Shown piece by piece: positions 1 to 64,000 of a DNA stretch of 64,000 nt; positions within the stretch are counted from its first letter, which is position 1; the number at the start of each line of letters is the position of its first letter. Location of the stretch: the NCBI GenBank assembly GCA_002763075.1, contig PFDB01000010.1:6553-70552 (forward strand). The letters run 5' to 3'. The notes under the pieces were generated by a model, which saw nothing but the letters and a program-made list of their open reading frames with translations, did no database searches and was not told the DNA's origin. The stretch comes from Candidatus Pacearchaeota archaeon CG10_big_fil_rev_8_21_14_0_10_34_76. Lineage in GTDB: Archaea; Nanobdellota; Nanobdellia; Pacearchaeales; GW2011-AR1. Made by a program: the position numbers and the translations under genes.

Positions 1-393
1 ATACATTCAACTCCTGAAGCAATATACACTGCTCTCCAGAGAGCTCCATCACATCTTGCAAGAAGCAGAATGGCAGAAGCAGGAGCAATAGAAGGAATAT
101 ATTGGTGTATGGTAGATTCTGCACAAGCTGCGTTGATGACTATAGGAAAACTTCCTCCCTCTCCAGAACATCTCACTAGAATGCTCAAAGAAAACTTTGT
201 TGATAGCAAGATGCTTCCAATGGAATTTGCTATTTGGTATAGGGATCTCTTTGCATTGCATAAATCGATAATTCATGGAGAAATACACGAGATAAAAGGT
301 GCTGAGATAGATGTTTGGCAGGATCGTGGGGAAAAATTCCTAAGAAAAATGACAGACATTATAGACAAGCTTATTGAATCCAGGAAAAAATAA
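1..393 (+). CDS. C-terminal fragment of a helical (HEPN-like) domain protein; the 5' end lies outside the window
   Basis: Frame 1 is open from base 1 through the listed ATG at 70 to the stop at 391-393. IYWCMVDSAQAALMTIGKLPPSPEH aligns with IYWGIVTPTQALMMLAGQAPPTPKV in the C-terminal half of the 599-aa nucleotidyltransferase protein at 10142..11941. Confidence 0.5.
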   Translation: MHSTPEAIYTALQRAPSHLARSRMAEAGAIEGIYWCMVDSAQAALMTIGKLPPSPEHLTRMLKENFVDSKMLPMEFAIWYRDLFALHKSIIHGEIHEIKGAEIDVWQDRGEKFLRKMTDIIDKLIESRKK

Positions 394-414
394 AATCTAA
401 AAAAATAAAATTAA

Positions 415-1167
415 TTATCTCACAAGACCATAAAGCTCTGTTCTTGCCTGATCTTCATTTGGATTGCTCATCAATGTAGTCTTAACATATCCTGCTTTTC
501 TTTCATCATCTGGAAGTTTTTGGTCAACTAATTCTTTTGCATCTCTCTCTTTATATGCAAGAGCCACTCTAGCGCTTTCTCCTGAGAAACTAACTATTTT
601 AAGTAATGCATTCTTGACTTTTTGAACATCTCCCTGATTTCTCAGATCCTTATATTCATGAGCGTCATTATTTTTATCTATGGTCTCTCCAGCATATCCT
701 CTTGCTAGTCCCCTGATTTGGTCCTTTGTTGCTATTCTTTCTCCAGTTTCAGGATTGACTGCCTCAGTATCATATGCATGAGAAATTCTCTTTACATCTA
801 CAAATTTTTTAATAGAATCTGCAATTTCATTATGTTCATCCTGACCTGCAATCTGAACAGGAGTGACCCCTAAGTAACCTCTAGCAAGTTTGCTTTCATC
901 AGCACCACCAACAACATCAGACTTATAATTATTAAAATGATTTCTAGCTATACCTTGGTCATCCGCTGCCCATGCTAAATATGCATTATCAATTAAATGA
1001 TCTGGAATCTCATCAGTTATAGCAACCCCTTCCTCCTGAGCCCTATTAGCAGCATATCCTCTAAATGCTGCCCTCTGCCCAGCATCTTCACTGTTCCTGC
1101 TTCTCATAGCTGAAACTACTTGTTCTAGTCCACTATGCATTTCTTTAAATTCATCTATTCTTGTCAT
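415..1167 (-). CDS. hypothetical hydrophilic protein
   Basis: 250-aa ORF with no competing ORF and no motif I recognise. Confidence 0.55.
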   Translation of the reverse strand: MTRIDEFKEMHSGLEQVVSAMRSRNSEDAGQRAAFRGYAANRAQEEGVAITDEIPDHLIDNAYLAWAADDQGIARNHFNNYKSDVVGGADESKLARGYLGVTPVQIAGQDEHNEIADSIKKFVDVKRISHAYDTEAVNPETGERIATKDQIRGLARGYAGETIDKNNDAHEYKDLRNQGDVQKVKNALLKIVSFSGESARVALAYKERDAKELVDQKLPDDERKAGYVKTTLMSNPNEDQARTELYGLVR

Positions 1168-1335
1168 TTTATCCTAATAACCTTAAAAATAAATAGTATT
1201 TAAATCTTTCGGTTATGTCTAAACTGGCTAGGGGTAACAAATAACTCTGAAAAATATCCAAACACTTTGCCCTCTTTAATAATCATACAATTACATTATT
1301 ATTCCATACAATAGCAATAGAAGTATAAACTTACT

Positions 1336-4116
1336 TTAGAAAATATCCAACACCTTGTCTTCCTTCATTACCTCATCTTTCTCTACAAACATTTGCTCAA
1401 TTTCATGTTCAACTTTTTCTTCAGCATCCTGCATCTGCTCAACCAAATTTTCTTTCCTTAACTCGTCATCAAGCCCAGAAGCTACTTTTTCTTCATCACT
1501 TTTATCTTCTGGTCTCGGGGTGTTTATTTCTTTATCAAAGCCATCTATCATAGCATTTTCCATCTGCGCATTCAAATCAAATATGCTGTTATCTTTCACA
1601 GAACTAAAATGTTCTGAACTCACAGGAATAGCTTCATTAAGATCAGGAACCTCTTGATTTTTTCTTACACCAAATCCTGGAAGATATTCCCCATCCCCAT
1701 TTTCTAAGGCCTGTAATATTAATTCTTCTTCATTTATTGCCTCGGAAGCAATTTGCTTCATAGGTGCATTTGTCCTATTCTCCTCGGTTCTTGCTGGGGA
1801 TTCACCTTGAGACTGATAACTATTTGGATAGCTAGGCATCTTACCTTCCAAGCTCTTCTCAATTTCTGCAACAACCATAGATACTTTTTCAGCAGCATCC
1901 GCATTCACAGATATGCTCTTTATCCCATTCATCACTAAGAACTTTGCCATTTCAGGCTTGCTTCCTGCCTGCCCACATATAGAACTCTCAACACCATATT
2001 TATTGCAAACATTAAGAACATGCTTTATTGAATTTAAAACTGCAGGGTGCATCTCATTGTATATGTCTTGTACTTCAGGATTGTTCCTGTCTATTGCTAA
2101 TGTATATTGCGTCAAATCATTTGTTCCAAAACTTACAAAATCAATACCCTCCTTGCAAATATCCTCTATAATCTGCACAGCTGCAGGAGTCTCTACCATA
2201 ATCCCAAATTTCACATTCTTAGGCATCCCAATCTTCTTTACGCTTTCCTTTGATCTTTGAACTTCTTCAAGAGAGATTATTTGTGGAAGCATAATCCCAA
2301 ACTTCTTTTCAGGATAATCGTCAGCAAGTTCTTTTATTGCCTGCAATTCAGATTCAAGAATATCTATATTTCTAAGACTAAACCTTACTCCATGATTCCC
2401 AAGCATTGGATTCCCTTCTACTTCTTTAGGAGCGCCTTCAAGATTTGAATATTCATCACTCCTTATATCAGATGTCCTAAACCAGACTTCCTTAAATGGT
2501 TTTGAAAGTTTTTTAAATCCAGTATGTAATAGTTCAACATAATCTTCTGTCTTTTTATTCTTCACATACCATACAGGGTGTTTCCCAGAGACAGCTATCA
2601 CTCCTTCCATTCTGACAAGTCCTACCGCTGTTGATTTTGATTCAGCAGCCCTTTCTGCATAATCAGGAAGGTCAACAATGACTTTTATATGAGTCTTAGT
2701 AGGCACAATCGGATTTATTTCTACTTTCTGTTCAATCCCTTTTCCTTCAATTACCCTTCCAGTATTTCCATCAACAGTCACAATCTGTCCATCTTTCAAT
2801 GTGCTTGTAGCTGTTTTTGTTCCTACAATGGCTGGAATGCCCATTTCCCTCGATACAATAGCAGCATGCGAAGTGATTCCACCCTCATCAGTTATTATGC
2901 CTGCAGCTTTCTGCATACTCACAACCATATCTGGATTTGTCATCTTTGTGACAAGTACATCTCCTGTCTTTACTTTATCAAGTTCTTCTAATTTGTATAT
3001 TATTCTAACAACTCCAGACGATACTCCAGGAGATGCTGGCAATCCAGACAATAATACATTTCCACTCACTTCATGCCCTTTGAAGTCAGCTTGTGTTGTG
3101 ATTGGTCTGCTTTGCACAATATATATCTCATCATTCTCTATAGCAAATTCAATATCTTGTGGTTTTTTATAATGCTCTTCTAATCTTAATGCAAAATGCG
3201 CTAATTTTTTCAGCTCATGTCCACTAAGAACTCTCGCACTGCTCTTCTCAGGATTTAAGTTAACGTCTGTTATTTTTCCCGAAGCAGCCCTTACAACTGC
3301 GATTTTCTTATCAGATACCTGTGCATCAGTTATCTCAAAATCAGAATTTAAAACATAATGATCCGGTAATATTTTTCCTGAAACAATCCCTTCCCCTAGT
3401 CCCCAAACTGCCTCAATAATTATGCTATTGTCGTTCTTCAATGGGTTCTTAGAGAACATGACTCCTGATTTAACAGAATCAACCATCTTTTGCACTACAA
3501 CTGAAAGCAATGCAATACCTTCCGAAAATCCCTTTTTCTTCCTATAGTAAATTGCTCTTGCAGTAAAAAGGGAAGAAAAACACATCTTTACAGTTTTTAT
3601 CAGCTCTTGTTTCCCTTTGATGTTTAAGAAAGAATCCTGTTGCCCTGCAAAGCTTGCATCTGCCAGATCTTCTGTAGTAGCACTAGACCTCACTGCAACA
3701 AACGGAGGCTCATGAGAATTTCTTAATATATCAAGAGCACCACCCCTAGCATCACTGAATCCTTTCTTGTCAACATCTAAGACATCATATGCCTCCACAA
3801 TATCCTGTTCAAGATCTTTTGGCATATTTGCATTATCTATCATCTCCCTTATAGTCTTGGATGCTTGGCTCAATGAGGCAGTATCATTCACATCTAACTT
3901 GTTAAGAATATCTGATATTTTTTCTTTCAAGCCCGATTTTTCTATAAAATATTTATAAGCTTGTGCAGTTATAACAAACCCTGGAGGCACAGGAAACTTA
4001 TGATTATACATCTCGGCCAAACTAGCCCCTTTTCCACCAGCGATAGGAACATCCTTATTGCTCAGTTCAGAAAACCATCTTATCAAATCTTCTCTTCTTG
4101 CCTCTTTCTCACCCAT
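1336..4116 (-). CDS. ppsA: phosphoenolpyruvate synthase (pyruvate, water dikinase) with an acidic C-terminal tail
   Basis: N-terminal GGKGASLAEM, phosphohistidine swivel motif GGITSHAAIVSREMGIPAIVG, and PEP-utilising barrel motifs SFGTNDLTQY and SSICGQAGS. A TATA-like TTATTAA (4138-4144, minus sense) lies 21 nt upstream of the ATG. Confidence 0.95.
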   Translation of the reverse strand: MGEKEARREDLIRWFSELSNKDVPIAGGKGASLAEMYNHKFPVPPGFVITAQAYKYFIEKSGLKEKISDILNKLDVNDTASLSQASKTIREMIDNANMPKDLEQDIVEAYDVLDVDKKGFSDARGGALDILRNSHEPPFVAVRSSATTEDLADASFAGQQDSFLNIKGKQELIKTVKMCFSSLFTARAIYYRKKKGFSEGIALLSVVVQKMVDSVKSGVMFSKNPLKNDNSIIIEAVWGLGEGIVSGKILPDHYVLNSDFEITDAQVSDKKIAVVRAASGKITDVNLNPEKSSARVLSGHELKKLAHFALRLEEHYKKPQDIEFAIENDEIYIVQSRPITTQADFKGHEVSGNVLLSGLPASPGVSSGVVRIIYKLEELDKVKTGDVLVTKMTNPDMVVSMQKAAGIITDEGGITSHAAIVSREMGIPAIVGTKTATSTLKDGQIVTVDGNTGRVIEGKGIEQKVEINPIVPTKTHIKVIVDLPDYAERAAESKSTAVGLVRMEGVIAVSGKHPVWYVKNKKTEDYVELLHTGFKKLSKPFKEVWFRTSDIRSDEYSNLEGAPKEVEGNPMLGNHGVRFSLRNIDILESELQAIKELADDYPEKKFGIMLPQIISLEEVQRSKESVKKIGMPKNVKFGIMVETPAAVQIIEDICKEGIDFVSFGTNDLTQYTLAIDRNNPEVQDIYNEMHPAVLNSIKHVLNVCNKYGVESSICGQAGSKPEMAKFLVMNGIKSISVNADAAEKVSMVVAEIEKSLEGKMPSYPNSYQSQGESPARTEENRTNAPMKQIASEAINEEELILQALENGDGEYLPGFGVRKNQEVPDLNEAIPVSSEHFSSVKDNSIFDLNAQMENAMIDGFDKEINTPRPEDKSDEEKVASGLDDELRKENLVEQMQDAEEKVEHEIEQMFVEKDEVMKEDKVLDIF

Positions 4117-4179
4117 CGCAAAAAAAAGTTATAAGAGTTAATAAATCTTGTTCTGTTCAAAAATCACTTAACACAATCA

Positions 4180-4713
4180 TTAATGGCCTTTCAATCTCAC
4201 AGATATAAGAATAATGTCAATTATTATGATATTCAGAAGAATAAATAATACAAGATAGTTGCCTATTCCGAGGTAAATTCCTGCAAAAACGCTCAAAATA
4301 AATCCTAATATGGAGTAAAACAAAATTTCTCCTGCCCTCTTCTTCACTGGAATACCCCTCATTGGTTTTCTTTCAGGCAATTTAGAGATTTCCTTCACGT
4401 CAAAGATAATTGGAATATTATTTTCTTTCGCAAATTCATTCTCCGAACTTGCCCCCTTAGATTTTTCCCATCCAGGAAGCATCAAAACAGCATCAGATCT
4501 CTTAAGAATATTTAATGTCCTATGCTCTTGTTCATTTTTATTGAGCTTACTATTGATATAATGAACATTCAAATGAGGACAATATGGGACAAATCCCTCT
4601 TTCCATATGCCTACCGAAGCATCAACAGCTTTCTTCAAATTTTTCTCTGTTTCTTTCTTTGTCTTTGCAGTATAAGGTCCTGAAACATAGACTATTTTAG
4701 ATTTATTTTGCAT
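4180..4713 (-). CDS. nucleoside 2-deoxyribosyltransferase-like (DUF4406-type) protein with a C-terminal membrane anchor
   Basis: IVYVSGPYTA ... AVLMLPGWEKSKGASSENEFAKENNIPII matches the Rossmann-like NDT/DUF4406 pattern. The last ~50 aa form two hydrophobic helices. Confidence 0.6.
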   Translation of the reverse strand: MQNKSKIVYVSGPYTAKTKKETEKNLKKAVDASVGIWKEGFVPYCPHLNVHYINSKLNKNEQEHRTLNILKRSDAVLMLPGWEKSKGASSENEFAKENNIPIIFDVKEISKLPERKPMRGIPVKKRAGEILFYSILGFILSVFAGIYLGIGNYLVLFILLNIIIIDIILISVRLKGH

Positions 4714-4796
4714 ATTAAATCATCTTCATCAAAGTTTATAAATCTTATCAATGTAGTAATTTTGTAGTTACGATAAAAACATTTATATTCACTATA

Positions 4797-6125
4797 GTGG
4801 CTAAGAACTTTATGGTAAGAAAGAGAAGAAAAACAGGAGAAATCCTTCCAAGAGCATATGGTATTAGGATATCTATGCCTAGAGGAATAGAAGACGTCTT
4901 TGTTAGCCCTGCTCCATATATACTAGCACAGCTGATGCTTGAAACTCGCTCAGAGATAAGAGCAAGAATAAAAGATTATGCCGAAAGGAATAAGGTAGAT
5001 GAAACCGAATTGACAGAAGAATTTGTAGAAAAAGTTAAAAAAAGAAATGGCTCAAAAAACATTCTTAATTTTTCAAGAAGAACAAGAACAAGACGTTCCA
5101 ATCTTGCCCTAGAAGGATTAACACACAGAGGATCTAGATTTTCAGGCAGTGTAAAATCGACGGAAGAAGGGTCTTATCTATTCACAATTCCAGAACCTCC
5201 AGCGTTCAGAGACACTCCAATTGGTTTTCCAGGCGCATGGGTGAATACAAAGGATAAAATTTACTCAGAAGAAAAAGGTAAAATGGTTGTAGTTGGAACA
5301 CATTTAGCAGTTCCAGAAATAGCCCTAATAACAGATGAACAAACAAAAATGTCTCAATCAGAAAATATGACTGGCTTGTATCCAACACAAAGGCAAATGA
5401 GATCTCCAATGCCTGTTTTGCCATTCACTTTTAACATATTCAAAAATCTAGAAAGAATGACTGATAAAGAGAGAGAAAGACATTCTCTTATTACAGACTT
5501 GATAATGCGTCATTACATCAATGGTGCCACTCAATATGAGATAAGTGTAGAAGCTTTGAATCATACAGAACTTCTTAGCCCAGAACTTATATCTGCAATA
5601 AAAAATCCCAGAGATAGAGCAAGGTTCAAAGTTCTAAGGCAAAAGGAAAAAGAGTTTATAGAGGGCAGTCTAACAGATTCAGAAGAAAGAAGATATGCAG
5701 CAATTACTAATCTAGTAGAAAACATCTCAACATATCTTAAAGAAACACACGGATATATTCCAACGGGGTATGGAAGAGAATTCGTAGGAACTCCATGGGA
5801 AGCCATTGCTAGAAGGTTTGAACCCCCAAGAGAATCTACAAGCGGACTAGTGTATTCCATTGTAACAAGCGAAGGACACGTTCCATTAATCATTAAAAAA
5901 CAATTGGGAAATAAGTCTCATAACTGGCAAGATGTAAATGACCCTATGCAAACACTCCACATAGCTCATAAGATAGATAGAACTTACGACATAGTGGATG
6001 ATATGACAAGACAGGATTGTGCGGTTACCCTTCCTTCTCCAGATAAAAAATTAAGAGAATTGGGAATCCAAATACCTCAAATCCTGCAGAAAGACTACGA
6101 TGAGCTTAGAAAAATAAGGCAATAA
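4797..6125 (+). CDS. hypothetical protein
   Basis: 442-aa ORF listed from GTG 4797. The in-frame ATG at 4812 lies ~22 nt after a TATA-like TTTATAT and is the more likely start. No recognisable domain. Confidence 0.6.
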   Translation: MAKNFMVRKRRKTGEILPRAYGIRISMPRGIEDVFVSPAPYILAQLMLETRSEIRARIKDYAERNKVDETELTEEFVEKVKKRNGSKNILNFSRRTRTRRSNLALEGLTHRGSRFSGSVKSTEEGSYLFTIPEPPAFRDTPIGFPGAWVNTKDKIYSEEKGKMVVVGTHLAVPEIALITDEQTKMSQSENMTGLYPTQRQMRSPMPVLPFTFNIFKNLERMTDKERERHSLITDLIMRHYINGATQYEISVEALNHTELLSPELISAIKNPRDRARFKVLRQKEKEFIEGSLTDSEERRYAAITNLVENISTYLKETHGYIPTGYGREFVGTPWEAIARRFEPPRESTSGLVYSIVTSEGHVPLIIKKQLGNKSHNWQDVNDPMQTLHIAHKIDRTYDIVDDMTRQDCAVTLPSPDKKLRELGIQIPQILQKDYDELRKIRQ

Positions 6126-6317
6126 TTAAAATTTATTTAATGCCCCTCCAATCATTATCATTCCCAACCCTATAAGATAAAATGGGCTTAGCACATTATT
6201 GGCTTCTGAAAAAGAAGCACTTGCGATTGTCAAGCCAGTGACTCCAACAAAAGAATTCAAAAGAACAATTACTCCCACCCACATAAGTGCAATCCCTCCC
6301 AATTTCATCTTTTTCAT
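6126..6317 (-). CDS. small two-helix membrane protein
   Basis: 63 aa, two hydrophobic segments. It starts 2 nt downstream of the ABC exporter stop on the same strand. Confidence 0.45.
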   Translation of the reverse strand: MKKMKLGGIALMWVGVIVLLNSFVGVTGLTIASASFSEANNVLSPFYLIGLGMIMIGGALNKF

Positions 6318-6319
6318 AT

Positions 6320-8140
6320 TTATTCAATGTCATCAGGATTTAATAACTCTTTCGAAGACAAATATCCTCCTCTTTGTAGTTCCCAAAGTTCTCTATAAAG
6401 TCCATTCTGTCTTATAAGATTATTATGCTTGCCTACCTGTACAATCTGTCCATTATCCATAACTATTATCTTATCAGCTTTCATTATTGTTGACAGCCTA
6501 TGCGCGATGATTATGCTTGTTCTTCCTTGCATCAATCTCTCTAAATCTTTCTGTATCTGGTGTTCAGTCTTTGAATCAAGAGATGATGTCGCCTCATCAA
6601 GAACAAGTATTTTCTTATTGGCCAAAATTGCACGAGCGATAGATACTCTTTGTTTTTCTCCTCCAGAAAGCCTAACCCCTCTCTCCCCAACAATTGTTTT
6701 CTCTTTTTTAGGAAAATTCTGTATAACTTCATCAAGTTGGGCAAATTTCATTGCTCTGAATACTTCTTCCTTAGATGCCGAAGGATTTGAAAATGCTATA
6801 TTATTATAAATTGTATCATCAAACAAGACACATTCTTGAGGAACAATAGAAAGCTCATTTCTCAATGATTCTTGTTTGAAATCCTTGATGTCATTTCCAT
6901 CTATGAGGATTTTCCCAGCATCAACATCATACAACCTGTAAATTAATTTCAGCAAGGTTGTCTTTCCGCATCCGCTGTGCCCCACCAACGCAACTTTCTC
7001 ATTCTTGTTTATTTTTAGATTAAATTTCTCAAAAAGCTTTCTCTTGCCATAATTGAAGGAAATGTCCCTAAATTCTACATTTCCATCTTTGATAACCAGA
7101 TTTTCTGCACTCGTCTTGTCTTTTATCTCATTCTCAATTTTAGCATACTGGAATAATGATTCAAAGTCAGACATTGATCTATAGAACCCCCTCATCCCAT
7201 TAACGAATCCATACAATGGTCCAAAAAGATTTGTATATGCTGTATAGATAAAAACAACTGTCCCTATACTTATCTCTCCATCCAAGAACCTAAGCAATGG
7301 AAACAAAATTAGAAGAAATGTTCCAACAGCGATTATGAATGTATGTCCTGCATCCAGAACACGATAATAATCAAAGTATTTCACTCCTGTCTTTCTTGTC
7401 TTGTCGTTTAGTTTTCGGTATCTCGATTTGATAATATTTTCCTTTCCAAAATATTTTATTGAATCAACGTTTGTCAAGAAATCTCCTATATTCGCTTTCT
7501 CCATATCTTCTGCATTATTGAATTCAAGATTTGCCTTTTTTTGAATATTCTGCATGTAAATGCTGAATGTGATAAACACAAAAGTAGTCAACGCGACGAC
7601 AACCCCTGTCATCAAATCGAAAAACATTAATGACCCTCCAACCAATATCAATTGGAAAATTAAAGGAATAGTGTTGAATATGAAGAAATCATTTATTCTC
7701 TCAATAGCACTCCCTCCTCTACTCAATCTTGATATCATTGATCCAGTTTTATGAGTGGTATGGAATTTATGAGAAAGTCCTATTATATGATTAAAAAACT
7801 TGGTCTTTAGATCAAAAACAATATTTGTGTCAAGCCTGTTCATTAGGTATATCTGTATCCATTTACACCCAGTCCTTATCAGCATAACAACTGCATATGC
7901 TATCATCACACCCAATAATATGCTTACAAATGCCTCTCTCCCTAACATTCCTGCAGAGAATTCAGTCCCCCTATCGACTATGACCTTGAAAAGGAATTTA
8001 TCAACAAGATGAGTTATGGCACTTACAAGCACAACAAATATTATTGTCCAAAAAAGAAATTGATATTTCCTAAGAAATTCCCAATAAACTTTTAAGTTGT
8101 ACTTGAAATTTATTTCCCTAGCTTTTTTTATTCTGACCAT
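6320..8140 (-). CDS. ABC exporter, fused permease and ATPase (MsbA/MdlB type)
   Basis: Six-TM N-terminal domain followed by Walker A GHSGCGKTT, signature LSGGEKQR, Walker B ILVLDEATS and H-loop IIIAHRL. Confidence 0.92.
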   Translation of the reverse strand: MVRIKKAREINFKYNLKVYWEFLRKYQFLFWTIIFVVLVSAITHLVDKFLFKVIVDRGTEFSAGMLGREAFVSILLGVMIAYAVVMLIRTGCKWIQIYLMNRLDTNIVFDLKTKFFNHIIGLSHKFHTTHKTGSMISRLSRGGSAIERINDFFIFNTIPLIFQLILVGGSLMFFDLMTGVVVALTTFVFITFSIYMQNIQKKANLEFNNAEDMEKANIGDFLTNVDSIKYFGKENIIKSRYRKLNDKTRKTGVKYFDYYRVLDAGHTFIIAVGTFLLILFPLLRFLDGEISIGTVVFIYTAYTNLFGPLYGFVNGMRGFYRSMSDFESLFQYAKIENEIKDKTSAENLVIKDGNVEFRDISFNYGKRKLFEKFNLKINKNEKVALVGHSGCGKTTLLKLIYRLYDVDAGKILIDGNDIKDFKQESLRNELSIVPQECVLFDDTIYNNIAFSNPSASKEEVFRAMKFAQLDEVIQNFPKKEKTIVGERGVRLSGGEKQRVSIARAILANKKILVLDEATSSLDSKTEHQIQKDLERLMQGRTSIIIAHRLSTIMKADKIIVMDNGQIVQVGKHNNLIRQNGLYRELWELQRGGYLSSKELLNPDDIE

Positions 8141-8333
8141 TTTCTAAATGCTTATATATCTCAATAAACTCTATTATTTTAGATGTTTAGAAGCAAAACA
8201 CCTTCATTTGTAGAGTCCCAATCATCCAAAGATTCCTCAATGCACGATGAATATGAATGGGATGAAACTTTGATGGATGACACTGATGAAGAGATATAAT
8301 ATCCAGGATTATTAAATTTTACCAATAAAAATT

Positions 8334-8873
8334 TTACTCTGCAAGTTCTACAACAACTCTTCCCTTGCAAGGGACTTTTGATTTCACCATGTTCAATACA
8401 CGTCTTGCAAATCTAACAACCTTTTCATTCTCGCAATAAACTACAAAAAGCTCTTTTCCTGCATTTACCATTGCAGCTCTACCCTCAATAACTCCAAATG
8501 AATGCTTCATTCCAGATGAAAGTCTGTCTGCTCCAGCTCCTGCAGCAGTCTTGTTATTTCTAAGAATATGATGTGGATAAACCTTTATTTGAAGATAAAA
8601 TTGTTTTGGGACATTCTTCTCTAGAGCCTTATTCATCAAGAGCCTGCATGCTTCAAGAGAATTATCTCTTATCTGAGCTCTCTCTTCTGCAATGAATCTT
8701 GCAACGTGCTTCAATTTTCCTTGATTATATGCATCAACATTTCCAAGATTATATTTTACTATCTTATTATGAGGAACTTGCTTGATATAAGATTTAGATT
8801 TGTTCTTAGATACACGAGTATACGGACGAGCGTGCTTTTTTGAATATGCAAGTGCTTTTCTTAACGATGCCAT
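8334..8873 (-). CDS. rpl10e: 50S ribosomal protein uL16 (L10e)
   Basis: ARPYTRVSKNKSKSYIKQVP, RLSSGMKHSFG and overall length fit archaeal L10e. The stop/start abuts the L35Ae gene. Confidence 0.9.
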   Translation of the reverse strand: MASLRKALAYSKKHARPYTRVSKNKSKSYIKQVPHNKIVKYNLGNVDAYNQGKLKHVARFIAEERAQIRDNSLEACRLLMNKALEKNVPKQFYLQIKVYPHHILRNNKTAAGAGADRLSSGMKHSFGVIEGRAAMVNAGKELFVVYCENEKVVRFARRVLNMVKSKVPCKGRVVVELAE

Positions 8874-9217
8874 TATATCTTATCCTCTTTAGCCTTCTTT
8901 TCTGAAACTTTTTTCTCCTTCTTCTCTGGTTTTTCAACCTTTTCTGTCTTTGTGGCATCTCCTTTGACTTCTATTTCAGTTGTCATTGCCTGTCCAGGCA
9001 ATCCACTCTCAAAAATAGCTCTTACAAGACCGTTATTACCATGTGCGCTAGAGATTTTTCCCTTAATTTCTTTCCCAGCAGGGCTCGTCCAGACTACTTC
9101 TTTTCCAGTCATTTTACTGGCTTCATCTCTGCTTCCAAGTCCAATGTCTAGAAGGTAATGCCTTTCATGTATCCTATGCCTTCCTCTTCTGAACTGCACA
9201 ACTATTCCTTTAACCAT
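8873..9217 (-). CDS. rpl35ae: 50S ribosomal protein eL33 (L35Ae) with a Lys/Glu-rich tail
   Basis: VQFRRGRHRIHERHYLL ... KGKISSAHGNNGLVRAIF is the L35Ae signature. Confidence 0.85.
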   Translation of the reverse strand: MVKGIVVQFRRGRHRIHERHYLLDIGLGSRDEASKMTGKEVVWTSPAGKEIKGKISSAHGNNGLVRAIFESGLPGQAMTTEIEVKGDATKTEKVEKPEKKEKKVSEKKAKEDKI

Positions 9218-9237
9218 ACTTCGTGCAAGAAATCTGG

Positions 9238-9255
9238 GTTTTTAAATGTTAAGTT
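9238..9255 (-). promoter_or_regulatory. BRE/TATA promoter of the rpl35ae-rpl10e operon
   Basis: Minus-sense AACTTAACATTTAAAAAC. The TATA heptamer (9239-9245) lies 21 nt from the ATG at 9217. The 18-mer is identical to 11962..11979. Confidence 0.6.
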
Positions 9256-9347
9256 AAATATATCCCATCTAATAGCAGACTGATTGTGATTACAATATAT
9301 TCTTACAATTGATAAGAAATCTTTAAAACCCTCTCTTTTTCATATAT

Positions 9348-10145
9348 ATGATGGTAACTGTAGAAATTAGAAAAAATTGTAAAGAACAAAGAGCAAGAGC
9401 AATGGACGATGTTTCCAAACCAATAGGTGTTATTGCCAGAAAAATAGCAACTGATTTAGACACTACTCCAGAGACTATTAGAATCTATTTAACAGCAAAA
9501 AGAAATGGCTTCAAGAGCAGTCATGAACATAGGATTGCAAGGGGAAATTTTAGTTCAGCAAGAGAACTTTTTGATAACTATGCAACCAAAATGGGCTGGA
9601 GAAATTGGGATGAATATCGTAGTTATAGAAAGTTTTTAAAAAGCGAAGAAGAAGAAACTGAACAGCAAAAATTTGACCAAGGGATAGAACTGGTTCCAGA
9701 TGCAAGAGATTTATTAAATATCCCACAATACTCTGTAAGGGAAGCTCCTCCGGAATATACTAGGGTGGAGGAGATCATGAGGACAAGACTTCCAGATAGA
9801 CATAGAATAGTTTTAGAGGATTTTTTCTTTCATGACCAAACTCTATCATCAATTGCAAAAAGGCAGGGAGTTAAACGTCAGGCTATAGGTCATGTAAAGA
9901 GAAGAGCCATAAATAAATTGAGAGATCTTTTAGAAAGAGAATATTGTATTCCTCAAGAAGAAATTCAAGATGGAGAAATAATCTTTATCCATGCATTCAG
10001 ACATGCAGGATATTCAACTAGACAAACAGCTGAACTTCTTAATTCAATTTGGCATGATTCTAAAATGACTCAAAATAGTTTGATGTACAGAATAGGAAAA
10101 GCAAACAAAAGAAAAGTAGACTATCCTAAAATCCAAGAAGGTTAA
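9348..10145 (+). CDS. HTH protein with a sigma-70 region-4-like domain
   Basis: LPDRHRIVLEDFFFHDQTLSSIAKRQGVKRQAIGHVKRRAINKLRDLL resembles sigma-70 region 4. The N-terminal part (GFKSSHEHRIARGNFSSARELFDNY) resembles the repeat unit of the protein at 55057..56064. Confidence 0.6.
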   Translation: MMVTVEIRKNCKEQRARAMDDVSKPIGVIARKIATDLDTTPETIRIYLTAKRNGFKSSHEHRIARGNFSSARELFDNYATKMGWRNWDEYRSYRKFLKSEEEETEQQKFDQGIELVPDARDLLNIPQYSVREAPPEYTRVEEIMRTRLPDRHRIVLEDFFFHDQTLSSIAKRQGVKRQAIGHVKRRAINKLRDLLEREYCIPQEEIQDGEIIFIHAFRHAGYSTRQTAELLNSIWHDSKMTQNSLMYRIGKANKRKVDYPKIQEG

Positions 10146-11941
10146 AATTCTATCTCAAATCCACCAAGTTCTTTTTTAAGAACATCAAAGACATGACTCT
10201 CAATGCTAGCCTTCATCTCCTGATCGCTCATAGATATTGCCTTTTCAAGTTCCTTGGCGTTTGAATCTTCAAACTTAGTCTTCCCAATTTTAATAACTCT
10301 CCCTTCCTCAACAAAAAATGCTCCACTTCCTGTCAGGATAATCTCTGCTTTTCTCTCCCCATATCTGATTTCAAGCATATTCTTATCAATCACAGCCAAC
10401 TCTTTTCTTTGAGAATACTCTGTCAATGCTTTTACTAATTCGCTGGCCTCTCTCCTTACTTTGTCAGATTCTCCTTGCGTTATCTTTCCAGTCTTAGCCT
10501 TCTGTCTTATAGCCATTATATCTCTTAACACACCGATAAATCTCTTTGATATTCTTCCTGTTTTAACAAGTTCCTTTTCAAAATCTTTCACAAGTTGCTC
10601 TTTACTCCTATTTCCAATAAGGGCCTTAAGTAAATCGAACACATCATTATATGTCTGTTCCACTCCCTGAAGAACAATTCTTCCTTCAAGCTTCTTTCTA
10701 ATCTCTTTCAGCTTCTTATCATATTCATTAGCTTCTTTCAATATCTCATCAATTTCTTTTCCAGGAATGCTCTTTATCTTTCCATGTTCATAATCCTTCC
10801 ACATTTTCATCATTTTATCAAGAAAATTCCATTCTTTTATTCCCATAATCTTTTCTTTCTCAACAAAGAGCTTCTTAACTTCTTGAGCTATGACCTTAGG
10901 CGTTGGCGGAGCTTGACCTGCAAGCATCATCAATGCCTGTGTTGGAGTCACAATCCCCCAATATATGTCTACAAAAGCATCAAGCATCCTTCTAGTGACC
11001 AAACCCTCATTTTGTTCCCCATATTTCATGAATTTATCTACTGCTTCTGGGCTTGGCTTTATCTTTCCCATCTGCAATAGTAGTTTCCATGGCAAGAAGG
11101 TTCCCCTGTCATACATAGGAACACCATCTCTGATAAATGTGAACATTACAGGATTTGCATCCTTTACATTATCCCAGAAATCAGTAAGAAGATAGACTTG
11201 CACATTCAATGGATTACTTATTCCTGCAAGAGCATTTGCCTCTCTTATATAATCATAAATAATGCCTCTTAATTTCTCAAGAAGTTGAAGTCTTGGCATT
11301 CTCTTGACATCAGTATCATCTATTATCACAAAAGTGTCTACATCAGAATCTTTTCCTGCAGTTCCAGTCACCAAGCTCCCTCCAATAACATAAGAGGCTA
11401 CATACTTCTCAAATTTTCTCAAGACAAGACTTTTGTGTATTGTAGCAAGCCTAAGTTGTCCTAAAAATCCAGTATCATGCAATGGAAAGCTGCTTCCAAT
11501 AGCATCCAAAAATTCATATTTGCTGTCTAATCCATAATTCCACACATCAACTGGTGTTTTTATATGAACCCAGATATTTTGCTTGCTTTCCTGCACAAGT
11601 TTCACAACCTCTGGCTTTATTTTCTTTGCAACATCCTTGAAATGATCTTCAGGAATTATCATCATCATGTGCAATGGTTTCTTTTCTATCTCTTCAGGAA
11701 GAAGTCCCTCATCATCTTCAAAAATTTTAAATGAGTTTGCAGGAAGTACCCCGAGAACCATAGTAAAAGGAAATTTCTTTAGTATTTTTTTCTTAAGATC
11801 TTCAAGCTCCTTCTTTGTCTTTTCAGCCTGCTGTATAGCTTCTGTATTTTGGCCAGGCATCTGGCTCTGAGGAACGTATTTATCGGGAGAATTAAGCTGT
11901 CCTCCAAGTCCTTTCTGCTCTGGTTTCTTCCCTGGCTCCAT
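10142..11941 (-). CDS. Pol-beta superfamily nucleotidyltransferase domain protein with a helical C-terminal domain
   Basis: IGGSLVTGTAGKDSDVDTFVIIDD is the GS-X(n)-DxD minimal NTase motif. The C-terminal half is paralogous to the protein at 1..393. Confidence 0.75.
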   Translation of the reverse strand: MEPGKKPEQKGLGGQLNSPDKYVPQSQMPGQNTEAIQQAEKTKKELEDLKKKILKKFPFTMVLGVLPANSFKIFEDDEGLLPEEIEKKPLHMMMIIPEDHFKDVAKKIKPEVVKLVQESKQNIWVHIKTPVDVWNYGLDSKYEFLDAIGSSFPLHDTGFLGQLRLATIHKSLVLRKFEKYVASYVIGGSLVTGTAGKDSDVDTFVIIDDTDVKRMPRLQLLEKLRGIIYDYIREANALAGISNPLNVQVYLLTDFWDNVKDANPVMFTFIRDGVPMYDRGTFLPWKLLLQMGKIKPSPEAVDKFMKYGEQNEGLVTRRMLDAFVDIYWGIVTPTQALMMLAGQAPPTPKVIAQEVKKLFVEKEKIMGIKEWNFLDKMMKMWKDYEHGKIKSIPGKEIDEILKEANEYDKKLKEIRKKLEGRIVLQGVEQTYNDVFDLLKALIGNRSKEQLVKDFEKELVKTGRISKRFIGVLRDIMAIRQKAKTGKITQGESDKVRREASELVKALTEYSQRKELAVIDKNMLEIRYGERKAEIILTGSGAFFVEEGRVIKIGKTKFEDSNAKELEKAISMSDQEMKASIESHVFDVLKKELGGFEIEF

Positions 11942-11961
11942 GACTTAAACAACTAGTATAA

Positions 11962-11979
11962 GTTTTTAAATGTTAAGTT
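11962..11979 (-). promoter_or_regulatory. BRE/TATA promoter of the nucleotidyltransferase gene
   Basis: Exact copy of the 18-mer at 9238..9255. The TATA (11963-11969) lies 21 nt from the ATG at 11941. Confidence 0.55.
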
Positions 11980-12066
11980 TTGTGAGAATTCTCCAGTAGG
12001 TATTTCCGATGGAAAATTTAGATCTAAGAAGAATTATAAACAACCCTGGCTTTTTTTATTTATCAA

Positions 12067-12453
12067 ATGAAGGCCTATATCACCTGTCCAGTCAGCCATA
12101 CTAACACTAGATTAGATTTGCTTCCTGAGATAAAAAAAATTGCAGAAGAAGCTGGTTTAGATACATATGTCTTTGAGGTCGGCGGAACACCAGAAGATAT
12201 TTTCAAGAGAGATCATGATCAATTAAAATCATGTGATTTGATAATTGCAGAAGTTTCCGAAACAAGCCATGGGGTAGGCATAGAGATTGGGATGTCTTTT
12301 TTTATTGGGATGAAAAGGATCTTGCTCCTTGAAAAAGGGAAGGAAGTCACAAAGCTCGCACAAGGCATGCCAAACACAAAAATAATTCATTATCAAAACC
12401 TAGAAGACTTAAAATCTAAGCTTATTCATGCATTATCCGAGATGAGTTCTTAA
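12067..12453 (+). CDS. nucleoside 2-deoxyribosyltransferase family protein
   Basis: 128 aa. MKAYITCPVS ... CDLIIAEVSETSHGVGIEIGMSF fits the NDT/Rcl-like fold pattern with a conserved Glu in the E-x-G segment. Confidence 0.65.
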   Translation: MKAYITCPVSHTNTRLDLLPEIKKIAEEAGLDTYVFEVGGTPEDIFKRDHDQLKSCDLIIAEVSETSHGVGIEIGMSFFIGMKRILLLEKGKEVTKLAQGMPNTKIIHYQNLEDLKSKLIHALSEMSS

Positions 12454-12498
12454 TAATTCATTATCAATCTTTAAATAATCTCTTTCTATTTTAATAAT

Positions 12499-13041
12499 AT
12501 GAAAAAAGAAGGTATTGAAAAAAGATATCTCTCTGAATTTGTATATGGGGGTATCGATGGGTCGATTACTACATTTGCCATTGTTGCAGGCTCTCTCGGG
12601 GCATCACTAAGCTCTGCAATAATCCTCATACTTGGATTTGCTAATCTTTTTGCAGATGGATTCTCAATGGCTGTCTCAAATTATCTATCTGTGAAATCTA
12701 ATAATGAACTTCATAAAAACCATAAGCATGCAAAAATGTTCAAATCAGAACTAAAAGATCCTCTCAAAACTAGTCTCGCAACTTTGATATCTTTCATGGT
12801 AATAGGATTTATCCCTCTTTTCTCGTTTGTTCTTTATTTCTTTATTCCAATCTCAGAATCATTAAAAATAACATTGTCAATAATCCTCACAGCCATTGCA
12901 TTTTTAGTTGTCGGCGGAATAAAAGGCTTGATTGTAAAAAAACATCCCATAAAATCAGCTATTCAAACACTTTCGATAGCTGGAGTTGCTGCCTTCATTG
13001 CATACATGGTTGGATATCTTTTAAGGGGAATCCTCGGATAA
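12499..13041 (+). CDS. VIT1/CCC1 family iron/manganese transporter
   Basis: EFVYGGIDGSITTFAIVAGSLGA followed by several TM helices is typical of the VIT family. Confidence 0.75.
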   Translation: MKKEGIEKRYLSEFVYGGIDGSITTFAIVAGSLGASLSSAIILILGFANLFADGFSMAVSNYLSVKSNNELHKNHKHAKMFKSELKDPLKTSLATLISFMVIGFIPLFSFVLYFFIPISESLKITLSIILTAIAFLVVGGIKGLIVKKHPIKSAIQTLSIAGVAAFIAYMVGYLLRGILG

Positions 13042-13084
13042 AAGATTAAATACTCAATTTATTTTACTAAGAAAAGGTGATAAA

Positions 13085-13624
13085 ATGCCATATGCAGTAA
13101 CACATATATTAGTTCCAATATTGATTGCAGCAATTTTTAGAGATGTAGTAGCAAAGAAAAAATTCTCTCTCCACTATGTTCTTCTAGCAGGCCTAGGTGG
13201 AGTTCTTCCAGACATAGACATCCCAATTTCTATGCTTCTGAACACATTTGGAATAATAAATTGGAATCTCCATAAAACATTTACCCATTCAATATTTTTC
13301 CCATTAATTGTGTTTGCACTATTCCTCATCTTCAAGCCTTTCAAGCTAAATGCAAAAGTCTGTAATATAGGAAAGCACAAGCTCAATCTAAGTTATATCT
13401 TCTTAGCAATTGCTTTCGGAATATTGATTCACTTGATTTTAGATTCATTATTTGGCTCAAATTCATTTCTCTTATATCCCTTCTCAAATTATGATTTCGG
13501 TATGGATTTATTTTCCTACTTTTCATATTCTTGGAACTCTCTTGCAGCACTCCTAGACGGAATTCTCCTTGTAATTTGGATATTATATCTCGAGTTAAAG
13601 CACAAAATCAGTGATTTCATTTAA
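13085..13624 (+). CDS. membrane-bound metal-dependent hydrolase (YdjM/DUF457 family)
   Basis: N-terminal THILVP, LPDIDIP and HKTFTHS motifs within a polytopic membrane protein. Confidence 0.65.
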   Translation: MPYAVTHILVPILIAAIFRDVVAKKKFSLHYVLLAGLGGVLPDIDIPISMLLNTFGIINWNLHKTFTHSIFFPLIVFALFLIFKPFKLNAKVCNIGKHKLNLSYIFLAIAFGILIHLILDSLFGSNSFLLYPFSNYDFGMDLFSYFSYSWNSLAALLDGILLVIWILYLELKHKISDFI

Positions 13625-14036
13625 AATGAAACAAAAAATCCCTCCACAATTAAAAAGATTTGTTCAATACACTGCAATAGGCACAACCACATTTTCTTTT
13701 GATTTAAGTTTACTTTATGTTTTAACTGAATTTTTCGGAGTTTACTATCTTCTTTCTGCAATTCTTTCGTTCATTCTTGCTAACTCTATCAATTACACAA
13801 TAAATAGAAGTTGGGGATTTAAGAAAACAAAACAAACCCTAGTCCGCGGGTATATTTACCTCATGATAATAAACACTGCCAGTTTATTTTTAATAGTCAC
13901 ATTAATGGCAGGGTTAGTTGAACTCTTCTCGTTTGATTATTTAATTGCTAGGATAACTGTAGGAATATTAGTTGGAGGATTAGATTTCATTATGAACTCC
14001 AAGATAACTTTCAAGACTCCAATATTCAAGAAATAA
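13611..14036 (+). CDS. GtrA family membrane protein
   Basis: FVQYTAIGTTTFSFDLSLLYVL ... ANSINYTINRSWGFK, four TM helices, ~140 aa. Confidence 0.75.
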   Translation: MISFKMKQKIPPQLKRFVQYTAIGTTTFSFDLSLLYVLTEFFGVYYLLSAILSFILANSINYTINRSWGFKKTKQTLVRGYIYLMIINTASLFLIVTLMAGLVELFSFDYLIARITVGILVGGLDFIMNSKITFKTPIFKK

Positions 14037-14054
14037 AAAAGTCCTTGGGTAATT

Positions 14055-14315
14055 TTAATAAAACCCTAAAGAGACTCTAGTTCCCAATATGTTCTTCATT
14101 CTTCTCATAACACTATTTGGCAGATAATCAATTATCTTAGCCCTATGCTCTCCCACTTCTGCTCTTGCTTCATAAAATGCGGCATGGATCTCTAAAGAAC
14201 GACCTTCTCCTAGGTTTAGAATAAATCCGTCTATCATCCTAAAATACGTTTCATTTAGCGCATCATAGTCTCTGGTCGAATAAACACGCCTTTCGTTTAT
14301 CATACCATTATTCAT
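14055..14315 (-). CDS. hypothetical small protein
   Basis: 86-aa ORF with no motif. Confidence 0.4.
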   Translation of the reverse strand: MNNGMINERRVYSTRDYDALNETYFRMIDGFILNLGEGRSLEIHAAFYEARAEVGEHRAKIIDYLPNSVMRRMKNILGTRVSLGFY

Positions 14316-14412
14316 CTAAACCATTCTCCTATAATTTAATGTACTTGTAAATTGTTATTTATATAATGTTCGCAAAATGCTTAATCTAATTTCAGTAGTT
14401 AATTTAATTAAA

Positions 14413-14458
14413 TTTCCCAGAGAAAATCGAACCCCCACTATTTGGTGTAAACAATAAC
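14413..14458 (-). repeat. tRNA-Val(UAC) 3'-half-like fragment A
   Basis: Minus sense: GTTATTG-TTTACAC-CAAAT-AGTG-GGGGG-TTCGATT-TTCTC-TGGGAAA. This gives an anticodon loop identical to the tRNA-Val at 18795..18865, 9 nt to a T-arm with a TTCGATT loop, and no 5' half. It shares 18 nt exactly with fragment C and 17 nt with fragment B. Confidence 0.6.
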
Positions 14459-14540
14459 ATGGTTTAACTAAGGAAGAACAATAACATTTTAAATTCTTTA
14501 GTTTTTCAAACTACTACGAACGTATAAAACAAATTAAGGG

Positions 14541-15089
14541 TTATTTAGTTAACTCTTCTGCAATAGATATATAATTTCTGTTCCAGATATCAACATTATC
14601 TTCCTCGTTTGTTTGGGCAAATGTTTTTTCTGAATCTGCTAACATTAGAACTCTATCCCAATTTCTCTCACTACCTTTAATCTTGTTAGATATTTTTAGA
14701 GGCACTTGAAAAACAAATTCTTTAACTTTTCCATTTGGTTCTGCATATGCTGCTGCAACTTCCATGTATGCCGTCCTGTCTTTAGCATTTTTCATTAATT
14801 CCAATAGTTTATCTACTGGCATCTTTCTATTAAAATAATTAGTGTATGGTCCAGGAAAACCAGATAAATGTTTGATGAATAAGCTATGGTCTTCTCTTAT
14901 AGCTAACACATTAAATTCCTTAGAAGCTTGGACTGCAGTAAATTTAGCTATTTCCTTACTTGTATCTGCTTGAATTTCTGGATATTCTTTCGGGATATTT
15001 TTGACTTCTATTCCAAACTTAGAAAAAGCTTTTTGTGCTACAAATATTTTTCCTTTATTTTTCGTTATAAGATAAACTACTTTAGCCAT
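14541..15089 (-). CDS. non-canonical purine NTP pyrophosphatase (Ham1/RdgB/ITPase family)
   Basis: ITKNKGKI ... EIQADTSKEIA ... REDHSLFI ... FPGPYTNYF fits the Ham1 family. TATA-like TTAAAAG (15111-15117) lies 21 nt upstream. Confidence 0.75.
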   Translation of the reverse strand: MAKVVYLITKNKGKIFVAQKAFSKFGIEVKNIPKEYPEIQADTSKEIAKFTAVQASKEFNVLAIREDHSLFIKHLSGFPGPYTNYFNRKMPVDKLLELMKNAKDRTAYMEVAAAYAEPNGKVKEFVFQVPLKISNKIKGSERNWDRVLMLADSEKTFAQTNEEDNVDIWNRNYISIAEELTK

Positions 15090-15157
15090 AACAAATTATA
15101 TAATTTATCTCTTTTAACCCTTTCTAAAACCTCAATGTTTGTTTACAAAAAGATTAT

Positions 15158-15200
15158 TAGAATGGGTTAGTAAAACCATATCATTGGTGTAAACAATAAC
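15158..15200 (-). repeat. tRNA-Val(UAC) 3'-half-like fragment B
   Basis: Minus sense: TATTG-TTTACAC-CAATG forms a complete 5-bp anticodon-arm-like hairpin, followed by a GGTT-TTACT-AACC hairpin. 15184-15200 is identical to 14442-14458. Confidence 0.55.
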
Positions 15201-15246
15201 CTATGTTTCCTAGAATTTTAATAATAATACTTAATTATTAAGCTGT

Positions 15247-15621
15247 TTAGAATGTTTGATCGCCACAAAAATATATCTTTTCATTAATAATTTTATCATC
15301 TTTCCAGTGTTGAACATTAACTCTATAACTTGTTTCCATTACTCCTTCTTTATTTTCAATAGTTATAACCCACTCAGTCATTGAAACATTATCTTCTTTT
15401 CCACCAAAAGTAACAGATTTTATCTCAGCGCTGTTTAATTTTTCAATTTCCTGAAGAAATTTCATCTCCCTTTTTCTATTCTGCTCTTTTCCAGTTATAG
15501 CTCCATTCCCATTTACCTGTATAACTACGTCATCTCCGTAATATTCATCAAATGCCTCTATGATTTTGCCTTCTCTAATCAATGTATTCAGTTTTTCTAC
15601 ATTATTTTTTAATTGCATCAT
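15247..15621 (-). CDS. SnoaL-like / NTF2-fold protein
   Basis: The ORF is listed to 15675, but the ATG at 15621 (MMQLKNN...) has a TATA-like element 21 nt upstream. The ~124-aa alpha+beta pattern (FDEYYGDDVV ... VNVQHWKDDKIINEKIYF) fits a SnoaL-like fold. Confidence 0.55.
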   Translation of the reverse strand: MMQLKNNVEKLNTLIREGKIIEAFDEYYGDDVVIQVNGNGAITGKEQNRKREMKFLQEIEKLNSAEIKSVTFGGKEDNVSMTEWVITIENKEGVMETSYRVNVQHWKDDKIINEKIYFCGDQTF

Positions 15622-15886
15622 TTTTATTCTTGTCCCATTATTATTTATCATGGTCAATAGAATACTTATATCCACGCAGTAGTTAGTTATAATTGTCGTA
15701 TGAGGATGTACTTTATTTCAATAAATCTTTTAATCAATTACCTTAAATGCTGTATAATCGATAAAACTATTACAAATGATTTAGAATACGGGATAAATGG
15801 AATGCATAACCTTTTGTGAGATTTAGGTTATGCGAATAAACTAATGATTGTTTACCTAAACTTATTTTATGAAACCCTACAAATAA

Positions 15887-16024
15887 TTATAAACCTCTCC
15901 CGAAAGAATCAGGTTCTTGTTTAAGCTTTTTTCTTTTCTTTTTGATGTCTTTCCTTAAGGCTTCCTCAGGTGTTTTAGGCAAATATTCCTTTGGGTCTAC
16001 CTTTTTCTGTTCTTCTAAGGCCAT
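15887..16024 (-). CDS. possible 45-aa Lys-rich peptide
   Basis: ATG..TAA ORF MALEEQKKVDPKEYLPKTPEEALRKDIKKKRKKLKQEPDSFGRGL in an otherwise ORF-free gap. No other support. Confidence 0.2.
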   Translation of the reverse strand: MALEEQKKVDPKEYLPKTPEEALRKDIKKKRKKLKQEPDSFGRGL

Positions 16025-16109
16025 TAATTATAAAATAATCCTAATTATATAAATCTGTCTTTTAATTGTTCAATTAATCAAAATTGATAAAACGAACTGA
16101 AGAAACAAA

Positions 16110-16352
16110 TTATCTTAAACTAATGGTCCAATAATCTAGTGCCCAACTATTTTGTATTTTTATCTTTATAATCCGAACATTATTTTTATTTAATCCATAT
16201 TTTTCTAGCAAATAATGTAATTCTCGATAAGCTACATTTTTAGCATGTTCATTGTTATAATTTATTATAACCTCAAATATTTTATTAATATTGCTCACTC
16301 TAGAAATATCTTTTTTTGATTTCTTGTAAATATTATGTGTCAAAACTACCAT
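16110..16352 (-). CDS. hypothetical small protein
   Basis: 80-aa ORF with no motif. Confidence 0.4.
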   Translation of the reverse strand: MVVLTHNIYKKSKKDISRVSNINKIFEVIINYNNEHAKNVAYRELHYLLEKYGLNKNNVRIIKIKIQNSWALDYWTISLR

Positions 16353-16457
16353 TTTTCCTTATTATAATAGTGCATAGAAAAATATAAACTTTTCTATAAT
16401 TACTGGAAATGAAAGCTAAGAAACTTTGGCAATACTACTGTTTTATGTGAGTTAAAT

Positions 16458-16496
16458 GGACATAGGGAGAATCAAACTCCCACTATTTGGTGTAAA
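16458..16496 (-). repeat. tRNA-Val(UAC) 3'-half-like fragment C
   Basis: Minus sense: TTTACAC-CAAAT-AGT-GGGAG-TTTGATT-CTCCC-TATGTCC, a perfect 5-bp T-arm with a 7-nt loop and no 5' anticodon-stem partner. 16479-16496 is identical to 14434-14451. Confidence 0.6.
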
Positions 16497-16544
16497 TAAG
16501 GAAGGGATTTTTCTGGGAGAGAATAAGAAGGAGGCATTATATTT

Positions 16545-16856
16545 TTAGAGATTGTATCTCTCTTCTAAGTTAACTTTGATTTTAGACAGAACGGGATTTC
16601 CAATACTGGTTTTTATCTTTTCAACATAAACATCTGGTAAAATTTTTTCTAAGTATTTTTTTATCTTAGATACGTCCTCTCCAGAGGGAACTGCAAATCG
16701 AACTGTGTTTTCGCTATCTTCCGCATTTTCTACAAGTACATTTCGATTACTCTCTAAACAGAACTCTCTAATTCTTCCTCGCAGCATAACTTGAGTTATA
16801 GATGAAGATTTTGTTTTTACTTCATAAATATCCCAGTTAATAAGAGGTTTTAGCAT
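16545..16856 (-). CDS. hypothetical protein (possibly an acylphosphatase-like fold)
   Basis: 103-aa ORF with TATA-like TTATTAA 21 nt upstream of the ATG. The fold guess rests only on a weak beta-alpha-beta pattern. Confidence 0.45.
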   Translation of the reverse strand: MLKPLINWDIYEVKTKSSSITQVMLRGRIREFCLESNRNVLVENAEDSENTVRFAVPSGEDVSKIKKYLEKILPDVYVEKIKTSIGNPVLSKIKVNLEERYNL

Positions 16857-16948
16857 GAATTATATTAAGTTATATTGTTAATAAATATTATCTCTAAACC
16901 ATTACATGGGAACTTTCATAATAATTTTGATATTATAAAAAAGTTATT

Positions 16949-16990
16949 AGCCTTGGGTGGATAAATCACCTTATCCGTGTAACCAACAAC
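16949..16990 (-). repeat. divergent tRNA-half-like fragment D
   Basis: Minus sense: GTTGTTG-GTTACAC-GGATAA-GGTG-ATTTATC-CACC-CAAGGCT, colinear with fragment B (TTATTAG ... hairpin ... GTGTAA(A/C)CAA(T/C)AAC) with compensatory changes in the hairpin. Confidence 0.4.
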
Positions 16991-17080
16991 TTATGCTGTA
17001 TGACGTAATACTATTCAACTATATATAAAGACAAGGCATGATGTTCACATAGAGTTTTAACTTTTGATCCTATTAACATT

Positions 17081-18775
17081 GTGAAAAATAAAAATAATAC
17101 AAATGATAATGCAACAAAAATAAATCGTACTCCGATTTATATAATTTGTATGCTCTTTATAATTTCTCTTAGCGCAGCACAGGTTTCATCAGAACCAGGA
17201 ATTTATCTTAATGGTACAGGGGAAGTGTTAATTAATGACTCAAATAGTTTAGATGGTTTTTCCAAAGCTACATGGAATATGTGGATTAAACAAGAAGCAT
17301 ACAATAGTAATTCAGGGGTAGTTGGAAAATATGAGGCATCTGCGATGGGTAGATCATATCTTATTAGGAATTCTCTTTCAAATGGAAGTTCTGTTTCAGT
17401 TGCTATTTCCGGTGATGGAACTAATACTGGGCTTTATACAAGTAATTCTATTCTTGCATGTGGCATTCGTGAAAATAATCAATGGACAATGATTACAGTT
17501 ACTTATGATGGTTCTTTAATAAAATATTATAGAAATGGAGTTTTCTGTGACCAAGATAAAACAATAATTCCTTCAATCTATAATTCTATTTCCCCTCTTC
17601 GTTTAGGTGGGGGCAACAATATTTTTTTCAATGGGGGGATAGATGAATTTACATTTTATGATCAATCTCTTTCCAGAGAACAAATAACAAGACTCCATGA
17701 CGAAAGTTTTCATGGAAACAATCTAGGTCAGTCAATTCCAGTTTTAGTATATCATAAAATAGAAAACTCTGCAAATGATGCAATTGTTGTTAGTCCAGAC
17801 CAATTCCAAGCACAGATGGATTATTTGTATAAAAATGAATTTAATACAATTACCTTGCAAAATTATGTTGATTGGAAAAATGGAAATTATGATATGCCAA
17901 AAAAGGCAATCATTATTGTTTTTGATGATGGATTTTTATCAGTTTATGATACTGCAAAACCAATAATGGATAAATATGGTTTTAAGGGCTCAGTTCCAGT
18001 TGTTACAAGGTATGCTTCATTTACAGGAAACAGCTCGGGTTATATGAAATGGGACCAAATAAATGATTTAGCTAATAATGGCTGGAGCATTGAATCTCAC
18101 AGTATAACTCATAGTCATCTACTTACATTAAATGAATCCCAGTTCAGATATGAGCTTTCCTATTCTAAAGAGCTTCTTACTAACAAAACAGGAAATGTTC
18201 CTAATTCATTTGTTTTTCCTTTTCATGAATCAAATGCAAATTATACAAGTATTTGTGGAGAGTATTATGATTTGTGTTGGACACAAGGAAGCTTAAATCC
18301 TACTTATGATTTTAAATCTACTCCCGGAACTGAATATCTCAGTTTAAGAAGAATTAATATTGTGAATATTACCACATTAGAATATTTTGCTAATTACCTA
18401 AGAAGAGATACTAATAAATTTGGAGAATGGAATATGGAAGAAGGAGCTGGAAATACAACAATAGACAGTTCAGGAAATGATAATACTGGTTATCTTTTGG
18501 GCGGAGCTTCATGGTATTCTAAAAACCTCAATTCTACTCTTTCGTCAATATTTGACAAGTTTAAAACACTCTCAGATGATAATAAAATAGAAGATGGTTT
18601 AGATAATATTATAGATAGTGATAAGGGGAAAGCTCCTATAAAATTAGAGAAAGAAAAAACATGGCCTGATAACATGGATATAGAAGGGTATTATTACTCC
18701 ATTCATGATCCTATTAAATTAGAAAAAGAAGATAAAGATAAGGAAAATAAAGGCAAAATTTATACTAAGATATAA
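17081..18775 (+). CDS. secreted/membrane-anchored LamG (concanavalin-like) plus polysaccharide deacetylase (NodB) protein
   Basis: N-terminal hydrophobic helix; LamG-like ITVTYDGSLIKYYRNGVF ... LRLGGGNNIFFNGGIDEFTFYDQSLS; NodB motifs IIIVFDDGFLSVYD and ESHSITHSHL. Confidence 0.8.
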   Translation: MKNKNNTNDNATKINRTPIYIICMLFIISLSAAQVSSEPGIYLNGTGEVLINDSNSLDGFSKATWNMWIKQEAYNSNSGVVGKYEASAMGRSYLIRNSLSNGSSVSVAISGDGTNTGLYTSNSILACGIRENNQWTMITVTYDGSLIKYYRNGVFCDQDKTIIPSIYNSISPLRLGGGNNIFFNGGIDEFTFYDQSLSREQITRLHDESFHGNNLGQSIPVLVYHKIENSANDAIVVSPDQFQAQMDYLYKNEFNTITLQNYVDWKNGNYDMPKKAIIIVFDDGFLSVYDTAKPIMDKYGFKGSVPVVTRYASFTGNSSGYMKWDQINDLANNGWSIESHSITHSHLLTLNESQFRYELSYSKELLTNKTGNVPNSFVFPFHESNANYTSICGEYYDLCWTQGSLNPTYDFKSTPGTEYLSLRRINIVNITTLEYFANYLRRDTNKFGEWNMEEGAGNTTIDSSGNDNTGYLLGGASWYSKNLNSTLSSIFDKFKTLSDDNKIEDGLDNIIDSDKGKAPIKLEKEKTWPDNMDIEGYYYSIHDPIKLEKEDKDKENKGKIYTKI

Positions 18776-18794
18776 TCTGCTTTTTTGTTATTTA

Positions 18795-18865
18795 TGGCCC
18801 GTAGAAGAATCGAACTTCTGCATGCTCGGTGTAAACGAGCCGGTCTACCATTAGCCTAACGGGCC
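18795..18865 (-). tRNA. tRNA-Val (anticodon UAC)
   Basis: 71 nt: acceptor GGCCCGT/ACGGGCC, anticodon arm GCTCG-TTTACAC-CGAGC, T-arm AGAAG-TTCGATT-CTTCT, discriminator A. Confidence 0.85.
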
Positions 18866-18945
18866 TAAGCTCAATATATACTGAAATGAGCATTTTTAAA
18901 TTTCACTATATGAAACTTTAAAAACGTCTGTTTTTATTTCTGACA

Positions 18946-19398
18946 ATGACGAATAAGAGAGATTTAAGAGAACAAGCCAAAGAAAATTTTTATTCAGATT
19001 TGGCAGACAAGATCTATCTTGAGGTGAAAAGAATTGCCCAAGAAAATCCAAACCCTAATTTCAGCAGGGTAACTATCCCAAGAAACGGATACCTTGAATC
19101 ACTAGCCCAGACAGAAGTTATTCAATACGGAGTTCAAGGAATTCTTGGAGAAGCATTTATAGTGGATGAGTCGCAAAGCGACATCACTGTCTGTTTTATG
19201 CCTGGGGCCTTATTCCAGAACTCAATTGGAAGAGACAGTCTTCCAAAGGCAAATTTTCTTCCTATGGGCAAAAAAGCAGCAGATTTGAAAGTACATCATG
19301 CTATGGTAACAGATAAGAGTCATAAACAAAAATTAAAAAACCCGGGATCCTTGCCACCTACACAAAAAACCTTAGAAACAGACTGGGATAATTTCTAA
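18946..19398 (+). CDS. hypothetical protein
   Basis: 150-aa ORF with no motif. Confidence 0.5.
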   Translation: MTNKRDLREQAKENFYSDLADKIYLEVKRIAQENPNPNFSRVTIPRNGYLESLAQTEVIQYGVQGILGEAFIVDESQSDITVCFMPGALFQNSIGRDSLPKANFLPMGKKAADLKVHHAMVTDKSHKQKLKNPGSLPPTQKTLETDWDNF

Positions 19399-19468
19399 CG
19401 TCATAGTTAAAATATCTATAATGTATCTCTAAAAACCTTTAAAAAATGTGAAAAGAGTAAATTATCAA

Positions 19469-19539
19469 GCGGCATTAGTTTAGTGGTAGAACGTTAGGTT
19501 GCCAATCTGAAAGCGGGGGTCCGATTCCCCCATGCCGCA
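19469..19539 (+). tRNA. tRNA-Gly (anticodon GCC)
   Basis: 71 nt: acceptor GCGGCAT/ATGCCGC, anticodon loop TTGCCAA, T-arm GGGGG-TCCGATT-CCCCC, discriminator A. Confidence 0.85.
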
Positions 19540-19680
19540 TTTCAATTCCATGAAAAATCCAAAGGTGGTTGCATCATCATTAATAGCCCTAGTTTGTATA
19601 GTCTTAACATTTACAGTCAATTGGCTCTTCATTATCCCCGCTACAGTCTTATCCATATACGGATGGAAACTCCTTATAAA

Positions 19681-19812
19681 ATCAAAAAGTCCTTAAATGA
19701 TTTCTGCGGACTGAAGTCCGCAGTTTGTCAAGAATGCTTCAAGGCATTGCTTGAGGTTTGGATGTTCAAAGTTCTCACGCACCAGGGCGTGTGGTTTTCC
19801 ACAAACTTTGAT
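19681..19812 (+). repeat. multi-hairpin interspersed element, copy R1
   Basis: Starts ATCAAAAAG. Hairpins at 19704-19723 (CTGCGGAC-tgaa-GTCCGCAG), 19729-19753 and 19767-19810. Shares GTCAAGAAT..TTGAGGTTTGGATG.TCAA with copy R2. Confidence 0.7.
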
Positions 19813-19844
19813 ATAATACAAATCATTTTAAACCCATATAAGAA

Positions 19845-20153
19845 TTGAAATTTATGAAAAGACCAATTGTATGGATAACCTCTCCAAGTGTAATACCTGG
19901 TTCTAATGGGCTTCCGAAGGAAATAGAAAAATTGATTCCCAATAATCCAGCACAAATTCATTGTATTGCAGATGAAGAGTTTAAGGTCTTAAGAGAAAAA
20001 TACACGCCCTCTGAAGATGAAATCTATGAACTCAATGGAAGTCTCCCATTCCAAGGAAGATGGTTTTCTTCAAGGGATGGACTCTCTTCTTACAAGAATT
20101 TTAGAACTTTCAGCCACCAAGCTGAGATTATTGCACTCTATCCATCCCCTTAG
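19845..20153 (+). CDS. hypothetical protein
   Basis: 102-aa ORF from TTG (in-frame ATG at 19854). No motif. Confidence 0.4.
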   Translation: MKFMKRPIVWITSPSVIPGSNGLPKEIEKLIPNNPAQIHCIADEEFKVLREKYTPSEDEIYELNGSLPFQGRWFSSRDGLSSYKNFRTFSHQAEIIALYPSP

Positions 20154-20172
20154 ATTTTTCTAAACTTATCTC

Positions 20173-20817
20173 TCATAGACTATTCACAACATCATGAGCA
20201 ATGACTTCTGAATATTCATCATTATTGAAATCATTATGCCATCTCCCTAAGTTACTTATAAAAAATTTTGTACCTTGAGATTCAAGATCTCTTTTATCCA
20301 ATGCCCTTCCATTAAATATAATGTCTTCTGATCTATAAACCAGGACTTTTTTAACATTTTCAGGTATTTTTTTATCAAATGCGAATGGATCCATCAGCAC
20401 AAGAACATCCACAGGTACATTCATAGAGTCCAGCATCTTCACAACATTTACTGCATTCCTACATCCAAGACTATGCGCAACAAAAATAAAGCTTCTTCCA
20501 TCATTAATATCATTCTCTAGTGGGCGTACACCTCTCTCAATTTTCCCAAAATGGACATTCCATTTATTAATCTTGTAATGCTCTTTTCCATTATCTATCA
20601 ATAGATTTCTTATCTCTTTTACAACACCCTCAGTTATATTTCCTCCAAAACCTCCAAATCCATATATGGATATAAGATCGCTTCTTTCAGATTGATAATT
20701 ATGTTCAATCTTCTCAGCATCAATATCAAAGTAGTCTATTCCATTAACGTTAGAAGCACATCCAGTTAGAATCCCCAAGGACATTACACCCACAGCTATT
20801 TTTTCCAAGCCCATCAA
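20173..20817 (-). CDS. lipoprotein, alpha/beta-hydrolase (lipase/esterase-like)
   Basis: Lipobox-like LGILTGC after an N-terminal hydrophobic stretch; nucleophile-elbow motif FVAHSLGC. Confidence 0.6.
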   Translation of the reverse strand: MMGLEKIAVGVMSLGILTGCASNVNGIDYFDIDAEKIEHNYQSERSDLISIYGFGGFGGNITEGVVKEIRNLLIDNGKEHYKINKWNVHFGKIERGVRPLENDINDGRSFIFVAHSLGCRNAVNVVKMLDSMNVPVDVLVLMDPFAFDKKIPENVKKVLVYRSEDIIFNGRALDKRDLESQGTKFFISNLGRWHNDFNNDEYSEVIAHDVVNSL

Positions 20818-20820
20818 GAA

Positions 20821-22428
20821 TTACTCCATACCTGCATAAGGGTTTGAATTCATTCCTGCACCACTCCTCTTATTCCCGGAAGAGATTAAAATATCATCTA
20901 TTCTCAATATCATTATTGCAACTTCAGTAGCAGAACTCACTGCTTGCATTTTCACTTTCAAGGGTTCAATAATCCCTGCTACAATGCAATCCTCAATCTT
21001 ATCATTAAAAAGATTAAGCCCATCTTTAGAAGCTCCAGAAGCATGTCTCTGCTTGAGTTCAGTAAGTACATTTATTGGATCAAGTCCTGCATTTTCAGCA
21101 AGTGTTTCTGGAATACTCTCAAGAGCAAGTGCAAATTCCTCCACAGCTAATTGCTCTCTTCCACCCAGTGTCTTTGAATATTCTCTTAATCTCTTAGCAA
21201 GCTCTATTTCTACAGCTCCTCCTCCTGCAACAACTCTCCCACTCTTTACAGCAGAGATAACATCCCCCAATCCATCTTTTATTGCTCTTTCCATTTCATC
21301 AATAACATGACTTGTACTTCCATATACAAGAATTGTGACAGATTTGGGATTTTCGCATCCCCTAATGTATGTTATTGCTTCATCTCCCCTCTTGACCTCT
21401 TCAACTAGTTTTGCTTTTCCAAAAGACTCCATGCTTAATTCGTTAATATTAGAGATTATTTTTCCAGAAGTAGCCCTTGCAAGTCTGCTCATATCTGACT
21501 TTGATACTCTTCTAAATGCCATGATTCCTGCTCTTGCAAGGTAATATTGAGCAACATCATCAATACCTTTCTGGCAGAAAACAACATTTGCTCCAGAGGC
21601 AATAACCTTATCTGCAATCCCCTTAAGAGCTACCTCTTCAGAAGTGATGAACTCCTGTAATTGTTGTGGCGTAGATATAGATACTTTTGCCTCTCTTTCT
21701 GGGCTTCTTAGCTCAAGAGGCAAATCGAACAAGACAATTTTAGCATCGTGTATCTTTTTTGGCATCTCATCGTGAGTGACTTCTTTGTTTAGCACAACCC
21801 CCTCAACCAACTCGCTCTTTTCAGCATCCTCTCCTTTTATTTTCTCAATTTTTATATCATCAATATTAATTTCATTCCCAACAGAAACACGATCGGCAGC
21901 AGCAACAATCAAGTCAGCAAATTTACTTCGGTTTCCTTCAGCACCTTTTCCAGTCATAGCAGTCATGGCTATCTGCTTTAGAATAGATTTATCTTCAAGA
22001 GGTATAGATATCTCTTTTAAAATTTCTTTTGATTTTTCAGCAGCGAGTGCATACCCTCTTGCTATAACTGTAGGGTGAATTCTTTTATCAAGAAGCTTTT
22101 CAGCATTCTCTAAGAACTTCCCTGCCAGCATCGCCACAGTTGTTGTACCATCACCCACCTCATTTTCCTGGGTTTTAGCAATTTCAGCAATTATTTTAGC
22201 GGCAGGATGATCAATCTCCATCTCATTCAGGATTGTTACTCCATCATTTGTTATTATAATATCTCCTGTGGAATCCACAAGCATCTTATCCATACCCTTA
22301 GGTCCTAAAGTTGTTTTAACAATCTCAGAAACAACTCTTGCTGCAAGAATATTGTTCCTCTGAGCATCTCTCCCCACGGTTCTGGATACATTTTCAGGCA
22401 TAATATAGACAGGTTGTTTATCGCTCAT
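20821..22428 (-). CDS. ths: thermosome subunit (group II chaperonin)
   Basis: [28 protein letters not shown] and VAGGGAVE motifs. Start moved to ATG 22428 (MSDKQ...), which has TATA TTAAAAA (22450-22456) 21 nt upstream; the listed TTG at 22440 is too close to the TATA. Confidence 0.95.
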
Positions 22429-22534
22429 GTTAAATCTCAACCCTCCTCATTTTTAAACATTTATGGATTAAAGAATAACCTTTAAACTTTTCTGCAGGAC
22501 ATATATCATTATAAATAACCTTTTTATTTTTATT

Positions 22535-23110
22535 TTGATAAAAATGTCTAGAAGGGTAGCAGTTGGTGACGTAATGACTAGAAATTTTGTTTCTGTGACT
22601 CCCAACACTAATTTACAGAAATGTGCAAAAGAAATGGTGTCAAATAGGGTAAATAGCTTAATGATTTCTGAAAATAGAAAGCTTCTCGGAATTCTTACAG
22701 CAAGAGACATTCTTTGGACAATAATCAAGAAACCATCAATTAATCTCGCCGAAATTAATGTGAGAGACATTGCTACAAAAAAAGTCGCGGTGATAAAACC
22801 TTCTGCAGACATAAGTCAAGCTTTGCATAAGATGAAACAATTTGGCTTTCGTCGCCTTCCAGTCCTATTTCGTGGGGACCTTGTAGGTTTAGTCACCCTT
22901 AAAGACATTCTTAGAGTTGATCCAGGGCTTTACAATCAACTAGGAGAACTTGCAGATATAAGAGAAGAAACAGATAAGATAAAACGCCTCTCAATTATGA
23001 AAGAGGACTGGGAATCAGAAGGCCTCTGCGACGAATGTGGCTCTCTTTCAGATCTTATGAAAATAGAAAAAAGGATGCTATGCAGCGACTGTAGGAATGA
23101 GTTGTATTGA
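22535..23110 (+). CDS. CBS-pair domain protein with a C-terminal zinc ribbon
   Basis: Two CBS repeats (VGDVMTRNFVSV ..., VRDIATKKVAVI ...) followed by CDECGS-X(n)-CSDC. Confidence 0.8.
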   Translation: MIKMSRRVAVGDVMTRNFVSVTPNTNLQKCAKEMVSNRVNSLMISENRKLLGILTARDILWTIIKKPSINLAEINVRDIATKKVAVIKPSADISQALHKMKQFGFRRLPVLFRGDLVGLVTLKDILRVDPGLYNQLGELADIREETDKIKRLSIMKEDWESEGLCDECGSLSDLMKIEKRMLCSDCRNELY

Positions 23111-23242
23111 GATTAATTCATACTATTAATGGATTCCATAATGATACTAAGAAATTACTATATTCACACTTTAAAGATTAAAAGAGAATAGTGATATTTT
23201 TCACGAACATAAATATATAACTAAAGTCAATTTTATTTTGGG

Positions 23243-24046
23243 ATGAAAAAGATTTTGATAGGATGTATTTTCATAATGCTTATTGCAGTTATTTCGGCAT
23301 TTATTTTTATAACTAGTAATCAAGATAAAAAAGTTGGAGATGAAAATTTACAACAAAATACCGAAGAAAAATCTGAAGATGCAGAGGAAAATAAGCTCTC
23401 TGAACCAGCTCAAAAAATATTACCTGTTCTTATGAATTTAGGTCTAGATATAGAACCATTGAACAATGAAACTAATTTGGCAGGTGATTTAATTTTTAGT
23501 AAATCTCTCGTTTACGATGATGGGAGAGTTTCCGGTGATAAGGTATTTGTTGATTTTGGAATTAAGGAGAAGTATTCTCCTGAAGGTATTGGAAATATAG
23601 AATACTGGTTTCATGTACCCTTGAACACAAAAGTCAAAGCTCCTACTGGTGGCGTTGTTAAAATTGATTATTTTGAACATACTGAGGATTGGGGTGTTAA
23701 TATTCTTCCTAATGATTCAGATTTAATTGTAAGTTTTGAACATCTTGTTAATTTGATGGTGAAAGATGGAGAATATGTAACCGCCGGAGAATTTATAGGA
23801 GAGGCAGCTCCCAGAAATACTTTTGATGACAAGATTGCTATGACTGAGCTGGCGGTTTGGAAAGGCGGTAATACAATAATAAAGTATTGTCCATTTGATT
23901 ATCTAGACGAATCGTTAAAGCCAGTTTATCAGGAAAAATTAAACAAGTTAGCAACAGAATGGGAAGAGTTTGTGGATAAGGATGTTTATGAACAGGAAAG
24001 GTGGGTTTCTCCCGGATGCTTAGTAAGTTTTATACAAGAAAAATAA
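23243..24046 (+). CDS. membrane-anchored protein with a degenerate M23/barrel-sandwich-like domain
   Basis: N-terminal TM helix. VKAPTGGVVKIDY ... SFEHLVNLMVKDGEYVTAGEFIGEA resembles the M23 peptidase core, but the HxH catalytic motif is not seen. Confidence 0.5.
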   Translation: MKKILIGCIFIMLIAVISAFIFITSNQDKKVGDENLQQNTEEKSEDAEENKLSEPAQKILPVLMNLGLDIEPLNNETNLAGDLIFSKSLVYDDGRVSGDKVFVDFGIKEKYSPEGIGNIEYWFHVPLNTKVKAPTGGVVKIDYFEHTEDWGVNILPNDSDLIVSFEHLVNLMVKDGEYVTAGEFIGEAAPRNTFDDKIAMTELAVWKGGNTIIKYCPFDYLDESLKPVYQEKLNKLATEWEEFVDKDVYEQERWVSPGCLVSFIQEK

Positions 24047-24112
24047 GTAGCATCCTTAGAAAAGAATATTTATGAGAATTGTCTAAAAGAGATAAATTAG
24101 GGAAATGTAAAT

Positions 24113-24231
24113 ATCAAAAAAACGATGTGCCACCACGCCTTAAAAGGCATGGTTTGAAAAGGCACTCGTTTCCGTCAAGAATTGAAAATTCTTGAGGTTT
24201 GGATGCTCAAGGAATCTGTCAAGTTCCTTGA
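24113..24231 (+). repeat. multi-hairpin interspersed element, copy R2 (most complete)
   Basis: ATCAAAAAAACGATG leader; long-range stem CGA(T)GTGCC (24123-24131) with GGCACTCG (24161-24168); hairpin 24175-24195 (8 bp, GAAA-type loop); GGTTTGGATGCTCAA; hairpin 24207-24231 (8 bp). Confidence 0.75.
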
Positions 24232-24336
24232 CATAATCTCCGAAATGCTCTAATATTGTCCCGCTTCTGAAATAAATTTATAACGGAATCTTTAAATATA
24301 ATCCAAGCTAATCCATAAAATAAGAAAGAGGATTAG

Positions 24337-24849
24337 ATGAGCGAAAAAGACAAAATAATAAAAGAAAAGCTCTTTTACAAGGGAATTGTCAATTTAAGCG
24401 AGGCATATGAATATGCTTATAGTTTTCTGAGGGAAGGTGAAGAATATGGGATTACAGAAGAATATTATTCTGAGAAGATTGCAGGAGAATCTAAGGACGT
24501 GGAAATTAAATGGGTGGCCACAAAAAAGGTAACTGATTATTTTAAAATCAACCTAGACATCAAGTGGAAAGTTCTTGGAATGAAAAATATTGAGGTTGAG
24601 ATAGATGGAAAAAAGAAGGAGATGAACAAGGTCTCAGAGTTAAGCATAGATATCAAAGGCGTTCTTGAAAAGGACTATAATAGTAAATGGGAATCAAATC
24701 CAACCCACAAATTCTTCAAGGAAATGTATCACAAATATGTAATCCCTCAAAGGACAGAGAAAAAAGAGAATGATGTTATTGAAATGGTTCAAAAATTCAA
24801 GGATGAAATGAAAGCATTCTTAGATCTTACTGGAAGAGGCCTAAAATAA
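24337..24849 (+). CDS. hypothetical protein
   Basis: 170-aa ORF with no motif. Confidence 0.55.
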   Translation: MSEKDKIIKEKLFYKGIVNLSEAYEYAYSFLREGEEYGITEEYYSEKIAGESKDVEIKWVATKKVTDYFKINLDIKWKVLGMKNIEVEIDGKKKEMNKVSELSIDIKGVLEKDYNSKWESNPTHKFFKEMYHKYVIPQRTEKKENDVIEMVQKFKDEMKAFLDLTGRGLK

Positions 24850-24903
24850 TCTCTTTCTTGAAATATACAAATCTTTATATAGAAATCCGACAAATTCTCA
24901 CCA

Positions 24904-26292
24904 ATGAAGAGAATAGTTTTACCAGTCTTATTGCTTATTTTTATGTCTGTGGTAGTTTCTGCCCAATCTTTGGAGATAGAGAAGATAGAAAAGTCTTCAA
25001 CAATAATAACAGAAATTGGGAACCCAATTGAATACACACTAAGAATAACTAATACTGGCACAACAAGCGAGTTCGAGATATATACTTTTGCAGGATTTAC
25101 AATGACTCCCGAAGACAAATTCACAATAAATTCAGGGGAAACAATAAACATAGGTGTTAAAGCTTACGCCAATGAAGATATATTAGAGACCACAAGGGGA
25201 TCGTTTGTCATTGAATACCAGATAAGAAATTCTGCAAACGAGATTACAAAAGACAAGTTAAGGGTTAATATAATAGATTTAGAAGATCTCTTAGAAATAA
25301 TAGTTGAAGATATAACACCTCAGCAGGAAACCGCAGAGATATCAGTAAGAAATAAAGAAAATCTTCAATTGAATGATATTTCAATTTCAATTATTTCTCC
25401 TTTTTTTGAAAGCGAAAATATTATGACTATTTCTCCAAAAGAAACTAAAAAAATCACAATAGAACTGAATAAAGAGAAACAGAGCAAACTGATAGCAGGG
25501 AATTATGTTTCTACTGTAGATATTGAACTTCAAGAAGAAAAAACACAGACATTCATACCCTTCAACTATCTTGAGAAAGAAGGCCTTGCAGTATACACAA
25601 ATACTGAGGGGGTAATAATCCGTGAAACAACGATAGAGAAGAAAAATACTGGGAATACTGCATTGGAGGCTACCGCAATAAAAAAATTGAATTTATTCTC
25701 AAGACTATTCACAACATTTTCAGAGAAACCTATAAGCTCTTCTAAAAATGGATTCTTTGTAGAATATGTGTGGCAAAAAGAACTTGCACCTGGAGAATCA
25801 TTAAAAATAGTAACAAAAACAAACTACACTCTTCCATTCATAATAATGATTTTAATAATCCTTGTAGTTTTAGCTGTCAAAATATATCTTGAGACTACAC
25901 TGAATCTCAAGAAACACGTTTCTCTTGTAAAAACAAAGGGAAGTGAGTTTGCTCTCCGTGTAGTGATAAATGTCAAGGCAAAGAAACATCTTGATAACAT
26001 ACAGATAATAGACAGAATTCCTCAAATGGCAAAGTTATACGACAAATTTGGGATAAAGCCAGATAAGATGGATCCTCAAACTAGGAGAATATTCTGGAAT
26101 ATTAAATCTCTAAATGCAGGAGAGGAAAGGGTCTTTTCATATATAATCTATTCAAAGATAAAGATAGTAGGAAAATTTGAGCTTCCTGCAGCCACAGCCA
26201 TATATGAAAAAGATGGAAAAACTCATGAGGTCTACTCCAACACAACTAATTTTGCTACGGAAACTGTAGAAAGCGACAAAGATATATTTTAA
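24904..26292 (+). CDS. secreted beta-sandwich (CARDB/DUF11-like) protein with one internal TM helix
   Basis: Signal-like N-terminus, repeated beta-rich segments, a TM helix at LPFIIMILIILVVLAVKIYL, and a C-terminal domain IFWNIKSLNAGEERVFSYIIYS. Confidence 0.6.
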   Translation: MKRIVLPVLLLIFMSVVVSAQSLEIEKIEKSSTIITEIGNPIEYTLRITNTGTTSEFEIYTFAGFTMTPEDKFTINSGETINIGVKAYANEDILETTRGSFVIEYQIRNSANEITKDKLRVNIIDLEDLLEIIVEDITPQQETAEISVRNKENLQLNDISISIISPFFESENIMTISPKETKKITIELNKEKQSKLIAGNYVSTVDIELQEEKTQTFIPFNYLEKEGLAVYTNTEGVIIRETTIEKKNTGNTALEATAIKKLNLFSRLFTTFSEKPISSSKNGFFVEYVWQKELAPGESLKIVTKTNYTLPFIIMILIILVVLAVKIYLETTLNLKKHVSLVKTKGSEFALRVVINVKAKKHLDNIQIIDRIPQMAKLYDKFGIKPDKMDPQTRRIFWNIKSLNAGEERVFSYIIYSKIKIVGKFELPAATAIYEKDGKTHEVYSNTTNFATETVESDKDIF

Positions 26293-26299
26293 ATTCTAA

Positions 26300-27106
26300 C
26301 TATTCGAGGTCAGTTTCAGAATCATCATCCCAGTCATGCGGAAATGGGGTATCCTGAGGCAATAAATATTCAAGGTCTGAACTATCCAAATCTCTAAACT
26401 CTGGTTCCTGAGCAATCTCAGATAAACCTGAACTTGAGTAATCTGCTCTTACCAAAACGGGCGCACCTTCATCTCTATACATAGATTCAAGTTCTTTTTT
26501 TAATTCTAAAATTTCCCCTCCAAGCATAGCTCTTTTCCTCCCTAATTCTTCCTCAATTTCAGAAGCAGAACCCTCAGCTATCTTTAAGGCATCTTCCAAA
26601 TCTTCTATTCTCTCTCTAAGTTCGACAGGTACAGCATTAGCAAGATCGTATATTTTTTGAATAACTGGCATAGCATCTAATTGTTGTCCAGGTTTGAGCA
26701 TTTCATAAAGTCTAGAAACTGCTTTTCTTAGCCTGTCATCTGTTGCGAAATTTACACGACTTCTAGAATTTTCTGGTTCATAAACTAAAGTTGATCTATC
26801 TGCAGGGTGATCCAACCTTTCTCCAGCATCTTGTATAATACCATAAACTGCAGTAACTACTACTTCAACAAGAGCATCTCTTTCAGGAGAATCAAGTTTT
26901 ATTCCCTCTTTTTCCAGAACATTTCCAACCGCTTCATAGAGTCGAGGATTAGGAGCATCCTCTTCAGGATTTGTAGAATCTCCAAGAATGTCTTTTTTCC
27001 ATCTTCCTAATTGTCCTTTTCTATATGATCTAAGCATGTGGGCTAAACCTTCCCCAGTAATAACTGGCATTCCTCTTACAGTTCTACTTTTATCGTGATT
27101 TGTCAT
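26300..27106 (-). CDS. hypothetical acidic protein
   Basis: 268-aa ORF with a coiled-coil-like central part and an acidic C-terminus. Confidence 0.55.
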   Translation of the reverse strand: MTNHDKSRTVRGMPVITGEGLAHMLRSYRKGQLGRWKKDILGDSTNPEEDAPNPRLYEAVGNVLEKEGIKLDSPERDALVEVVVTAVYGIIQDAGERLDHPADRSTLVYEPENSRSRVNFATDDRLRKAVSRLYEMLKPGQQLDAMPVIQKIYDLANAVPVELRERIEDLEDALKIAEGSASEIEEELGRKRAMLGGEILELKKELESMYRDEGAPVLVRADYSSSGLSEIAQEPEFRDLDSSDLEYLLPQDTPFPHDWDDDSETDLE

Positions 27107-27153
27107 GAACTATGACTATCAAAGGTCGCTTTTTAAAGTTTACGAATAAAAAG

Positions 27154-27501
27154 TTAAGTTTTTTCAAACATTGGTTGTTTTGGAGGCCACAAATCACTTT
27201 GCATTTTTGCAACTCTTTTAGCTTTCTTCTTATCTTTAAATTTCCTATATTGAATGCCTGTCCAAGCCACTAAAGCTGTAGCCAAAACCTCATATCCGAG
27301 ATTTGAGGAATTAGCATGTCCAATTCCGTCTGTACGTCCTTGATTATAACCTCTGTCATACCCTAATCTTTCAGCACACTCTAATGTCTGAAGCATCTCT
27401 TCATAATTAAATTCAAAAACAAAGGGGTAGTTGCTCTCTTCTAATCTTCCTGGTTCGTAACTAACACTATTTTTTAACAATGCTCTCAAATCATTAGGCA
27501 T
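27154..27501 (-). CDS. hypothetical protein with one C-terminal TM helix
   Basis: 115-aa ORF upstream of, and co-oriented with, 26300..27106. Confidence 0.5.
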   Translation of the reverse strand: MPNDLRALLKNSVSYEPGRLEESNYPFVFEFNYEEMLQTLECAERLGYDRGYNQGRTDGIGHANSSNLGYEVLATALVAWTGIQYRKFKDKKKAKRVAKMQSDLWPPKQPMFEKT

Positions 27502-27592
27502 TAAATTTACTATATTTCTAATTATTTAAATATAGTTTTACTAAAAAACTAAAACAAAAGTCTTTAAAACCCAATTCTCTCAATAATATTAG

Positions 27593-27744
27593 CCCCTCAT
27601 AGCTCAATGGTTAGAGCACCTGGCTGTAGTCAATATGACTAACGCTGACTATCTCCAAAAGAGAATGGATGAAGCGCGATCAGACCATATTCGCTAGAAT
27701 ATGACAGAACCCGGGTTACCCCAGTTCGATTCTGGGTGAGGGGA
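27593..27744 (+). tRNA. tRNA-Tyr (anticodon GUA) with an 80-nt intron at 37/38
   Basis: Acceptor CCCCTCA/TGAGGGG (the C1-G72 pair typical of archaeal and eukaryotic tRNA-Tyr), D-arm GCTC-AATGGTTA-GAGC, anticodon stem CCTGG/CCGGG, loop CTGTAG|intron 27630-27709|C, T-arm CCCAG-TTCGATT-CTGGG, discriminator A. The intron 3' ACAG pairs with loop CUGU, a 4-bp helix as in a bulge-helix-bulge motif. Confidence 0.85.
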
Positions 27745-27745
27745 T
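27732..27745 (+). repeat. 14-bp direct repeat, copy 1 (3' end of tRNA-Tyr)
   Basis: ctgggtgaggggat, identical to 28840..28853. Confidence 0.8.
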
Positions 27746-27808
27746 AAAACTAAACTGTTCGATTCCGTAGAATCTTAGGTAAGTTTTTATATCTATATCT
27801 ACAATTAT

Positions 27809-28285
27809 ATGAGTAGAAAAATGAAAGATAAATCATATTTCATAATTATTCTTGCTTTAATCGGAGCTATTATTTTACTCGGCAGTTTTGCATTTTTAGG
27901 AAAAGAGAAGATTGTTTCAGATTCTAAAGAATGTGAATGGGAAAAATACTATCAGGGGTTATATGGAAGCGCTTCAGTTTACCGAGATATAACAGGTGAA
28001 TTAAGAAAGGGTGGTTTTGTTGTGCCTTTAGATATTAGTTATGAAGAAATTAGATTCAAAGAATTAGGGGTGTTAGCATCCACCACAGAAGAAAATAGTA
28101 GGTTTATGTTAAATGGGGTAGATTGTGGGGTGCTAACTAGAGATATATTTGTATTACACGATTTTTCTGAAAGTTGTTTAAGTGCATTGAAAGAAGGACT
28201 AAATAGTTTTGATAATACTGACAGAAGAGTTGTAGTGCATGAAATTTACGTTGGTTTAGAATATAAACCAGCAAATTGTTTGTAA
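27809..28285 (+). CDS. membrane-anchored hypothetical protein
   Basis: 158 aa with an N-terminal TM helix and four Cys in the ectodomain. Confidence 0.5.
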   Translation: MSRKMKDKSYFIIILALIGAIILLGSFAFLGKEKIVSDSKECEWEKYYQGLYGSASVYRDITGELRKGGFVVPLDISYEEIRFKELGVLASTTEENSRFMLNGVDCGVLTRDIFVLHDFSESCLSALKEGLNSFDNTDRRVVVHEIYVGLEYKPANCL

Positions 28286-28382
28286 TATTTCAAGCTAAAT
28301 AGTCTTTCAGTCTGTATAATTATCGGTATAAATGAAAATAGCATCTTTTAAATAATAAAGAAGCGACAAAAATTTAATAAAA

Positions 28383-28823
28383 ATGGGAAAAATAAGAGGT
28401 AGAGAATGGTTAGGATTAATTCCCTCAATAATGACCACACTTGTTTTAGGCATTATTTGGATTATTACAGGTTTTCAAAAGCCCATCACCTATTACCTTA
28501 TTGTAATCATTCTATTTTTTATTTACTTGCTAACTCATACATTCTGGTTTTATATATTTGAATGGGGCGAGTCAAAATTGAAATATGATGAGGAGTTAAT
28601 AAAACTTGAAAAAACAGATTCTGCAATGCTTTGGGGATTTACTATTGCAACTGGATTTTCTTTTATTTTTGCAGGAATAGAGAAAATAGGAACTAATCCC
28701 ACCATAACTATTATGGGATTAATTATTTTGATTGTAGGAAATCTTATTTACTATGGGGTTTATTTTCCAAGATATAGATATTTAGTTAGAAAAAGATTAA
28801 TTGCCTTGAATAGCAAAAATTGA
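28383..28823 (+). CDS. polytopic membrane protein
   Basis: 146 aa with four hydrophobic helices. Confidence 0.5.
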   Translation: MGKIRGREWLGLIPSIMTTLVLGIIWIITGFQKPITYYLIVIILFFIYLLTHTFWFYIFEWGESKLKYDEELIKLEKTDSAMLWGFTIATGFSFIFAGIEKIGTNPTITIMGLIILIVGNLIYYGVYFPRYRYLVRKRLIALNSKN

Positions 28824-28839
28824 GCAGAATTGCTATACA

Positions 28840-28853
28840 CTGGGTGAGGGGAT
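28840..28853 (+). repeat. 14-bp direct repeat, copy 2
   Basis: ctgggtgaggggat duplicates the last 13 nt of tRNA-Tyr plus 1 nt. It is followed directly by a T8 run. Confidence 0.8.
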
Positions 28854-28860
28854 TTTTTTT
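28853..28860 (+). terminator. oligo-T terminator candidate
   Basis: Run of 8 T about 30 nt after the stop of 28383..28823. Archaeal termination typically uses oligo-T tracts. Confidence 0.35.
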
Positions 28861-28919
28861 GTGTAATTTTAAAGTAATAAAAAAGAAAGATTTATATATC
28901 TACCATTTACATTAATTTC

Positions 28920-29264
28920 ATGCCAAAAACCTTAATACTTGAAGAAACCACAGAAGGATTTGAAGTTACAAATTTTAAACCTTTCACACACGAAGTAGAC
29001 GGATTAGAATATGTCTTAGTCGAAAAGGAAAAAACTGGAGAAACCATTAACTCTAGAGATTTAGTTTTTAGAGAAACTTCTGTTTTACGAGTACCTTTAG
29101 GAACTGATGAGCACATCCCTGTCAGGTCTCACGGAGAGAGAAGAGGTTATGACTTGGCTTATTTAGTGGAAAAAATTAAAACTGTAAGCCCTTCAGCCTT
29201 TGGTAGCCCAAATAATAAAGTAGTAGTGACTTATTTTGATAGAAGAGATAAAAACCAAAAGTAA
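28920..29264 (+). CDS. hypothetical protein
   Basis: 114-aa ORF with no motif. Confidence 0.45.
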   Translation: MPKTLILEETTEGFEVTNFKPFTHEVDGLEYVLVEKEKTGETINSRDLVFRETSVLRVPLGTDEHIPVRSHGERRGYDLAYLVEKIKTVSPSAFGSPNNKVVVTYFDRRDKNQK

Positions 29265-29306
29265 TCTAGTGCGATTTCGATACACACCTTATGAGATAAT
29301 AAAAAA

Positions 29307-30299
29307 TCAAAAGGATTCTATTTCTTTAATCAATTCTTCTATAGGCACAGCATACGTGCCACTATGACTGCAAGCCACTCTAGCAGTAAGATTAGCAATC
29401 ATCCCTGCTTCTTCATAAGAGGCTTTTGAACTCAAACTTAAAGCAAGTGCAACAGTTACACTATCACCAGCCCCGACGGGAGAAGGTCTCACAACCGGCT
29501 TGGTCTCAATCCAATCTGGATTTTTGACTCCACGTCTAAAAAGATAAATGCCTTCTTTTCCAAGAGTAACGTATGCAGCATCAGATTCAACAATCCTAAA
29601 AAGAGATTCAGAAAAGAATTCTTGGTCTATTGACCTGGGTATCTTCACGATTTCAATTGCTGCATCTTTATCTGGACATATAACACTACCTCTCTTAAAA
29701 GCAAAGATATTAACAGGTTTAGGGTCAGCTATTACATCAATCCCTCTTTCATTACCTAGTGCAATGACTCTTTGAGCTAACCCAACACCATAATTTCCTC
29801 TAAACATTTCTTTATCATAATCTGAAAGAACAAACGCATCAAAAGGACCATCTTCTTCTAAACGACGATATATTTTATCAGCTGTTTCTTGTCCCAATTC
29901 TCTTATTTTTTCGCTATCTATTCTAGATAATTTTTTACCTGTGCCTTCATTTACAATGCTTTCCTTCAAGGTTGTAACACCAGAAGAGAAGAAATGTCTA
30001 AATGAAATATTGTTACGGATAGCCATAGATCTCATCTCTAAACCCTCATTATCTTGGCCAATAGTAGAGTATAGAAATGAATTCCCTGCCATCTTAGAAA
30101 TTCCATTAGCAACGTTTGCAGCTCCTCCCAAGCTATAAGAAGATCTTTTTTTATTCAGAACAGGAACAGAATGATCATCTGGAACCGACCTATTTCTCTC
30201 AGAAACTAAAGTAGTTTTATCAAGCATCACATCCCCAATAACCGCAACCTTCTTTCCAGGGAAAGCTGACACAATCTCTAAGAGCCTACTTTTATCCAT
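29307..30299 (-). CDS. PfkB-family carbohydrate kinase (RfaE/HldE kinase-domain-like)
   Basis: N-terminal VAVIGDVMLDK, GGAANVA and C-terminal VGAGDSVTVALALSL are ribokinase/PfkB signatures. Confidence 0.8.
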   Translation of the reverse strand: MDKSRLLEIVSAFPGKKVAVIGDVMLDKTTLVSERNRSVPDDHSVPVLNKKRSSYSLGGAANVANGISKMAGNSFLYSTIGQDNEGLEMRSMAIRNNISFRHFFSSGVTTLKESIVNEGTGKKLSRIDSEKIRELGQETADKIYRRLEEDGPFDAFVLSDYDKEMFRGNYGVGLAQRVIALGNERGIDVIADPKPVNIFAFKRGSVICPDKDAAIEIVKIPRSIDQEFFSESLFRIVESDAAYVTLGKEGIYLFRRGVKNPDWIETKPVVRPSPVGAGDSVTVALALSLSSKASYEEAGMIANLTARVACSHSGTYAVPIEELIKEIESF

Positions 30300-30355
30300 T
30301 CCAATACGTTTTCAAGGGAAGGTTATAAGCTTTCCCCCACTACAAAAGATATATT

Positions 30356-31321
30356 TTAATTACCAGTCAAATCCAATATAATCTCATTGTTATCTTCAAA
30401 AAGTTCATCAACATTATTCTCTTGATCAACAATAAAAATCACCTCGTTAGCAGATCTTCCTATTCTTGCATTTTCTACAGTAAGTATTTTAGTGGTACCT
30501 ATTTCTATCTCTCCAAGATCAAAAGATTCCTTCCCACCTTCAAATTTAACTATCTCACCATCAGCAAATACTCTAAGTGAAGAAGATTTCGCCACATTCA
30601 ATCCCTGATTAATTATCTTAATTTCAAAATCAAGATACCTTCCAGCTTTTTCAGCATTTACTTCACTCACCTTCAGATCAGCCAAACCAGGAGAATCATA
30701 CAATATGTTGATTGCATCTATAAAGTAATTATCAATTTGCTGAGAACAATCTAATGTAGGATAAAGGATGCTTTTTGGATTATTATTATGATCAAACCCT
30801 AAAACATGGAGAATTTCATGAAGTGCGATATTTGGCCTCTCACATTTCTCTGGTCTGAATAGAGATATTTTTCCTTCCAATATAACAGAATACAAACTAG
30901 TATTTATTATCTGAGTTGGCCCACCCTCCCCAGCTATAAAATGTCCTTTGTTTTCAGGCTCAGGCGCAATCTCAGAGCAGGTAACTATAATCTGAGGGTT
31001 ATTCAATACCTGTCTAAAATCTAACGTAGTCATTTCATCTATTATATCAAATGCCCTGAGGACTTGTCTTTGTTTGTCTAAATTGCATTCGTCCTCTACA
31101 AGATAAGTTATTTCCCTATCTGGAAATCTCATATTAGAGTAAAATTGTTTACTTCTAGAACTAGATACATTTTCATTTCCAACAATAATCTTACTATTAT
31201 TCTGCTCATTTTTCACAATAAATTGAATGCTTTCTCCAGGAAGGTTGATATAAAAAAGGTAAAGCGCTGCTCCAAGTAAGCCTAACAGAACAACCAATAT
31301 AATTACATCTAAAACCTTCAT
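30356..31321 (-). CDS. membrane-anchored zinc metalloprotease (metzincin-type HExxHxxGxxH) with a C-terminal CARDB-like domain
   Basis: ALHEILHVLGFDHNN zinc motif. Start set to ATG 31321 (MKVLDVIILV...), which has a TATA-like element 21 nt upstream; the listed start at 31384 would overlap the divergent gene. Confidence 0.75.
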   Translation of the reverse strand: MKVLDVIILVVLLGLLGAALYLFYINLPGESIQFIVKNEQNNSKIIVGNENVSSSRSKQFYSNMRFPDREITYLVEDECNLDKQRQVLRAFDIIDEMTTLDFRQVLNNPQIIVTCSEIAPEPENKGHFIAGEGGPTQIINTSLYSVILEGKISLFRPEKCERPNIALHEILHVLGFDHNNNPKSILYPTLDCSQQIDNYFIDAINILYDSPGLADLKVSEVNAEKAGRYLDFEIKIINQGLNVAKSSSLRVFADGEIVKFEGGKESFDLGEIEIGTTKILTVENARIGRSANEVIFIVDQENNVDELFEDNNEIILDLTGN

Positions 31322-31372
31322 TAAACTATTAAAAGAACTAAGATATTTAAAACTTACAATACTAAACTTGTA

Positions 31373-31603
31373 ATGAAAAAACAAAAATTATATTTATATT
31401 TTGGAATTGGAATCTTTTTAGCTCTAACTTTCTCGTACTTCATTAAAATACCCTTAAACTCTGGATCAAATTACGTCACCACAACATCTATTCTTGGATT
31501 ACTAATGTTTTATAATCCATTCATTTTAGGTGCATACATCGTTATAGCCACAATTCTCATATATAACGGGATAAAAAAACATGACTCTCAAAAATGTGAT
31601 TAA
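31373..31603 (+). CDS. small membrane protein
   Basis: 76 aa, three hydrophobic segments. TATA-like ATTTAAA (31345-31351) lies 21 nt upstream. First gene of the plus-strand redox module. Confidence 0.5.
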   Translation: MKKQKLYLYFGIGIFLALTFSYFIKIPLNSGSNYVTTTSILGLLMFYNPFILGAYIVIATILIYNGIKKHDSQKCD

Positions 31604-32150
31604 CTCTTGGAAGCTCGTTTTTAAGGATAAAAAATATATCTTTCTATCAATCATAGTGGCAATCCTTTTTTATTCTATAAATGTTCTAATAAATGGCTAT
31701 AAGACTATCTTTTCCACTTATAATCTCCTAGGAATTTCAGAAGCAATAACAATATTTTTTGCCCTATCAACAGCCCTTAGGAGTTCAATAGAACTTCACT
31801 CATTTGTTAGTCTTATTGCAACAAGTATCTTGCTTGGGACTCTAGCAAGTTTAATCTTTTATAAGATAAATGTAATGAAAGAGCATAACACCACTAAATC
31901 AGGAGCACTAGCTTCAATAGGAGTGTTTCTAGCCGCTTTGGCCCCAGGATGCGCAGTATGTGGCATTGGTCTCATATCTATTCTTGGATTGAGCGGAATC
32001 ATAGCCACATTGCTTCCATTTGACGGTCTAGAGATATCTATTTTTGCGGTAATTATATTAATTTTTGCAAATTGGAAGATATCAAAAGATTTATTAGTGT
32101 GCAAAATCAATAAAAAATACAACGAGAAGATGAAAGGAGGAATTAAATAA
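31581..32150 (+). CDS. polytopic membrane protein with an intramembrane CxxC (paralog A1)
   Basis: ~5 TM helices. ...LAALAPGCAVCGIGLISILGLSGIIATLLPFDGLEISIF... plus a distal Cys (LLVCKIN). The stop abuts the start of the DsbA-like gene. Confidence 0.7.
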   Translation: MTLKNVINSWKLVFKDKKYIFLSIIVAILFYSINVLINGYKTIFSTYNLLGISEAITIFFALSTALRSSIELHSFVSLIATSILLGTLASLIFYKINVMKEHNTTKSGALASIGVFLAALAPGCAVCGIGLISILGLSGIIATLLPFDGLEISIFAVIILIFANWKISKDLLVCKINKKYNEKMKGGIK

Positions 32151-32852
32151 ATGAGCGAAGAAAACAAAGGAACAATAACGATAAAGAAAGACACCTTATG
32201 GAAATATGCTACATTCAGCTTGCTTGGCATTATAGTTTTAGGAGCAATATTTTTCATATTGCCTGGAAACAGCCCAACAGGAAATGTAGTTGCAGATGGA
32301 GGCCAGCAGATAGTGACTGCTAAAGTCCAGATCACAGAAGCAGACCATATACTTGGAAACCCTAATGCTCCAGTGATAATTGTGGAATATTCAGACTATG
32401 AATGTCCTTTCTGTGAAAGATTCCATAGTGAGACTTTTGGCCAAATAAAAAGCCAGTATATTGATACAGGAAAAGTTGCTTTTATCTATAGGCACTTCCC
32501 ATTAAATTTCCATCCTAATGCACAGAAAGCGGCAGAAGCTTCTGAATGTGCAGCTGAGCAAGAAAAGTTCTGGGAGATGCATGAAATGCTTTTTGAATCA
32601 GGAGTTCAAGGAGGAGTCCAAACATACATTACTTATGCGACGGTACTTGGATTGAACACAGAGCAGTTTAGCGAATGTCTTAATTCAGGAAAGTATGTTT
32701 CAAGAATACAAGCAGATATGACACAAGGACAGAAAGAAAAAATATCTGGAACACCTGGATTCTTTATAGGGAAAGAAGGCAAAGATTACCAACTTGTAAG
32801 TGGAGCACAACCTTTCAATAATTTCAAGCAAGTAATAGACTCAAAGCTTTAA
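32151..32852 (+). CDS. membrane-anchored DsbA-like thiol:disulfide oxidoreductase (paralog B1)
   Basis: N-terminal TM helix, then a thioredoxin fold with active site YSDYECPFCERFH. Paralog of 40168..40914. Confidence 0.85.
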   Translation: MSEENKGTITIKKDTLWKYATFSLLGIIVLGAIFFILPGNSPTGNVVADGGQQIVTAKVQITEADHILGNPNAPVIIVEYSDYECPFCERFHSETFGQIKSQYIDTGKVAFIYRHFPLNFHPNAQKAAEASECAAEQEKFWEMHEMLFESGVQGGVQTYITYATVLGLNTEQFSECLNSGKYVSRIQADMTQGQKEKISGTPGFFIGKEGKDYQLVSGAQPFNNFKQVIDSKL

Positions 32853-32936
32853 ACATAATTTATTTTTTTATTTTTTATTCCTTATCCTTGGGAAACAAAT
32901 ATAAAGGAGAAGAAATTCATTAAAAATGTCTTAAAA

Positions 32937-33440
32937 ATGGCAAAACCAAAATGTGAAATATGTGACAGGGAATTCAAAAATCAGGAAGCTTTAGAGTTTC
33001 ACAATCAAGCAAAGCATCCTTCAAGTTCTCCACAAAAGTCAACAAAATCAATTAAGGGCTCTAAGAAAGCAATTGCATGGGCAGTTGGCCTTATTATAAT
33101 AGTTGGAATAATTGCTTTGATCATTTTTTCATCATCAGGCGCAGAAGGAAAATATGATACCTTCTCTCAATGTATCGCAAATAGTGGAGCAGTAATGTAC
33201 GGAGCTTATTGGTGTCCCCATTGTCAAGACCAAAAAGAAATGTTTGGAAAAAGTTGGGAACACGTAAACGATATCGAATGCTCTCTTCCTAACAGAGCTG
33301 GACAAACAGCAGAATGTAATGAGGCAGGCATTCAGTCTTATCCAACATGGGAATTTGCAGACGGAAGTAGGCAGACAGGCGTATTGTCATTCCAGCAACT
33401 CAGCCAATTAACTGGCTGTCCAGTTGTACAGGATGAATAA
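32937..33440 (+). CDS. C2H2 zinc finger - TM helix - thioredoxin-like (CPHC) ectodomain protein
   Basis: KCEICDREFKNQEALEFHNQAKH fits C-X2-C-X12-H-X4-H with the conserved F and L. It is followed by one TM helix (AIAWAVGLIIIVGIIALIIF) and MYGAYWCPHCQDQKEMFG ... SYPTW, which resembles the Trx-like domain fused to cyanobacterial VKOR. Confidence 0.8.
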   Translation: MAKPKCEICDREFKNQEALEFHNQAKHPSSSPQKSTKSIKGSKKAIAWAVGLIIIVGIIALIIFSSSGAEGKYDTFSQCIANSGAVMYGAYWCPHCQDQKEMFGKSWEHVNDIECSLPNRAGQTAECNEAGIQSYPTWEFADGSRQTGVLSFQQLSQLTGCPVVQDE

Positions 33441-33632
33441 ATTCTTTTAACATGAGGTTTTGTGCTTGATGAAATAGGTATTAGAAAAAGTTTTCAGGGC
33501 ATTTCAGAACCTCTTTGATTTTATCCTTGTACTTTCTTTCCAATTTATCTGACTGCTTCTTAGCCTCCAAAAATTTAGCTATTTGATTAAATCCATTTAC
33601 TCGGTAGCAAGCTGAAAAATTAGGTTCTTGAT

Positions 33633-34184
33633 TTAGTTTCTTCTACTCATAAACCACAATACAATTATTCCTAAAAATGCAGTAAATGCCATCATTGGAA
33701 TTGTAATATATCCAAATTCTGCAAAGAATGATTCAGAACACGACGCACTATATCCCAACGCAGAACAAGGAAGGTCAACAGGATTCTCAGATGTCTGGTT
33801 ATAATAATGGAATCCAGCTATCAAAAGGCCAATCACTGAAAGCATTACAAGATAAGGCATTATCCTTCTTCTTTCTTTCCTTATTAATGCCATTCCTGCT
33901 ATGAAAACCATGGGATACATAAATATTCTTTGATACCAGCATAATGTACAAGGGGCAAACTTCAATAACTCAGAAAAAATCAAGCTTCCAACCATTGCTG
34001 TCAAGGATATAATAAACATAAACAATAGTCCTCTTTTTCCAAAGAATTTCCATAATTTATCTCCAAATCTCTTTCCAGAAGCCTTGAAAATTACCCAATC
34101 TAACAGATAAGCAACTATTACAACTTGTGCTATCAATGTGAGCACTGCAAAGATTTTTATCACACTTTGATCCCAAAATACCAT
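33633..34184 (-). CDS. DsbB-family disulfide bond formation protein (BdbC type)
   Basis: PCTLCWYQRIFMYP active-site motif, a second Cys pair (CSALGYSASC), and four or five TM helices. Confidence 0.85.
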   Translation of the reverse strand: MVFWDQSVIKIFAVLTLIAQVVIVAYLLDWVIFKASGKRFGDKLWKFFGKRGLLFMFIISLTAMVGSLIFSELLKFAPCTLCWYQRIFMYPMVFIAGMALIRKERRRIMPYLVMLSVIGLLIAGFHYYNQTSENPVDLPCSALGYSASCSESFFAEFGYITIPMMAFTAFLGIIVLWFMSRRN

Positions 34185-34220
34185 ATCTCAAAAAACAAAC
34201 TAGTGTTTATAAATTATTTT

Positions 34221-34235
34221 ATGAACCTAGTTCAT
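34221..34235 (-). promoter_or_regulatory. inverted-repeat operator candidate in the DsbB-like promoter
   Basis: ATGAAC-CTA-GTTCAT (6-3-6 perfect inverted repeat). Minus-sense layout: operator - 11 nt - TTATAAA - 21 nt - ATG(34184). Confidence 0.5.
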
Positions 34236-34247
34236 GAATTATTAAGG

Positions 34248-36332
34248 CTATATTCTCGCCCTTCTCAATAAGTTTGCATTACTCACAACAGTAATACTTG
34301 AAGCAGCCATCGCAATTTCTGCCATTATGGGATGTAATAGTCCAGCAATCGCAACAGGAATAGCAACAACATTATAAGCAAATGCCCAAAACAGATTCTG
34401 TTTTATCTTCCTGAATGTAGCTTTACTCAAGTTGATTGCTTCTACAACTCCAACTAAACTTCCCTTAACAAGCACAAGATCTCCTGCCTCAATTGCAATA
34501 TCAGTTCCTGTTCCCATTGCAATACCCACATTACTTTGTTTTAGAGCAGGAGCATCGTTAACTCCATCTCCTACAAACGCAACAAATCCCTCTTTCTGCA
34601 ACCTTTCAACTTCTTTTGCCTTATCTCCTGGCAAAACATTAGCAATGACTTGAGTTATTCCAACCTGAGAAGCAATAGCCTTTGCAGTTCTTTCATTATC
34701 CCCAGTAATCATAACCGTCTTGTAACCTTTTTCATTTAACATTCTTATTGCTTGAATAGAGTCTTCTTTTACTGCATCAGAAACAGCAATCACTCCAATA
34801 ATTTTTCCAGAAGAGGAAACAATCATTGTTGTTTTCCCTTTTTCCTCAAAACCTTCAATAATTTTTTCAAAACCTTTTAATGAAATCTTTCTTTCATTCA
34901 TCAATCTAGCATTTCCAATTACTATCTTCTTTCCAGTAAGAGTTCCTTCGACACCCCTACCCCTAAGAATCTTGAAGCCTTTCACATTCCCGTGTTTCTT
35001 AAGACCTGCTTTATCAACAATTGCCTTTGCAATAGGATGTTCGCTTAACTTCTCAAGTGATGCTGCGATTTCAAGTAATTTCTTTTCTCCAATCTTAGAA
35101 TAAATATCTGTAACTTCTGGCTTTCCTTTAGTTATTGTTCCAGTCTTATCAAATACAATTGTCTTCACTTGTTTCATTGTCTGAATAGCTTCTCCCTTTC
35201 TTATCAAAATTCCTCTTTTAGCACCCATTCCGCTTCCAACCATCAATGAAATAGGCACAGCAAGCCCCAAAGAACAAGGACATGCAATAACAAGCACAGA
35301 AATTGCAACCCCAAGTGCTCTACTCAGCTCACCAGTAAAAAACCACCAATTCACAAAACTAAGCAAAGCAATTATCAATATGATTGGTACAAAAACTCCA
35401 GTAATTTTATCCGCTAATCTCTGTATAGGCACCTTTGTCCCTTGTGCTTCCTCAACAAGTTCAATAACATGAGCAAGGAAAGTGTCTTTTCCAATTTTTG
35501 TTGCTTTAACATAAAGTATTCCGTCTTGGTTTATAGTTGCTCCAATAACCTTATCTCCCTTTGTCTTATCAATAGGTAAGCTCTCTCCGGTAACCATACT
35601 TTCATCAACAGCGCTTTCTCCTTTCACAACTTCTCCATCAGTAGGAATTTTTTCTCCAGGTTTTATTATCATAACATCTCCTACTTTCACTTCAGAAATA
35701 TCAATCTCTATCTCCTCCTTTCCTCTCAGCACTCTTGCCTTTTTAGCGCCGAGTTCAAGTAATTTTTTTATTTCCTGTGAAGCTCTTCCTTTTGCCTTTG
35801 CTTCAATATATTTTCCTGTAACAAAAATGGCCATAATCATACTTGCAACTCCAGAATAATCAGCAACAAACTCAAAATAACTAAAGAACCCTGTCAAATA
35901 AGCAATGACTGTTCCAAGAGCGATAAGAGAATCCATGTTAAAATAGAATGTATAGAACCCACGTAATCCACCTCGTATAGTACTCCATCCAAAAATAAAC
36001 ACCACCGGGAAACCCAATATAAGAAGCACAGGAATCATCCAACCCATAGGCAAGATATCGATTCCAAATACTCTATCTAAAATCATTAGAATAGCAACAG
36101 GAATTGCAAATATCCAACTCCCAATCAGCTTTCTTTTCCAGCTTCGCATCTCAAGCTCTTCAACACTACTCTCTTGAACTTTAGCATGATCGGCATGTTC
36201 ATCATGAGACATTCCTTTCATATTTTCATGACTCTTCATCTTTCCATTCTTCATCCCTTTCATATCATGTCCACTCATGTCCATCCCTTCATGATGCTTA
36301 TGATCCATATTAGGACTATCTGTTTTTTTCAT
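34248..36332 (-). CDS. copA: copper-translocating P1B-type ATPase
   Basis: CPC motif ([12 protein letters not shown]), DKTGTIT, MITGDN and [10 protein letters not shown]. The N-terminus is His/Met-rich ([39 protein letters not shown]) instead of an HMA domain. Confidence 0.93.
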
Positions 36333-36334
36333 TT

Positions 36335-36793
36335 TTACAAATCTTTCCTCATCCTTAATTTATTATCACCATTTTTGTAATGATTTTTCTTAATATCAAT
36401 TACATAAAACCCAGTTTGATTGTACAAGGAGATTGCCTTAAAATTCCTTGACCAAACATTGAGCAAGATACCCTTTGAACTATTTTTCTTAGCCAAGCTT
36501 ATGACTTTTTTAATTAATAACTTGGAATATCCCTTTCCTTGAAAACCTTTTCTAACGGCCATGTTATCTAATTCGGTTTCTTTATTTTCATGAGACAGGG
36601 CAATGTAACCTATGCCAATTTTGTTATTTTCAATAATGTAAACTTCATCTTTCCATTTACTAAAAATTTTGTTAACAAGAATCCCACAATCTTTTTTGTT
36701 CTTATTCCATCTATATCCACTTTCCCACTCTATCTCTGAGATTTCATCAGCATCCTTAATTGTTGCTTTTCTTAACTTCATCTTATTCCACAC
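36335..36793 (-). CDS. GNAT family N-acetyltransferase
   Basis: [17 protein letters not shown] acetyl-CoA binding motif; ~150 aa. Confidence 0.8.
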
Positions 36794-36995
36794 TCACAAC
36801 TTTATAACCAACTTTTGCAACTGCCTTTCTCATATCTTCTTCAGATGTCTTGTCCTCACACTCAACAAAAGCCTTATTTGTCACAGCACTCACACTACAC
36901 TCCTTAACTCCAGAAACTTTTCTCAGGCTTCTCTCTATGTTACTAGCGCAGGAAGCACAGTGCATCCCACTAATTGATATTTTTACTTTTTTCAT
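36783..36995 (-). CDS. copZ: HMA-domain copper chaperone
   Basis: 70 aa with the ISGMHCASCASNIE (MxCxxC) motif. Confidence 0.9.
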   Translation of the reverse strand: MKKVKISISGMHCASCASNIERSLRKVSGVKECSVSAVTNKAFVECEDKTSEEDMRKAVAKVGYKVVSVE

Positions 36996-37014
36996 TTTGT
37001 TTTGCCTCCTTTCA

Positions 37015-37350
37015 TCATTCTTTAATTCCTAGAAGATTATACAATCCTCCCTCTAGATTCACAACATTAGTATATCCCTTTTCTAAAAGCAGACTACAAA
37101 CATACCTTGAAGCATTTCCTCTTCGGCAATAAACAAGCATTTTTGTGTTTTTATCACTAGGCAATTTATCAGCATAATCATCTAAATTATCACTCTCCAT
37201 GACTAAATCAGTCCCCTCCAAAACTTTTGGATAATCAATTGGAGCCCTTATAACAAAAACTCCTGGCTCTTTCATCAATTTAACAAATTCCTCAGGGTTC
37301 ACGGACAAGTAAGTTACTCTTCCATCTATGTTCATCATCTTTTCATTCAT
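37015..37350 (-). CDS. single-domain rhodanese-like sulfurtransferase
   Basis: Active-site loop YCRRGNASR and C-terminal NLEGGL. Confidence 0.8.
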   Translation of the reverse strand: MNEKMMNIDGRVTYLSVNPEEFVKLMKEPGVFVIRAPIDYPKVLEGTDLVMESDNLDDYADKLPSDKNTKMLVYCRRGNASRYVCSLLLEKGYTNVVNLEGGLYNLLGIKE

Positions 37351-37364
37351 ATTATTCTTAATGA

Positions 37365-37622
37365 CTACTTTCTCCTCCTGTTATTAGATGAGTTGCCTTG
37401 AAGCTGCTGAACAAGCCAAACTATCAACAAAACTAATGCAACTAAAAAAACAAGCATAAAAATCCAGCCGAATGCCATTCCTCCCCAAGAGCCCATCATT
37501 CCCCAGCCATAGTTTGAACCCATCATTCCTCCCCATCCACCAAATGGCATTATAAATAGGAAAAATGCAAGTACAATCACAAGAACTACAATCCATGTAG
37601 TGGAATTATTATTTTTCGCCAT
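37365..37622 (-). CDS. small Gly/Met/Trp-rich membrane protein
   Basis: 85 aa: TM helix, GGWGGMMGSNYGWGMMGSWGGMAFGW, TM helix. Extended SD AAGGAGGCGAT lies before the ATG. Confidence 0.65.
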   Translation of the reverse strand: MAKNNNSTTWIVVLVIVLAFFLFIMPFGGWGGMMGSNYGWGMMGSWGGMAFGWIFMLVFLVALVLLIVWLVQQLQGNSSNNRRRK

Positions 37623-38031
37623 GTTTATCGCCTCCTTTCATTGTATGTAGAATATGTATACAATTCTTAGCCATATGCTTATCAATCATGTCCATCATAG
37701 GTAAAATTGTCTTTTCATTCAACTTGTAAAATCTGAATTTTCCATCACTTTCCATTTCAACAAACCCACATTTTCTCAATCTAGAAAGATTATGACTCAC
37801 AGAAGTCTGATCCATTTTCAACTCATTCATTATTTCAGAAACATTCTTTTTTCCATCTCTCAAAAAGTTAATTATTTTTAATCTCGGCTCACTCACTAAA
37901 GTTCCAAAGAATATCTTATAAGATTCATAAAGCTCTGCTTCACTCATGTGCCCATGTTCAATGTGTTTTAACATGTCTTTACTCATCATATGATGATTTA
38001 ATACATATATAGTATTTAAACCTTTTGACAA
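37609..38031 (-). CDS. ArsR/SmtB family metalloregulator
   Basis: SEPRLKIINFLRDGKKNVSEIMNELKMDQTSVSHNLSRLRKCGFV is the ArsR-type wHTH. Confidence 0.85.
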   Translation of the reverse strand: MSKGLNTIYVLNHHMMSKDMLKHIEHGHMSEAELYESYKIFFGTLVSEPRLKIINFLRDGKKNVSEIMNELKMDQTSVSHNLSRLRKCGFVEMESDGKFRFYKLNEKTILPMMDMIDKHMAKNCIHILHTMKGGDKHGEK

Positions 38032-38046
38032 AACCAGATTATCGGA

Positions 38047-38493
38047 CTATTTCTTCAGCATCAGCAAACTTCCAAGCAAAACCAACACAACTAAAACCTG
38101 TATCTCGATACCTTGAAAAGGAAGGCTTGCAAAACTAAAAGATATTCCTATGAAAGACAATATCAAAGGAAGCAAACCAGTAATACACAATGGACAAACA
38201 CCCACAACAAGTCCTCCAATAGCTCCAACTCCAGCAACAGCACTTTCTTTTTTACACTCCTTTCTTTGCTTATATCTCATAAATGCAAGCACAGAAGTCA
38301 TAGCAACGAGAACTCCAATCATTAAAGTTAATCCCAGAGAAATCCCAAGCTTCACCCAATCAACACTTTTTGCATAAATCACAATAAGCGGAATAGTATA
38401 ATAAAACCCACTAAGGATAATATTCAAAATCAGATAAAAAATAAAAATTCCTACAACCCAGAATACATACGGCTTTCTGAACAATTCTTTCAT
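38047..38493 (-). CDS. polytopic membrane protein with an intramembrane CxxC (short paralog)
   Basis: ...GAIGGLVVGVCPLCITGLLPLILSFIGISFSFASLPFQGIEIQVL... has the same G-x-CxxC ... LPF-G-(L/I)E(I) layout as A1, A2 and A3. Confidence 0.65.
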   Translation of the reverse strand: MKELFRKPYVFWVVGIFIFYLILNIILSGFYYTIPLIVIYAKSVDWVKLGISLGLTLMIGVLVAMTSVLAFMRYKQRKECKKESAVAGVGAIGGLVVGVCPLCITGLLPLILSFIGISFSFASLPFQGIEIQVLVVLVLLGSLLMLKK

Positions 38494-38514
38494 CTTTATT
38501 TAAAATCTCACGAT

Positions 38515-39051
38515 TCATTCTTTATATATTATCTCTTGAGTTATATCAATAAATTCAAGGCATAACTTTTCTATTTTATCCAATTGCTGCTCATCCCTGA
38601 CCTTAAGATCAACTCCATAAGTATAATCCTCTCTGAGTTCAATTACACTATTTTCATGATTCATCTGCTCGTCTTCATATTTCATAAAATCTAGAATTTC
38701 TTTTTTGATATCTATTATTCCCTGCTCTTGCAGAGAGTCTATTAAAGTTATTGTGCAAGTCTGATTTTTCGATTCGTATCCAAATTTTGCTGTAATAGAC
38801 AAAAAACAGTGATATAATGAATAAAATCCTACACCCATAGCTAAATCCGAGAAATCATTCTCTCTTAAAAGTCTAAACCCTTTAAGAAAATGTCTGGCCT
38901 TATCCACGTGCTGAAATGCAAGGTTTTTGTCAGGGTTTATTTTAAGCAATCCTCTGTGACGAGGTTTTTTGTTTTGTTTTTCAGATTCATTGAGTTCCCT
39001 CTCTGCTTTTCTCAAACACCATTCAATTTTTTTAGAAACTTGTGAATCCAT
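38515..39051 (-). CDS. HEPN domain protein
   Basis: The helical pattern HVDKARHFLKGFRLLRENDFSDLAMGVGFYSLYHCFLSITAKFG is typical of HEPN. It overlaps the upstream MNT gene by 20 nt. Confidence 0.6.
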   Translation of the reverse strand: MDSQVSKKIEWCLRKAERELNESEKQNKKPRHRGLLKINPDKNLAFQHVDKARHFLKGFRLLRENDFSDLAMGVGFYSLYHCFLSITAKFGYESKNQTCTITLIDSLQEQGIIDIKKEILDFMKYEDEQMNHENSVIELREDYTYGVDLKVRDEQQLDKIEKLCLEFIDITQEIIYKE

Positions 39052-39622
39052 TCATTATCTCCATATAATTATCATAGCCACATAAAATAATTCCTGTTCT
39101 AATTATCTCCAATATTGCTTTATTATTACTTCTTAAATTTCTTATAAAATCATGTTTTGTTGATTTGATTGCATGAATCTTTTTTGGCAAAACGGCCTGT
39201 ATTTCCTCCAACTTGACATTTACTTCCTTAAATTCTCCTTCCTTAAGGATAATCATAATATCTATATCTTTGGCCTGTGCGTAATTTCTGCTGGCAGATC
39301 CATAAAATAAAATTATCCTTCCCTTTTTACATAAATTTTTGAATTCATTTCTCCATCGATCATGTTTCCCTGCCTCATTTACAAACGCAAATCCCATTAG
39401 TTTCTGTGCCAACTCGTCATATATATCGATTTTATAGATAATTGATTTTCCAATTTGTTTACTTGCCAGAAGGCCAGCTTTTTCGAGCCTTTTCAAGATT
39501 TTCATTGCACCAACCTGAGTTATTTCCAATTTTTTGCTAAGGGAATTTGCATTATAAAAATTAGTAAAATCTTTATAAATTATAATTAAAGCTTCCTGCT
39601 CTTTTCTTGTTAACTCTATCAT
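39032..39622 (-). CDS. wHTH plus minimal nucleotidyltransferase (MNT) protein
   Basis: wHTH (LSKKLEITQVGAMKILKRLEKAGLL) followed by ILFYGSASRNYAQAKDIDIMIIL (GS..DxD). Confidence 0.75.
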   Translation of the reverse strand: MIELTRKEQEALIIIYKDFTNFYNANSLSKKLEITQVGAMKILKRLEKAGLLASKQIGKSIIYKIDIYDELAQKLMGFAFVNEAGKHDRWRNEFKNLCKKGRIILFYGSASRNYAQAKDIDIMIILKEGEFKEVNVKLEEIQAVLPKKIHAIKSTKHDFIRNLRSNNKAILEIIRTGIILCGYDNYMEIMNGFTSF

Positions 39623-39696
39623 CTTAACTTAAAATTATGATATAATAACTTATAGTTAGTTTATAAACCTTTATGGTTTAAATAATGAAGAATTTA

Positions 39697-40089
39697 TCAC
39701 TTAACATTCAACTTTCCAAAACCCATTCCCATAGTGCATGAGAAAGTGTAACTTCCTTTCTTAAGTGCAGGCAATTCCAAAACATCTGATTCTGATTGAA
39801 GATATTTAGAATATTTTTTCCCATCAAAATTAAAAACAACTGACCTTAAACATCCTCTAACTGATGAATCAGCACTCAACGAAATTGGCTGTCCAGCTTT
39901 CACTTCAACATCTTCATAATTGAAACCATCCTGACTAAGAACAACTTTCTGAGTCTGACCATCCAGAGCGTTTTCACCTTCATTGATAACATTTCCAGTC
40001 ACTCCTTTGCTTCCTGCATTAACAAATACGAAACCTCCAACTAAGATAATCATTACTCCTATGCCCATTAAAATCATTGAATTTTTCAT
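39697..40089 (-). CDS. membrane-anchored cupredoxin-like protein
   Basis: N-terminal TM helix. The C-terminal GSYTFSCTMGMGFGKLNV plus upstream Cys is the Cupredoxin_1-type copper-site pattern. Confidence 0.7.
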   Translation of the reverse strand: MKNSMILMGIGVMIILVGGFVFVNAGSKGVTGNVINEGENALDGQTQKVVLSQDGFNYEDVEVKAGQPISLSADSSVRGCLRSVVFNFDGKKYSKYLQSESDVLELPALKKGSYTFSCTMGMGFGKLNVK

Positions 40090-40110
40090 ATTTCTTCTAG
40101 TGAAAATGCC

Positions 40111-40137
40111 TTTTTAAGCTCTTCGATGAGACTAGTC
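40111..40137 (-). promoter_or_regulatory. TATA plus GACTAGTC operator module (cupredoxin promoter)
   Basis: Minus sense: GACTAGTC (40130-40137) - 12 nt - TTAAAAA (40111-40117) - 21 nt - ATG(40089). Confidence 0.6.
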
Positions 40138-40167
40138 AAATAAAAAATAAAAAATAAAAAAACATGT

Positions 40168-40914
40168 TTAGGCTAGTTCAGCGTCAATGATTTGCTTAAA
40201 TACAGAGTAGGGTTGTGCTCCCGAAAGGGGCTTTCCATTGATGAAAAATCCTGGAGTGCCCTGCACACCATAACTGCTCCCATCATTAAGGTCTTTTTGC
40301 ACCTCGCTTCTAAACTTCCCAGAATCAAGACAAGTATCTATATCATATCCAACATCATTTGCCCATTTCTTCAGATCCTCATTTGTGAAACTAACTGTGC
40401 TTCTAACTGGACCAGTATTTGCATCTCCTCCATCAAGGATATTTCCTTCTTGGAAAATTTTGTCATGCATCTTGAAATATGCTTCATCACCACCTTGTTC
40501 CATCACACAATTTGCTGCTTCTGCAGCAGGTGTTGCAGCAGAATGGATGCTATCAAGAGGAAAATCTCTGTAAACAAACCTTACTTTACCTGTATCTATA
40601 TATTCTGATTTTAGTAATGGAAATGTTTCTGTCCAGAACTTTCTACAGAATGGACACTGATAATCAGAAAACTCTATTATTTCAACAGGAGCATTCTCCT
40701 CCCCTAAAACAGGATCGTCATCTGCGCTTACTTCAACTCGAGAAGGTTGAGTAGGCAAGGTTGGAGCATTATTCTCACCAGTGTTCTCCCTTAGGCCTCC
40801 ATCATTTCCTGTAAAAAAGAATATGGCTCCTATAACCAATACAGCCAAAAGCAAAAGTGTGCTATATTTCCATAATGCATCTTTTCTTATAGTTATTGTT
40901 TTTTCTTCACTCAT
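40168..40914 (-). CDS. membrane-anchored DsbA-like thiol:disulfide oxidoreductase (paralog B2)
   Basis: FSDYQCPFCRKFW active site. The N-terminus MSEEKTITIRKDALWKY matches MSEENKGTITIKKDTLWKY of B1. Confidence 0.85.
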   Translation of the reverse strand: MSEEKTITIRKDALWKYSTLLLLAVLVIGAIFFFTGNDGGLRENTGENNAPTLPTQPSRVEVSADDDPVLGEENAPVEIIEFSDYQCPFCRKFWTETFPLLKSEYIDTGKVRFVYRDFPLDSIHSAATPAAEAANCVMEQGGDEAYFKMHDKIFQEGNILDGGDANTGPVRSTVSFTNEDLKKWANDVGYDIDTCLDSGKFRSEVQKDLNDGSSYGVQGTPGFFINGKPLSGAQPYSVFKQIIDAELA

Positions 40915-41483
40915 TTTAACCTCCTTTCACTTTTGTAAAAATTAATCTCACAAGTACCTGCTGAACTCATATCCTCGCTTATTTTCATAATTGAGAAAAA
41001 GAGAATTCCTATAGCTAAAAGTGAGATCTCAAGCCCCCCAAGAGGAAGAAAGACTAAGAAAGCAGAACTCAATCCAAATAAAGATAATGATCCAACTCCG
41101 CATGCAGCGCATCCTGGAGCAATCATTCCCAAAAAAATTCCTCCAACCACAAAAACCCCTGATTTCCCAGAGGTTGTTTTTATGATTAATGTTTTATAAG
41201 TTATCAAACTAAAAAGCATACCAAATAAAACACTAATAATGAGCAAGCTCATGTAAGAGCTAAGTTTTAATGTGGCTCCAAAACCAATTACTAAACTAAA
41301 AAATAAGTTGATTGTTTTTAAAAATCCAAACTCTGGGTAAAAAGAAAAAAGAATTTTCCAGTTGCTTATCACAACATTCACTAAATAAAAAAAAACAGCC
41401 AGGGTTGTTGTTAATAATGGGTATTTCCAATTCATAAAAACTTCTTTCCATGTCTTAATTATTTTATTTATCTTCATTTTCAC
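40911..41483 (-). CDS. polytopic membrane protein with an intramembrane CxxC (paralog A2)
   Basis: ...LGMIAPGCAACGVGSLSLFGLSSAFLVFLPLGGLEISLL... plus a distal Cys (GTCEINF). 4-nt overlaps with both neighbouring genes. Confidence 0.7.
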   Translation of the reverse strand: MKMKINKIIKTWKEVFMNWKYPLLTTTLAVFFYLVNVVISNWKILFSFYPEFGFLKTINLFFSLVIGFGATLKLSSYMSLLIISVLFGMLFSLITYKTLIIKTTSGKSGVFVVGGIFLGMIAPGCAACGVGSLSLFGLSSAFLVFLPLGGLEISLLAIGILFFSIMKISEDMSSAGTCEINFYKSERRLK

Positions 41484-42112
41484 CTGGATGTGTACTCTAT
41501 TAAGATTTCATCTTTATCTTTCATGACGTAATTCTCAAATTCGTTGTTTTCAACACCATTGACATGCATCTTTAATTCTCCATTATCTGTACAGTACTCG
41601 AATATACATTTTGAACTGAATTGTTTGTCCCAAACATAAAAGAAATACCCCAAGGTGAGAGTTTCAGGCTTAGAACTTGGATTATTATTTTCTAAATGAA
41701 TAGTTCCATCTGTTTCATGAGTATGAGTTGGAGACATTCTCATTCCGCTTAAGGAAGTATCAACAATCTTGCCAACGCTCAACCCTATGTCTGTAGAGAT
41801 AGGAATTGTTTCCCCATCAACTTTGATTGTTATTCTTGGATGCCAGTGCACCGCTCCAGAAGGAATAGTGATTTCCCTGCCCCCGAGATCTACATTAAGG
41901 TCTTTCACATTTCTTTCAGGGATTAGTGCTATTACTCCAAAAATTATTAACCCAATGACTACAATAAAAATTGTCAAGTTCCTCATTTTTTTAACAGGCA
42001 ATCTTTTTTTATCCTTAGGCAAAATTTCAGAATGCTTTGCATTATTGTGCGCAATTAAACCCTCAGTGTTCTTGAATACCCTACCACAGACCCCACATGT
42101 TTTCTTCACCAT
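41480..42112 (-). CDS. C2H2 zinc finger - TM helix - His-rich ectodomain protein
   Basis: TCGVCGRVFKNTEGLIAHNNAKH (C-X2-C-X12-H-X4-H), one TM helix, then an ectodomain with HWHP and SPTHTHETDGTIH. Confidence 0.75.
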   Translation of the reverse strand: MVKKTCGVCGRVFKNTEGLIAHNNAKHSEILPKDKKRLPVKKMRNLTIFIVVIGLIIFGVIALIPERNVKDLNVDLGGREITIPSGAVHWHPRITIKVDGETIPISTDIGLSVGKIVDTSLSGMRMSPTHTHETDGTIHLENNNPSSKPETLTLGYFFYVWDKQFSSKCIFEYCTDNGELKMHVNGVENNEFENYVMKDKDEILIEYTSR

Positions 42113-42223
42113 TTTATTATATTATAATTAAAAAGCTATAATACTTTACTATCTGAACAATACCTCTTAAAATGGCTAAAAAGCTCAAATTTGGTCATTT
42201 TAACGTTCATAAGACCATTTTGA

Positions 42224-42721
42224 CTAGAATTTTAAGAATACCTCTAGGGTTTTTCCTTTCTGAATCCTTTTTACAAGCCCTCTTCTTTCAAGCTCTTGAA
42301 GAACATAACTTAATTTAGCCTTAGACATATCAGTTCTTATTCTCAATGTTGATTGTGTGATTCCAGGTTGTTCTCTTATTGCCTTCACAATTTTTTGTTC
42401 GAATGGATCAAGAGCCTTTAATAAAATAGAAAACTTCATATCTTCAATTTTTTCATCCCTCTCTTTTTCAAGTCTTTCAAGGATTGCTTTTTCAGTTTTA
42501 TTAAAAAAGAGAAGATAAAATCCAAGTGCTATTATAAAGGAAAATATCCCTATCGCTATATGTGAAACAGACAAACCCCTTTCAAGTTCAAGACATCCTG
42601 GCTGATTAAAACACCCCATCTCATTTGATTGCTCTGATAAATTCAAGGAATAATAAACAAACATCCCCCCAACAATCAATCCAATAACAATTAAAAGCAC
42701 ACCCAGTTTTTTATTTTCCAT
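42224..42721 (-). CDS. membrane-anchored wHTH regulator with an extracytoplasmic Cys pair (sensor paralog 1)
   Basis: TM1, loop NEMGCFNQPGCLE, TM2, then a cytoplasmic wHTH (ITQSTLRIRTDMSKAKLSYVLQELERRGLVKR). Confidence 0.75.
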   Translation of the reverse strand: MENKKLGVLLIVIGLIVGGMFVYYSLNLSEQSNEMGCFNQPGCLELERGLSVSHIAIGIFSFIIALGFYLLFFNKTEKAILERLEKERDEKIEDMKFSILLKALDPFEQKIVKAIREQPGITQSTLRIRTDMSKAKLSYVLQELERRGLVKRIQKGKTLEVFLKF

Positions 42722-42764
42722 GATAATTGGGGGAATTAATATTTTAAAAATATATCTTATTCCA

Positions 42765-43028
42765 TTATTTCATCTTATTGTATATTGTAGCAAACAGCCA
42801 TCCAACAATCCATGCCAATACTACTATCTCAACAAGTCCAATAATCCCGCTTACTATTGAAACATTTGGGTTTGTTATCTTGCTAATATCCAATCCATGG
42901 AAAAGATATCCAAATAAACTCATTGTAGCTTCTGGAATAACAATTATCAACACGACGCACACAATAAATACTATTCCTGAAACAATTGCTAGCGAATTCG
43001 CCACATTTTTTGTATTTAATTTATCCAT
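42765..43028 (-). CDS. small two-TM membrane protein
   Basis: Start set to the ATG preceded by AAAGGAGGTGAGAAA (SD, 7-nt spacer). The listed MKGGEK extension is read-through of the SD. Confidence 0.6.
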   Translation of the reverse strand: MDKLNTKNVANSLAIVSGIVFIVCVVLIIVIPEATMSLFGYLFHGLDISKITNPNVSIVSGIIGLVEIVVLAWIVGWLFATIYNKMK

Positions 43029-43060
43029 TTTCTCACCTCCTTTCATAACTAAACATCAGA

Positions 43061-43579
43061 TTACTTTAATCTTATCTTGCAAGCTCCTTCCACAGATTTC
43101 CCTGTCAGATATATAGATACCATCAAAATAAAAATTCCAAGAACCTGTATCTCTAGTCCTCTAAAAGGAAAATACATCAATGCTAAAGGCATTCCAACAA
43201 GCCCAAAGAGGAATGCTCCACATGTTGGGCATCCAACTCCAAAAGCAGCAATTCCCGAGCCAATAAATCCAACTATTCCCTTTCCTTCCATTTTTTTATA
43301 ATTCTCAAACTTAAAGAAAATCATTGACATCAAAATTCCAGATAATACAGCAGTCACTATAATACTCGCCACACTAAATGTTATAAAAGCAGTCCCAGAC
43401 ATCATCACAGATATCCAGATGCTGTTATCAGCCACCTTAGCAACTAAAAAATAATACAAAATACCAAAAATCGCAATTCCTACTAACGAAGCTATTAACT
43501 TATACTTTCTACTACTCAACACTTCCCCAACAATAACAAATGTGTTGCCACATTCATCTTTTAGATTCATCCCAAACAC
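43061..43579 (-). CDS. polytopic membrane protein with an intramembrane CxxC (paralog A3)
   Basis: ...GSGIAAFGVGCPTCGAFLFGLVGMPLALMYFPFRGLEIQVL... plus a distal Cys (GACKIRL). Confidence 0.7.
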   Translation of the reverse strand: MFGMNLKDECGNTFVIVGEVLSSRKYKLIASLVGIAIFGILYYFLVAKVADNSIWISVMMSGTAFITFSVASIIVTAVLSGILMSMIFFKFENYKKMEGKGIVGFIGSGIAAFGVGCPTCGAFLFGLVGMPLALMYFPFRGLEIQVLGIFILMVSIYLTGKSVEGACKIRLK

Positions 43580-43785
43580 TCCGCATATATATTAGGATGA
43601 TGGCTCATATGTTCTCTCCAGCTTTCTTCGGTGTATCCTGGTTGAACATTACATTTTTCATTCCCAGAACTTCCAGCATCACTAATTGCATAGATTATCC
43701 CAGGAAATAAGGTAAGCAACAATAACCCGATCGAGACAATCCCTAAAACTATGTATAATATTATTTTTTTATTCATTAATGGCAT
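43567..43785 (-). CDS. small membrane-anchored protein with a Cys/His motif
   Basis: 72 aa: TM helix followed by CNVQPGYTEESWREHMSHHPNIYAEC. Confidence 0.5.
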   Translation of the reverse strand: MPLMNKKIILYIVLGIVSIGLLLLTLFPGIIYAISDAGSSGNEKCNVQPGYTEESWREHMSHHPNIYAECLG

Positions 43786-44255
43786 TTTCCTCCTTTCAAT
43801 ACGTTATTCATTTTTCTCCTATGATTTACCATAACAATTATTCCAAGAACATTAGATAATATTCCAATAGTCAATATCTCTGACTGATATTGAGCAAGAA
43901 AAACAGCCAACCCAGATAAACCTATAATTGGAATCACATTAAGAAGAAAATGACTACAACACGCAACCATACTTCCCGCAGAAAGAGTTCCAGTTCCTGC
44001 AACAGTTGCATTCACTCCGGCACTATGCCTTATTGATGTAAAAAGCCCGACTTGTATCCCAAATCCCCCAGCAAGAGGAATGATAAAATACCACAAGCTC
44101 CTCAAACTAAAAAATGCAAAAGCAACTCCTTGGAAAATGCTTATAACGCCTAAGTAAAATAGAACAAGTCCAATTCCTGCTAACAATCCATACAAAATTG
44201 CATTACTTTTTCTACTATTTTTTACATATCTCATGTTATTCCATACAGCATTCAA
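43776..44255 (-). CDS. polytopic membrane protein with a vicinal CC (divergent member of the CxxC family)
   Basis: ...GTLSAGSMVACCSHFLLNVIPIIGLSGLAVFLAQYQSEIL... is colinear with the CxxC..GLSG..LP..E segment of A1-A3. Confidence 0.6.
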   Translation of the reverse strand: MNAVWNNMRYVKNSRKSNAILYGLLAGIGLVLFYLGVISIFQGVAFAFFSLRSLWYFIIPLAGGFGIQVGLFTSIRHSAGVNATVAGTGTLSAGSMVACCSHFLLNVIPIIGLSGLAVFLAQYQSEILTIGILSNVLGIIVMVNHRRKMNNVLKGGKCH

Positions 44256-44727
44256 GAAGTTTTTTTACAGATGCAAAAACACTCTTTTTTTCATTGCTAC
44301 TTCCCATATTTATTTTCCCTGATTTCTTAAGATTAGAATCAATGTTCAATTTCCAAAACATTCCATACAGCTCTGCAGAATCTTTATACATTTCATCTGC
44401 CTCTTTCTCCTTTCCATCATGCAAAAGTCTGTTTCCTGTTTCAAATAATCTCATACTACTTGCCAGAAAGTGCTTGCTCATGCACCATTTCTCTCCTCCA
44501 TCATCATCTCTCACAATCAACTTCAAAAGTTTCTTTCTCAACTCTCTTACATTTTCAAGCATCTCAAGATATTTTTTGTCTTCTGTCTTCACATAACTAA
44601 AGAAACAATGCTCTTCCAAGGAGACAAGATTCATTATTCCAATAGAAAGATCTTCCCATGCAGATATATCTAACTCTTTCTTTCCCTTCACTTCTTCAAT
44701 CTTTTTCACAAAGTTATCAATTTTCAT
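44236..44727 (-). CDS. cytoplasmic helical protein with a Cys-rich C-terminus
   Basis: 163 aa with no TM helix. Cys at EEHCFF and KWCMSKH, and a terminal LLECCME. Confidence 0.55.
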   Translation of the reverse strand: MKIDNFVKKIEEVKGKKELDISAWEDLSIGIMNLVSLEEHCFFSYVKTEDKKYLEMLENVRELRKKLLKLIVRDDDGGEKWCMSKHFLASSMRLFETGNRLLHDGKEKEADEMYKDSAELYGMFWKLNIDSNLKKSGKINMGSSNEKKSVFASVKKLLECCME

Positions 44728-44728
44728 A

Positions 44729-45265
44729 TTATATTATTACAAACTGGATTAATAATGAGGAGATTATAAGCAACGCAAATGTCACAATAAGTCCTTGGAA
44801 TGGAATTCCTTTTCCATTTCTCTTTTCTTTTATCTTCCTACTCAATGAAGGAGAGACAAATACTATTACTCCTCCAAATAAACTACTTATCAAAGAGTAG
44901 TCAATAGCATAAGTTATTCCATATTCTCCTAAGAATGGTAAATACAATGGCCCTAAAGCACTAAATATTGGCATCAATGGCAATACAGTAAGAACAAACA
45001 CGCCCACAATTATCAACGTCTTCTGAAATGGAATATATCTTTTTTTTACAATTCTAGCAAACCACATCCCCATAGACATAGCAAAAGCCCCGATGAAAAG
45101 TGCTACGATTACCTTGCTGACTCCAAGCCAAACAGCTCCTGCAGCAGCAGCCCCTGCTCCAATAGTGCAAAGAGGACAATGCGCATATACACTTTCGGCC
45201 AGCATCAGAATAAATACAGGCATAGCAAACAGCCAAACCATCCACTTGTTGAATATTTTTTTCAT
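44729..45265 (-). CDS. polytopic membrane protein with an N-terminal HCPLC motif
   Basis: Signal-like helix, then AHCPLCTIGAGAAAAGAVWLG and four further TM helices. First gene of a seven-gene minus-strand operon. Confidence 0.65.
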   Translation of the reverse strand: MKKIFNKWMVWLFAMPVFILMLAESVYAHCPLCTIGAGAAAAGAVWLGVSKVIVALFIGAFAMSMGMWFARIVKKRYIPFQKTLIIVGVFVLTVLPLMPIFSALGPLYLPFLGEYGITYAIDYSLISSLFGGVIVFVSPSLSRKIKEKRNGKGIPFQGLIVTFALLIISSLLIQFVII

Positions 45266-45286
45266 GCTTACTCAAGTAAGATATTT

Positions 45287-45313
45287 ATTATAAGAGCTTT
45301 TGCGCGACTAGTC
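45287..45313 (-). promoter_or_regulatory. TATA plus GACTAGTC operator module (promoter of the 45265-42224 operon)
   Basis: Minus sense: GACTAGTC (45306-45313, within near-palindrome GCGCGACTAGTCACGC) - 12 nt - TTATAAT (45287-45293) - 21 nt - ATG(45265). 45289-45313 is an exact 25-nt copy of 47765-47789. Confidence 0.7.
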
Positions 45314-45337
45314 ACGCATCACATTCCCCAATGAAAA

Positions 45338-45976
45338 TTGGGTTGCACCCAGATATCAGATAAACATAAATATAATGGATATTACACTGCAAACATGGAA
45401 TATAACCCCGAAAGAAGAGAATTAAAACTGTCAAAAAAAAACAATGAACTGGATACATTTGTCTTAGATTTTGTAGGGCTTCTTAAGGATTATGTGGTCG
45501 TTTCAGGTTACGTCTCTATTCTTACTGGCAGATCTAGAGCTACAGAAGATATTGACCTGCTTATACCTTCTTTAAATTTTGAGGAATTTGAGGAATATTG
45601 GAAAAAGTTTGAAAAAGCAGGTTTTGAATGTCTGAATACTTCTAAGGAGAAAGAAGCGTTTGATATGCTTAAAGATCATGCTATACGCTTTGCACGAAAG
45701 GGAAAACCTATCCCGAATATGGAATTTAAGGTTATAACAAATGACGTACAAAAATACTCCTTAAACCATAAAATAAAAGTTATTTTAGGCCATAAAGAGA
45801 TGTTTATTTCTCCATTTGAAATGCAGATTGCTTACAAATTATTTTTAGGAAGCGAAAAAGATTTAGAAGACGCTAAACATATTTACGTACTGTTCAAGGA
45901 AAATCTTAATAATGATGAGCTCCTTAATCTATTAAATAAATTAAATGTGACAGATAAATTCCAGTTGATACAATGA
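45338..45976 (+). CDS. nucleotidyltransferase-fold protein (DUF6036/AbiEii-like)
   Basis: VVVSGYVSILTGRSRATEDIDLLIP is the G-x(n)-DxD pattern. Listed from TTG; the in-frame ATG at 45395 (MEYNPERRE) is the likelier start. Confidence 0.6.
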   Translation: MGCTQISDKHKYNGYYTANMEYNPERRELKLSKKNNELDTFVLDFVGLLKDYVVVSGYVSILTGRSRATEDIDLLIPSLNFEEFEEYWKKFEKAGFECLNTSKEKEAFDMLKDHAIRFARKGKPIPNMEFKVITNDVQKYSLNHKIKVILGHKEMFISPFEMQIAYKLFLGSEKDLEDAKHIYVLFKENLNNDELLNLLNKLNVTDKFQLIQ

Positions 45977-46128
45977 AGATAAATTTGAAAGAGCTTGAAA
46001 AGGAAAAACAAAAGAATTTTGAGGAAAGACTAGCTTTTGTAGAATTATGGGCAAATTACGTTAAAACTCATCCTGATGAGGTTTGGAGTGAGCAACAAAA
46101 AATGCTTATTGACTCACAATACTCTTAA
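45973..46128 (+). CDS. 51-aa companion ORF
   Basis: ATGA start/stop overlap with the NTase-fold gene. MKINLKELEKEKQKNFEERLAFVELWANYVKTHPDEVWSEQQKMLIDSQYS. Below the ORF-track length cutoff. Confidence 0.35.
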   Translation: MKINLKELEKEKQKNFEERLAFVELWANYVKTHPDEVWSEQQKMLIDSQYS

Positions 46129-46179
46129 TGTGTTTAGATTTACTAAAAAGGCATAACGCCTCCGACCAAAAAAAATAAA

Positions 46180-46245
46180 ATCAAAAAAACGATGCGAAAA
46201 GGTGCTCGTTTTTTGGATGCTCAAGGAACCTGTCAAGTTCCTTGA
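46180..46245 (+). repeat. multi-hairpin interspersed element, copy R3 (internally deleted)
   Basis: ATCAAAAAAACGATGCG..GGTGCTCG keeps the long-range stem with a compensatory T-A to C-G change. This is followed by TTTGGATGCTCAA and a 9-bp hairpin at 46221-46245. Confidence 0.7.
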
Positions 46246-46257
46246 AATAAAAAATAA

Positions 46258-46740
46258 TTAAATCCTCATCCACTCTCTAAAAGTCCCGTCGTTTTGAACA
46301 GCATATATAACGAAATCTCCTGATTTTGTTCCAGGCATTCCAGGGCTTCCATTCGGCATTCCAGGCATTGCAATTCCCTTTATGTCAGGTTTTTCTGTAA
46401 GAAGTTTCTCTACAGCTTCTAAAGGTATATGTCCCTCAATAAAATAATTTCCAATTATCGTTGTATGACAACTTTCCATTTGCGAAGGTATCTCATATTT
46501 TGCCTTTAAGGTTGAAAGACTTTCAAGATTGACAACTTCCACATCAGAGTTCCCCTTTCTTTGGAAATAATTAACAAAGACTCCACAACATCCACAGCTC
46601 CCCGTCTTGTATATTGTCATCTCGCCATCATATTCGCCTAACGAAGGATATCCGCTTGCTTTATTACTTCCAAATACAATAAACAAAGCAACCACTATTA
46701 TGATTACTCCTACTCCAACTATTATTGTTTTCTTTTTCAT
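46258..46740 (-). CDS. DUF411 (CopG-like) metal-binding protein, membrane-anchored
   Basis: SCGCCGVFVNYF, ESCHTT and IEGHIP motifs, with a Met/Pro-rich GMPNGSPGMPG segment. Confidence 0.75.
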   Translation of the reverse strand: MKKKTIIVGVGVIIIVVALFIVFGSNKASGYPSLGEYDGEMTIYKTGSCGCCGVFVNYFQRKGNSDVEVVNLESLSTLKAKYEIPSQMESCHTTIIGNYFIEGHIPLEAVEKLLTEKPDIKGIAMPGMPNGSPGMPGTKSGDFVIYAVQNDGTFREWMRI

Positions 46741-46747
46741 ATTTTAA

Positions 46748-46984
46748 TTAGCATCCTCCGACCATTGTAGATGCAGCACTCTGAGCAGCACTTCCTGTGC
46801 TTTGTGCAACACCAACAGAGCCTCCTATTCCTGCTTGGAATGTCATGAATAAAGCTATCAAAAACAATGCTCCAATCACAATCCACAAAACTATTCTTTT
46901 ATCCATTTTGATTATAAATCCTCCTTTCATTTTGTTTTCCCCTTCAGAGTTTTCTGAATTTGAAATATTACTGCAACAATCCAT
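46748..46984 (-). CDS. small membrane-anchored peptide ending in MVGGC
   Basis: Start uncertain: ATG at 46906 (MDKRIV..., 52 aa) or the ATG inside ATGAAAGGAGG. One TM helix; the last 20 nt of coding sequence plus stop are identical to 47055-47074. Confidence 0.5.
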   Translation of the reverse strand: MDCCSNISNSENSEGENKMKGGFIIKMDKRIVLWIVIGALFLIALFMTFQAGIGGSVGVAQSTGSAAQSAASTMVGGC

Positions 46985-47054
46985 TATTTTTCCTCCTTAA
47001 AGGATGGATAAAAGGAAAGGAATGCTAAGTCATAAAAAAATAAAAATTTACTCA

Positions 47055-47741
47055 TTAGCATCCTCCGACCATTGCTCCTCCAGAAGAGCTTTGTCCTTTC
47101 TCTATCCCTCTGTATAGATTAGATGCAAGATTGATATAATCAGTGCTATCTATTCCATTAGCTTCTAACACTTGTGCTTTCTGCTCATGAATCCCTGGGA
47201 AGAATAGAACTTTCCACTTCCCTAATTCCCTAAGTATATCTGCATCGCTCATTTCAGGATTGTTTATCAAAAGATACTTTGCAAGACCCCTCATTGCATA
47301 GCTATGTGCACATCCACAAGCCCTCTCCCCATTTGAGAAGATAATTGATTCAGCACCACAACAATACTCACAAGAGATTGATCCTGCAATCATTATATAT
47401 CTCTCAAGTTGTTCAGCATTCAACTGCAAGTCTTCGTATTCAGAAAGCTTTGCAATTGTAGCATCCGCAAGCCTTGGATTATTTGGAGATACATCATCGT
47501 AGCTAATCCCCATACTTGCTCCATATACTGCAGGGATTCCCTCAGGTATTATTTCTGAAGCAGAAACTGTCCCAACACCTGTAGCAAGTCCTGTAGGCCC
47601 AATAGATGAATAAACCTTTCCTGTATTAAATACAATTACTAATGCAAGAATAGCTATTATTCCTATTTGGACATAAAGCTCTGTCTTTCCGGAGCTGGTC
47701 GATCCTCCTTTCATTTCATTCTCACTTTCGTGTTTTTCCAT
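47055..47741 (-). CDS. membrane-anchored Cys-rich protein ending in MVGGC
   Basis: TM helix, then an ectodomain with SCEYCCGAESIIFSNGERACGCAHSYAMRGL and C-terminal GGAMVGGC. Confidence 0.65.
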   Translation of the reverse strand: MEKHESENEMKGGSTSSGKTELYVQIGIIAILALVIVFNTGKVYSSIGPTGLATGVGTVSASEIIPEGIPAVYGASMGISYDDVSPNNPRLADATIAKLSEYEDLQLNAEQLERYIMIAGSISCEYCCGAESIIFSNGERACGCAHSYAMRGLAKYLLINNPEMSDADILRELGKWKVLFFPGIHEQKAQVLEANGIDSTDYINLASNLYRGIEKGQSSSGGAMVGGC

Positions 47742-47762
47742 GCAATCTCTAGAATAAAAAAT

Positions 47763-47789
47763 TATATAAGAGCTTTTGCGCGACTAGTC
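47763..47789 (-). promoter_or_regulatory. TATA plus GACTAGTC operator module (promoter of the 47741-46258 operon)
   Basis: Minus sense: GACTAGTC (47782-47789) - 12 nt - TTATATA (47763-47769) - 21 nt - ATG(47741). Confidence 0.7.
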
Positions 47790-47870
47790 TCATAACTATT
47801 TCCCGAGGATAAAAATAATTTAGAGATTCATTACATATATCTTTAAAAATAAAAAATCAATCTTTTCTCT

Positions 47871-48164
47871 ATGTTAGATCCACCGCCATTCTATAGGGGA
47901 CACGAAGGATTTCAAGAATTGATATCAAATAAAGATCTTGCCAGGCCTGGAAGAGCTATAAGAGTATACAATTATAGCAGGGATTCTGGAGATGAGGGCT
48001 TATATGTACTAGGAACAGAAAATCAATTATTCGATTCTGAGGGAAATATAGTAAAACCCGAGGATGTCTTGAGCAGGGAATCTGCGCCAGACGGATGGAG
48101 TGTTGAAGGCCCTGCATTACACCTTCTTCCCGAGTCAGAACTTGAGAAGATACTAAAACAATAA
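47871..48164 (+). CDS. hypothetical small protein
   Basis: 97-aa ORF with no motif. Confidence 0.45.
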   Translation: MLDPPPFYRGHEGFQELISNKDLARPGRAIRVYNYSRDSGDEGLYVLGTENQLFDSEGNIVKPEDVLSRESAPDGWSVEGPALHLLPESELEKILKQ

Positions 48165-48167
48165 TGA

Positions 48168-48557
48168 TTATTTCAGAGTATTCAAATGAACAACTAACTT
48201 TTTCATATCTTCAGCATCTCCTTCCAACTCAGAATAATATTTCTCATCCATTTCAAAATAAAATTTATTCAGGAATTTTATAGTCTTTTCATAATCTTCT
48301 ATCCCGTTCTTCTTCACAAGTTTGTAGAATGCACAGGCATAATCAGTCAAAGCCTTTGTGATTTCTCTTATCTCAGAATCTTTAATGTTTGGAATCTCAT
48401 CTTGAAAACGCTTCATATCGTCAAGCTCCTTATGGATTGTCTTCTCAAAATCTTGCTTTTTAATGTTCGAACGATGAATAATCCCGTGTTCCACTAAGCC
48501 TTTTTGGAAATTATCCAATCCATCCAGCATTTTTTGATTAAATCCACACAAAGGCAT
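48168..48557 (-). CDS. helical protein, MPxxGFxQ family (paralog 2)
   Basis: Start set to ATG 48557 (MPLCGFNQKMLDGL...), with GGAGG 9 nt upstream. The N-terminus parallels MPPSGFSQDAINGL of the upstream gene. Confidence 0.55.
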   Translation of the reverse strand: MPLCGFNQKMLDGLDNFQKGLVEHGIIHRSNIKKQDFEKTIHKELDDMKRFQDEIPNIKDSEIREITKALTDYACAFYKLVKKNGIEDYEKTIKFLNKFYFEMDEKYYSELEGDAEDMKKLVVHLNTLK

Positions 48558-48558
48558 T

Positions 48559-48909
48559 TTATTTTTCCTCCAATTTAAATTGAGCAAGATAATCTCCAAT
48601 GTTCTCTAGTTCAGTTCGGATAGCCTCGCCTTCCCTTTTTTTGCCTTGTGAAATTTCTGCTATGAGGTCTCTGAAATTGACTGAGACAAACTTGGCCAGC
48701 CCATCTATACCTTCCCGAGAAACAGTTCCGTTTAAAGCTAAGGGAGTACTCGTTTTTACAATTCCTTCCAAATATTCTATACTTGCATCTAAATGTTCTC
48801 TTTCAGATATGTTTTCATGCCTATATCTATCCAGAGTATTCTCGTAAGTGGATTTTACAAATGTAAGTAATCCATTTATCGCATCTTGACTGAATCCGCT
48901 TGGTGGCAT
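48559..48909 (-). CDS. helical protein, MPxxGFxQ family (paralog 1)
   Basis: 116-aa ORF, tandem with 48168..48557. Confidence 0.55.
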   Translation of the reverse strand: MPPSGFSQDAINGLLTFVKSTYENTLDRYRHENISEREHLDASIEYLEGIVKTSTPLALNGTVSREGIDGLAKFVSVNFRDLIAEISQGKKREGEAIRTELENIGDYLAQFKLEEK

Positions 48910-49018
48910 TTTGTTTTTCTCCTTAATTTCCCATAAGAAAAAGACCTAATATTAATTATCTCCCCTGTACAGGAGGTATAATAACAAGGTATTTATACTC
49001 GGAAATCTAACCTTTAGT

Positions 49019-49765
49019 ATGGTAAATGATGAAATGTTTAATCTCCTAAAGATAGGGCTCACAGAAGGAGAGGCAAAAGTCTATCTAGCTCTAAGTGAAC
49101 TAGGAAGTTCTACAGTAGGCCCAATAGTCAAAAAATCAGGGGTCGCCTATTCAAACATTTACGATATTTTGAATAGATTAGCAGAAAAGGGGATAGTCAG
49201 TTTTATCATAAAAAATAAGACAAAATACTTCCAGGCAGCCTCACCCTCAAATTTGATAAATTACTTAGATAGAAGAGAAGCTCAGATAATTGAACAACGA
49301 AATTCACTAAAAAAGATTCTTCCCGAAATTGAAAAACTACAAGGAATGAAGCAAAAACAAGAAGCAGAGATATTCCTAGGTAAAAAAGGATTAAGAACTG
49401 CATATGAAAAGATGTGCAAGGGCATATCAAAAAACGATGAAATTTTATTCTTCTATATACATGATGAAAAATATGGTGAAGAATCCAATCTTTTTTACAA
49501 TAGCATAGTTGATTTAGTAAAGCATGCAAAAAACAGAGGTATCTGTAATAAAGAATATAAGAATTCTTGGTTCGCAAAAAAGTCATCTCACTTAACTATG
49601 AGATTCTCAAGTATGCCTCTTCCAGGAAATATCGATATAACTTCAGACAAAGTCCTTTTGGTATCTTGGGGAGATCCTGTTTTTTCTGTTTTGATAAACT
49701 CTTTTTCTTTAGCAAATAATCTAAGAAATTATTTCAATGAAATGTGGAAGGTTGCTAAAAAATAA
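49019..49765 (+). CDS. TrmB family transcriptional regulator
   Basis: LTEGEAKVYLALSELGSSTVGPIVKKSGVAYSNIYDILNRLAEKGIV wHTH plus a TrmB-type C-terminal domain. Confidence 0.8.
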   Translation: MVNDEMFNLLKIGLTEGEAKVYLALSELGSSTVGPIVKKSGVAYSNIYDILNRLAEKGIVSFIIKNKTKYFQAASPSNLINYLDRREAQIIEQRNSLKKILPEIEKLQGMKQKQEAEIFLGKKGLRTAYEKMCKGISKNDEILFFYIHDEKYGEESNLFYNSIVDLVKHAKNRGICNKEYKNSWFAKKSSHLTMRFSSMPLPGNIDITSDKVLLVSWGDPVFSVLINSFSLANNLRNYFNEMWKVAKK

Positions 49766-49825
49766 AATCGGTTCTTCAGTACAGCAAAATTTTTAACTGA
49801 AAAATTTTGGGTGCCAAAAATTCCT

Positions 49826-50314
49826 TTAAGAATTTTTTAGGACAACAACATTAGTCATTCCCCTGCGTTTTCTCTCAACTAAATTTCTGCCCTCAAGCCT
49901 GTCAACTATTCTAGAAACTTTCTGCTTGCTCATTCCTGTTTTTTCAATTAAATCAGCCTGGAATATCGTTCCTCCAGATTCCTGTATCATCTTAAAGACC
50001 TTTTTGTCCTCTACCTTCAAATCAGATAAGTCAATTTTCTTTGGTTTTATCTTTTCAGGAACTTTTCTTATAATTACTCTTTCCTCGGGCTTAGTAAATA
50101 TCAATATAATTCCAATAATCACAAGTATTCCCACTATTGCCAACGCCAAAAAAGTCTGTTGAGTTATTGAATCATACATAGGACAACTCAGAGCGTGCTC
50201 TCCAGTACACGAACTTTTAACTATCTCCCTTAAGGTAGAATTAAAGAGCAAGATAATTACTATTATGACTAAAGAAATTCCTATTATTAACATGCCAACA
50301 TGTTTATTTTCCAT
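49826..50314 (-). CDS. membrane-anchored wHTH regulator with an extracytoplasmic Cys pair (sensor paralog 2)
   Basis: TM1, loop KSSCTGEHALSCPMYD, TM2, then the wHTH IFQADLIEKTGMSKQKVSRIVDRLEGRNLVERKRRGMTNVVVLK. Confidence 0.8.
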   Translation of the reverse strand: MENKHVGMLIIGISLVIIVIILLFNSTLREIVKSSCTGEHALSCPMYDSITQQTFLALAIVGILVIIGIILIFTKPEERVIIRKVPEKIKPKKIDLSDLKVEDKKVFKMIQESGGTIFQADLIEKTGMSKQKVSRIVDRLEGRNLVERKRRGMTNVVVLKNS

Positions 50315-50335
50315 ATAATAGAGAAAAAAACATCC

Positions 50336-50367
50336 TTTTTAATAGTATTGGATGAATGAAACTAGTC
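50336..50367 (-). promoter_or_regulatory. TATA plus GACTAGTT operator module (sensor paralog 2 promoter)
   Basis: Minus sense: GACTAGTT (50360-50367) - 17 nt - TTAAAAA (50336-50342) - 21 nt - ATG(50314). Confidence 0.5.
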
Positions 50368-50916
50368 CTTTTCACAGATCTTCTCAAGTTTAGAAAGAGC
50401 TCCACTCTCTAATTTCTTCTTTTCATCATGAATTTTCTGTAATATGCCCTGATAACCAATCTGCCAATCTTCTACTTGTCTCCATGTTAATGGCTCCCAA
50501 ATTTCTCTAGTTTGGTCAAAAACAAAAACCTGGTCCACCTTTCTAAAATCTCTTTCGCCTTCGTTATTTGCAATAAGTTTAATGTCAATGTCATCATCAA
50601 TAAGTATTTCCAACCTATATTGCGGAATTACTTTCTTAGATTCAGACAAGAAACCTTTTTCAGTTTCAATTCTTTGAGTATAATAATTTGAAATAACTAT
50701 TTTCTTATCACCATCAGAAAAATATTCTCTGCTCTCATTTACCGGAGGAGTTGCATAATTCCAAACACTAGTAAGTCTCTTTTCTTCCTTTTTACGCTCA
50801 TTATTATTATGCAAGGCAGATGCTCCAATCCATAAAATACCCAATAACGCCATTGCACCAATCGTCCATTCTATTTTACTACCTTTCTCTGTGTGATACT
50901 GTTCATTTTCAGCCAT
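50362..50916 (-). CDS. membrane-anchored hypothetical protein (last gene of the SPFH operon)
   Basis: 184 aa with an N-terminal TM helix. The C-terminal EIWEPLTWRQVEDWQIGY resembles the G(K/S)WE motif of the two small upstream proteins. Confidence 0.55.
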   Translation of the reverse strand: MAENEQYHTEKGSKIEWTIGAMALLGILWIGASALHNNNERKKEEKRLTSVWNYATPPVNESREYFSDGDKKIVISNYYTQRIETEKGFLSESKKVIPQYRLEILIDDDIDIKLIANNEGERDFRKVDQVFVFDQTREIWEPLTWRQVEDWQIGYQGILQKIHDEKKKLESGALSKLEKICEKD

Positions 50917-52153
50917 TTTTCCCCCCAGAGCGTAATTTCTGTAAAACTTGTATTAGATCTTCCGCAAGTTCAGGTAATGAGAGATTTCCCTGCCTTATCT
51001 GAATTGTAGCTTGACTAAGTGCCTTTCCTACTGAATCTGCAATTTTTACTGCAATAGGATTTTCTTCAGACCTTAATGCTGAGTCAACCACTTTTTCAAG
51101 CAGATTAGATCCAGAATCATTCTTTCCAACATCTGGATGAGTTCTCTGTAAGTAGTCTAATTGCAATAAAGGCATAGCGATATCAGTAATTCTTTGATAA
51201 ATTATTGCCTGTGTCAATGGATTATCTTTCTGTAATAACTGTTGTTCTAAATCTCCGATTAAACTTCTTACTGCCTGTGATGTTTCGATTTGAAGTCCTA
51301 AATACTCTTTTCTAGTCCTAATAAATTCATCTCCATTTAATCTTTCCATGGAAATCGCATGTCTCGTTTCTGCCTCTTTTTCCGATCTTATAGTATTTAA
51401 CTGCTGAATCTCCAAAGCATTTTTATCTTTAAGAAACTCACTAATTAATTCTACTTGTCTTGTAGCTTGCTGTTTTATTTGTTCATTCTCAGGCATTATA
51501 ATTCGTAATAATGCTGATCTGAATCTAAACCCTGACTCCTCAAAAAAGGATTTGAACTTTTCACTAGCCATGTCTTGGACTCCCTTATAATCTGCTTCCT
51601 TAAATTCATGAAGTCTCTTTTTAGATTCAATTTGAAATTCTCTTAAAGACTGAGAAGTACCTCCAATGATGAATTGACTCAAATATCCATTTTCCAAGGA
51701 TCCTTGTTCTATACACCTCGTAGCATTTGAAACTTTATAAGTCAAGGAAATATTTGCAAATCCTCCTGCATCAATAGGATTCTCTCCGATTGGGAAGCCT
51801 ATCCCGTGGGTAATCTCTCCAGAATACACAGAAAAAATCTCTAAGTCTCTAGCAGGTCCCGCCCAATAATCTTCCCCTTGGACTGTTTTAATGATCTTCC
51901 CATTTTTTCTTACTACTAATACAGAGTTAGCTTTTGGAGTGAATCCTCTTCCAAATAATGTTACAGGTCTTGAATAATCATAAAGATTGGAAGGGTTTCT
52001 CATGTCATATGGGCTATCTTCCCTCTTTGTCTGATTAAGAAACTCGGGAACTAAGATTGTTTGTTGAGACAGACCCCTAGTCAAGCCATCCGAATCCTCT
52101 TTTTCTTGCGGTCTTTCCCTTCTCTTTGCTTCAACTTTTTGTACTTTAGCCAT
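50909..52153 (-). CDS. SPFH/band-7-like domain protein with a long coiled coil
   Basis: VLVVRKNGKIIKTVQGEDYWAGP ... ISLTYKVSN ... ESGFRFRSALLRIIMPEN follows the SPFH core pattern, and the C-terminal half is heptad-rich. No TM helix. Confidence 0.55.
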   Translation of the reverse strand: MAKVQKVEAKRRERPQEKEDSDGLTRGLSQQTILVPEFLNQTKREDSPYDMRNPSNLYDYSRPVTLFGRGFTPKANSVLVVRKNGKIIKTVQGEDYWAGPARDLEIFSVYSGEITHGIGFPIGENPIDAGGFANISLTYKVSNATRCIEQGSLENGYLSQFIIGGTSQSLREFQIESKKRLHEFKEADYKGVQDMASEKFKSFFEESGFRFRSALLRIIMPENEQIKQQATRQVELISEFLKDKNALEIQQLNTIRSEKEAETRHAISMERLNGDEFIRTRKEYLGLQIETSQAVRSLIGDLEQQLLQKDNPLTQAIIYQRITDIAMPLLQLDYLQRTHPDVGKNDSGSNLLEKVVDSALRSEENPIAVKIADSVGKALSQATIQIRQGNLSLPELAEDLIQVLQKLRSGGKNG

Positions 52154-52562
52154 TTTGTAAAACTAACTCTCCTATAGCTTCCTCTGTTTTTTCCTCAAGT
52201 TTTGAAAATGTAACTTCTTTTGATTTGACAATGGCTCTTTCATAAGCTTCATGCAAATCCTCTTCCCACGATCCTTGAGAATACAATTTAACTGCTGATA
52301 TTGAATTCGCCCTAAAGACTTTCCTCTCCTTAAATGAAATTGTGATTATCTGCGGCCTTGGATGACACTCAGAATAATATTCAATTCTTATTCTTCCCTC
52401 ATCTGCATACCTAAAGTGCACCACATTTTTATCGTACCAATCATTTATGTTTATTCCCAACCATGTTAAAACAGCTTCCGCCTTAGAATACACTTCTTTT
52501 CCTCTATTCTCATGAGTGAGATTTTTGCGTTCACGTTTCAATTTTTCAAAAAGAATACTCAT
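52146..52562 (-). CDS. hypothetical small protein (WE-motif paralog)
   Basis: 138 aa. KLYSQGSWEEDLHEAYERA parallels STYSPGKWEAQFRVLYAES of 52559..52918. It overlaps both neighbouring genes. Confidence 0.5.
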   Translation of the reverse strand: MSILFEKLKRERKNLTHENRGKEVYSKAEAVLTWLGININDWYDKNVVHFRYADEGRIRIEYYSECHPRPQIITISFKERKVFRANSISAVKLYSQGSWEEDLHEAYERAIVKSKEVTFSKLEEKTEEAIGELVLQNG

Positions 52563-52918
52563 CCGGCCCTCCTTGGAAATTTCATTTTCTTCTGAGGAAA
52601 TTCTGAGCCTGCACGTCTTTCCAAAGATTCGGCATATAATACTCTAAATTGAGCCTCCCATTTTCCTGGAGAATATGTTGATACAGAAAATTGTCCTTCT
52701 CCATAAACTGAATCAAAAAGAATCTCTGGCCCATCTTTTTTTAATATTTTAAGTTCTTCTCTATTAGGAGAGTCACATCCATAGGGGTTTCTTGCGATCC
52801 TTAGGGTTTCATCTTCAAAAATAAGCCCATTTCCCAAGGTATTAACTATTGACTTAGCCCTCCGTAGCATTATTCTTTGAGCTAATTCATTTAGTCTTTC
52901 AAAATTTTGACAAGTCAT
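52559..52918 (-). CDS. hypothetical small protein (WE-motif paralog)
   Basis: 119 aa, first gene of the four-gene operon. Confidence 0.5.
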   Translation of the reverse strand: MTCQNFERLNELAQRIMLRRAKSIVNTLGNGLIFEDETLRIARNPYGCDSPNREELKILKKDGPEILFDSVYGEGQFSVSTYSPGKWEAQFRVLYAESLERRAGSEFPQKKMKFPRRAG

Positions 52919-53031
52919 TGTAAAACAGTCCCATCTATCATAAAATCTTATAGAAAAATTGCCGATATAATCTAGGTAGAAAAAAAATCAACCTAAAAGT
53001 TTATTAATTATCTAAGACAAATTCTAAGTAT

Positions 53032-53817
53032 ATGACAATAGAATCCTTATTTGGAGGAAACTCCACTAAAGAAAAGATAATAGAACTTTTATCGAAAAAC
53101 TGGCCACTTAGTGCAAAAAAGATTTATAATCAACTCCAAAAAGAATATCACATTTCAATAACTTACCAAGCAACACACAAGGCTCTAAAAGAGCTTTTTG
53201 AAAGCAAGGTTCTTGAAAAGAGAAAAGAGGGCTATCTTCTAAACAAAGAATGGGCAGAAAAACTAGAGAGTTTCAGCGAAAAGATAAAGGACGAGTTAGA
53301 ACAAGAAAACGAAAATAAAGAAATTAAAACAGTTCAGAAATTTACCTTCAACAATCACATAGAATTTCTAAAATTCCAGCTAGGATTTATGGAAGAGATT
53401 GTGAAAAAAGATAAAAAATTAGACATGATCTTCCACTACAGGCAAGCTCCATACCCACACGTATTATCTAACGAACAAATAGGTAGAATGAAAAAAATCA
53501 TGCCTAAAGTAAAATGGACAATCATAGTGAAAAAGGATAATCCTATGGGGAGGTGGTGTGCAAAACAATGGAGACAAATGGGAGTTAATGTCATTTTTGA
53601 CTCTAATATTTCTGAAGACAGAATGATGTTCCTAAACGATTATATCCTAAATGTTTACACCTCTAAAACTTCTCTAAAAGCCTGGGACGATTCTTATGAT
53701 ATAAAAGATGTCAATGATTTCAATGTAAATTCTACAATAGAAGACATCTCAGATCCGAAGTTCAAAACAATTGTAACAATAATGAAAGACAAAGAGCTTG
53801 CTGATATGCTGAGATAA
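53032..53817 (+). CDS. wHTH transcriptional regulator with an uncharacterised C-terminal domain
   Basis: KIIELLSKNWPLSAKKIYNQLQKEYHISITYQATHKALKELFESKVLEK is a wHTH. Confidence 0.6.
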   Translation: MTIESLFGGNSTKEKIIELLSKNWPLSAKKIYNQLQKEYHISITYQATHKALKELFESKVLEKRKEGYLLNKEWAEKLESFSEKIKDELEQENENKEIKTVQKFTFNNHIEFLKFQLGFMEEIVKKDKKLDMIFHYRQAPYPHVLSNEQIGRMKKIMPKVKWTIIVKKDNPMGRWCAKQWRQMGVNVIFDSNISEDRMMFLNDYILNVYTSKTSLKAWDDSYDIKDVNDFNVNSTIEDISDPKFKTIVTIMKDKELADMLR

Positions 53818-53818
53818 T

Positions 53819-54163
53819 ATGAAAAATTCAAAAGATTATAGTTCTATATTCTGGATCCATATGATAGTTAATCTAATATTATACTCATCATGGATTCTAT
53901 TTTCTTGGTATTGGATTCTTATTGGTGAAGTACTGCTTCAAATCCAGTATTATATATTTGGAGGATGTATTCTGACTAAAGCAGAATTCGGAAAAGAAAA
54001 AGAAGATACAAGTTGTATAGGTTATTATATGGAAAAATGGGGAATGATTAAGAAAAACACTCCAAAGATAAAATTTTTCATAAGAGATATTTCTCCTTGG
54101 ATAGTTTTTATTATCGCGCTTATTTGGCAGATACTATTAAAAAATAATCCCTTGCTTTTTTAG
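53819..54163 (+). CDS. membrane protein
   Basis: 114 aa with three hydrophobic helices. It starts 2 nt after the upstream stop. Confidence 0.5.
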   Translation: MKNSKDYSSIFWIHMIVNLILYSSWILFSWYWILIGEVLLQIQYYIFGGCILTKAEFGKEKEDTSCIGYYMEKWGMIKKNTPKIKFFIRDISPWIVFIIALIWQILLKNNPLLF

Positions 54164-54310
54164 TTACCCCATATAGTATTAGAAGTTTTTTACAAAACTT
54201 TCTTAGATTCAGAGTTCTTAACCCAGATAATGGTCAGAATTTCATAAAAGGATTATAAGAAAATTAGTCTTTATCCAAAAATATTTAAACTATAGCAATA
54301 CTATAGACGC

Positions 54311-54550
54311 ATGGAAAATATCACAACAATACAACTAAGAGAAAGCGTCAAAAAAATGCTCGAGCAATTGAAACAAAAAAAGAATGAGACTTATGAAGAC
54401 GTAATTGTGAAACTCATAGATGAAATAGGGGGAGAAAGGAAACGGGTTGAACAACTAATGATTGAAGGTTATAAAGAAATGGCTGAAGAAAGCTTAAAAA
54501 TAACCAAAGAGTTTGAAGCTATTGAAGATTTCAAAGATTGGGAATGGTAA
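54311..54550 (+). CDS. antitoxin candidate (partner of MazF)
   Basis: 79 aa. The N-terminal ITTIQLRESVKKMLEQLK is a beta-strand/helix typical of RHH-type antitoxins. It overlaps the toxin gene by 13 nt. Confidence 0.55.
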   Translation: MENITTIQLRESVKKMLEQLKQKKNETYEDVIVKLIDEIGGERKRVEQLMIEGYKEMAEESLKITKEFEAIEDFKDWEW

Positions 54551-54891
54551 ATATAAAAAAAGGTGACATAATTATCGCTGATTTGGAGCCAGTGAAAGGT
54601 CATGAACAAGGAGGAATAAGGCCTTGCCTTATTATTCAGAATGATTTAGGAAATAAATTCAGTCCAACAACAATAATTTCTGCAATAACTTCCAAAAGAT
54701 TTCTTAAAAAATACCCTACAAACATTGAAATATCCAAAAATGAATCCAAACTTGAAAAAGATTCTACTGTTATGCTAAATCAAATAAGAACAATAGACAA
54801 ATCAAGAATAATAAAGGTGGTCTCTTCTCTGGACAAAGAGACTATGAAAGGAGTTGACCTTGCTCTTAAAAGAAGTCTTGAATTGAATTAA
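54538..54891 (+). CDS. mazF: MazF/PemK family endoribonuclease toxin
   Basis: GDIIIADLEPVKGHEQGGIRPCLIIQND ... TTIISAITSK is the PemK signature. Confidence 0.85.
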   Translation: MGMVNIKKGDIIIADLEPVKGHEQGGIRPCLIIQNDLGNKFSPTTIISAITSKRFLKKYPTNIEISKNESKLEKDSTVMLNQIRTIDKSRIIKVVSSLDKETMKGVDLALKRSLELN

Positions 54892-54894
54892 AAA

Positions 54895-54983
54895 ATCAAA
54901 AAAACGATGCGCCACCCCGCCTTAAAAGATGTTGTTTGAAAATTCTTGAGGTTTAGATTTTCAATGTTTTAGAAAAACTTTGA
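54895..54983 (+). repeat. multi-hairpin interspersed element, copy R4 (truncated)
   Basis: ATCAAAAAAACGATGCGCCACCCCGCCTTAAAAG (2 mismatches to R2 over 34 nt), then TTCTTGAGGTTTAGATTTTCAA and the hairpin CAATGTTTT-aga-AAAACTTTG. Confidence 0.7.
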
Positions 54984-55056
54984 CCTAAAATGTTTTACTA
55001 CTAAACAATTACTAATAAAACGATAGCTTTAAAAATATCTCCCCCTCTTATTTTTT

Positions 55057-56064
55057 ATGCCAAAAAGAATACCTGAAGAAACAAGAGAAGAAATTAAGAG
55101 ATTATACGATAGTGGGAATGGAATATCTCCAGCAGAAATAGCCAGGCAAACAGGAGTTTCGTATGGTTCTGTTTATGGAATGACAAGAGCAAGACAAAGA
55201 ATTAATCCAGAGACAGGTAAGACATTTGCTTCTCAAACAGAATATGGAGATTATCTAACAAGACAAAGAATTAATCCAGAAACAGACAAGCCATTTGCCT
55301 CTAGAGGAGAATATTTAGAGTTTAGAACAAGACAAAGAATTAATCCAGAGACAGATAAGCCATTTGCCTCTAGAGGAGAATATTTAGAGTTTAGAGCAAG
55401 ACAAAGGATTAATCCAGAGACAGATAAGCCATTTGCTTCTGAAAAAGAATATGAAGATTATCTAGTAAGACAAAAAGTTAATCCAGAGACAGGTAAGACA
55501 TTTGCTTCTCAAACAGAATATGGAGATTATCTAACAAGACAAAGAATTAATCCAGAAACAGACAAGCCATTTGCCTCTAGAGGAGAATATTTAGAGTTTA
55601 GAGTAAGACAAAAAGTTAATCCAGAGACAGGAGAACATTTCAAGTCTTTAAGTGAAAGACAAGGTTATCTAGCAAGACAAAGGATTAATCCAGAGACAGA
55701 TAAGCCATTTGCTTCTCAAAAAGAATATTTAGAGTTTAGAGCAAGACAAAGGATTAATCCAGAAACAGACAAGCCATTTGCTTCTCAAGGAGAATATGAA
55801 GGTTATAGTGCAAGACAAAGAAGTCAAAAAGTAAGAAACAGAGAATTAGGTGATTTTATAAGAAGAAGATTAAAATGGATTGGTCTAAATCAAAGTTGGT
55901 TAGCTGAAGAAATAGGTGTTTCTAGACAAGCGGTTAACTTATATGTCGCCGGTAAATCTACTCCGAGGGGTGAAAATTTAAGAAGATTATTATCTGCTCT
56001 GGATATTAAGGAATCAACTAATCTGCCAAAAAGTTTAGAAGATTTAATTGAGGAAAGATTATAA
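55057..56064 (+). CDS. dual-HTH protein with nine tandem 23-aa repeats
   Basis: N-terminal HTH (ISPAEIARQTGVSYGSVYGM), 9 x RQRINPETDKPFASxxEYxxFxx, and a C-terminal XRE-type HTH (LNQSWLAEEIGVSRQAVNLYVAG). Confidence 0.8.
   Translation: MPKRIPEETREEIKRLYDSGNGISPAEIARQTGVSYGSVYGMTRARQRINPETGKTFASQTEYGDYLTRQRINPETDKPFASRGEYLEFRTRQRINPETDKPFASRGEYLEFRARQRINPETDKPFASEKEYEDYLVRQKVNPETGKTFASQTEYGDYLTRQRINPETDKPFASRGEYLEFRVRQKVNPETGEHFKSLSERQGYLARQRINPETDKPFASQKEYLEFRARQRINPETDKPFASQGEYEGYSARQRSQKVRNRELGDFIRRRLKWIGLNQSWLAEEIGVSRQAVNLYVAGKSTPRGENLRRLLSALDIKESTNLPKSLEDLIEERL
55192..55812 (+). repeat. nine in-frame tandem 69-bp repeats
   Basis: Repeat units start at 55192 + 69n. Units 1-2 (55192-55329) and 5-6 (55468-55605) differ at only 4 positions, a higher-order 138-bp duplication. 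Confidence 0.9.
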
Positions 56065-56128
56065 TCTCTTTTTTGGTTATAAATTATAATAAATCTCAAA
56101 TCAGTTATAATAGGGGTAAACTTCTTTT

Positions 56129-56812
56129 TTATCCAAAAACACCACTTCTAGGTCCGAATACCATAAACCAAGCGGTAACAACTGTAAGCACGAATGTCAA
56201 GAAAATAGTCCAGAAATGATCTTCCTTCTTCTTTCTTGTCTCAGAGCGCATTTCTTTGAATATCATATAATTCAATGAGAATAATATAATTGCAGAGATT
56301 AAGAAAACAATCACTGCGCTTGGTATTAAATTATCATTAAACAACATAAAAGCAGTCATAGCCCCCATAAGTCCTCCCATAAAGCCAGCCATCATTCCTT
56401 CCATGAACCCCATCACACCACAGCACTTTCCATTCCATATCCCAAGTACAATTCCAACCCCCATTCCAAAAACGCTTCCAACAAACATACCATTAGTTGA
56501 AGCTACAAAAAATCCAGCCAAAAACCCAGCAATCATTCCTGTTGTCATTCCAACCATCATCCCCGACATACATGGCATTTCCCCATAAGCCCTAACTTGT
56601 CTTATAGCAGGAACAAGGAAAGCATAGCTCAATGCAGCAAAAAACATAAAGAATCCTTGCTTAGACATGAAATCTGGTATTTCGCTAAATCTAAAGAAGT
56701 ACAATATTCCCAAAATAATGAAGGATGTCAGCAATGAATAGAAAATTGTCTTGATTAACTCTCCCTCTACTCTATCCCCATGTTTCACTTCTTTCAAAAA
56801 TTCCCTAAACAT
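56129..56812 (-). CDS. polytopic Gly/Met-rich membrane protein with a CC motif
   Basis: GEMPCMSGMMVGMTTGMIAGF ... WNGKCCGVMGFMEGMMAGFMGGLMGAM across six or seven TM helices. Confidence 0.6.
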   Translation of the reverse strand: MFREFLKEVKHGDRVEGELIKTIFYSLLTSFIILGILYFFRFSEIPDFMSKQGFFMFFAALSYAFLVPAIRQVRAYGEMPCMSGMMVGMTTGMIAGFLAGFFVASTNGMFVGSVFGMGVGIVLGIWNGKCCGVMGFMEGMMAGFMGGLMGAMTAFMLFNDNLIPSAVIVFLISAIILFSLNYMIFKEMRSETRKKKEDHFWTIFLTFVLTVVTAWFMVFGPRSGVFG

Positions 56813-56859
56813 GTTTTCTCCTTGTTTTTTTAATATTTAAGTTCTTTGGTGAATCAAAA

Positions 56860-58074
56860 TCATTTTGCAATCTTGGAAATTTCATCAACTGCCCTAATGA
56901 ATTTCATTGCATCTTCTTCAGTATTATAAAAATAAAATGAGGCCCTAACACTTCCATTAATATTGTGTTTGTTAAACCATCCATGAACACAATGAGCTCC
57001 ACCTCTTACCATAATCCCATACCCTGAATCAAGTATTTTAGCAACTTCATGAGGAGTCATTCCTTTAATATTGAAATTAAAAATTCCATTTCTCAACACT
57101 GAATCGGCAGGTCCTATAATCTCTACTTTTTTATTATCCTTCAACCCATCCGTGATTATTTTATTTAGATTATGCTCATGTTTCCCAATGTTTTTCATCC
57201 CAATCTTCCTCAAATATCTGCATGCTTCTCCAAAACCAATTATTCCAGAATAATTCTGCAATCCTGCCTCAAATCTATGGGGAATATCTTCAGGAACAAA
57301 ATCCTCAAAACTAGAATCTTTTATTGTTTCTCCTCCAACAATAAACATCTTGAGTTTCTCAAGCTCCGAAAACTTGCCGTATAATGCTCCTGTCCCAGAA
57401 GGTCCACACATTTTATGTCCAGAAAAAGCAAGAAAATCGCAATCAATTTTCCCAACATCAATCTCTATGTGCGGAACACTCTGACAAGCATCTATCATAA
57501 CCTTGACTCCTTTTTCATGAGAGAATTTTGCTATTTCATTAATAGGATTTTCAACCCCATCAAGATTACTTATATGTACAATAGAAACAAATTTTGTTTT
57601 TTCATTAAAACAATTTTTAAAATTCTTCATGTTAAAAGTATTATCCAAATTTGATTCGCAAACTACAACTTTTATTCCATTTTCCTCTGCAAGTTTAATC
57701 CAGGGAATTAGATTAGAACTGTGTTCTTTATCTGTGATTATAACCTCATCTCCCTTTTTCCAACTCAATCCACTGATAACTAGGTTTATTGCTTCAGTAG
57801 CATTTCTTGTAAATACAATTTCCTTTTCCTTAGCAGAAATAAATCTAGCAATTTCTCTCCTAGCACTAGAAATTTCTTCATCTAATCTCCTTCCAAATTT
57901 ATGAGAACTTCTTCCAGCACACGCAGTGTAATAATAATAATATTCATTCATTTTATCAATTACACATTTTGGCTTTAGAGAGATGCATGCAGAATCAAGA
58001 TATATGGTCTTAGGATTATTTTCAAGAATAGGAAAATCTTTCTTTATTTTTTCAGCATTAAAACCAAAGATCAT
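56860..58074 (-). CDS. cysteine desulfurase (class V aminotransferase, SufS/CsdA-like)
   Basis: PLP-lysine motif FSGHKMCGPSGTGALYG and catalytic-Cys segment VRGGAHCVHGW. Confidence 0.85.
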   Translation of the reverse strand: MIFGFNAEKIKKDFPILENNPKTIYLDSACISLKPKCVIDKMNEYYYYYTACAGRSSHKFGRRLDEEISSARREIARFISAKEKEIVFTRNATEAINLVISGLSWKKGDEVIITDKEHSSNLIPWIKLAEENGIKVVVCESNLDNTFNMKNFKNCFNEKTKFVSIVHISNLDGVENPINEIAKFSHEKGVKVMIDACQSVPHIEIDVGKIDCDFLAFSGHKMCGPSGTGALYGKFSELEKLKMFIVGGETIKDSSFEDFVPEDIPHRFEAGLQNYSGIIGFGEACRYLRKIGMKNIGKHEHNLNKIITDGLKDNKKVEIIGPADSVLRNGIFNFNIKGMTPHEVAKILDSGYGIMVRGGAHCVHGWFNKHNINGSVRASFYFYNTEEDAMKFIRAVDEISKIAK

Positions 58075-58487
58075 GATACTCCCTCAGAATAATTAGAAAT
58101 TTTGTCTTCCCCAGAATTTGACTTCAACCCGTTTTCCACACTACTTATCACACAAAACCCATTAGAATTTTCACCATTGCAATTTCTATACATAACATAA
58201 TTATATATTCCTACAGCAGAAAAATAGAAAGAAAGAATAGTTATGATAAGAATTACCATTATAATAATTTTATAATTTCTGTAAAATCCCCTTCCTAAGA
58301 CTGGAGAGATTTTCATAAGCCTTCCAGTTATATCGCTTTTAATTCTCTCATCAAATCCGCTTCTGCACTTCCTAAATGTCACATTTCTGAATAAGCAATC
58401 AAAACTTTCAACAGCAAGTTTTCTATATCTGACACTAAATATTCCCATGACAGCCAAAAATGGCAATGCAATCCAACATAATACCAT
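58071..58487 (-). CDS. membrane protein with conserved Cys pairs
   Basis: 138 aa with two TM helices. Cys in FDCLFRNVTFRKC and NCNGENSNGFC. ATGA overlap with the desulfurase gene. Confidence 0.5.
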   Translation of the reverse strand: MVLCWIALPFLAVMGIFSVRYRKLAVESFDCLFRNVTFRKCRSGFDERIKSDITGRLMKISPVLGRGFYRNYKIIIMVILIITILSFYFSAVGIYNYVMYRNCNGENSNGFCVISSVENGLKSNSGEDKISNYSEGVS

Positions 58488-58508
58488 GTTAATATCATAG
58501 ATATTATC

Positions 58509-58538
58509 TATATAACCACTTTTGTGAAACTAGTTTCA
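58509..58538. promoter_or_regulatory. divergent promoter with a perfect 14-bp palindrome operator
   Basis: TGAAACTAGTTTCA (58525-58538). Minus sense: AACTAGTT - 12 nt - TTATATA (58509-58515) - 21 nt - ATG(58487). On the plus side, the palindrome lies 34 nt before ATG 58573 of sensor paralog 3. Confidence 0.7.
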
Positions 58539-58572
58539 TAAGGTTTATTAAGAATAGAAAAATAAGATTATT

Positions 58573-59046
58573 ATGGATAACAAATATGTGGGTTATATAC
58601 TCCTTGGAGTTTCCGCATTGATTATTCTATACATATTTATATTTCAATCAATGATAAATGAGATTGATGAAGGTAGCTGTTCAATTGAAACCTGCCCATA
58701 TCATGCATCATTTAACAAACTTTTATACTTGTCTCTTAGCATTGTTGGAATATTAATAATCGTAGGATTGGTCTTAGTATTATCAAAACCTAAAGAAAGA
58801 ATAGTAATTAAAAAAATTATGCAAAGACCTCATAAAATAAAGCTAGATACCTCATTTCTAAAACCCGAAGAAAAACACGTCCTGAATATAGTATTGGAGA
58901 ACAAAGCAATATTCCAGGCTGATTTGATTGAGAAAACAGGATTCGGAAAGGCCAAAATTACTCGCATTCTAGACAGGCTTGAAGGTCACAATTTTATAGA
59001 GAGAAAACGCAGAGGCATGACAAATGTTGTTGTTCTGAAACAATAA
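58573..59046 (+). CDS. membrane-anchored wHTH regulator with an extracytoplasmic Cys pair (sensor paralog 3)
   Basis: TM1, loop DEGSCSIETCPYHAS, TM2, then the wHTH IFQADLIEKTGFGKAKITRILDRLEGHNFIERKRRGMTNVVVLK. Confidence 0.8.
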   Translation: MDNKYVGYILLGVSALIILYIFIFQSMINEIDEGSCSIETCPYHASFNKLLYLSLSIVGILIIVGLVLVLSKPKERIVIKKIMQRPHKIKLDTSFLKPEEKHVLNIVLENKAIFQADLIEKTGFGKAKITRILDRLEGHNFIERKRRGMTNVVVLKQ

Positions 59047-59047
59047 T

Positions 59048-59680
59048 ATGAAAAAAATATCTCAATTATTTGTAGCATGGTGTTTAGCAAAATCAGAAAA
59101 AACAGATGAAAGTTCGTATGGTAAAATTAAAAGAAAACTTTTCTCAAATGTTTCTGGCAAAATCTTAGAAATAGGTCCGGGGACAGGGATAAATCTCAAA
59201 TATTATCCAAAAAACATAAAGTGGATTGGGATAGAACCTAATAATGAAATGATAAAATATCTTAAGGAGAAAGCCAAAAAGTTAAAGATAGATTACAAGA
59301 TAATAAGAACTAACGCAGAAAAAATTCCTATAAAAAATAATTCTATTGATTTTGTAATTTCTACACTCGTCTTATGTTCCGTAGATAATCAAGAAAAAGT
59401 TCTGAGTGAAATAAAGAGAGTGCTAAAAAAGAATGGTAAATTTCTATTTATAGAACATGTTGCAGATAAAAAAGAAACATTCAGAAGACAAATACAAAAC
59501 CTTGCACCCAAAACACCTTGGAAATTTTTTTCAGATAATTGCAGGCCAAACAGAGAAACCTGGAAATCAATAAATAATTTAGGGTTCAAAAAAGTCCAAA
59601 TTGAACACTTCAACCTTAAAGGAGTCAACCCACTAATATTTATTTTCAAGCCACATATAATCGGTGTTGCTCAAAAATAA
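59048..59680 (+). CDS. class I SAM-dependent methyltransferase
   Basis: ILEIGPGTGINL (motif I) ... SIDFVISTLVLCSV ... LKKNGKFLFIEH. Confidence 0.8.
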   Translation: MKKISQLFVAWCLAKSEKTDESSYGKIKRKLFSNVSGKILEIGPGTGINLKYYPKNIKWIGIEPNNEMIKYLKEKAKKLKIDYKIIRTNAEKIPIKNNSIDFVISTLVLCSVDNQEKVLSEIKRVLKKNGKFLFIEHVADKKETFRRQIQNLAPKTPWKFFSDNCRPNRETWKSINNLGFKKVQIEHFNLKGVNPLIFIFKPHIIGVAQK

Positions 59681-59714
59681 TAATGCTTAAATACCATTTA
59701 GTCTAAGAATAGAA

Positions 59715-59957
59715 ATGTTATCTGTTAGCAGAGCAGCTATATCAATTCTTTTAGGGCAATCATATGGAGGCTCAAGACCAGAAGATAGACCCGCCGACCC
59801 ATACCTAGATCCGAGTCCCAATCCACTATTTGGAAAAAGGATTGTCCAACCACCATTAAGGCCAATAATAGATGAGAGAACAGGGCATGTAATGTATGTA
59901 AGAACTCCTACAATAAATACATGTTCTTCTGATGAAAATAAAGGAGATCAAGACTAA
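59715..59957 (+). CDS. small Pro-rich protein (SSDEN paralog 1)
   Basis: 80 aa. PPLRPIIDERTGHVMYVRTPTINTCSSDEN parallels the next ORF. Confidence 0.45.
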   Translation: MLSVSRAAISILLGQSYGGSRPEDRPADPYLDPSPNPLFGKRIVQPPLRPIIDERTGHVMYVRTPTINTCSSDENKGDQD

Positions 59958-60178
59958 TGTTTCTTACACTAAATCAATTGATAAGAACACTTCAGTTTGA
60001 TGGATCTGTCAGGCAACCTCATGACAATGATAGACAAAATTACTGGTCTGGAGATTATCCAGAAGTCTCTAGTTCAGATCGCGAAGAAATAACAGCCCCA
60101 CCTCTAGTTCGTAAGGTTGATTCAAAGGGATACATGACATATCATCAAAATCCAACCTCTTCAGATGAAAATCACTGA
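59957..60178 (+). CDS. small protein (SSDEN paralog 2)
   Basis: 73 aa. PPLVRKVDSKGYMTYHQNPTSSDEN. It overlaps both neighbouring genes. Confidence 0.45.
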   Translation: MFLTLNQLIRTLQFDGSVRQPHDNDRQNYWSGDYPEVSSSDREEITAPPLVRKVDSKGYMTYHQNPTSSDENH

Positions 60179-60728
60179 TTTAAAGAAACACGGCCTTGGC
60201 TTCACTCAAATTTTCTGGGGAAATGGAAAGGGAAAAAGTACCAGCTCTTTCGGGACAGCTCTAAGAGCCTGTGGAAATGGCTATCGAGTGCACATGGTTC
60301 AATTTATGAAGAATGGAGCAGATTCTTTAGAAGAGCAAATTCCCGGAGAAATAAAGGCCCTTGAAGAATTTGATAACTTTTCCTATAAAAGATTTGGGAC
60401 AGACGGGTGGATTATTAAAAAACCAACTGAAAATCAGATAAAGGCAACTCAAGATGCACTTACATATGTAAAACAATCCCTTCAAAATCCAAATTATGAT
60501 ATAATAATTGCAGATGAAATCCTTTATGCAATTCAGCTTGGTCTTCTTTCAGAAGATGAAATTATTTCTCTCATTGAAAATAAGCCAGAAGGCAAAGAGC
60601 TTATTCTTACAGGTTCTCACGTTCCCTATCCAAGGATTTTTGAAAAAGCAGAGCTAGTGACTGAGATTAAAAAAATAAAACATCCCTATGATTCTGGTTT
60701 CATAGCCAGAAAGGGAATAGAATACTAA
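60165..60728 (+). CDS. cobA: ATP:cob(I)alamin adenosyltransferase (CobA/CobO/BtuR family)
   Basis: QIFWGNGKGKSTSSFGTALRACGNGYRVHMVQFMK P-loop segment, IIADEILYA, and C-terminal TEIKKIKHPYDSG. Confidence 0.8.
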   Translation: MKITDLKKHGLGFTQIFWGNGKGKSTSSFGTALRACGNGYRVHMVQFMKNGADSLEEQIPGEIKALEEFDNFSYKRFGTDGWIIKKPTENQIKATQDALTYVKQSLQNPNYDIIIADEILYAIQLGLLSEDEIISLIENKPEGKELILTGSHVPYPRIFEKAELVTEIKKIKHPYDSGFIARKGIEY

Positions 60729-60750
60729 AAATTAATTCTTTTAGATACAT

Positions 60751-61050
60751 TTAAGCTTCAAGGATACACTCCATAGCTAAAGCAAAACAGCCCTGGATAC
60801 AACCATTAAGTGTAGTCGAATTACTCCAACCACACGCAGTTTGCTTAGCTTCGCATTTATTTACACATTCAGTAAAACAACCTGAACAGGTGCCTCCATT
60901 GTCTACACAGTCATTGAAAGTATCATTGGCTACAACAAAAGGGTCACATGAGTCTGGGTCTAACTGTGCCACAGACTGATCAGCCAATAAAATAACTCCG
61001 ACAACAAGAACTGCAAAAAGCAACCCTGTAGACATTATCCATTTATTCAT
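60751..61050 (-). CDS. secreted small Cys-rich protein
   Basis: Signal/TM helix, then ~70 aa with 10 Cys (CDP..., NDC, GTCSGC, TEC, NKC, TAC, NGC, QGC, MEC). Extended SD AAAGGAGGTGATAAATA precedes the ATG. Confidence 0.6.
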   Translation of the reverse strand: MNKWIMSTGLLFAVLVVGVILLADQSVAQLDPDSCDPFVVANDTFNDCVDNGGTCSGCFTECVNKCEAKQTACGWSNSTTLNGCIQGCFALAMECILEA

Positions 61051-61128
61051 TATTTATCACCTCCTTTAAACTAATAAATAAAAATGTAAATTGGGGTTTT
61101 TATAGATTTCCCCAATATAATCCAATAA

Positions 61129-61497
61129 TTAAGCAGCCTTTCTTTTATTTTTTTCAGTGCCCAGTAGAACCCTTTCTATTGCAGAACCTGCATGTAAGAT
61201 AAGGTCCCATCCCCAAAATTTAGTATAATATCCCTGAGATTCTCCCAAAAACAATGTAGCATAAATAAATATCACAATGGCTAACTCAAATTCTATAGGG
61301 ATATCTATTTTGAAACTCTTTTCGAACAAGAATGGCAAAAATGTAAGTGATAATGTGATAGATGCCACAAAGACGACAAGCCAATTTTGGTTTACAACTC
61401 CTGCAACCATTGCAATAAGGAGAGTTGCCCTTATCACAGATAAAAGAAGAATATGTACATTCTCTTTATTATCAACACTCTTTGGAAAAAATTTCAT
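61129..61497 (-). CDS. membrane protein
   Basis: 122 aa with three TM helices. LGESQGYYTKFWGWDLILHAGSA, then a short basic tail. Confidence 0.5.
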   Translation of the reverse strand: MKFFPKSVDNKENVHILLLSVIRATLLIAMVAGVVNQNWLVVFVASITLSLTFLPFLFEKSFKIDIPIEFELAIVIFIYATLFLGESQGYYTKFWGWDLILHAGSAIERVLLGTEKNKRKAA

Positions 61498-61647
61498 TTC
61501 AACTTTTCTGTTATTTAATACAAGAAACCAGGATTTATAAGGATTTCAATTCATTTTTGATTTCCCACTTCAATAATCTATAATCCTTAATCTCTTAGAC
61601 TATCTTGTCTATATGTCCCAATACTTTTTTACAAATAAATCAAAAAG

Positions 61648-61718
61648 TGGACCCGCCGGGAATCGAACCCGAACCTTCCGACTGCCAGCCGGAAATTCTA
61701 CCGTTAAACCACAGGCCC
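61648..61718 (-). tRNA. tRNA-Ala (anticodon GGC)
   Basis: 71 nt: acceptor GGGCCTG/CGGGTCC containing the G3:U70 alanine identity pair, anticodon arm TCCGG-CTGGCAG-TCGGA, T-arm TCGGG-TTCGATT-CCCGG. Confidence 0.85.
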
Positions 61719-61790
61719 TAACCAATATCAGAATTAAGCCTTTAAAATCATTTAGAATCTGTATGAAGTGCATTAAAAATCAATAAGATA

Positions 61791-62435
61791 CTATTCGCAG
61801 ATTTCTTTTTTAGGTACCTTTTCAGTTGTGTATACGCATGTCAGAATCTTATTTGCATTACCTTCTTCCCCAGAGCTCTGGAAATTGAAAACAAACTGAA
61901 ATTTTTTCTTATTTTCATTAGTTATCATAATTTCCTGAAAATCATAACTAAGAGAATCAACTATTTGATATCCTTCTTCAACCACATGCATGCCAATGCC
62001 AAAATATCCATCTACTTCCGAATCAAGGTTATAAGCATCTAAATCACAATATATGTTTTTATCAACACATACTCCATTTTGTTCATCATTACATTCAGAG
62101 ATATATGTAAAATTCTGAATTGAATAAGATATTTGGCTCTCACGACAATTCTCAGAACTCCCAGAATCACTTCCACTATTTCCTCCACCACCACCTCCAG
62201 AGCTTCCTCCACCATTGCCTCCAGAACCTCCATCACTACTGCCTCCCGAATCAGCCATACTTCCTAAATCATTTTCAGAATCTTTTATTATATTTCCTGA
62301 AATTATAGAATTTTCATCTCCCTCTCCTCCAAAATCTTCTGGATTAGACGGACTTTCATCCGCAATCATTAAATATCCCAAGGCCAATCCTAAAATCATA
62401 ATAATAATCGCTATTAATATCACCTTGATTTTCAT
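61791..62435 (-). CDS. membrane-anchored secreted protein with a Gly/Ser-rich linker
   Basis: N-terminal TM helix, GGSSDGGSGGNGGGSSGGGGGGNSGSDSGSS low-complexity tract, then a Cys-containing C-terminal domain. Confidence 0.6.
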   Translation of the reverse strand: MKIKVILIAIIIMILGLALGYLMIADESPSNPEDFGGEGDENSIISGNIIKDSENDLGSMADSGGSSDGGSGGNGGGSSGGGGGGNSGSDSGSSENCRESQISYSIQNFTYISECNDEQNGVCVDKNIYCDLDAYNLDSEVDGYFGIGMHVVEEGYQIVDSLSYDFQEIMITNENKKKFQFVFNFQSSGEEGNANKILTCVYTTEKVPKKEICE

Positions 62436-62467
62436 ATAGAAATTTAGGCATAAGTTTTTTATAAATC

Positions 62468-63850
62468 TTACTTGTTAAGAATATCTTCTGAAGGATCAGC
62501 CCCATCTGAATATATTATGAATTTCATCTTATCTTTCATCTTCAATATTTTCTCGCTTATTTTCCATGCTTCTTTTACCTCATCATCCCTAGCAAATAAG
62601 GCCTTATTTCCTTTGATTGCTTCCTCAAGCAAGACAGAATATTCGTCAATGCTATTTGGACCAAATTCCATTTCCCTAGAAAATTCAAAATTAACAAGTT
62701 TTGCATTTTCATCTTTTACAGGGTTTCTAGAATTCATAGATATAGAAACATTCTGCTTAGGATAAATATTGATAATGATTTTGTTATTTCCAAGACCCTC
62801 ATAACCCTTTCCTAAGTTAGCATGATATGGCTTAAAATTTATTCTAATTTGCCCAAATCGTCTCCTAAGTTTTTTCCCAGTACGCAGAACTAATTTTACA
62901 CCATCCCATCTTTTATTCTTACAATTCAATTCTACCTTAGCATATGTTTCAGTCTTCTTTTCTTTCAACCCCTCTTTCTTTATTTCAGAAGTGTAAGACT
63001 TATATTGTCCAATCAAATGATTCCTTGCTGAAGAAACCTCTAGTCCCTTAAGGACATTTATCTTAGCATCATGAATACTCTTAGGGCTTAAATCATCTGG
63101 CCTATCCATCAAAATTAAAGATAAAACTTGGAGCAGATGATTTTGTATCATGTCCCTTATAGCTCCAGCATCATTATAATAATTGATCCTATTTCCTACT
63201 CCTACCTCCTCATTTACTATAACTTGAATACTTTCTACAAACTCCCTATTTAATGTAGAATAAAGTATTGGATTAGTAAAAAAAAGAACATTAAGATTTT
63301 TTACAGTCTCTTTCGCAAGATAATGGTCTATCCTATACACTTCTTCTTCTGAAAAAGTATTATGAATTTTTTTATCCAATAGATTAGAGGACTTAAGATT
63401 ATTACCAAATGGTTTCTCAAATATAATCCTTGTATATCCATTATGTGCTTTATTTAGATTGTATCTTTTCAGATTAGAGACAATTCTTGGAAAAAATTTG
63501 AATCCTGTAGAAAGATAATATATCCTATTGCACCCTCTTGTTTCACAATTTGACATCATTCCTTTAAGTCTCTTAAAACATTCAGGATTTGAAAAGTCTC
63601 CCTCAAGATACTTCACATTGAGCTTGCCTACAAGCTTCCTTTCGTTCTTGTTCCTAATAGATTTAACAAGGAACTTCTTATATTGCTTGTCAGAGAATGA
63701 TTTTCTGGATATCCCAATAAGAGTAGAACTTTTGCTTAAGACTCCCCTATCTACAAGATTCGCAAATGCAGGAACCAACTTTTTTCTAGTAAGGTCTCCA
63801 GTTCCACCAAAAAGAACGAAAGTGACAACCTTTTTTTTATCGTCGTCCAT
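62468..63850 (-). CDS. zwf: glucose-6-phosphate 1-dehydrogenase
   Basis: FVLFGGTGDLTRKKLVPA (NADP site), EKPFG and RIDHYLAKE active-site motifs. TATA-like TTATAAG lies 21 nt upstream. Confidence 0.9.
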   Translation of the reverse strand: MDDDKKKVVTFVLFGGTGDLTRKKLVPAFANLVDRGVLSKSSTLIGISRKSFSDKQYKKFLVKSIRNKNERKLVGKLNVKYLEGDFSNPECFKRLKGMMSNCETRGCNRIYYLSTGFKFFPRIVSNLKRYNLNKAHNGYTRIIFEKPFGNNLKSSNLLDKKIHNTFSEEEVYRIDHYLAKETVKNLNVLFFTNPILYSTLNREFVESIQVIVNEEVGVGNRINYYNDAGAIRDMIQNHLLQVLSLILMDRPDDLSPKSIHDAKINVLKGLEVSSARNHLIGQYKSYTSEIKKEGLKEKKTETYAKVELNCKNKRWDGVKLVLRTGKKLRRRFGQIRINFKPYHANLGKGYEGLGNNKIIINIYPKQNVSISMNSRNPVKDENAKLVNFEFSREMEFGPNSIDEYSVLLEEAIKGNKALFARDDEVKEAWKISEKILKMKDKMKFIIYSDGADPSEDILNK

Positions 63851-63891
63851 AATTTTAAATAACCATCCTGACTTATAAACCTAACTTAAAG

Positions 63892-64000
63892 ATGGTTGAT
63901 AAAAAAGAACTTGTTATTATCGCAGATATATTAAGAAGAGATTCTATAGTTTCAACAACGATTGCAGGCTCTGGCCATCCAACTTCTTGTCTCTCATGTG
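63892..64000 (+). CDS. transketolase N-terminal subunit; the 3' end lies outside the window
   Basis: MVDKKELVIIADILRRDSIVSTTIAGSGHPTSCLSC... matches the transketolase GSGH-x-x-S-x-LS thiamine-diphosphate region. Open to the window end. Confidence 0.5.
   Translation, partial: MVDKKELVIIADILRRDSIVSTTIAGSGHPTSCLSC

What the first reader, a model, noticed from the sequence alone, without database searches (positions are those of the whole stretch)
14413..18865. Serial tRNA-Val(UAC) 3'-half-like fragments downstream of the intact tRNA-Val: integration scars or tRNA-like 3' elements
Four intergenic elements (14413-14458, 15158-15200, 16458-16496, 16949-16990) lie on the same strand as, and 3' of, tRNA-Val (18795-18865). 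Read on the minus strand, each starts in or just before an anticodon loop identical or nearly identical to that of tRNA-Val (TTTACAC; GTTACAC in D). Each continues through a 3' anticodon-stem segment, a short variable region, a T-arm-like hairpin and a 7-nt tail. The hairpins are GGGAG-TTTGATT-CTCCC in C and GGGGG-TTCGATT-TTCTC (with G-U pairs) in A. None has a 5' half or an acceptor partner. A and C share an exact 18-mer, A and B share an exact 17-mer, and B and D are colinear with compensatory hairpin changes. This is the pattern left by repeated site-specific integration into a tRNA gene, which displaces 3' halves and stacks them on the 3' side. The ~4.4 kb between them carries cargo-like genes (Ham1, SnoaL-like, small ORFs, LamG-deacetylase), and no integrase is present. 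Alternatively, fragments A-C each sit 47-83 nt after a minus-strand stop codon and could act as tRNA-like 3' processing or termination elements.
Basis: partly seen in the sequence, partly recalled or inferred. Interest (0 to 1): 0.65.

Follow-up and report, generated by a model that had tools for sequence, protein, structure and literature searches.

The report
tRNA-Val-derived recombination sites bounding gene cassettes
The four repeats are junction sites of a small gene-cassette array that has built up next to a tRNA-Val island in a tiny groundwater archaeon; two still carry decayed copies of the tRNA's 3' half, and related sites in other such archaea point to cassette swapping without any recombinase gene nearby.

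Summary
A, B and C are true paralogues, and D joins the family through bridging copies in other genomes. Similarity to the window's own tRNA-Val is weak. However, A and C match the 3' half of relatives' tRNA-Val clearly: z is 12-14, and a profile built only from relatives' tRNA-Val genes ranks A and C just after the real tRNA-Val and tRNA-Gly. The closest relative genome lacks window 14060-17085 and holds a single site there, ending in its own tRNA-Val 3' 16-mer with one mismatch. A second relative has a toxin-antitoxin cassette between tRNA-Val and a partial tRNA-Val. A third, about 91-97% identical, shares the flanks up to the TTTACAC cores of A and D and then diverges. Across 14 sites the 5' and 3' arms assort independently (r = -0.04). 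I read the elements as hybrid attachment sites of serially inserted cassettes, with the core equal to the tRNA-Val anticodon loop. No recombinase gene was found, and the B-type sites in other genomes are not near tRNA genes. The sites are not integron attC sites, MITEs or tRNA pseudogenes recognised by standard tools. A role in RNA 3'-end processing has no support.

The parts
18795..18865 (-). Intact tRNA-Val(UAC). It is the anchor of the island, and its anticodon loop TTTACAC equals the core of the repeats.
   Evidence: ARAGORN; Rfam tRNA 60.6 bits; 97% identical to the tRNA-Val of relative L052.
17081..18775 (+). LamG / polysaccharide-deacetylase gene, cargo of the tRNA-proximal island segment.
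   Evidence: Pfam. 89% aa identity to the L049 orthologue, against 59-78% for flanking core genes. The gene is absent from L052, L054, L055 and L056.
16933..16996 (-). Site D. Core GTTACAC at 16983-16977. The 5' flank is shared with L049 and with the X7 relative. The 3' arm is a D-type hairpin, GGTG-ATTTATC-CACC.
   Evidence: nhmmer family profile E 6e-13, though D was one of the sequences the profile was built from. Strong hairpin, z = -2.6. Positional orthologue of the L049 site. The X7 contig matches from 16970 upward and then continues as a decayed tRNA-Val 3' half.
16545..16856 (-). Cassette 1: 103-aa ORF of unknown function.
   Evidence: ORF. Homologues lie in ordinary, site-free contexts in other Pacearchaeota.
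16457..16551 (-). Site C. P1-type 5' arm, core TTTACAC at 16496-16490, and a tRNA-Val-like 3' arm with hairpin GGGAG-TTTGATT-CTCCC.
   Evidence: 66-nt repeat with A. Score 35, z = 14 against L049 tRNA-Val. E 0.011 with the relatives' tRNA-Val profile. 5'-arm profile hit, a profile that C helped build.
15247..16352 (-). Cassette 2: three ORFs of 80 aa, 45 aa and 142 aa (the last SnoaL-like).
   Evidence: ORFs; weak SnoaL Pfam hits; absent from L049.
15136..15243 (-). Site B. P3-type 5' arm, core TTTACAC at 15193-15187, and a B-type 3' arm, TGGTT-TTACT-AACC..CTAATAAT.
   Evidence: Exact 17-mer with A. 87-95% identical copies in L016, L035, L038, L033 and L032.
14541..15089 (-). Cassette 3: Ham1-family (ITPase-like) gene.
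   Evidence: Pfam PF01725, E 7e-25. Replaced by an AAA_14 ATPase gene in the close relative L062.
14397..14508 (-). Site A. P1-type 5' arm, core TTTACAC at 14451-14445, and the decayed tRNA-Val 3' half GGGGG-TTCGATT-TTCTC-TGGGAAAT.
   Evidence: Score 34, z = 12 against L049 tRNA-Val. E 0.005 with the relatives' tRNA-Val profile. The 3' arm and downstream flank are about 97% conserved in L062, whose 5' arm is of another type.
14055..14315 (-). 86-aa ORF between site A and the conserved GtrA gene. It travels with A's 3' arm.
   Evidence: ORF. 85% identical in L062, in the same position. Absent from L049.
13611..14036 (+). GtrA-like gene, the conserved chromosomal flank at the distal edge of the island.
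   Evidence: Pfam. Syntenic in L049 and L062. In L049 its stop codon lies 3 nt from the tRNA-Val 3' remnant.

Best explanation
A-D are hybrid attachment (att) sites at the junctions of a tandem array of small gene cassettes. The array grew by repeated site-specific recombination at the distal att site of a tRNA-Val(UAC)-anchored island in a Pacearchaeota/Woesearchaeota-like DPANN archaeon.

Each site has three parts:
- an interchangeable 5' arm of about 40-60 nt;
- a near-invariant block, TTGTTTACACCAA. Its heptamer TTTACAC equals the tRNA-Val anticodon loop and is flanked by short inverted repeats that mimic the anticodon stem, the usual layout of a tyrosine-recombinase core;
- an interchangeable 3' arm with a hairpin.

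The 3' arms of A and C are decayed tRNA-Val 3' halves displaced by earlier insertions. B and D carry cassette-borne arm types that circulate among related archaea.

Shown: the family and its spread; the tRNA origin of the A and C arms and of the L049, L054 and X7 sites; absence of the array from the closest relative; breakpoints at or next to the core between close relatives; independent assortment of the arms.

Inferred: catalysis by a recombinase acting in trans; a circular cassette intermediate; the exact crossover point, which lies somewhere between the heptamer and the 3' side of the hairpin; and whether the sites are active now.
For: 1. Family. A-C are paralogues. Copies 82-95% identical over 45-82 nt occur in at least 7 unrelated contigs. 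Typically two copies lie on the same strand 0.5-1 kb apart (L025, L033, L035, L038). Between them sit TA pairs, an MNT-type nucleotidyltransferase operon, DUF3850 and small ORFs.
2. tRNA origin. A and C against L049 tRNA-Val give z = 12-14. The profile from relatives' tRNA-Val genes hits A and C. L049 17531-17546 is the tRNA-Val 3' 16-mer with one mismatch; 0 of 100 shuffles reach that. L054 carries tRNA-Val, a PemK/RHH cassette, then a partial tRNA-Val in which positions 8-60 are 100% identical to the first copy. In the X7 relative, 'D' continues as TCAATAGTTCAATTCTTTTCAAGCAACCAT.
3. Occupied against empty site. Window 14060-17085 has no counterpart in L049, where LamG and GtrA are separated by one site. 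L052 has none. The interval between thermosome and YdjM/VIT1 differs in every relative. GC is 0.29-0.30 there against about 0.34 elsewhere.
4. Exchange at the core. L062 is about 97% identical from A's 3' arm through the 86-aa gene. It switches to a P2 arm and an AAA_14 ATPase cassette at the heptamer. The X7 contig matches tRNA-Val, LamG and the D core plus 7 nt, then diverges.
5. Modularity. 5'-arm and 3'-arm similarities are uncorrelated over 91 site pairs, r = -0.04.
6. Constraint. The L016 and L032 sites are 89% identical while the orthologous cassette beside them is 67% identical.
Against: No integrase or recombinase gene was found in the window or next to the arrays in L025, L033, L035 and L046.

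No excised circle or empty-site read could be examined, because only contigs are available.

The crossover point is not pinned down. In L054 and L049 the identity or native part begins at the T-loop rather than the anticodon loop. L016 and L025b share both flanks but differ in the hairpin. D and its X7 counterpart share 7 nt beyond the heptamer.

B-type sites in other genomes have no tRNA within 3-8 kb.

The tRNA identity of the A and C arms rests on about 71% identity over 45 nt.

The 103-aa cassette gene sits in ordinary, site-free contexts elsewhere.
Confidence: 0.65

Rival explanations
1. The elements are dead scars only. Ordinary integrase-bearing elements (viruses or plasmids) integrated into tRNA-Val one after another. 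Their integrases and most genes have since been deleted, leaving decayed att repeats with no present function. Array differences between strains then arise by homologous recombination or deletion between the repeats.
For: A and C are decayed tRNA halves. No integrase remains. Stacked partial tRNAs and degenerate elements are known in tRNA-linked islands (10.1101/2020.12.28.424599; PMC9897764). The arms are AT-biased and decaying, with G>A changes in the L049 and X7 copies.
Against: B-type sites are 82-95% identical across unrelated genomes and contexts, with no tRNA nearby. They are more conserved than the adjacent orthologous genes, 89% against 67%. The units between sites are only 0.5-1.3 kb and look like intact single transcription units. 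Arms assort independently around an invariant core. Shared repeats of 13-18 nt are short substrates for homologous recombination.
Confidence: 0.17
2. The elements act at the RNA level. They would be tRNA-like 3'-end processing or termination modules for the upstream mRNAs, or small RNAs with their own promoters.
For: A-C lie 47-83 nt after same-strand stop codons. Each has a hairpin, and several end in T-runs. TATA-like boxes occur in the 5' arms. D folds significantly, z = -2.6.
Against: In L016, L025b and L032 the site is antisense to both neighbouring genes. Folding of A, B, C and L016 is no better than shuffles, z from +0.7 to -0.8. There are no Rfam hits. The TATA-like boxes sit at different distances in the three arm types. 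An RNA role does not explain arm shuffling or strain breakpoints at the core. No transcript data exist.
Confidence: 0.07
3. The elements belong to another class of repeat: miniature transposable elements (MITE, or IS200/IS605-type ends that insert at TTAC), or canonical integron attC sites in a cluster lacking an integrase (CALIN).
For: The layout is integron-like: same-strand arrays with one short transcription unit per interval, and TA cassettes. Archaeal integrons exist in the GTDB phylum Nanoarchaeota (PMC9668308). The block contains TTAC.
Against: No RYYYAAC...GTTRRRY pair occurs anywhere in 14000-17100 on either strand; 0 were found against 0.8 expected. There is no IntI. The motif is absent from the archaeal integron paper's supplementary files held as text. 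A MITE would move as one unit, yet the arms are uncorrelated. No terminal inverted repeats or target duplications are shared by members. No Y1 transposase or TnpB was found among the neighbouring ORFs scanned against Pfam.
Confidence: 0.05

Closest known systems
Integrative elements that target tRNA genes and leave partial tRNA direct repeats (archaeal examples such as PYG1 in Pyrococcus yayanosii, PMC9897764; SSV-type 'gene capture' in Sulfolobus, from my own knowledge)
   Same: There is an intact tRNA at one end and same-orientation copies of its 3' part further downstream. The DNA between them is variable and absent from relatives. The core coincides with the anticodon loop, or possibly the T-loop, of the tRNA.
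   Different: The units are 0.5-1.8 kb rather than about 9-23 kb, and none carries an integrase. Identity to the resident tRNA is only 9 nt. Two of the four sites carry arms not derived from the tRNA. The same sites also occur away from tRNA genes.
Tycheposon-shaped genomic islands of Prochlorococcus (10.1101/2020.12.28.424599)
   Same: Successive integrations at one tRNA site push older elements deeper into an island, leaving scattered partial tRNAs and degenerate elements. The cargo consists of niche or defence genes in a streamlined genome that lacks other mobile elements.
   Different: Tycheposons encode their own tyrosine or serine recombinase and replication genes, and no such module is seen here. 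These cassettes are much smaller. The host is a DPANN archaeon.
Integron cassette arrays and CALINs, including archaeal integrons (PMC9668308)
   Same: Tandem, same-orientation recombination sites separate single short transcription units. TA cassettes are prominent. Sites are more alike within a lineage. The arrays lack an adjacent integrase.
   Different: The defining attC R''/R' core sites are absent. The conserved block is a tRNA anticodon-arm mimic. The junctions are modular, with arms from two neighbouring cassettes. No IntI or attI is present.
pdif modules and Xer-exploiting elements (IMEX) of bacteria (from my own knowledge; not tested here)
   Same: Small modules, often TA pairs, are bounded by short recombinase sites and moved by a recombinase that the module does not encode.
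   Different: Those sites are dif-like 28-bp XerC/XerD sites on plasmids or at the chromosome terminus. Here the sites are tRNA-derived, and no link to XerA has been shown.

Membership tests
tRNA-targeted site-specific integration (attL/attR) | Intact target tRNA gene at one boundary | tested here: met
   tRNA-Val(TAC) at 18795-18865.
tRNA-targeted site-specific integration (attL/attR) | Same-orientation repeat of the tRNA's 3' part at the distal boundary or boundaries | tested here: met
   A and C give z = 12-14 against a relative's tRNA-Val and E 0.005 / 0.011 with the relatives' profile. Clean cases exist in L049 and L054. B and D share only the 9-13-nt core block.
tRNA-targeted site-specific integration (attL/attR) | The bounded DNA is absent from related genomes (empty site) | tested here: met
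   Window 14060-17085 is missing in L049. L052 has tRNA-Val followed by one ORF and then YdjM.
tRNA-targeted site-specific integration (attL/attR) | An integrase is encoded within or beside the integrated DNA | tested here: not met
   No Phage_integrase or other recombinase hit was found in the window ORFs scanned against Pfam or covered by precomputed hits, nor beside the arrays in L025, L033, L035 and L016.
tRNA-targeted site-specific integration (attL/attR) | Strain-to-strain breakpoints fall at the att core | tested here: met
   L062 and the X7 contigs diverge from the window within a few nt of the heptamers of A and D.
Integron attC array (CALIN) | R'' (RYYYAAC) and R' (GTTRRRY) inverted core sites 50-140 nt apart | tested here: not met
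   0 occurrences on either strand of 14000-17100, against 0.8 expected.
Integron attC array (CALIN) | Tandem same-strand sites separating short ORF cassettes | tested here: met
   Four sites in the window. Two each in L025, L033, L035 and L038.
Integron attC array (CALIN) | A score above threshold with the IntegronFinder attC covariance model, and IntI-dependent recombination | not testable with these tools
   The model is not available here and no experiment was possible.
tRNA gene or pseudogene | Recognised by a tRNA covariance model or ARAGORN | tested here: not met
   No Rfam RF00005 hit on A-D at E<=10. ARAGORN finds none.
MITE / IS200-IS605-type end | The element moves as one unit (arms co-vary) with terminal repeats or a transposase partner | tested here: not met
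   Arm similarities are uncorrelated, r = -0.04. No Y1_Tnp or TnpB was found among the neighbouring ORFs scanned against Pfam.
Structured cis-acting RNA (terminator or 3'-processing element) | Folding more stable than shuffles, and fixed orientation relative to the flanking gene | tested here: not met
   z from +0.7 to -0.8 for A, B, C and L016; only D reaches -2.6. The site is antisense to its neighbours in L016, L025b and L032.

The most novel reading that the evidence does not exclude
Pacearchaeota/Woesearchaeota-type DPANN archaea may possess an integron-like gene-cassette system of their own. Promoter-bearing mini-cassettes of 0.5-1.3 kb (TA pairs, nucleotide-sanitising enzymes, small unknown ORFs) would carry a modular attachment site whose core mimics the tRNA-Val anticodon arm. 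A recombinase encoded elsewhere, perhaps the host XerA-like enzyme, would move them. They would insert first into tRNA-Val, then into displaced copies and look-alike sites across the chromosome.
Probability: 0.33. Interest if true: 0.75.

Novelty: new variant of a known kind. Interest (0 to 1): 0.6.

Why it matters
DPANN archaea have tiny genomes and few recognised mobile elements, and how they gain accessory genes is largely unknown. These sites mark a hot spot that differs in every relative examined. They suggest a cheap way to shuffle single-gene modules, including toxin-antitoxin and defence-adjacent genes, without each module carrying its own recombinase. If confirmed, this would be a second cassette-capture system in Archaea besides integrons. 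It would also show a tRNA anticodon arm becoming a portable recombination site. On the practical side, the site profile could be used to find flexible gene pools in fragmented metagenome bins, and it may explain why assemblies break there.

Tried and rejected
- Chance resemblance. Rejected for A and C. For B and D taken alone it remains possible beyond the core.
- Homology of the 5' arms to tRNA-Val promoters or 5' halves, which would make the sites decayed whole tRNA genes. A 5'-arm profile hits no tRNA-Val locus at E<=10. Pairwise scores are no better than shuffles.
- Canonical attC sites. None found, and the motif is absent from the archaeal integron paper's supplements held as text.
- C/D-box sRNA, split-tRNA half gene and origin-recognition-box ideas. 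The motifs do not fit on inspection.
- Micro-ORF reading (MLLFTPNSGG...). The start codon is not conserved, and conservation runs past the stop.
- Viral origin. Four IMG/VR scans with A/C-type, B-type and tRNA-Val-type patterns found nothing.
- Cassette mobility through the 103-aa gene. Its homologues sit in ordinary contexts with no sites. No cassette is shared between the window and the other arrays.
- Assembly breaks at about 15282-15322. These come from a high-copy related SnoaL-like segment in the community, not from the sites.
- Covariation counting for the hairpin. Abandoned because MAFFT put the three hairpin types in different registers.
- RNA evidence. No run is available.

Full report
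**Setting.** The window is archaeal, about 34% GC. It carries a thermosome gene, ribosomal proteins L10e and L35Ae, and an intron-containing tRNA. The closest thermosome homologues, 70-78% identical, come from Pacearchaeota / 'Nanoarchaeota' metagenome-assembled genomes (MAGs) from groundwater. Contigs from several groundwater assemblies are 99.9-100% identical over the region. tRNA-Val(TAC) lies at 18795-18865 on the minus strand. The 14-18 kb stretch has 29-30% GC, against about 34% elsewhere.

**The observation.**
- A and B share an exact 17-mer. A and C share a 66-nt repeat at 71% identity that includes the 18-mer.
- A profile of A, B and C finds no further copy in the 64 kb.
- None is called a tRNA by ARAGORN, or by the Rfam model at E<=10.
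- Against the window's own tRNA-Val the similarity is marginal, and unrelated window segments score as well.

On the window alone, the tRNA link would be weak.

**The elements belong to a wider family.** A degenerate core pattern was scanned over one genome per species and over JGI metagenomes. Most returns were chance hits, plus a set of true homologues: L016/L046 (a Woesearchaeota MAG), L025, L032, L033, L035 and L038.
- A profile then found second, same-strand copies 0.5-1 kb away in L025, L033 and L035. BLAST found one in L038.
- L025a joins the B-type core to a D-type hairpin, which brings D into the family.
- The DNA between and beside the copies encodes a ParE/antitoxin pair, an MNT-type nucleotidyltransferase operon, a DUF3850/ASCH protein and small unknown ORFs.
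- No tRNA gene lies within those loci, and no integrase was found among the ORFs scanned there.
- The conserved unit is about 100-115 nt, longer than reported, because a 5' arm of 40-60 nt lies upstream of the block TTGTTTACACCAA.

**Relatives restore the tRNA link.** I used thermosome homologues as anchors to fetch the syntenic region from six relatives. The frame CBS - thermosome - [variable] - YdjM/VIT1 - nucleotidyltransferase - L35Ae - L10e is conserved. The variable part holds tRNA-Gly and tRNA-Val and differs in every genome.
- **L049, the closest relative.** The order is tRNA-Val, two extra genes, LamG-deacetylase, one site, GtrA. Window 14060-17085 has no counterpart there. The single site shares its upstream flank with D. 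It ends in GATTTTCTTCGGGGCC, the 3'-terminal 16-mer of L049's own tRNA-Val with one mismatch; none of 100 shuffles reaches that. This remnant lies 3 nt from the GtrA stop codon.
- **A and C.** Both align to L049's tRNA-Val from the anticodon loop through the T-arm at about 71% identity, z = 12-14. A profile built only from six relatives' tRNA-Val genes finds, in the whole window, tRNA-Val, tRNA-Gly, then A (E 0.005) and C (E 0.011), ahead of the genuine tRNA-Ala.
- **L054.** A PemK/RHH cassette lies between a good tRNA-Val and a partial copy. The partial copy lacks the 5' acceptor strand, is 100% identical over positions 8-60, and has an L049-type 3' end.
- **L052.** Its tRNA-Val is 97% identical to the window's. 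It has no LamG, no GtrA and no sites.
- **LamG-deacetylase.** It is 89% identical between the window and L049, while neighbouring core proteins are 59-78% identical. This fits transferred cargo.

**Exchange happens at the core.** A 2024 groundwater run (X7) holds a close relative.
- Its contig L062 is about 97% identical to the window from A's 3' arm through the 86-aa gene into GtrA. At the heptamer it switches to a different 5' arm, the type seen in L033a and L032. Upstream lies an AAA_14 ATPase gene instead of Ham1. L062's copy reads CACCGAAT where A reads CACCAAAT, which is closer to the tRNA's CACCGAGT.
- A second X7 contig matches tRNA-Val, LamG and the D core plus 7 nt. It then continues as TCAATAGTTCAATTCTTTTCAAGCAACCAT, a G-to-A-decayed tRNA-Val 3' half.
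- Across 14 sites the 5' arms fall into about four groups and the 3' arms into three: tRNA-like, B-type and D-type. The two similarity matrices are uncorrelated, r = -0.04. Examples are D and L049e at 82% against 47%, A and L025b at 78% against 53%, and B and L038a at 62% against 95%.

Independent assortment around an invariant block is what tandem cassettes joined by site-specific recombination should produce. A transposed repeat unit should not.

**The sites look constrained.** The L016 and L032 sites are 89% identical, while the orthologous operon beside them is 67% identical.

**Mechanism proposed.** The heptamer TTTACAC flanked by ATTG/CAAT has the geometry of a tyrosine-recombinase core: inverted binding sites around a 7-bp overlap. 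It coincides with the anticodon stem-loop of tRNA-Val, a classical integration position (general knowledge). I infer the following sequence.
1. An island (LamG and neighbours) first entered tRNA-Val and displaced the native 3' half to the GtrA side.
2. Later cassettes entered at the displaced copy, where no functional tRNA has to be rebuilt.
3. Each junction became a hybrid of one cassette's 5' arm and the next cassette's 3' arm.

A's 3' arm, next to the 86-aa gene and GtrA, would be the oldest tRNA-derived piece.

Three things remain open: the enzyme, a circular intermediate and present activity. The crossover point is uncertain within about 45 bp. In L054 and L049 the native part starts at the T-loop. 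L016 and L025b share both flanks but differ in the hairpin.

**What argues against.** No recombinase gene is present in the window or beside any array. Only contigs, not reads, were available for the population data. B and D cannot be shown to derive from a tRNA. The 103-aa cassette gene sits in ordinary, site-free contexts in other genomes.

**Rivals.**
- *Dead scars of once-complete elements.* This explains A and C. It does not explain the cross-genome conservation and modularity of the B-type sites.
- *RNA-level roles.* These fail on orientation and on folding statistics for A-C. They could not be tested with transcripts.
- *Canonical attC sites.* Excluded by the absence of the R''/R' core motifs.
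- *MITEs.* Excluded by the uncorrelated arms.

**Comparison with known systems.** Partial tRNA repeats left by integrated elements are well documented in Archaea (PMC9897764). Stacked partial tRNAs in islands are known from Prochlorococcus tycheposons (10.1101/2020.12.28.424599). Integron arrays exist in Archaea (PMC9668308). The present case works like the first two and is organised like the third. It differs in three ways: the cassettes are very small and carry no recombinase, the junctions have modular arms, and the tRNA-mimicking site has spread to loci without a tRNA. I rate it a new variant of a known kind, of moderate-to-good interest.

Noticed in passing
window 27593-27744 (+): The Rfam tRNA model matches a 152-nt stretch, a tRNA gene with an intron of about 80 nt. 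ARAGORN did not report it. A matching T-arm fragment at L049 5274-5296 suggests the relative has the same gene, also missed.
   Followed up: partly
window 15158-15545: The 3' part of the SnoaL-like gene has 2-5 times the contig depth of its surroundings in run X1, with many variant letters. Several assemblies break at about 15282-15322. A related high-copy sequence from other community members shares this segment.
   Followed up: partly
window 18866-19459: Contigs in five runs join tRNA-Val directly to tRNA-Gly, with 83 other letters between them where stated. The 150-aa ORF (18946-19398) is therefore absent from related organisms, a second variable spot beside the tRNA pair.
   Followed up: no
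window 17081-18775 vs L049 15710-17398: LamG/polysaccharide-deacetylase is 89% identical in protein to the closest relative's copy, well above the neighbouring core genes (59-78%). This suggests recent transfer between lineages.
   Followed up: partly
window 16545-16856; L059 8001-8312; L060 4639-4950: The 103-aa protein of unknown function is a widespread small Pacearchaeota family. In L059 and L060 it sits between ribonucleotide reductase and dCTP deaminase, with thymidylate synthase and DHFR nearby. In the window it lies within 2 kb of a Ham1 ITPase, hinting at a role in nucleotide metabolism. Some hits are labelled Patescibacteria or 'bacterium'.
   Followed up: no
L035 3009-9549: The two-site array in L035 lies next to a complete type I restriction-modification system (HsdR, HsdS, HsdM) and a PD-(D/E)XK nuclease, so it sits at the edge of a defence island.
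   Followed up: no
L025 8019-11726: An elongation factor 2 gene is interrupted by an intein with a LAGLIDADG homing-endonuclease domain.
   Followed up: no
window 47193-47224 (-): A T-arm-like hairpin, GGGAAG...CTTCCC, inside the 228-aa ORF scores weakly with the tRNA-Val profile (E 1.5). It looks like chance within coding sequence.
   Followed up: yes
window 14475-14511 and 16935-16986: Short contigs in runs X1, X2 and X7, one of them part of a 13-kb contig at depth 34, match only the P1 5' arm or the D-type core and hairpin, with unrelated flanks. One contig joins a P1-like arm to a D-type core. Many more family members therefore exist in these communities than the exact-pattern scans recovered.
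   Followed up: partly

Follow-up and report, generated by a model that had tools for sequence, protein, structure and literature searches.

The closest described counterparts of the repeat family presented here fall into three groups. Bacterial REP, BIME and REPIN sequences and their RAYT partners are short, extragenic, non-coding palindromic units that carry a box at the foot of the hairpin and form mosaic arrays at high copy number; they are kept as hairpins, are moved in trans from a gene located elsewhere, and affect termination and mRNA ends as a side effect, features that the family analyzed below shares or, as regards movement and termination, would share. The head of a REP is a GTAG or CGTC tetranucleotide placed beside the palindrome (PMC3733652, PMC2817692). 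Non-autonomous elements derived from IS200/IS605 insertion sequences (Haloquadratum PATEs; IS608, ISDra2) resemble the family in lacking terminal inverted repeats (TIRs), in presenting subterminal hairpins at both ends, in having termini capable of pairing with boxes at the foot of the hairpins, in their orientation bias, and in residing in hosts with Y1 TnpA and TnpB. The BOX element of Streptococcus pneumoniae (boxA-boxB(n)-boxC) and the Correia, ERIC and RUP repeats share with it variable internal hairpin modules between fixed ends, stable folds and intergenic copies; we know of no transposase for repeats of this type. DPANN archaea have genomes among the smallest and most gene-dense of all cellular organisms, and it is in these genomes that the family resides.

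Four copies of the repeat, R1 to R4, had been described in an earlier note on the window, which is the whole 64-kb stretch of DNA that was analyzed. The window is archaeal and DPANN-like: it has 34% G+C and small genes, and the sources of its protein homologs bear the names Nanoarchaeota or Pacearchaeota. Its plus strand is C-rich throughout; in a domain search of the window, transposase, integrase and reverse transcriptase (RT) were all absent. A covariance model (model R1) was built from 32 metagenome sequences, none of them from the window, and run against the window with filters off. It returned exactly four matches, all on the plus strand (Table 1), with the next best candidate at 15 bits, thus bearing out the number, position and strand of the reported copies. 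The 5' start attributed in common to R2, R3 and R4 is exact, as ATCAAAAAAACGATG occurs three times in the window with 0 mismatches and opens each of these copies. The core TTGAGGTTTGGATGCTCAA also occurs three times, at 3 mismatches or fewer, against 0.04 occurrences expected, and R2 and R3 share 95% identity across 39 nt of their 3' halves. The claim that the similarity exceeds chance holds.

A scan of GTDB with a 19-mer core, using one genome per species, yielded 49 loci, 17 of them in MAGs named Nanoarchaeota, Woesearchaeota or Pacearchaeota; the element is present in 8 DPANN MAGs, a single Pacearchaeota MAG contributing 7 of the 17 loci. Of the 32 matches outside DPANN, 31 were due to chance; the one genuine copy, from a 'Liptonbacteria' MAG, is carried by a contig encoding an archaeal signal peptidase and an archaeal RecJ. 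Bacterial hosts were therefore rejected. A metagenome scan with the 5' end identified at least 118 loci in groundwater and lake samples, with 105 distinct sequences among the matches listed. Two patterns searched in IMG/VR gave two chance matches only, neither accepted by model R1, and a viral origin was rejected because IMG/VR held no true copy. At the gathering score, Rfam 15 identified only tRNAs in the window, and tRNAs plus one unrelated RNA, RT-16, among 16 loci that carry full-length copies; relaxing the threshold to E<=10 over one copy gave no match on the element, so that the Rfam check proposed earlier was run and found no matching family. Literature searches by topic and by sequence string returned no account of this repeat. 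R1 to R4 belong to a short, non-coding interspersed repeat family that is specific to DPANN archaea (Woese- and Pacearchaeota; Nanoarchaeota sensu GTDB) and previously uncatalogued, lying outside Rfam and the searchable literature.

Table 1. Repeat copies and neighboring features in the window (positions counted from its first nucleotide), consensus of the basic family unit, and tnpB sites with and without an element.
Feature	Coordinates	Strand	Match to model R1	Score	Sequence or composition	Remarks
Copy R1	19681..19814	+	19677-19820	34.5 bits	inner hairpin, P3, linker, P4 with inner hairpin; ends GATAT
Thermosome gene	20821-22440	-
Copy R2	24113..24234	+	24109-24240	61.1 bits, E=1.5e-11	5' end ATCAAAAAAACGATG, full P1 domain, optional P3, linker GGTTTGGATGC, P4 domain; ends GACAT
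R2, P1 domain	24120..24171	+			lower stem AACGA(T)GTGCC/GGCACTCGTT; inner hairpin ACCACGCC-TTAAAA-GGCATGGT; 3'-side loop TTGAAAA
R2, optional module P3	24175..24195	+			hairpin TCAAGAAT-TGAAA-ATTCTTGA	from the R2 fold
R2, P4 domain	24203..24234	+			ATG-C-TCAAGGAA...TTCCTTGA-CAT	from the R2 fold
tRNA match	27593-27744				152 nt	contains an intron
Copy R3	46180..46248	+	46176-46254	60.6 bits	bare two-domain unit	both inner hairpins deleted
Copy R4	54895..54986	+	54891-54992	31.9 bits	P1 5' half joined to P3 3' half	P4 diverged
Unit, part 1					ATCAAAAA(A/C)ACGATG(C/T)GCC	5' end and 5' strand of P1 lower stem
Unit, part 2					AC-N6-URAA-N6-GT	P1 inner hairpin
Unit, part 3					TTGNNNNN	P1 one-sided loop
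Unit, part 4					GGC(G/A)CTCGT(T/G)TTTTGGATGC	P1 3' strand, T-run, second box
Unit, part 5					TCAAGGAAC	5' strand of P4 lower stem
Unit, part 6					A-AC-N6-URAA-N6-GT	P4 inner hairpin
Unit, part 7					TTTNGTCAA	P4 one-sided loop
Unit, part 8					GTTCCTTGA-CAT	P4 3' strand and 3' end
Empty tnpB site (L203, L204)					AAATCACT-AT-CTTGTTGAT
Filled tnpB site (L132)					AAATCATT-AT-GTCAAGG...TTTTTTG-AT-CTTGTAGAT

The basic and commonest unit of the family measures about 122 nt and is built from two homologous domains in tandem, P1 and P4 (Table 1). Each comprises an (A/G)GATGC box and a lower stem that encloses an inner hairpin and, after it, a loop of 7-9 nt confined to the 3' side; the boxes read GATGC, GTGC or ATGCCA. 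The 5' A-run and the T-run in the middle of the unit are paired, with A/C changes in the former answered by T/G changes in the latter (pair 13/64 of alignment A3: CG 18, AU 14). All copies begin with AT and finish with AT, and the hairpins are subterminal, since the P1/P4 domains begin about 10 nt inside the 5' end and stop 0-3 nt short of the 3' end. Extra modules composed of a box and a hairpin are gained or lost at four fixed places, namely inside the P1 inner loop, in the gap that separates P1 from the linker (modules P2 and P3; R1 and R2 are examples), in the gap between GGATGC and the P4 stem, and inside the P4 inner loop, and with such modules the element spans 92 to 393 nt. One locus recovered from two samples (L160 and L137) differs by a 51-nt module of two hairpins with ATGC at both module edges; module P3 is present in 17 GTDB loci and missing from the 122-nt unit. 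Hairpin units within an element, as well as adjacent elements, are arranged head-to-tail on one strand. The repeat also yields spurious ORF calls encoding Cys/His-rich peptides (e.g. MRHHGLKA...), but hairpin and loop lengths differ between copies by non-multiples of 3 and no frame is maintained; a protein-coding reading was hence rejected, and the peptides and the ORF clusters they form were treated as artefacts.

All four window copies are reduced forms of this unit. The P4 domain of R2 lacks the inner hairpin, and the 3' end of R3 is degenerate, with GAAAT replacing GACAT. Copy R1 represents a second 5' subfamily (ATCAAAAAGTYC), found also in loci L012, L030, L039 and L052. R1, R2 and R3 fold markedly better than shuffled sequences, both as single-stranded DNA (ssDNA; z=-4.6 for R1, z=-6.9 for R2 and z=-5.3 for R3) and as RNA (z=-6.2 for R2). 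R4 has no significant fold (z=-0.4) and is therefore considered a decayed copy; R3 and R4 are the internal-deletion forms that they had been taken for, with decay superimposed in R4. The comparison of first stems in the earlier note stands in part. The T-A to C-G swap between R2 and R3 is real and covaries across the family (CG 18, UA 13), but the R1 hairpin CTGCGGAC/GTCCGCAG corresponds by homology to P1a, the inner hairpin, and not to the CGATG..CTCG stem, and its use as a compensatory counterpart was therefore a mis-assignment.

Covariation across the family agrees with the proposal that stems are kept by compensatory changes. Pairing is kept in 97.9% of the cells of alignment A3, where 21 of the 41 pairs vary on both sides; changes on both sides amount to 206 cells, against 66 +/- 7 after shuffling and 9-21 with slid partners. 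The columns homologous to the P1 domain of R2 covary (helices 2 and 3), as do 5/7 pairs of helix 4 (P4), and RNAalifold run on alignments A2 and A3 agrees with the structure. Covariation of this strength is what a multi-copy structured ncRNA with a cellular role, as an RNP scaffold or regulator whose hairpins are selected in the transcript, would be expected to display, and several other observations are in keeping with it: family RNA folds reach z values of -6 to -8.7, apical loops favor URAA over its exact reverse complement UUYA (46 to 11), and some optional hairpins carry GNRA or UUCG loops. UGAA is a known rRNA tetraloop type. The composition of the stems, however, points elsewhere. Among 2669 pairs from 66 distinct copies, 2606 are Watson-Crick, 18 are G.U (0.7%), 21 are A.C and 24 are of other types, with transitions and transversions in ordinary proportions. 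Since G.U pairs are no commoner than A.C pairs, which correspond to a wobble on the opposite strand, it is strict complementarity that is maintained, and the mismatches look like neutral decay. About 20% of the apical loops are flipped, the inversion of a loop between its own arms being a DNA event, and both strands of the element fold equally well as ssDNA. Maintenance at the DNA level fits these data much better than maintenance at the RNA level, although some selection at the RNA level, or specific to one strand, would be compatible with the 80:20 loop asymmetry and the few GNRA/UUCG loops.

Evidence from outside the stems also weighs against a cellular ncRNA. Over the 70 nt upstream of 121 distinct copies, information content is close to 0 from -70 to -4, with no fixed TATA or BRE element, and thus no promoter signal; internal and terminal runs of T5-T7 would halt the archaeal RNA polymerase; and divergent, convergent and tandem gene contexts are used alike. 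Copies are not syntenic: regions orthologous to that of R2 in L178 and L180 carry no copy, while keeping about 60% protein identity and the order thermosome, CBS, 170-aa protein (the flanks are not alignable), and one of the two has zero copies in 20 kb. Many copies, including all four in the window, are deleted or decayed, and Rfam is empty for the element even at E<=10. The structured ncRNA offered by the earlier note as a candidate accordingly fits much worse than the MITE-like element or recombination substrate offered alongside it, and we consider it unlikely. Among specific RNA classes, C/D sRNAs and K-turns were rejected for want of a RUGAUGA/CUGA pair, H/ACA sRNAs because the internal loops lie only on the 3' strand and form no two-sided pocket, both with Rfam empty, and a hammerhead, suggested by CUGAUGAG in L018, on anatomy and Rfam.

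Direct evidence of mobility comes from a copy of 183 nt located inside a tnpB gene. The ORF, found in L132 (the same locus as L154), presents the Pfam domains HTH_OrfB_IS605, OrfB_IS605 and Cas12f1-like TNB, and the copy lies antisense to it, directly past the GIDLG motif, leaving the frame open with 62 extra codons. The uninterrupted tnpB genes of L203 and L204, 87% identical to that of L132, provide the empty site (Table 1). Read in the orientation of the element, the filled site is CAAG-AT-CAAAAA...CCTTGAC-AT-AATG, with ends that match the family boundaries; AT is found at both junctions of the filled site and once in the empty one, in a comparison that is a single case and is made between paralogous IS copies. 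Elements of this family hence insert into pre-existing DNA with sharp ends (AT|CAAAAA...CCTTGAC|AT). Among the other fetched loci no empty site was found, only module gain or loss (L160 versus L137). The target-site duplication check suggested earlier thus rests on one filled/empty pair with AT at both junctions, and no duplication longer than AT is present in 48 flank pairs. Flanking sequences show a weak preference, with A at -3 (.60) and -2 (.67) and W at -1 before the invariant AT, and A at +1 (.58) and +2 (.71) on the 3' side. If AT or ATCAA itself were the target, target and element would be indistinguishable.

Nine identical 122-mers, from Lake Tanganyika samples, occur in nine flank contexts, and the presence of identical copies at many sites implies recent spread; two of the nine have a common left flank and different right flanks, as expected where a repeat has recombined or been mis-assembled. 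Contig ends often fall within the element or at its edge, and two contigs of the same strain (L002, L004) start at 24112, one base before R2. The repeat is likely to break contigs and to create chimeric joins when DPANN metagenomes are assembled.

The AT found at both tnpB junctions and at both ends of every copy could be read as the signature of a classical cut-and-paste MITE mobilized by a DDE transposase that duplicates a 2-bp AT, in the style of Tc1/IS630. The ends of the commonest subfamily are faintly alike (ATCAAAAAAAC versus the reverse complement ATGTCAAGGAAC), and HUH transposition makes no 2-bp target duplication; a DDE enzyme may have duplicated AT. The likeness of the ends is nevertheless lost where the P4 stem differs (TCGGGGAGC, TCACGAACG); because the 3' stem varies (TCAAGGAAC or either of these) with no matching change in the 5' ATCAAAAA(A/C)ACGATG, there is no conserved TIR, and the terminal CAT is part of the conserved P4 closing stem. 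The strong co-orientation of copies described below would not be expected from cut-and-paste of double-stranded DNA, and no DDE gene with these ends was found, the IS5-like one having its own TIRs and being merely inserted into an element. From the earlier suggestion of a MITE-like element or recombination substrate we therefore retain the mobile DNA repeat, with a duplication of 2-bp AT at most and no conserved TIRs; a DDE-mobilized MITE in the strict sense is also unlikely, marginally more so than the ncRNA.

The insertion into tnpB bears as well on a reading of the repeat as an orphan guide or scaffold RNA (a TnpB omega-RNA or an IS110 bridge-RNA-like molecule) or as a retro-mobilized RNA copied by an RT of these genomes. 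The pair of stem-loops interrupted by internal loops, the sharp conservation of the 3' end ahead of variable sequence, and the frequency of TnpB and RT genes in the same populations would all suit such an RNA. Yet no copy abuts the 3' end of a tnpB, DEDD recombinase or RT gene, and the local TnpB family has an unrelated RE/omega-RNA region; a TnpB omega-RNA was rejected, the sole contact with tnpB being the antisense insertion in mid-gene. The internal loops, moreover, occur on one strand only and are identical across the copies of a genome, wobble pairs are depleted, and poly-A tails and long target-site duplications are absent. Taking these points together, we regard an RNA of this kind as very unlikely.

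Gene context was assessed across the family using crude ORF calls. Within the window, the copies do lie just 3' of a plus-strand gene, as the earlier note remarked: R4 starts 4 nt past the stop codon of a MazF/PemK toxin gene (PemK_toxin E=1e-33), a tRNA-Gly lies 142 nt upstream of R1, and R3 is flanked by convergent genes. No such rule holds for the family, in which contexts are near random: 31 (+,+) and 19 (-,-) tandem, 20 (+,-) convergent and 19 (-,+) divergent. Clustering all ORFs against each other, in 17 and then about 135 loci, returned only giant surface proteins and translation artefacts as recurrent neighbors, and a partner gene beside the copies was dropped as a candidate because no shared family emerged. 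The orientation of neighboring copies relative to each other, on the other hand, is far from random. The strand bias reported for the window, where all copies are on the plus strand, extends to the family: once duplicate loci are removed, 21 of 22 pairs of neighbors on the same contig are co-oriented, across gaps of 43 nt to 22 kb (nominal p ~5e-6, with the proviso that some loci may still be related regions). As the orientation of copies is independent of the neighboring genes, a strand-specific insertion process is its simplest cause. The plus strand of the element is the C-rich strand in 49/76 loci and carries 45% of coding bases, a trend that is weak and drawn from loci that are not independent. 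A C-rich, gene-poor plus strand runs counter to the IS608 rule, unless it is the complement that is active.

Almost every copy lies between genes, often a few nt from stop codons. At maximum density, five copies in 9.75 kb fill almost every intergenic gap of a DPANN region amid housekeeping genes, and in the dense array of L113 the genes separated by copies include those for endonuclease III, NAC and MinD. An attC site, a single imperfect hairpin found in cassette arrays, was rejected on this account, and because the element has two domains and no R''/R' boxes (RYYYAAC..GTTRRRY). In each copy a hairpin is followed by T6 on the plus strand and by T7 on the minus strand, and oligo-T runs terminate archaeal transcription, so each copy would likely act as a bidirectional archaeal terminator. 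Such activity may explain why copies are tolerated a few nt from stop codons. This arrangement, together with the intergenic location and the array of copies between housekeeping genes, could suggest a host cis-element such as an insulator or two-way terminator that recombination or gene conversion, and not transposition, has spread. However, divergent gene pairs, which need no terminator between them, enclose 21% of copies, one copy lies within the tnpB ORF, and identical copies occupy unrelated sites; a host function would account for the tolerance of copies and not for their spread. We rate it the least probable of the explanations weighed, and treat termination as a side effect.

The repeat is probably a non-autonomous mobile DNA element moved in trans as ssDNA by an HUH/Y1 transposase, a reading that we hold with moderate confidence. 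The traits that match ssDNA or HUH-like mobility are the lack of TIRs, the alike subterminal hairpins with boxes at their feet, the sharp ends with little or no duplication, the preference for A-rich flanks, the co-orientation and the Watson-Crick-only maintenance. Under this model, a HUH/Y1 tyrosine transposase of the IS200/IS605 or RAYT type would recognize the two subterminal hairpins and move the element in single-stranded form. In IS608, guide and cleavage-site tetranucleotides pair to set cleavage. A GATG box stands at the foot of each hairpin, and both termini of the element (5' ATC, 3' CAT) are complementary to it; pairing between box and terminus could set the cleavage sites in a comparable manner. 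Co-orientation would follow if elements inserted into the strand that the replication fork exposes, and a circle junction reading ...CCTTGACAT|CAAAAAAACG would be expected.

Enzymes of the appropriate type are abundant in the same DPANN populations, with 480 homologs of one Y1 protein and 1396 TnpB homologs, and one identical Y1 protein is found in at least 6 contexts. No Y1 gene with the ends of the element was found in about 1.4 Mb of loci, nor any transposase linked to those ends, and the mechanism is for this reason one that we infer. Two DPANN families were compared directly: an IS200-like family (L101, L077, L183-L202), with ends ..GGAGGATGTCAC| and target TTATAAG|, and an IS605-like family (L203, L204, L132), with ends ..GGTAGTTCAC| and target TTTAA|. 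Both differ from the element, and about 50 kb around the tnpA genes of these families contained no copy of it. In L101 an element-like hairpin array adjoins the Y1 IS, but the IS has its own right end, ..GGGTGTCAC, before the array, and no element lies close to its relatives in 12 other contexts; the adjacency looks coincidental and this IS was discarded as a parent.

A more far-reaching version of the same idea, which we put forward as a speculative and rather unlikely extension, is that the family constitutes the first archaeal counterpart of a REPIN-RAYT-type system, in which a vertically inherited population of hairpin repeats in streamlined DPANN genomes would be served by a dedicated, perhaps domesticated HUH/Y1 enzyme reading a new 'GATGC box + nested hairpin' code, the modular hairpin units being what replicates. 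In a more novel variant, the one-sided internal loops would be nucleic-acid guides for an unrecognized recombinase. Should a dedicated HUH enzyme exist, partnerships between hairpin repeats and transposases of the bacterial type would extend to archaea, with a new code for ssDNA recognition, and should the copies terminate transcription both ways, the operon structure of these archaea would be shaped by the repeat. The repeat is in any case usable as a strain-tracking marker.

Set against the known systems, the family departs from REP and REPIN sequences in several respects. It has no GTAG or CGTC head, its box being (A/G)GATGC; its units run head-to-tail on one strand instead of forming the inverted dimers of REPINs and BIMEs; its hairpins are nested and bear one-sided internal loops; its hosts are archaeal; and it is not depleted between divergent genes, nor was a RAYT-like gene flanked by the repeat found in the roughly 1.4 Mb of loci covered. 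Unlike the IS200/IS605-derived elements, it has ends that match neither of the two families examined, a target preference that is weak beside the specific 4-5 nt target directly 5' of their left end, and a possible 2-bp duplication, and it is modular and much smaller (122 nt). The BOX, Correia, ERIC and RUP repeats are unrelated in sequence and host domain, and are usually discussed as transcribed RNA, whereas the pair statistics of the DPANN repeat point to the DNA level. The copy that leaves tnpB open with a 62-codon insert recalls the Rickettsia RPE, which can likewise lie inside protein-coding genes, but is a single case among copies that are otherwise nearly all intergenic. The DPANN repeat therefore works like REP/BIME/REPIN sequences or IS200/IS605-derived elements and has the modularity of BOX, yet departs from each of them in the very traits by which they are defined.

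Insertions within copies of the hairpin repeat, the short non-coding element of DPANN archaea, fall in its 5' domain, P1. An IS5/IS1182-like DDE element with terminal inverted repeats CAGGCTGTCCCACAAT, or a 55-nt MITE form of it also present among these insertions, has entered five independent copies at a common point, where the apical loop of P1 reads TTAAA. Since the insertion point is the same in all five, the P1 hairpin loop looks like an insertion hot spot. Two further loci (L129 and L168) carry a different second insertion (GGCAATGTC...) in the same loop.

Features located in the window and in fetched metagenome loci (L-numbers)
Feature	Location	Strand	Details
IS5/IS1182-like DDE element or its 55-nt MITE form in hairpin repeat	L097 1775-1895; L112, L120, L131, L159
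Transposase of IS5/IS1182-like element	L159 1616-3058	-	Pfam DDE_Tnp_1, DUF772
RT-16 RNA	L015 3690-3844	-	Rfam RF03019, 97 bits; Woesearchaeota MAG
tRNA spread across 152 nt	Window 27593-27744	+	Rfam, 48.8 bits
66-nt direct repeat	Window 14419-14484 and 16464-16529		71% identical; AGAGAAAATCGAACCCCCACTATTTGGTGTAAA
72-nt repeat	Window 45257-45328 and 47733-47804		Common core TATAAGAGCTTTTGCGCGACTAGTC
Nine tandem 69-nt (23-codon) repeats	Window 55117-55875, in gene 55057-56064	+	RQRINPETDKPFAS..EY..
TnpB ORF interrupted by hairpin repeat	L132 3829-5166	+	Same locus as L154 12946-14223

Other elements were found in DPANN loci. An IS200-like element of approximately 700 bp occurs in L191-L200 (protein P0151) and L183-L190 (P0076), with TTTA-loop hairpins, a terminus reading GGAGGATGTCAC and TTATAAG always preceding it. 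An identical 133-aa Y1 transposase of this element was present in at least six different DPANN contexts, and the element seems to represent an archaeal IS200 family that is active. The RT-16 RNA, which is followed directly by a 378-aa ORF, lies 2.3 kb from a hairpin-repeat copy and is unrelated to it in sequence.

VGJV01000002.1 (L043), labelled Candidatus Liptonbacteria, contains a true copy of the hairpin repeat together with genes of archaeal type (archaeal signal peptidase I, archaeal RecJ/GAN, FtsZ and GatA). Mis-binning of a DPANN contig into a CPR bacterial MAG is the probable explanation. L080 and L115 share an identical copy and its left flank but differ in their right flanks, reflecting either recombination between repeat copies or chimeric joining there during assembly.

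Within the window, the tRNA identified by Rfam was not reported by ARAGORN and is presumably an intron-containing archaeal tRNA. The 66-nt direct repeats, separated by approximately 2 kb of the window's lowest-GC DNA (29-30%), may mark the att sites at which a small element became integrated. The core of the 72-nt repeat is found at gene starts; MarR/TrmB-type regulators are abundant in this region, and the repeat may be a shared promoter or operator. The gene with tandem 23-codon repeats, whose product has HTH domains at each end, lies just downstream of R4, a decayed hairpin-repeat copy, and of a MazE/MazF-like pair (54311-54891).

The hairpin repeat has also been inserted within a coding sequence. 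The interrupted TnpB ORF harbors a 183-nt antisense copy that leaves the reading frame unbroken and lengthens it by 62 codons downstream of the GIDLG RuvC motif, a within-gene location resembling that of Rickettsia palindromic elements.

Follow-up and report, generated by a model that had tools for sequence, protein, structure and literature searches.

The locus at positions 31373-34184 encodes two different thioredoxin-fold proteins side by side, a DsbA-like protein and a Trx-like domain of the VKOR-associated type, and the question it raises is which membrane protein would exchange electrons with each of them. The membrane enzyme families known to supply or draw on the thiol-disulfide network of exported proteins are few: DsbB, VKOR and DsbD/CcdA. 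A first-pass annotation of the window, the whole 64,000-nucleotide stretch of DNA analysed here, had described bacterial-style disulfide machinery at this locus together with a CxxC membrane protein, here called A, whose pairing with a DsbA-like protein was said to recur at 40168..41483. Every open reading frame of this machinery was confirmed in position, as was the second pair (A2 and DsbA-like 2), and the features of the locus and of the neighbouring stretch are collected in Table 1. The source organism is a tiny archaeon of groundwater; the genomes of its relatives carry the names Pacearchaeota, Woesearchaeota or Nanoarchaeota. Homologs of the small protein that opens the locus immediately precede A in 14 of 76 related loci; they have no conserved cysteine, and the protein has no significant Pfam match. 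Elsewhere in the window a tRNA match of 152 nt (27593-27744), whose length could accommodate an intron, supports the archaeal origin.

Table 1. Features of the disulfide locus and of the neighbouring copper-related stretch, in window coordinates.
Feature	Position	Strand	Basis
Small 2-TM membrane protein 's', 76 aa	31373-31603	+	ORF; 23-nt overlap with A1 start
A1, 189 aa, motif APGCAVCG, 4-TM family	31581-32150	+	ORF and family profile
DsbA-like 1, TM-anchored, 233 aa, CPFC	32151-32852	+	Thioredoxin_4 1.4e-33, DSBA 2.9e-17 (Pfam)
ZnF-TM-Trx, 167 aa, WCPHC and SYPTW	32937-33440	+	phmmer against 3KP8/3KP9, E 1.2e-23
DsbB, BdbC type, 183 aa, PCTLCWYQR	33633-34184	-	PF02600 3.3e-17; NF002849 1.2e-33
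A3, short A paralog, CPLC, without cytoplasmic tail	38047-38493	-	hhalign against A profile 97.7%, E 2.4e-12
Cupredoxin-like protein, TM-anchored, downstream of DsbA-like 2	39697-40089	-	Cupredoxin_1 1e-07
DsbA-like 2, TM-anchored, CPFC	40168-40914	-	Thioredoxin_4 9.8e-37
A2, A1 paralog, APGCAACG	40911-41483	-	A-profile E 1.3e-73; 41% identity to A1
'H': C2H2 zinc finger, one TM helix, His-rich ectodomain, upstream of A2	41480-42112	-	15 homologs aligned
'R': membrane-anchored winged-helix regulator	42224-42721	-	Pfam DUF7343 3.6e-11 and MarR-type matches
A4, A-family paralog, GCPTCG, tail Cys	43061-43579	-	A-profile E 2.8e-16
'CCG' protein, exported, Cys-rich: CC-G ... C-x-H ... GGC end	47055-47741	-	BLASTP 2.9e-14 to C-terminal domain of the A fusion of locus L175

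Residues 81-164 of the Trx protein match the Trx domain of Synechococcus VKOR (3KP8/3KP9), and its stretch WCPHCQDQKE is identical in the solved protein 3KP8. Weak matches of zf-C2H2 type (Pfam) at N-terminal residues 5-29 lead to a predicted layout of a cytoplasmic C2H2 zinc finger, one transmembrane (TM) helix and an extracytoplasmic VKOR-type domain. The protein is not covalently joined to a VKOR core and hence is no VKOR fusion. Its earlier description as a VKOR-type domain detached from VKOR is correct for this genome, but detachment is nothing special to it, since stand-alone VKOR-type Trx proteins occur in 178 of 301 phylum genomes and adjoin VKOR in at least 12 other genomes. VKOR itself (PF07884), said to be missing, indeed gave no match either in the window or across the 914-kb assembly, though at 88% completeness this does not prove its absence; the same assembly, to that completeness, contains DsbB and yielded no CcdA.

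The gene converging on Trx encodes, as annotated, a DsbB of the BdbC type. It scores 63.7 bits against PF02600, above the curated cut-off of 22.1, and 116 bits against the BdbC-type model NF002849, slightly under the cut-off of 124 bits. The residues C79, C82, R86, C140 and C149, comprising the CxxC, an arginine and a second cysteine pair, are invariant in 10 phylum homologs. The convergent orientation in the source genome precludes co-transcription and counts against reading DsbB and Trx as a module, but in nine other DsbB-bearing phylum genomes of six families (G218, G084, G138, G043, G115, G086, G157, G280 and G079) the two genes stand side by side in the same direction. The oxidant of the Trx-like domain had been sought in either DsbB or A; because the same two genes abut in those nine genomes, DsbB appears the likelier candidate. 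The conserved partner of A is the DsbA-like protein, not Trx. BdbC-type DsbB and the stand-alone membrane-anchored Trx would together form a disulfide generator, with DsbB in the position held by VKOR in many relatives. Such a pairing would mean that two disulfide generators are exchangeable against one Trx-like partner. It is not described in a phylogeny of VKOR and DsbB in which some archaeal VKORs lack a Trx domain (PMC4555120).

The A family, for which 626 cluster representatives were collected at E<1e-3, presents a quite different membrane protein. In A1 the CxxC is formed by C124 and C127 in TM helix 3 and a further cysteine, C174, lies in the cytoplasmic tail. Conservation is complete for C124, C127 and P146 (100%) and nearly so for G149 (99%) and E151 (98%), and an almost invariant P-x-x-G-x-E motif marks the start of helix 4. 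The tail cysteine is invariant in a 70-sequence alignment, and roughly half of the cluster representatives have it as part of a CxxC. The invariant side chains of A are only its cysteines and the Pro, Gly and Glu around them. Lysine and arginine together sum to 12.0 per sequence in the N-terminus, loop 95-107 and tail, and to 2.7 in the remaining two loops, a bias that argues for an N-in, C-in topology; natural fusions insert a further TM helix between the A tail and the ectodomain. Taken with anchor logic, the charge bias, which stands here in place of a dedicated predictor or an experiment, predicts four helices with both termini in the cytoplasm and the CxxC in the outer half of helix 3.

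No match to A was found in Pfam, NCBIfam or the PDB, and a lenient Pfam scan of 70 members (E up to 5) returned nothing consistent. Matches in the ESM Atlas were confined to unnamed clusters from CPR bacteria and Methanobacteriota, and a search for longer homologs gave none, which is weak evidence. For the A1 model (AF2, pLDDT 80.5) Foldseek and VIA-align found no fold match in the PDB, only matches of a generic helical-bundle kind (the best, CotVW, with Z 8.4), and we claim no novelty for the fold. Profile comparisons suggest no kinship to DsbB (hhalign probability 0.9%), VKOR (0.4%) or CcdA (0.2% against the CcdA of the phylum), and give 5-8% for MerC and 0.2% for MerT. The two outcomes that the first-pass annotation had named as fatal to its own reading, membership of A in a known unrelated transporter family and a CxxC on the cytoplasmic face, did not materialize: no known transporter was matched, and the charge bias puts the CxxC in the outer half of its helix. 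Two further candidate paralogs, A5 (43776-44255) and A6 (44729-45265), were rejected at hhalign probabilities of only 2% and 0.4%, which reduces a supposed six-member family to four (A1-A4). Sequence identity did not divide the loci cleanly into those of A1 type and those of A2 type.

A is paired with the DsbA-like protein much more often than chance would produce. In other genomes their genes lie next to each other on one strand in 22 of 29 loci and again in 63 of 76, with A preceding DsbA in 48 cases and following it in 11; the 76 loci were taken with 6-kb flanks, and other, smaller loci were screened for thiol and copper families only. The pairing spans two domains of life, archaea and CPR bacteria (six loci in the latter), and occurs in two different genomic contexts, one housekeeping and the other a copper island. 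In the first pair the TAA stop of A1 and the ATG of DsbA-like 1 are consecutive codons of one frame, and A2 and DsbA-like 2 overlap by 4 nt, junctions that suggest translational coupling. Both DsbA-like proteins match PF01323 end to end and PF13462 (1.4e-33 and 9.8e-37), have a CPFC active site, and show a GTP in the cis-Pro loop that is conserved across 70 homologs; DsbA-like 2 is up to 71% identical to partners of A elsewhere. The nearest solved structures to DsbA-like 1 are 3F4R (1.5e-23), a DsbA chain (4PWP) and BdbD (3EU3, 1.8e-18), and structures named as copper or metal resistance proteins match more weakly than these oxidases. 3F4R is the Wolbachia DsbA and 4PWP that of C. diphtheriae, both, like BdbD, known disulfide oxidases.

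Distribution and fusions further define the partnership. Thioredoxin_4 proteins are found in 214 of the 301 phylum genomes as against 63 for A. A does not substitute for VKOR/DsbB or for CcdA: 56 of the 63 A-bearing genomes already own a VKOR or DsbB, which makes A no stand-in for either, and 39 of the 63 have CcdA. Three natural A-DsbA fusions (P0040, P0048 and P0099) still have the DsbA ribosome-binding site and Met, and are therefore perhaps mere losses of a stop codon. In four CPR genomes the C-terminus of A is instead fused to the Cys-rich CCG ectodomain, in which CC, C and H are invariant and which matches nothing in Pfam, NCBIfam or the PDB (model pLDDT 76).

A is often located in a copper island. 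Families that recur beside it include the membrane winged-helix regulator R, the His-rich ectodomain, a Met/Cys-rich membrane protein, the cupredoxin-like protein, CopA and ArsR; the island also has CopZ, DUF411, Met-rich and His-rich proteins and many unrelated Cys-rich membrane and exported proteins. R is present in 28 of the 76 loci, mostly upstream on the same strand, and the cupredoxin-like family, with a conserved Cys and C-x-M-x-M, in 16. H, which recurs beside A-DsbA pairs, has five invariant histidines and a C-x4-C pair that is 93% conserved among 15 homologs. A3 sits in an ArsR-CopZ-CopA gene string, and a GACTAGTC palindrome (40130-40137) lies just upstream of the cupredoxin-like gene. 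A copper-operator palindrome was also looked for upstream of the A1 operon and not found, which counts against a copper-linked relay.

We propose that the locus houses two thiol modules, the disulfide generator of DsbB and Trx described above and a second in which A would be a transmembrane cysteine relay coupled to the DsbA-like protein, with the reductive direction favoured; we give this reading an even chance of being right. We infer the redox chemistry of both modules, its direction included, from the sequences. A would link the cytoplasm to exported proteins with Cys motifs, the DsbA-like partner here and the CCG domain elsewhere, and the relay would belong mainly to the copper-stress island. 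The copper islands and the invariant cytoplasmic cysteine of A argue for such a relay more than for an oxidase of the DsbB type. As to its direction, reduction or proof-reading, as in DsbD-DsbG or ScsB-ScsC, seems preferable to the supply of oxidizing power or of metal, and A would then keep its DsbA-like partner reduced, and likewise the Cys/Met copper sites in envelope proteins encoded nearby. Against the relay stand the distance of about 20 Å that separates the outer-leaflet CxxC from the tail Cys in a simple four-helix model and the existence of A3, which is wholly without a tail; the presence of disulfide oxidases among the nearest solved relatives of the DsbA-like proteins speaks against its reductive direction.

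Those same relatives, BdbD included, are what one would expect if A were a third kind of DsbA re-oxidase, with an outer CxxC that accepts electrons from the DsbA-like protein and delivers them to an acceptor in the membrane, giving a second, substrate-specific pair (like DsbL-DsbI) for the proteins of the copper island. The tight and conserved pairing would suit such an enzyme, as would the predicted layout of A, which is that of DsbB and VKOR (four helices, cytoplasmic ends, CxxC near the outer face), and the A-TM-DsbA read-through forms reproduce the 4+1 TM plus Trx-fold arrangement of VKOR-Trx. DsbB and VKOR, however, each use two extracytoplasmic Cys pairs where A has one, neither shows profile similarity to A by hhalign, most A-bearing genomes already have one of them, the invariant cytoplasmic Cys serves no obvious need of an oxidase, and the CPR fusion to a Cys-rich, probably metal-binding ectodomain would be unusual for one. 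We consider the re-oxidase reading unlikely.

That ectodomain, with its CC...CxH pattern, counts in favour of A as a relay of soft metal, Cu(I) and perhaps Hg(II), in the manner of MerT or MerC, in which the DsbA-like protein would take the role of MerP and hand the ion through the intramembrane CxxC and the tail Cys to CopZ and CopA. The copper-island neighbours (CopA, CopZ, cupredoxin-like, DUF411, Met-rich and His-rich proteins) are in keeping with this, as is the combination of a Cys pair in a Gly-rich TM helix with a cytoplasmic Cys, and the K-x-G ... GCAxC of A aligns in register with MerC (hhalign, 43% identity over 42 columns). The hhalign probabilities for MerT and MerC are nevertheless low, the Mer families of Pfam match none of the 70 A members even at E up to 5, no mer genes (merA, merP and merR included) appear in the families that recur within the 6-kb flanks of the 76 loci, the import of copper for re-export by CopA has no clear benefit, and the partner has the fold of DsbA and not of a known metallochaperone; metal transfer is to our minds as improbable as re-oxidation. 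Far less probable still is that A and the DsbA-like protein are neighbours merely through a common copper-stress regulon, A being a substrate of the DsbA-like protein or an unrelated membrane protein. The many unrelated Cys-rich proteins of the island would be compatible with this, and a mirror-tree comparison of A with its DsbA partner gives only r = 0.29, a value too low, and too confounded by relatedness, to carry weight. A shared regulon is however hard to reconcile with adjacency in both gene orders, in a housekeeping context as well as in copper islands, and in two domains of life, with junctions that suggest translational coupling, and with the restriction of the invariant side chains of A to cysteines and the Pro, Gly and Glu around them.

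If a conserved CxxC membrane partner of DsbA-like proteins holds, it would be a new component in DPANN archaea and CPR bacteria, and the A family would offer a testable handle on how exported cysteines are dealt with under copper stress in such cells. In its strongest form, the proposal would make A a membrane thiol oxidoreductase of a fourth class, evolved independently of DsbB, VKOR and DsbD/CcdA, one that moves redox equivalents between the tail Cys and the outer CxxC and has a dedicated DsbA-like partner in ultra-small archaea and bacteria, induced by copper stress; this we put forward tentatively, as doubtful rather than probable. Four of the families described here, namely A, the His-rich domain, the CCG domain and the Met-rich membrane protein, are unannotated, and now appear as 'hypothetical' in genome annotation.

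Comparison with known systems places the two modules at different distances from what has been characterized. The match of the archaeal Trx to Synechococcus VKOR-Trx (3KP9, 3KP8 and 4NV2) covers the WCPHC site, the YPTW cis-Pro region and the extra Cys pair, whereas the archaeal protein is unfused, has its own TM anchor behind a C2H2 finger, and lies next to DsbB. With BdbC-BdbD of B. subtilis the locus shares a DsbB of the BdbC type and DsbA-like proteins that are Thioredoxin_4 members matching BdbD (3EU3), but DsbB in this phylum usually adjoins the VKOR-type Trx and the DsbA-like proteins pair with A. MerC and MerT (Tn21, R100) resemble A in the Cys pair within a Gly-rich TM helix, the hairpin and the cytoplasmic Cys, with GCAAC literally shared with MerC; the likeness has no statistical support (hhalign 0.2-8%; no match to PF03203 or PF02411), and MerP has the HMA fold where the partner of A has that of DsbA. 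DsbD/CcdA and ScsB-ScsC are membrane conduits that keep proteins of the DsbC, DsbG and ScsC type reduced, and the Scs system and DsbC have been linked to copper tolerance. A differs from CcdA in having no match to PF02683, and from CcdA and DsbD in that their two P-C half-sites lie on helices 1 and 4 where A has one CxxC on a single helix, and it has four helices and an extra cytoplasmic Cys; what it shares with these conduits is an intramembrane-Cys protein beside an exported Trx-fold partner, an association with copper stress and fusions to exported domains.

The window comes from a groundwater archaeon of the DPANN group; relatives bear the names Pacearchaeota, Woesearchaeota or Nanoarchaeota, and groundwater metagenome runs contain the window sequence. 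ORF calling recovered every reading frame reported by the first-pass annotation, at identical coordinates. In support of an archaeal source, a tRNA match at 27593-27744 (+) is 152 nt long, with room for an intron; it drew no ARAGORN call.

Genes of the disulfide-bond module and of the A family in the window
Feature	Position	Strand	Evidence
Two-helix protein, 76 aa	31373-31603	+	ORF
A1, 189 aa, APGCAVCG	31581-32150	+	ORF
DsbA-like 1, CPFC	32151-32852	+	Thioredoxin_4 1.4e-33, DSBA 2.9e-17
Trx, 167 aa (N-terminal C2H2-type finger, one TM helix, thioredoxin-like ectodomain)	32937-33440	+	ORF, Synechococcus VKOR match
DsbB	33633-34184	-	PF02600 3.3e-17, BdbC-type model NF002849 1.2e-33
A3, A-family paralog	38047-38493	-	Profile comparison
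DsbA-like 2	40168-40914	-	ORF, second pair with A2
A2	40911-41483	-	41% identity to A1
A4, A-family paralog	43061-43579	-	A-profile match

The conserved unit is the pair formed by a DsbA-like protein and a member of a family of CxxC membrane proteins, here termed A. In the first pair of the window the TAA stop of A1 is followed immediately, and in frame, by the ATG of DsbA-like 1, while the genes of the second overlap by 4 nt. This recurrence (40168-41483), already remarked upon in the first-pass annotation, extends well beyond the window: with 1.5-kb flanks, a DsbA-like gene adjoins A in 22 of 29 loci in further genomes of the phylum, a VKOR-type Trx lying near A in nine. Across 76 loci from named assemblies with 6-kb flanks, which take in one Undinarchaeales and two Patescibacteria assemblies, the DsbA-like gene is on the strand of A in 65, is its immediate labelled neighbour in 63 and lies no more than 150 nt away in 57, the order being A-then-DsbA in 48 and DsbA-then-A in 11; the majority of loci without a DsbA-like gene stop at a contig edge. 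A is also found in 10 of 181 sampled Patescibacteria genomes, where six loci have a DsbA-like gene beside it.

The possibility that A belongs to an unrelated transporter family found no support, A1 matching no Pfam or NCBIfam family and a lenient family scan of 70 diverse members returning no consistent family. HMMER retrieved 626 relatives (E<1e-3) from 1.8 billion cluster representatives, and the libraries searched contain no description of the family. Among 127 full-length representatives C124, C127 and P146 are conserved in 100%, G149 in 99%, and E151, G86 and G136 in 98%; a cysteine of the C-terminal tail is invariant in a 70-sequence alignment, joined in roughly half of the representatives by a second one to make a CxxC. 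The AF2 model of A1 (pLDDT 80.5, pTM 0.74) consists of helices only; the CxxC falls beyond the midpoint of helix 108-134, and E151 sits where the final helix begins. Summed K+R frequencies (4.0 for the N-terminus, 3.5 for loop 95-107, 4.5 for the tail; 2.2 and 0.5 for the two remaining loops) fit a predicted topology of four TM helices with both termini cytoplasmic, in which the tail cysteine would lie inside and the CxxC of helix 3 in that helix's outer half, not on the cytoplasmic face, a placement that the first-pass annotation had singled out for checking. The K-rich, N-in anchor of the DsbA-like proteins and the extra TM helix between the A tail and the ectodomain in every fusion seen agree with this topology. 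On profile evidence A3 and A4 are true paralogs; for two further candidates in the window, A5 and A6, kinship was not demonstrable.

In three cluster representatives (P0040, P0048 and P0099) A is joined through a TM helix to a DsbA domain in a single protein, which retains the Met of the DsbA gene and a K-G-G or E-R-R stretch, the translated ribosome-binding site GAAAGGAGG with which numerous A genes end; these fusions may therefore be simple stop-codon losses, and show little beyond the topological tolerance of a covalent link. Many A proteins (window 32120-32150; related loci L049-L124) end in ...MKGG... or ...ERR... where this Shine-Dalgarno-like sequence of the downstream DsbA gene is translated, and MKGG also lies near the N-termini of other island proteins, such as those at 42765-43046 and 47055-47741. 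Stronger evidence is provided by four Patescibacteria (CPR) genomes (L168, L173, L174 and L175), in which A forms the N-terminal portion of proteins of 417-611 aa and leads into a tail carrying one or two CxxC, then another TM helix and finally a Cys-rich ectodomain homologous to the 228-aa exported protein at 47055-47741 (-) of the window (BLASTP 2.9e-14). This CCG domain, with its invariant CC, C-x-H and C-terminal GGC (AF2 pLDDT 76), has no match in Pfam, NCBIfam or the PDB and is an undescribed exported Cys-rich domain, encoded as a separate protein in the window and at seven related loci. Taken together, the DsbA-like pairing and the CCG fusions mean that A is linked, as gene neighbour or as fusion partner, to no fewer than two distinct exported domains with Cys motifs. 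The fusions at L173 and L174 have a cytoplasmic Cys-rich, zinc-ribbon-like start (CEECGF ... CEAWC ... H) that echoes the N-terminal C2H2 fingers on Trx and on the His-rich protein of the window, and the L170 locus, also from a CPR genome, has a single open frame of 399 aa with matches to the DsbA-like profile as well as to the His-rich ectodomain, suggesting a DsbA/His-rich domain fusion.

Two gene contexts recur. The 'housekeeping' one, in which A1 lies, comprises a small protein, A and DsbA, at times then Trx or DsbB, and has a matrixin-like peptidase gene or genes for ribosomal proteins as neighbours. The other, that of A2, is a copper island with a membrane wHTH regulator, A, DsbA, a His-rich ectodomain, a Met/Cys-rich polytopic protein, a cupredoxin-like protein and an A3-type paralog; copper ligand-like residues are conserved in these neighbours, and CopA, ArsR, MsrB, SOD and Suf genes recur near A loci. 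Another exported Cys protein of the island (46258-46740, -) carries a CGCCG motif and belongs to DUF411 (5.7e-25), whose members include the copper-resistance protein CopG. An unannotated, very Met-rich polytopic membrane protein (56132-56836, -) represents a family found in 9 related loci (f16), with conserved C-M-x-x-M-M and K-C-C-G-I-M-G, which lies in relatives between the His-rich and cupredoxin-like proteins and probably binds or conducts copper. Two genes (196 and 178 aa; 38515-39622, -) between the cupredoxin-like gene and A3, genes that lie close together in relatives, resemble by eye a nucleotidyltransferase/HEPN-type pair.

The ectodomain of Trx was correctly recognized at first pass as VKOR-type: against the thioredoxin-like domain of Synechococcus VKOR (3KP8, 3KP9) it gives an E-value of 1.2e-23, WCPHCQDQKE being identical. 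The reported absence of VKOR likewise held, none being found in the window or in its 914-kb, 88% complete assembly. A Trx without fused VKOR is not unusual in the phylum, since stand-alone forms, in ORFs mainly of 115-170 aa, occur in 178 of 301 sampled genomes, and profile searches place VKOR in 138 and DsbB in 37. Comparison of match coordinates for the best 150 Trx places, which yields lower bounds, puts Trx beside a co-directional DsbB in at least nine genomes of six families (upstream in eight), as is also directly visible in five related loci, and beside a stand-alone VKOR in at least 12 others; among the VKOR matches listed, about 20 fall in open frames 270-330 aa long, suggesting that fused VKOR-Trx forms are also present. 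We conclude that Trx is a dedicated partner of whatever quinone-type generator each genome has, which here would be DsbB. Thus, of the two oxidants proposed for Trx at first pass, DsbB is favoured by this adjacency and A is not, its conserved partner being the DsbA-like protein. The Trx and DsbB genes are convergent in the window, so co-transcription is not implied. DsbB retains its CxxC, Arg and second Cys pair; a ~45-aa N-terminal extension before the profile-matched region contains an extra hydrophobic segment, which, if a TM helix, would give the protein five.

When the positive genomes of the A, DsbB, VKOR, CcdA and Thioredoxin_4 searches were compared across the same 301 genomes, VKOR or DsbB was present in 56 of 63 A-bearing genomes (165 overall), CcdA in 39 (157 overall) and Thioredoxin_4 in 59 (214 overall); the Thioredoxin_4 count takes in one unpublished genome, on which no conclusion depends. 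A therefore replaces neither the disulfide generators nor CcdA, and the majority of the phylum's DsbA-like proteins occur without it; A serves a particular subset.

In the mechanism that we propose, DsbB and Trx would constitute the disulfide generator, and A would serve the DsbA-like protein and other Cys proteins as a cross-membrane cysteine relay. A reductive or proof-reading direction is favoured by the predicted cytoplasmic cysteine of A, the copper-stress setting, the need to keep the Cys/Met copper sites of its neighbours reduced and the fact that a separate disulfide generator is present. DsbD-DsbG and ScsB-ScsC are precedents as copper-linked reductive pairs. Against this direction, no path from the tail cysteine to the CxxC is evident in A, and the solved structures nearest the DsbA-like protein include known oxidases such as BdbD; the latter speak for A being the oxidase of the DsbA-like protein, which we nevertheless regard as unlikely. 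That A is a metal relay, a reading for which the copper island speaks, we regard as equally unlikely. CcdA was found in none of 13 genomes of the organism's own family nor in its own assembly (88% complete); A is a candidate for the reductive route in this organism, if such a route exists.

Fold searches with the A model gave nothing specific, and profile-profile comparison of A with DsbB, VKOR and CcdA of the same phylum gave probabilities of 0.9%, 0.4% and 0.2%. Tn21 MerT scored 0.2%, and MerC 5% as a single sequence and 8% as a 20-sequence profile, with K-x-G ... GCAxC in register, a likeness that appears to be a motif-level resemblance only. A VKOR/DsbB phylogeny (PMC4555120) records that archaeal VKORs are without the C-terminal Trx-like domain, and contains no description of DsbB paired with a VKOR-type Trx. 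The Dsb parts of the window are ordinary members of their families, and the pairing of DsbB with a VKOR-type Trx is a new variant.
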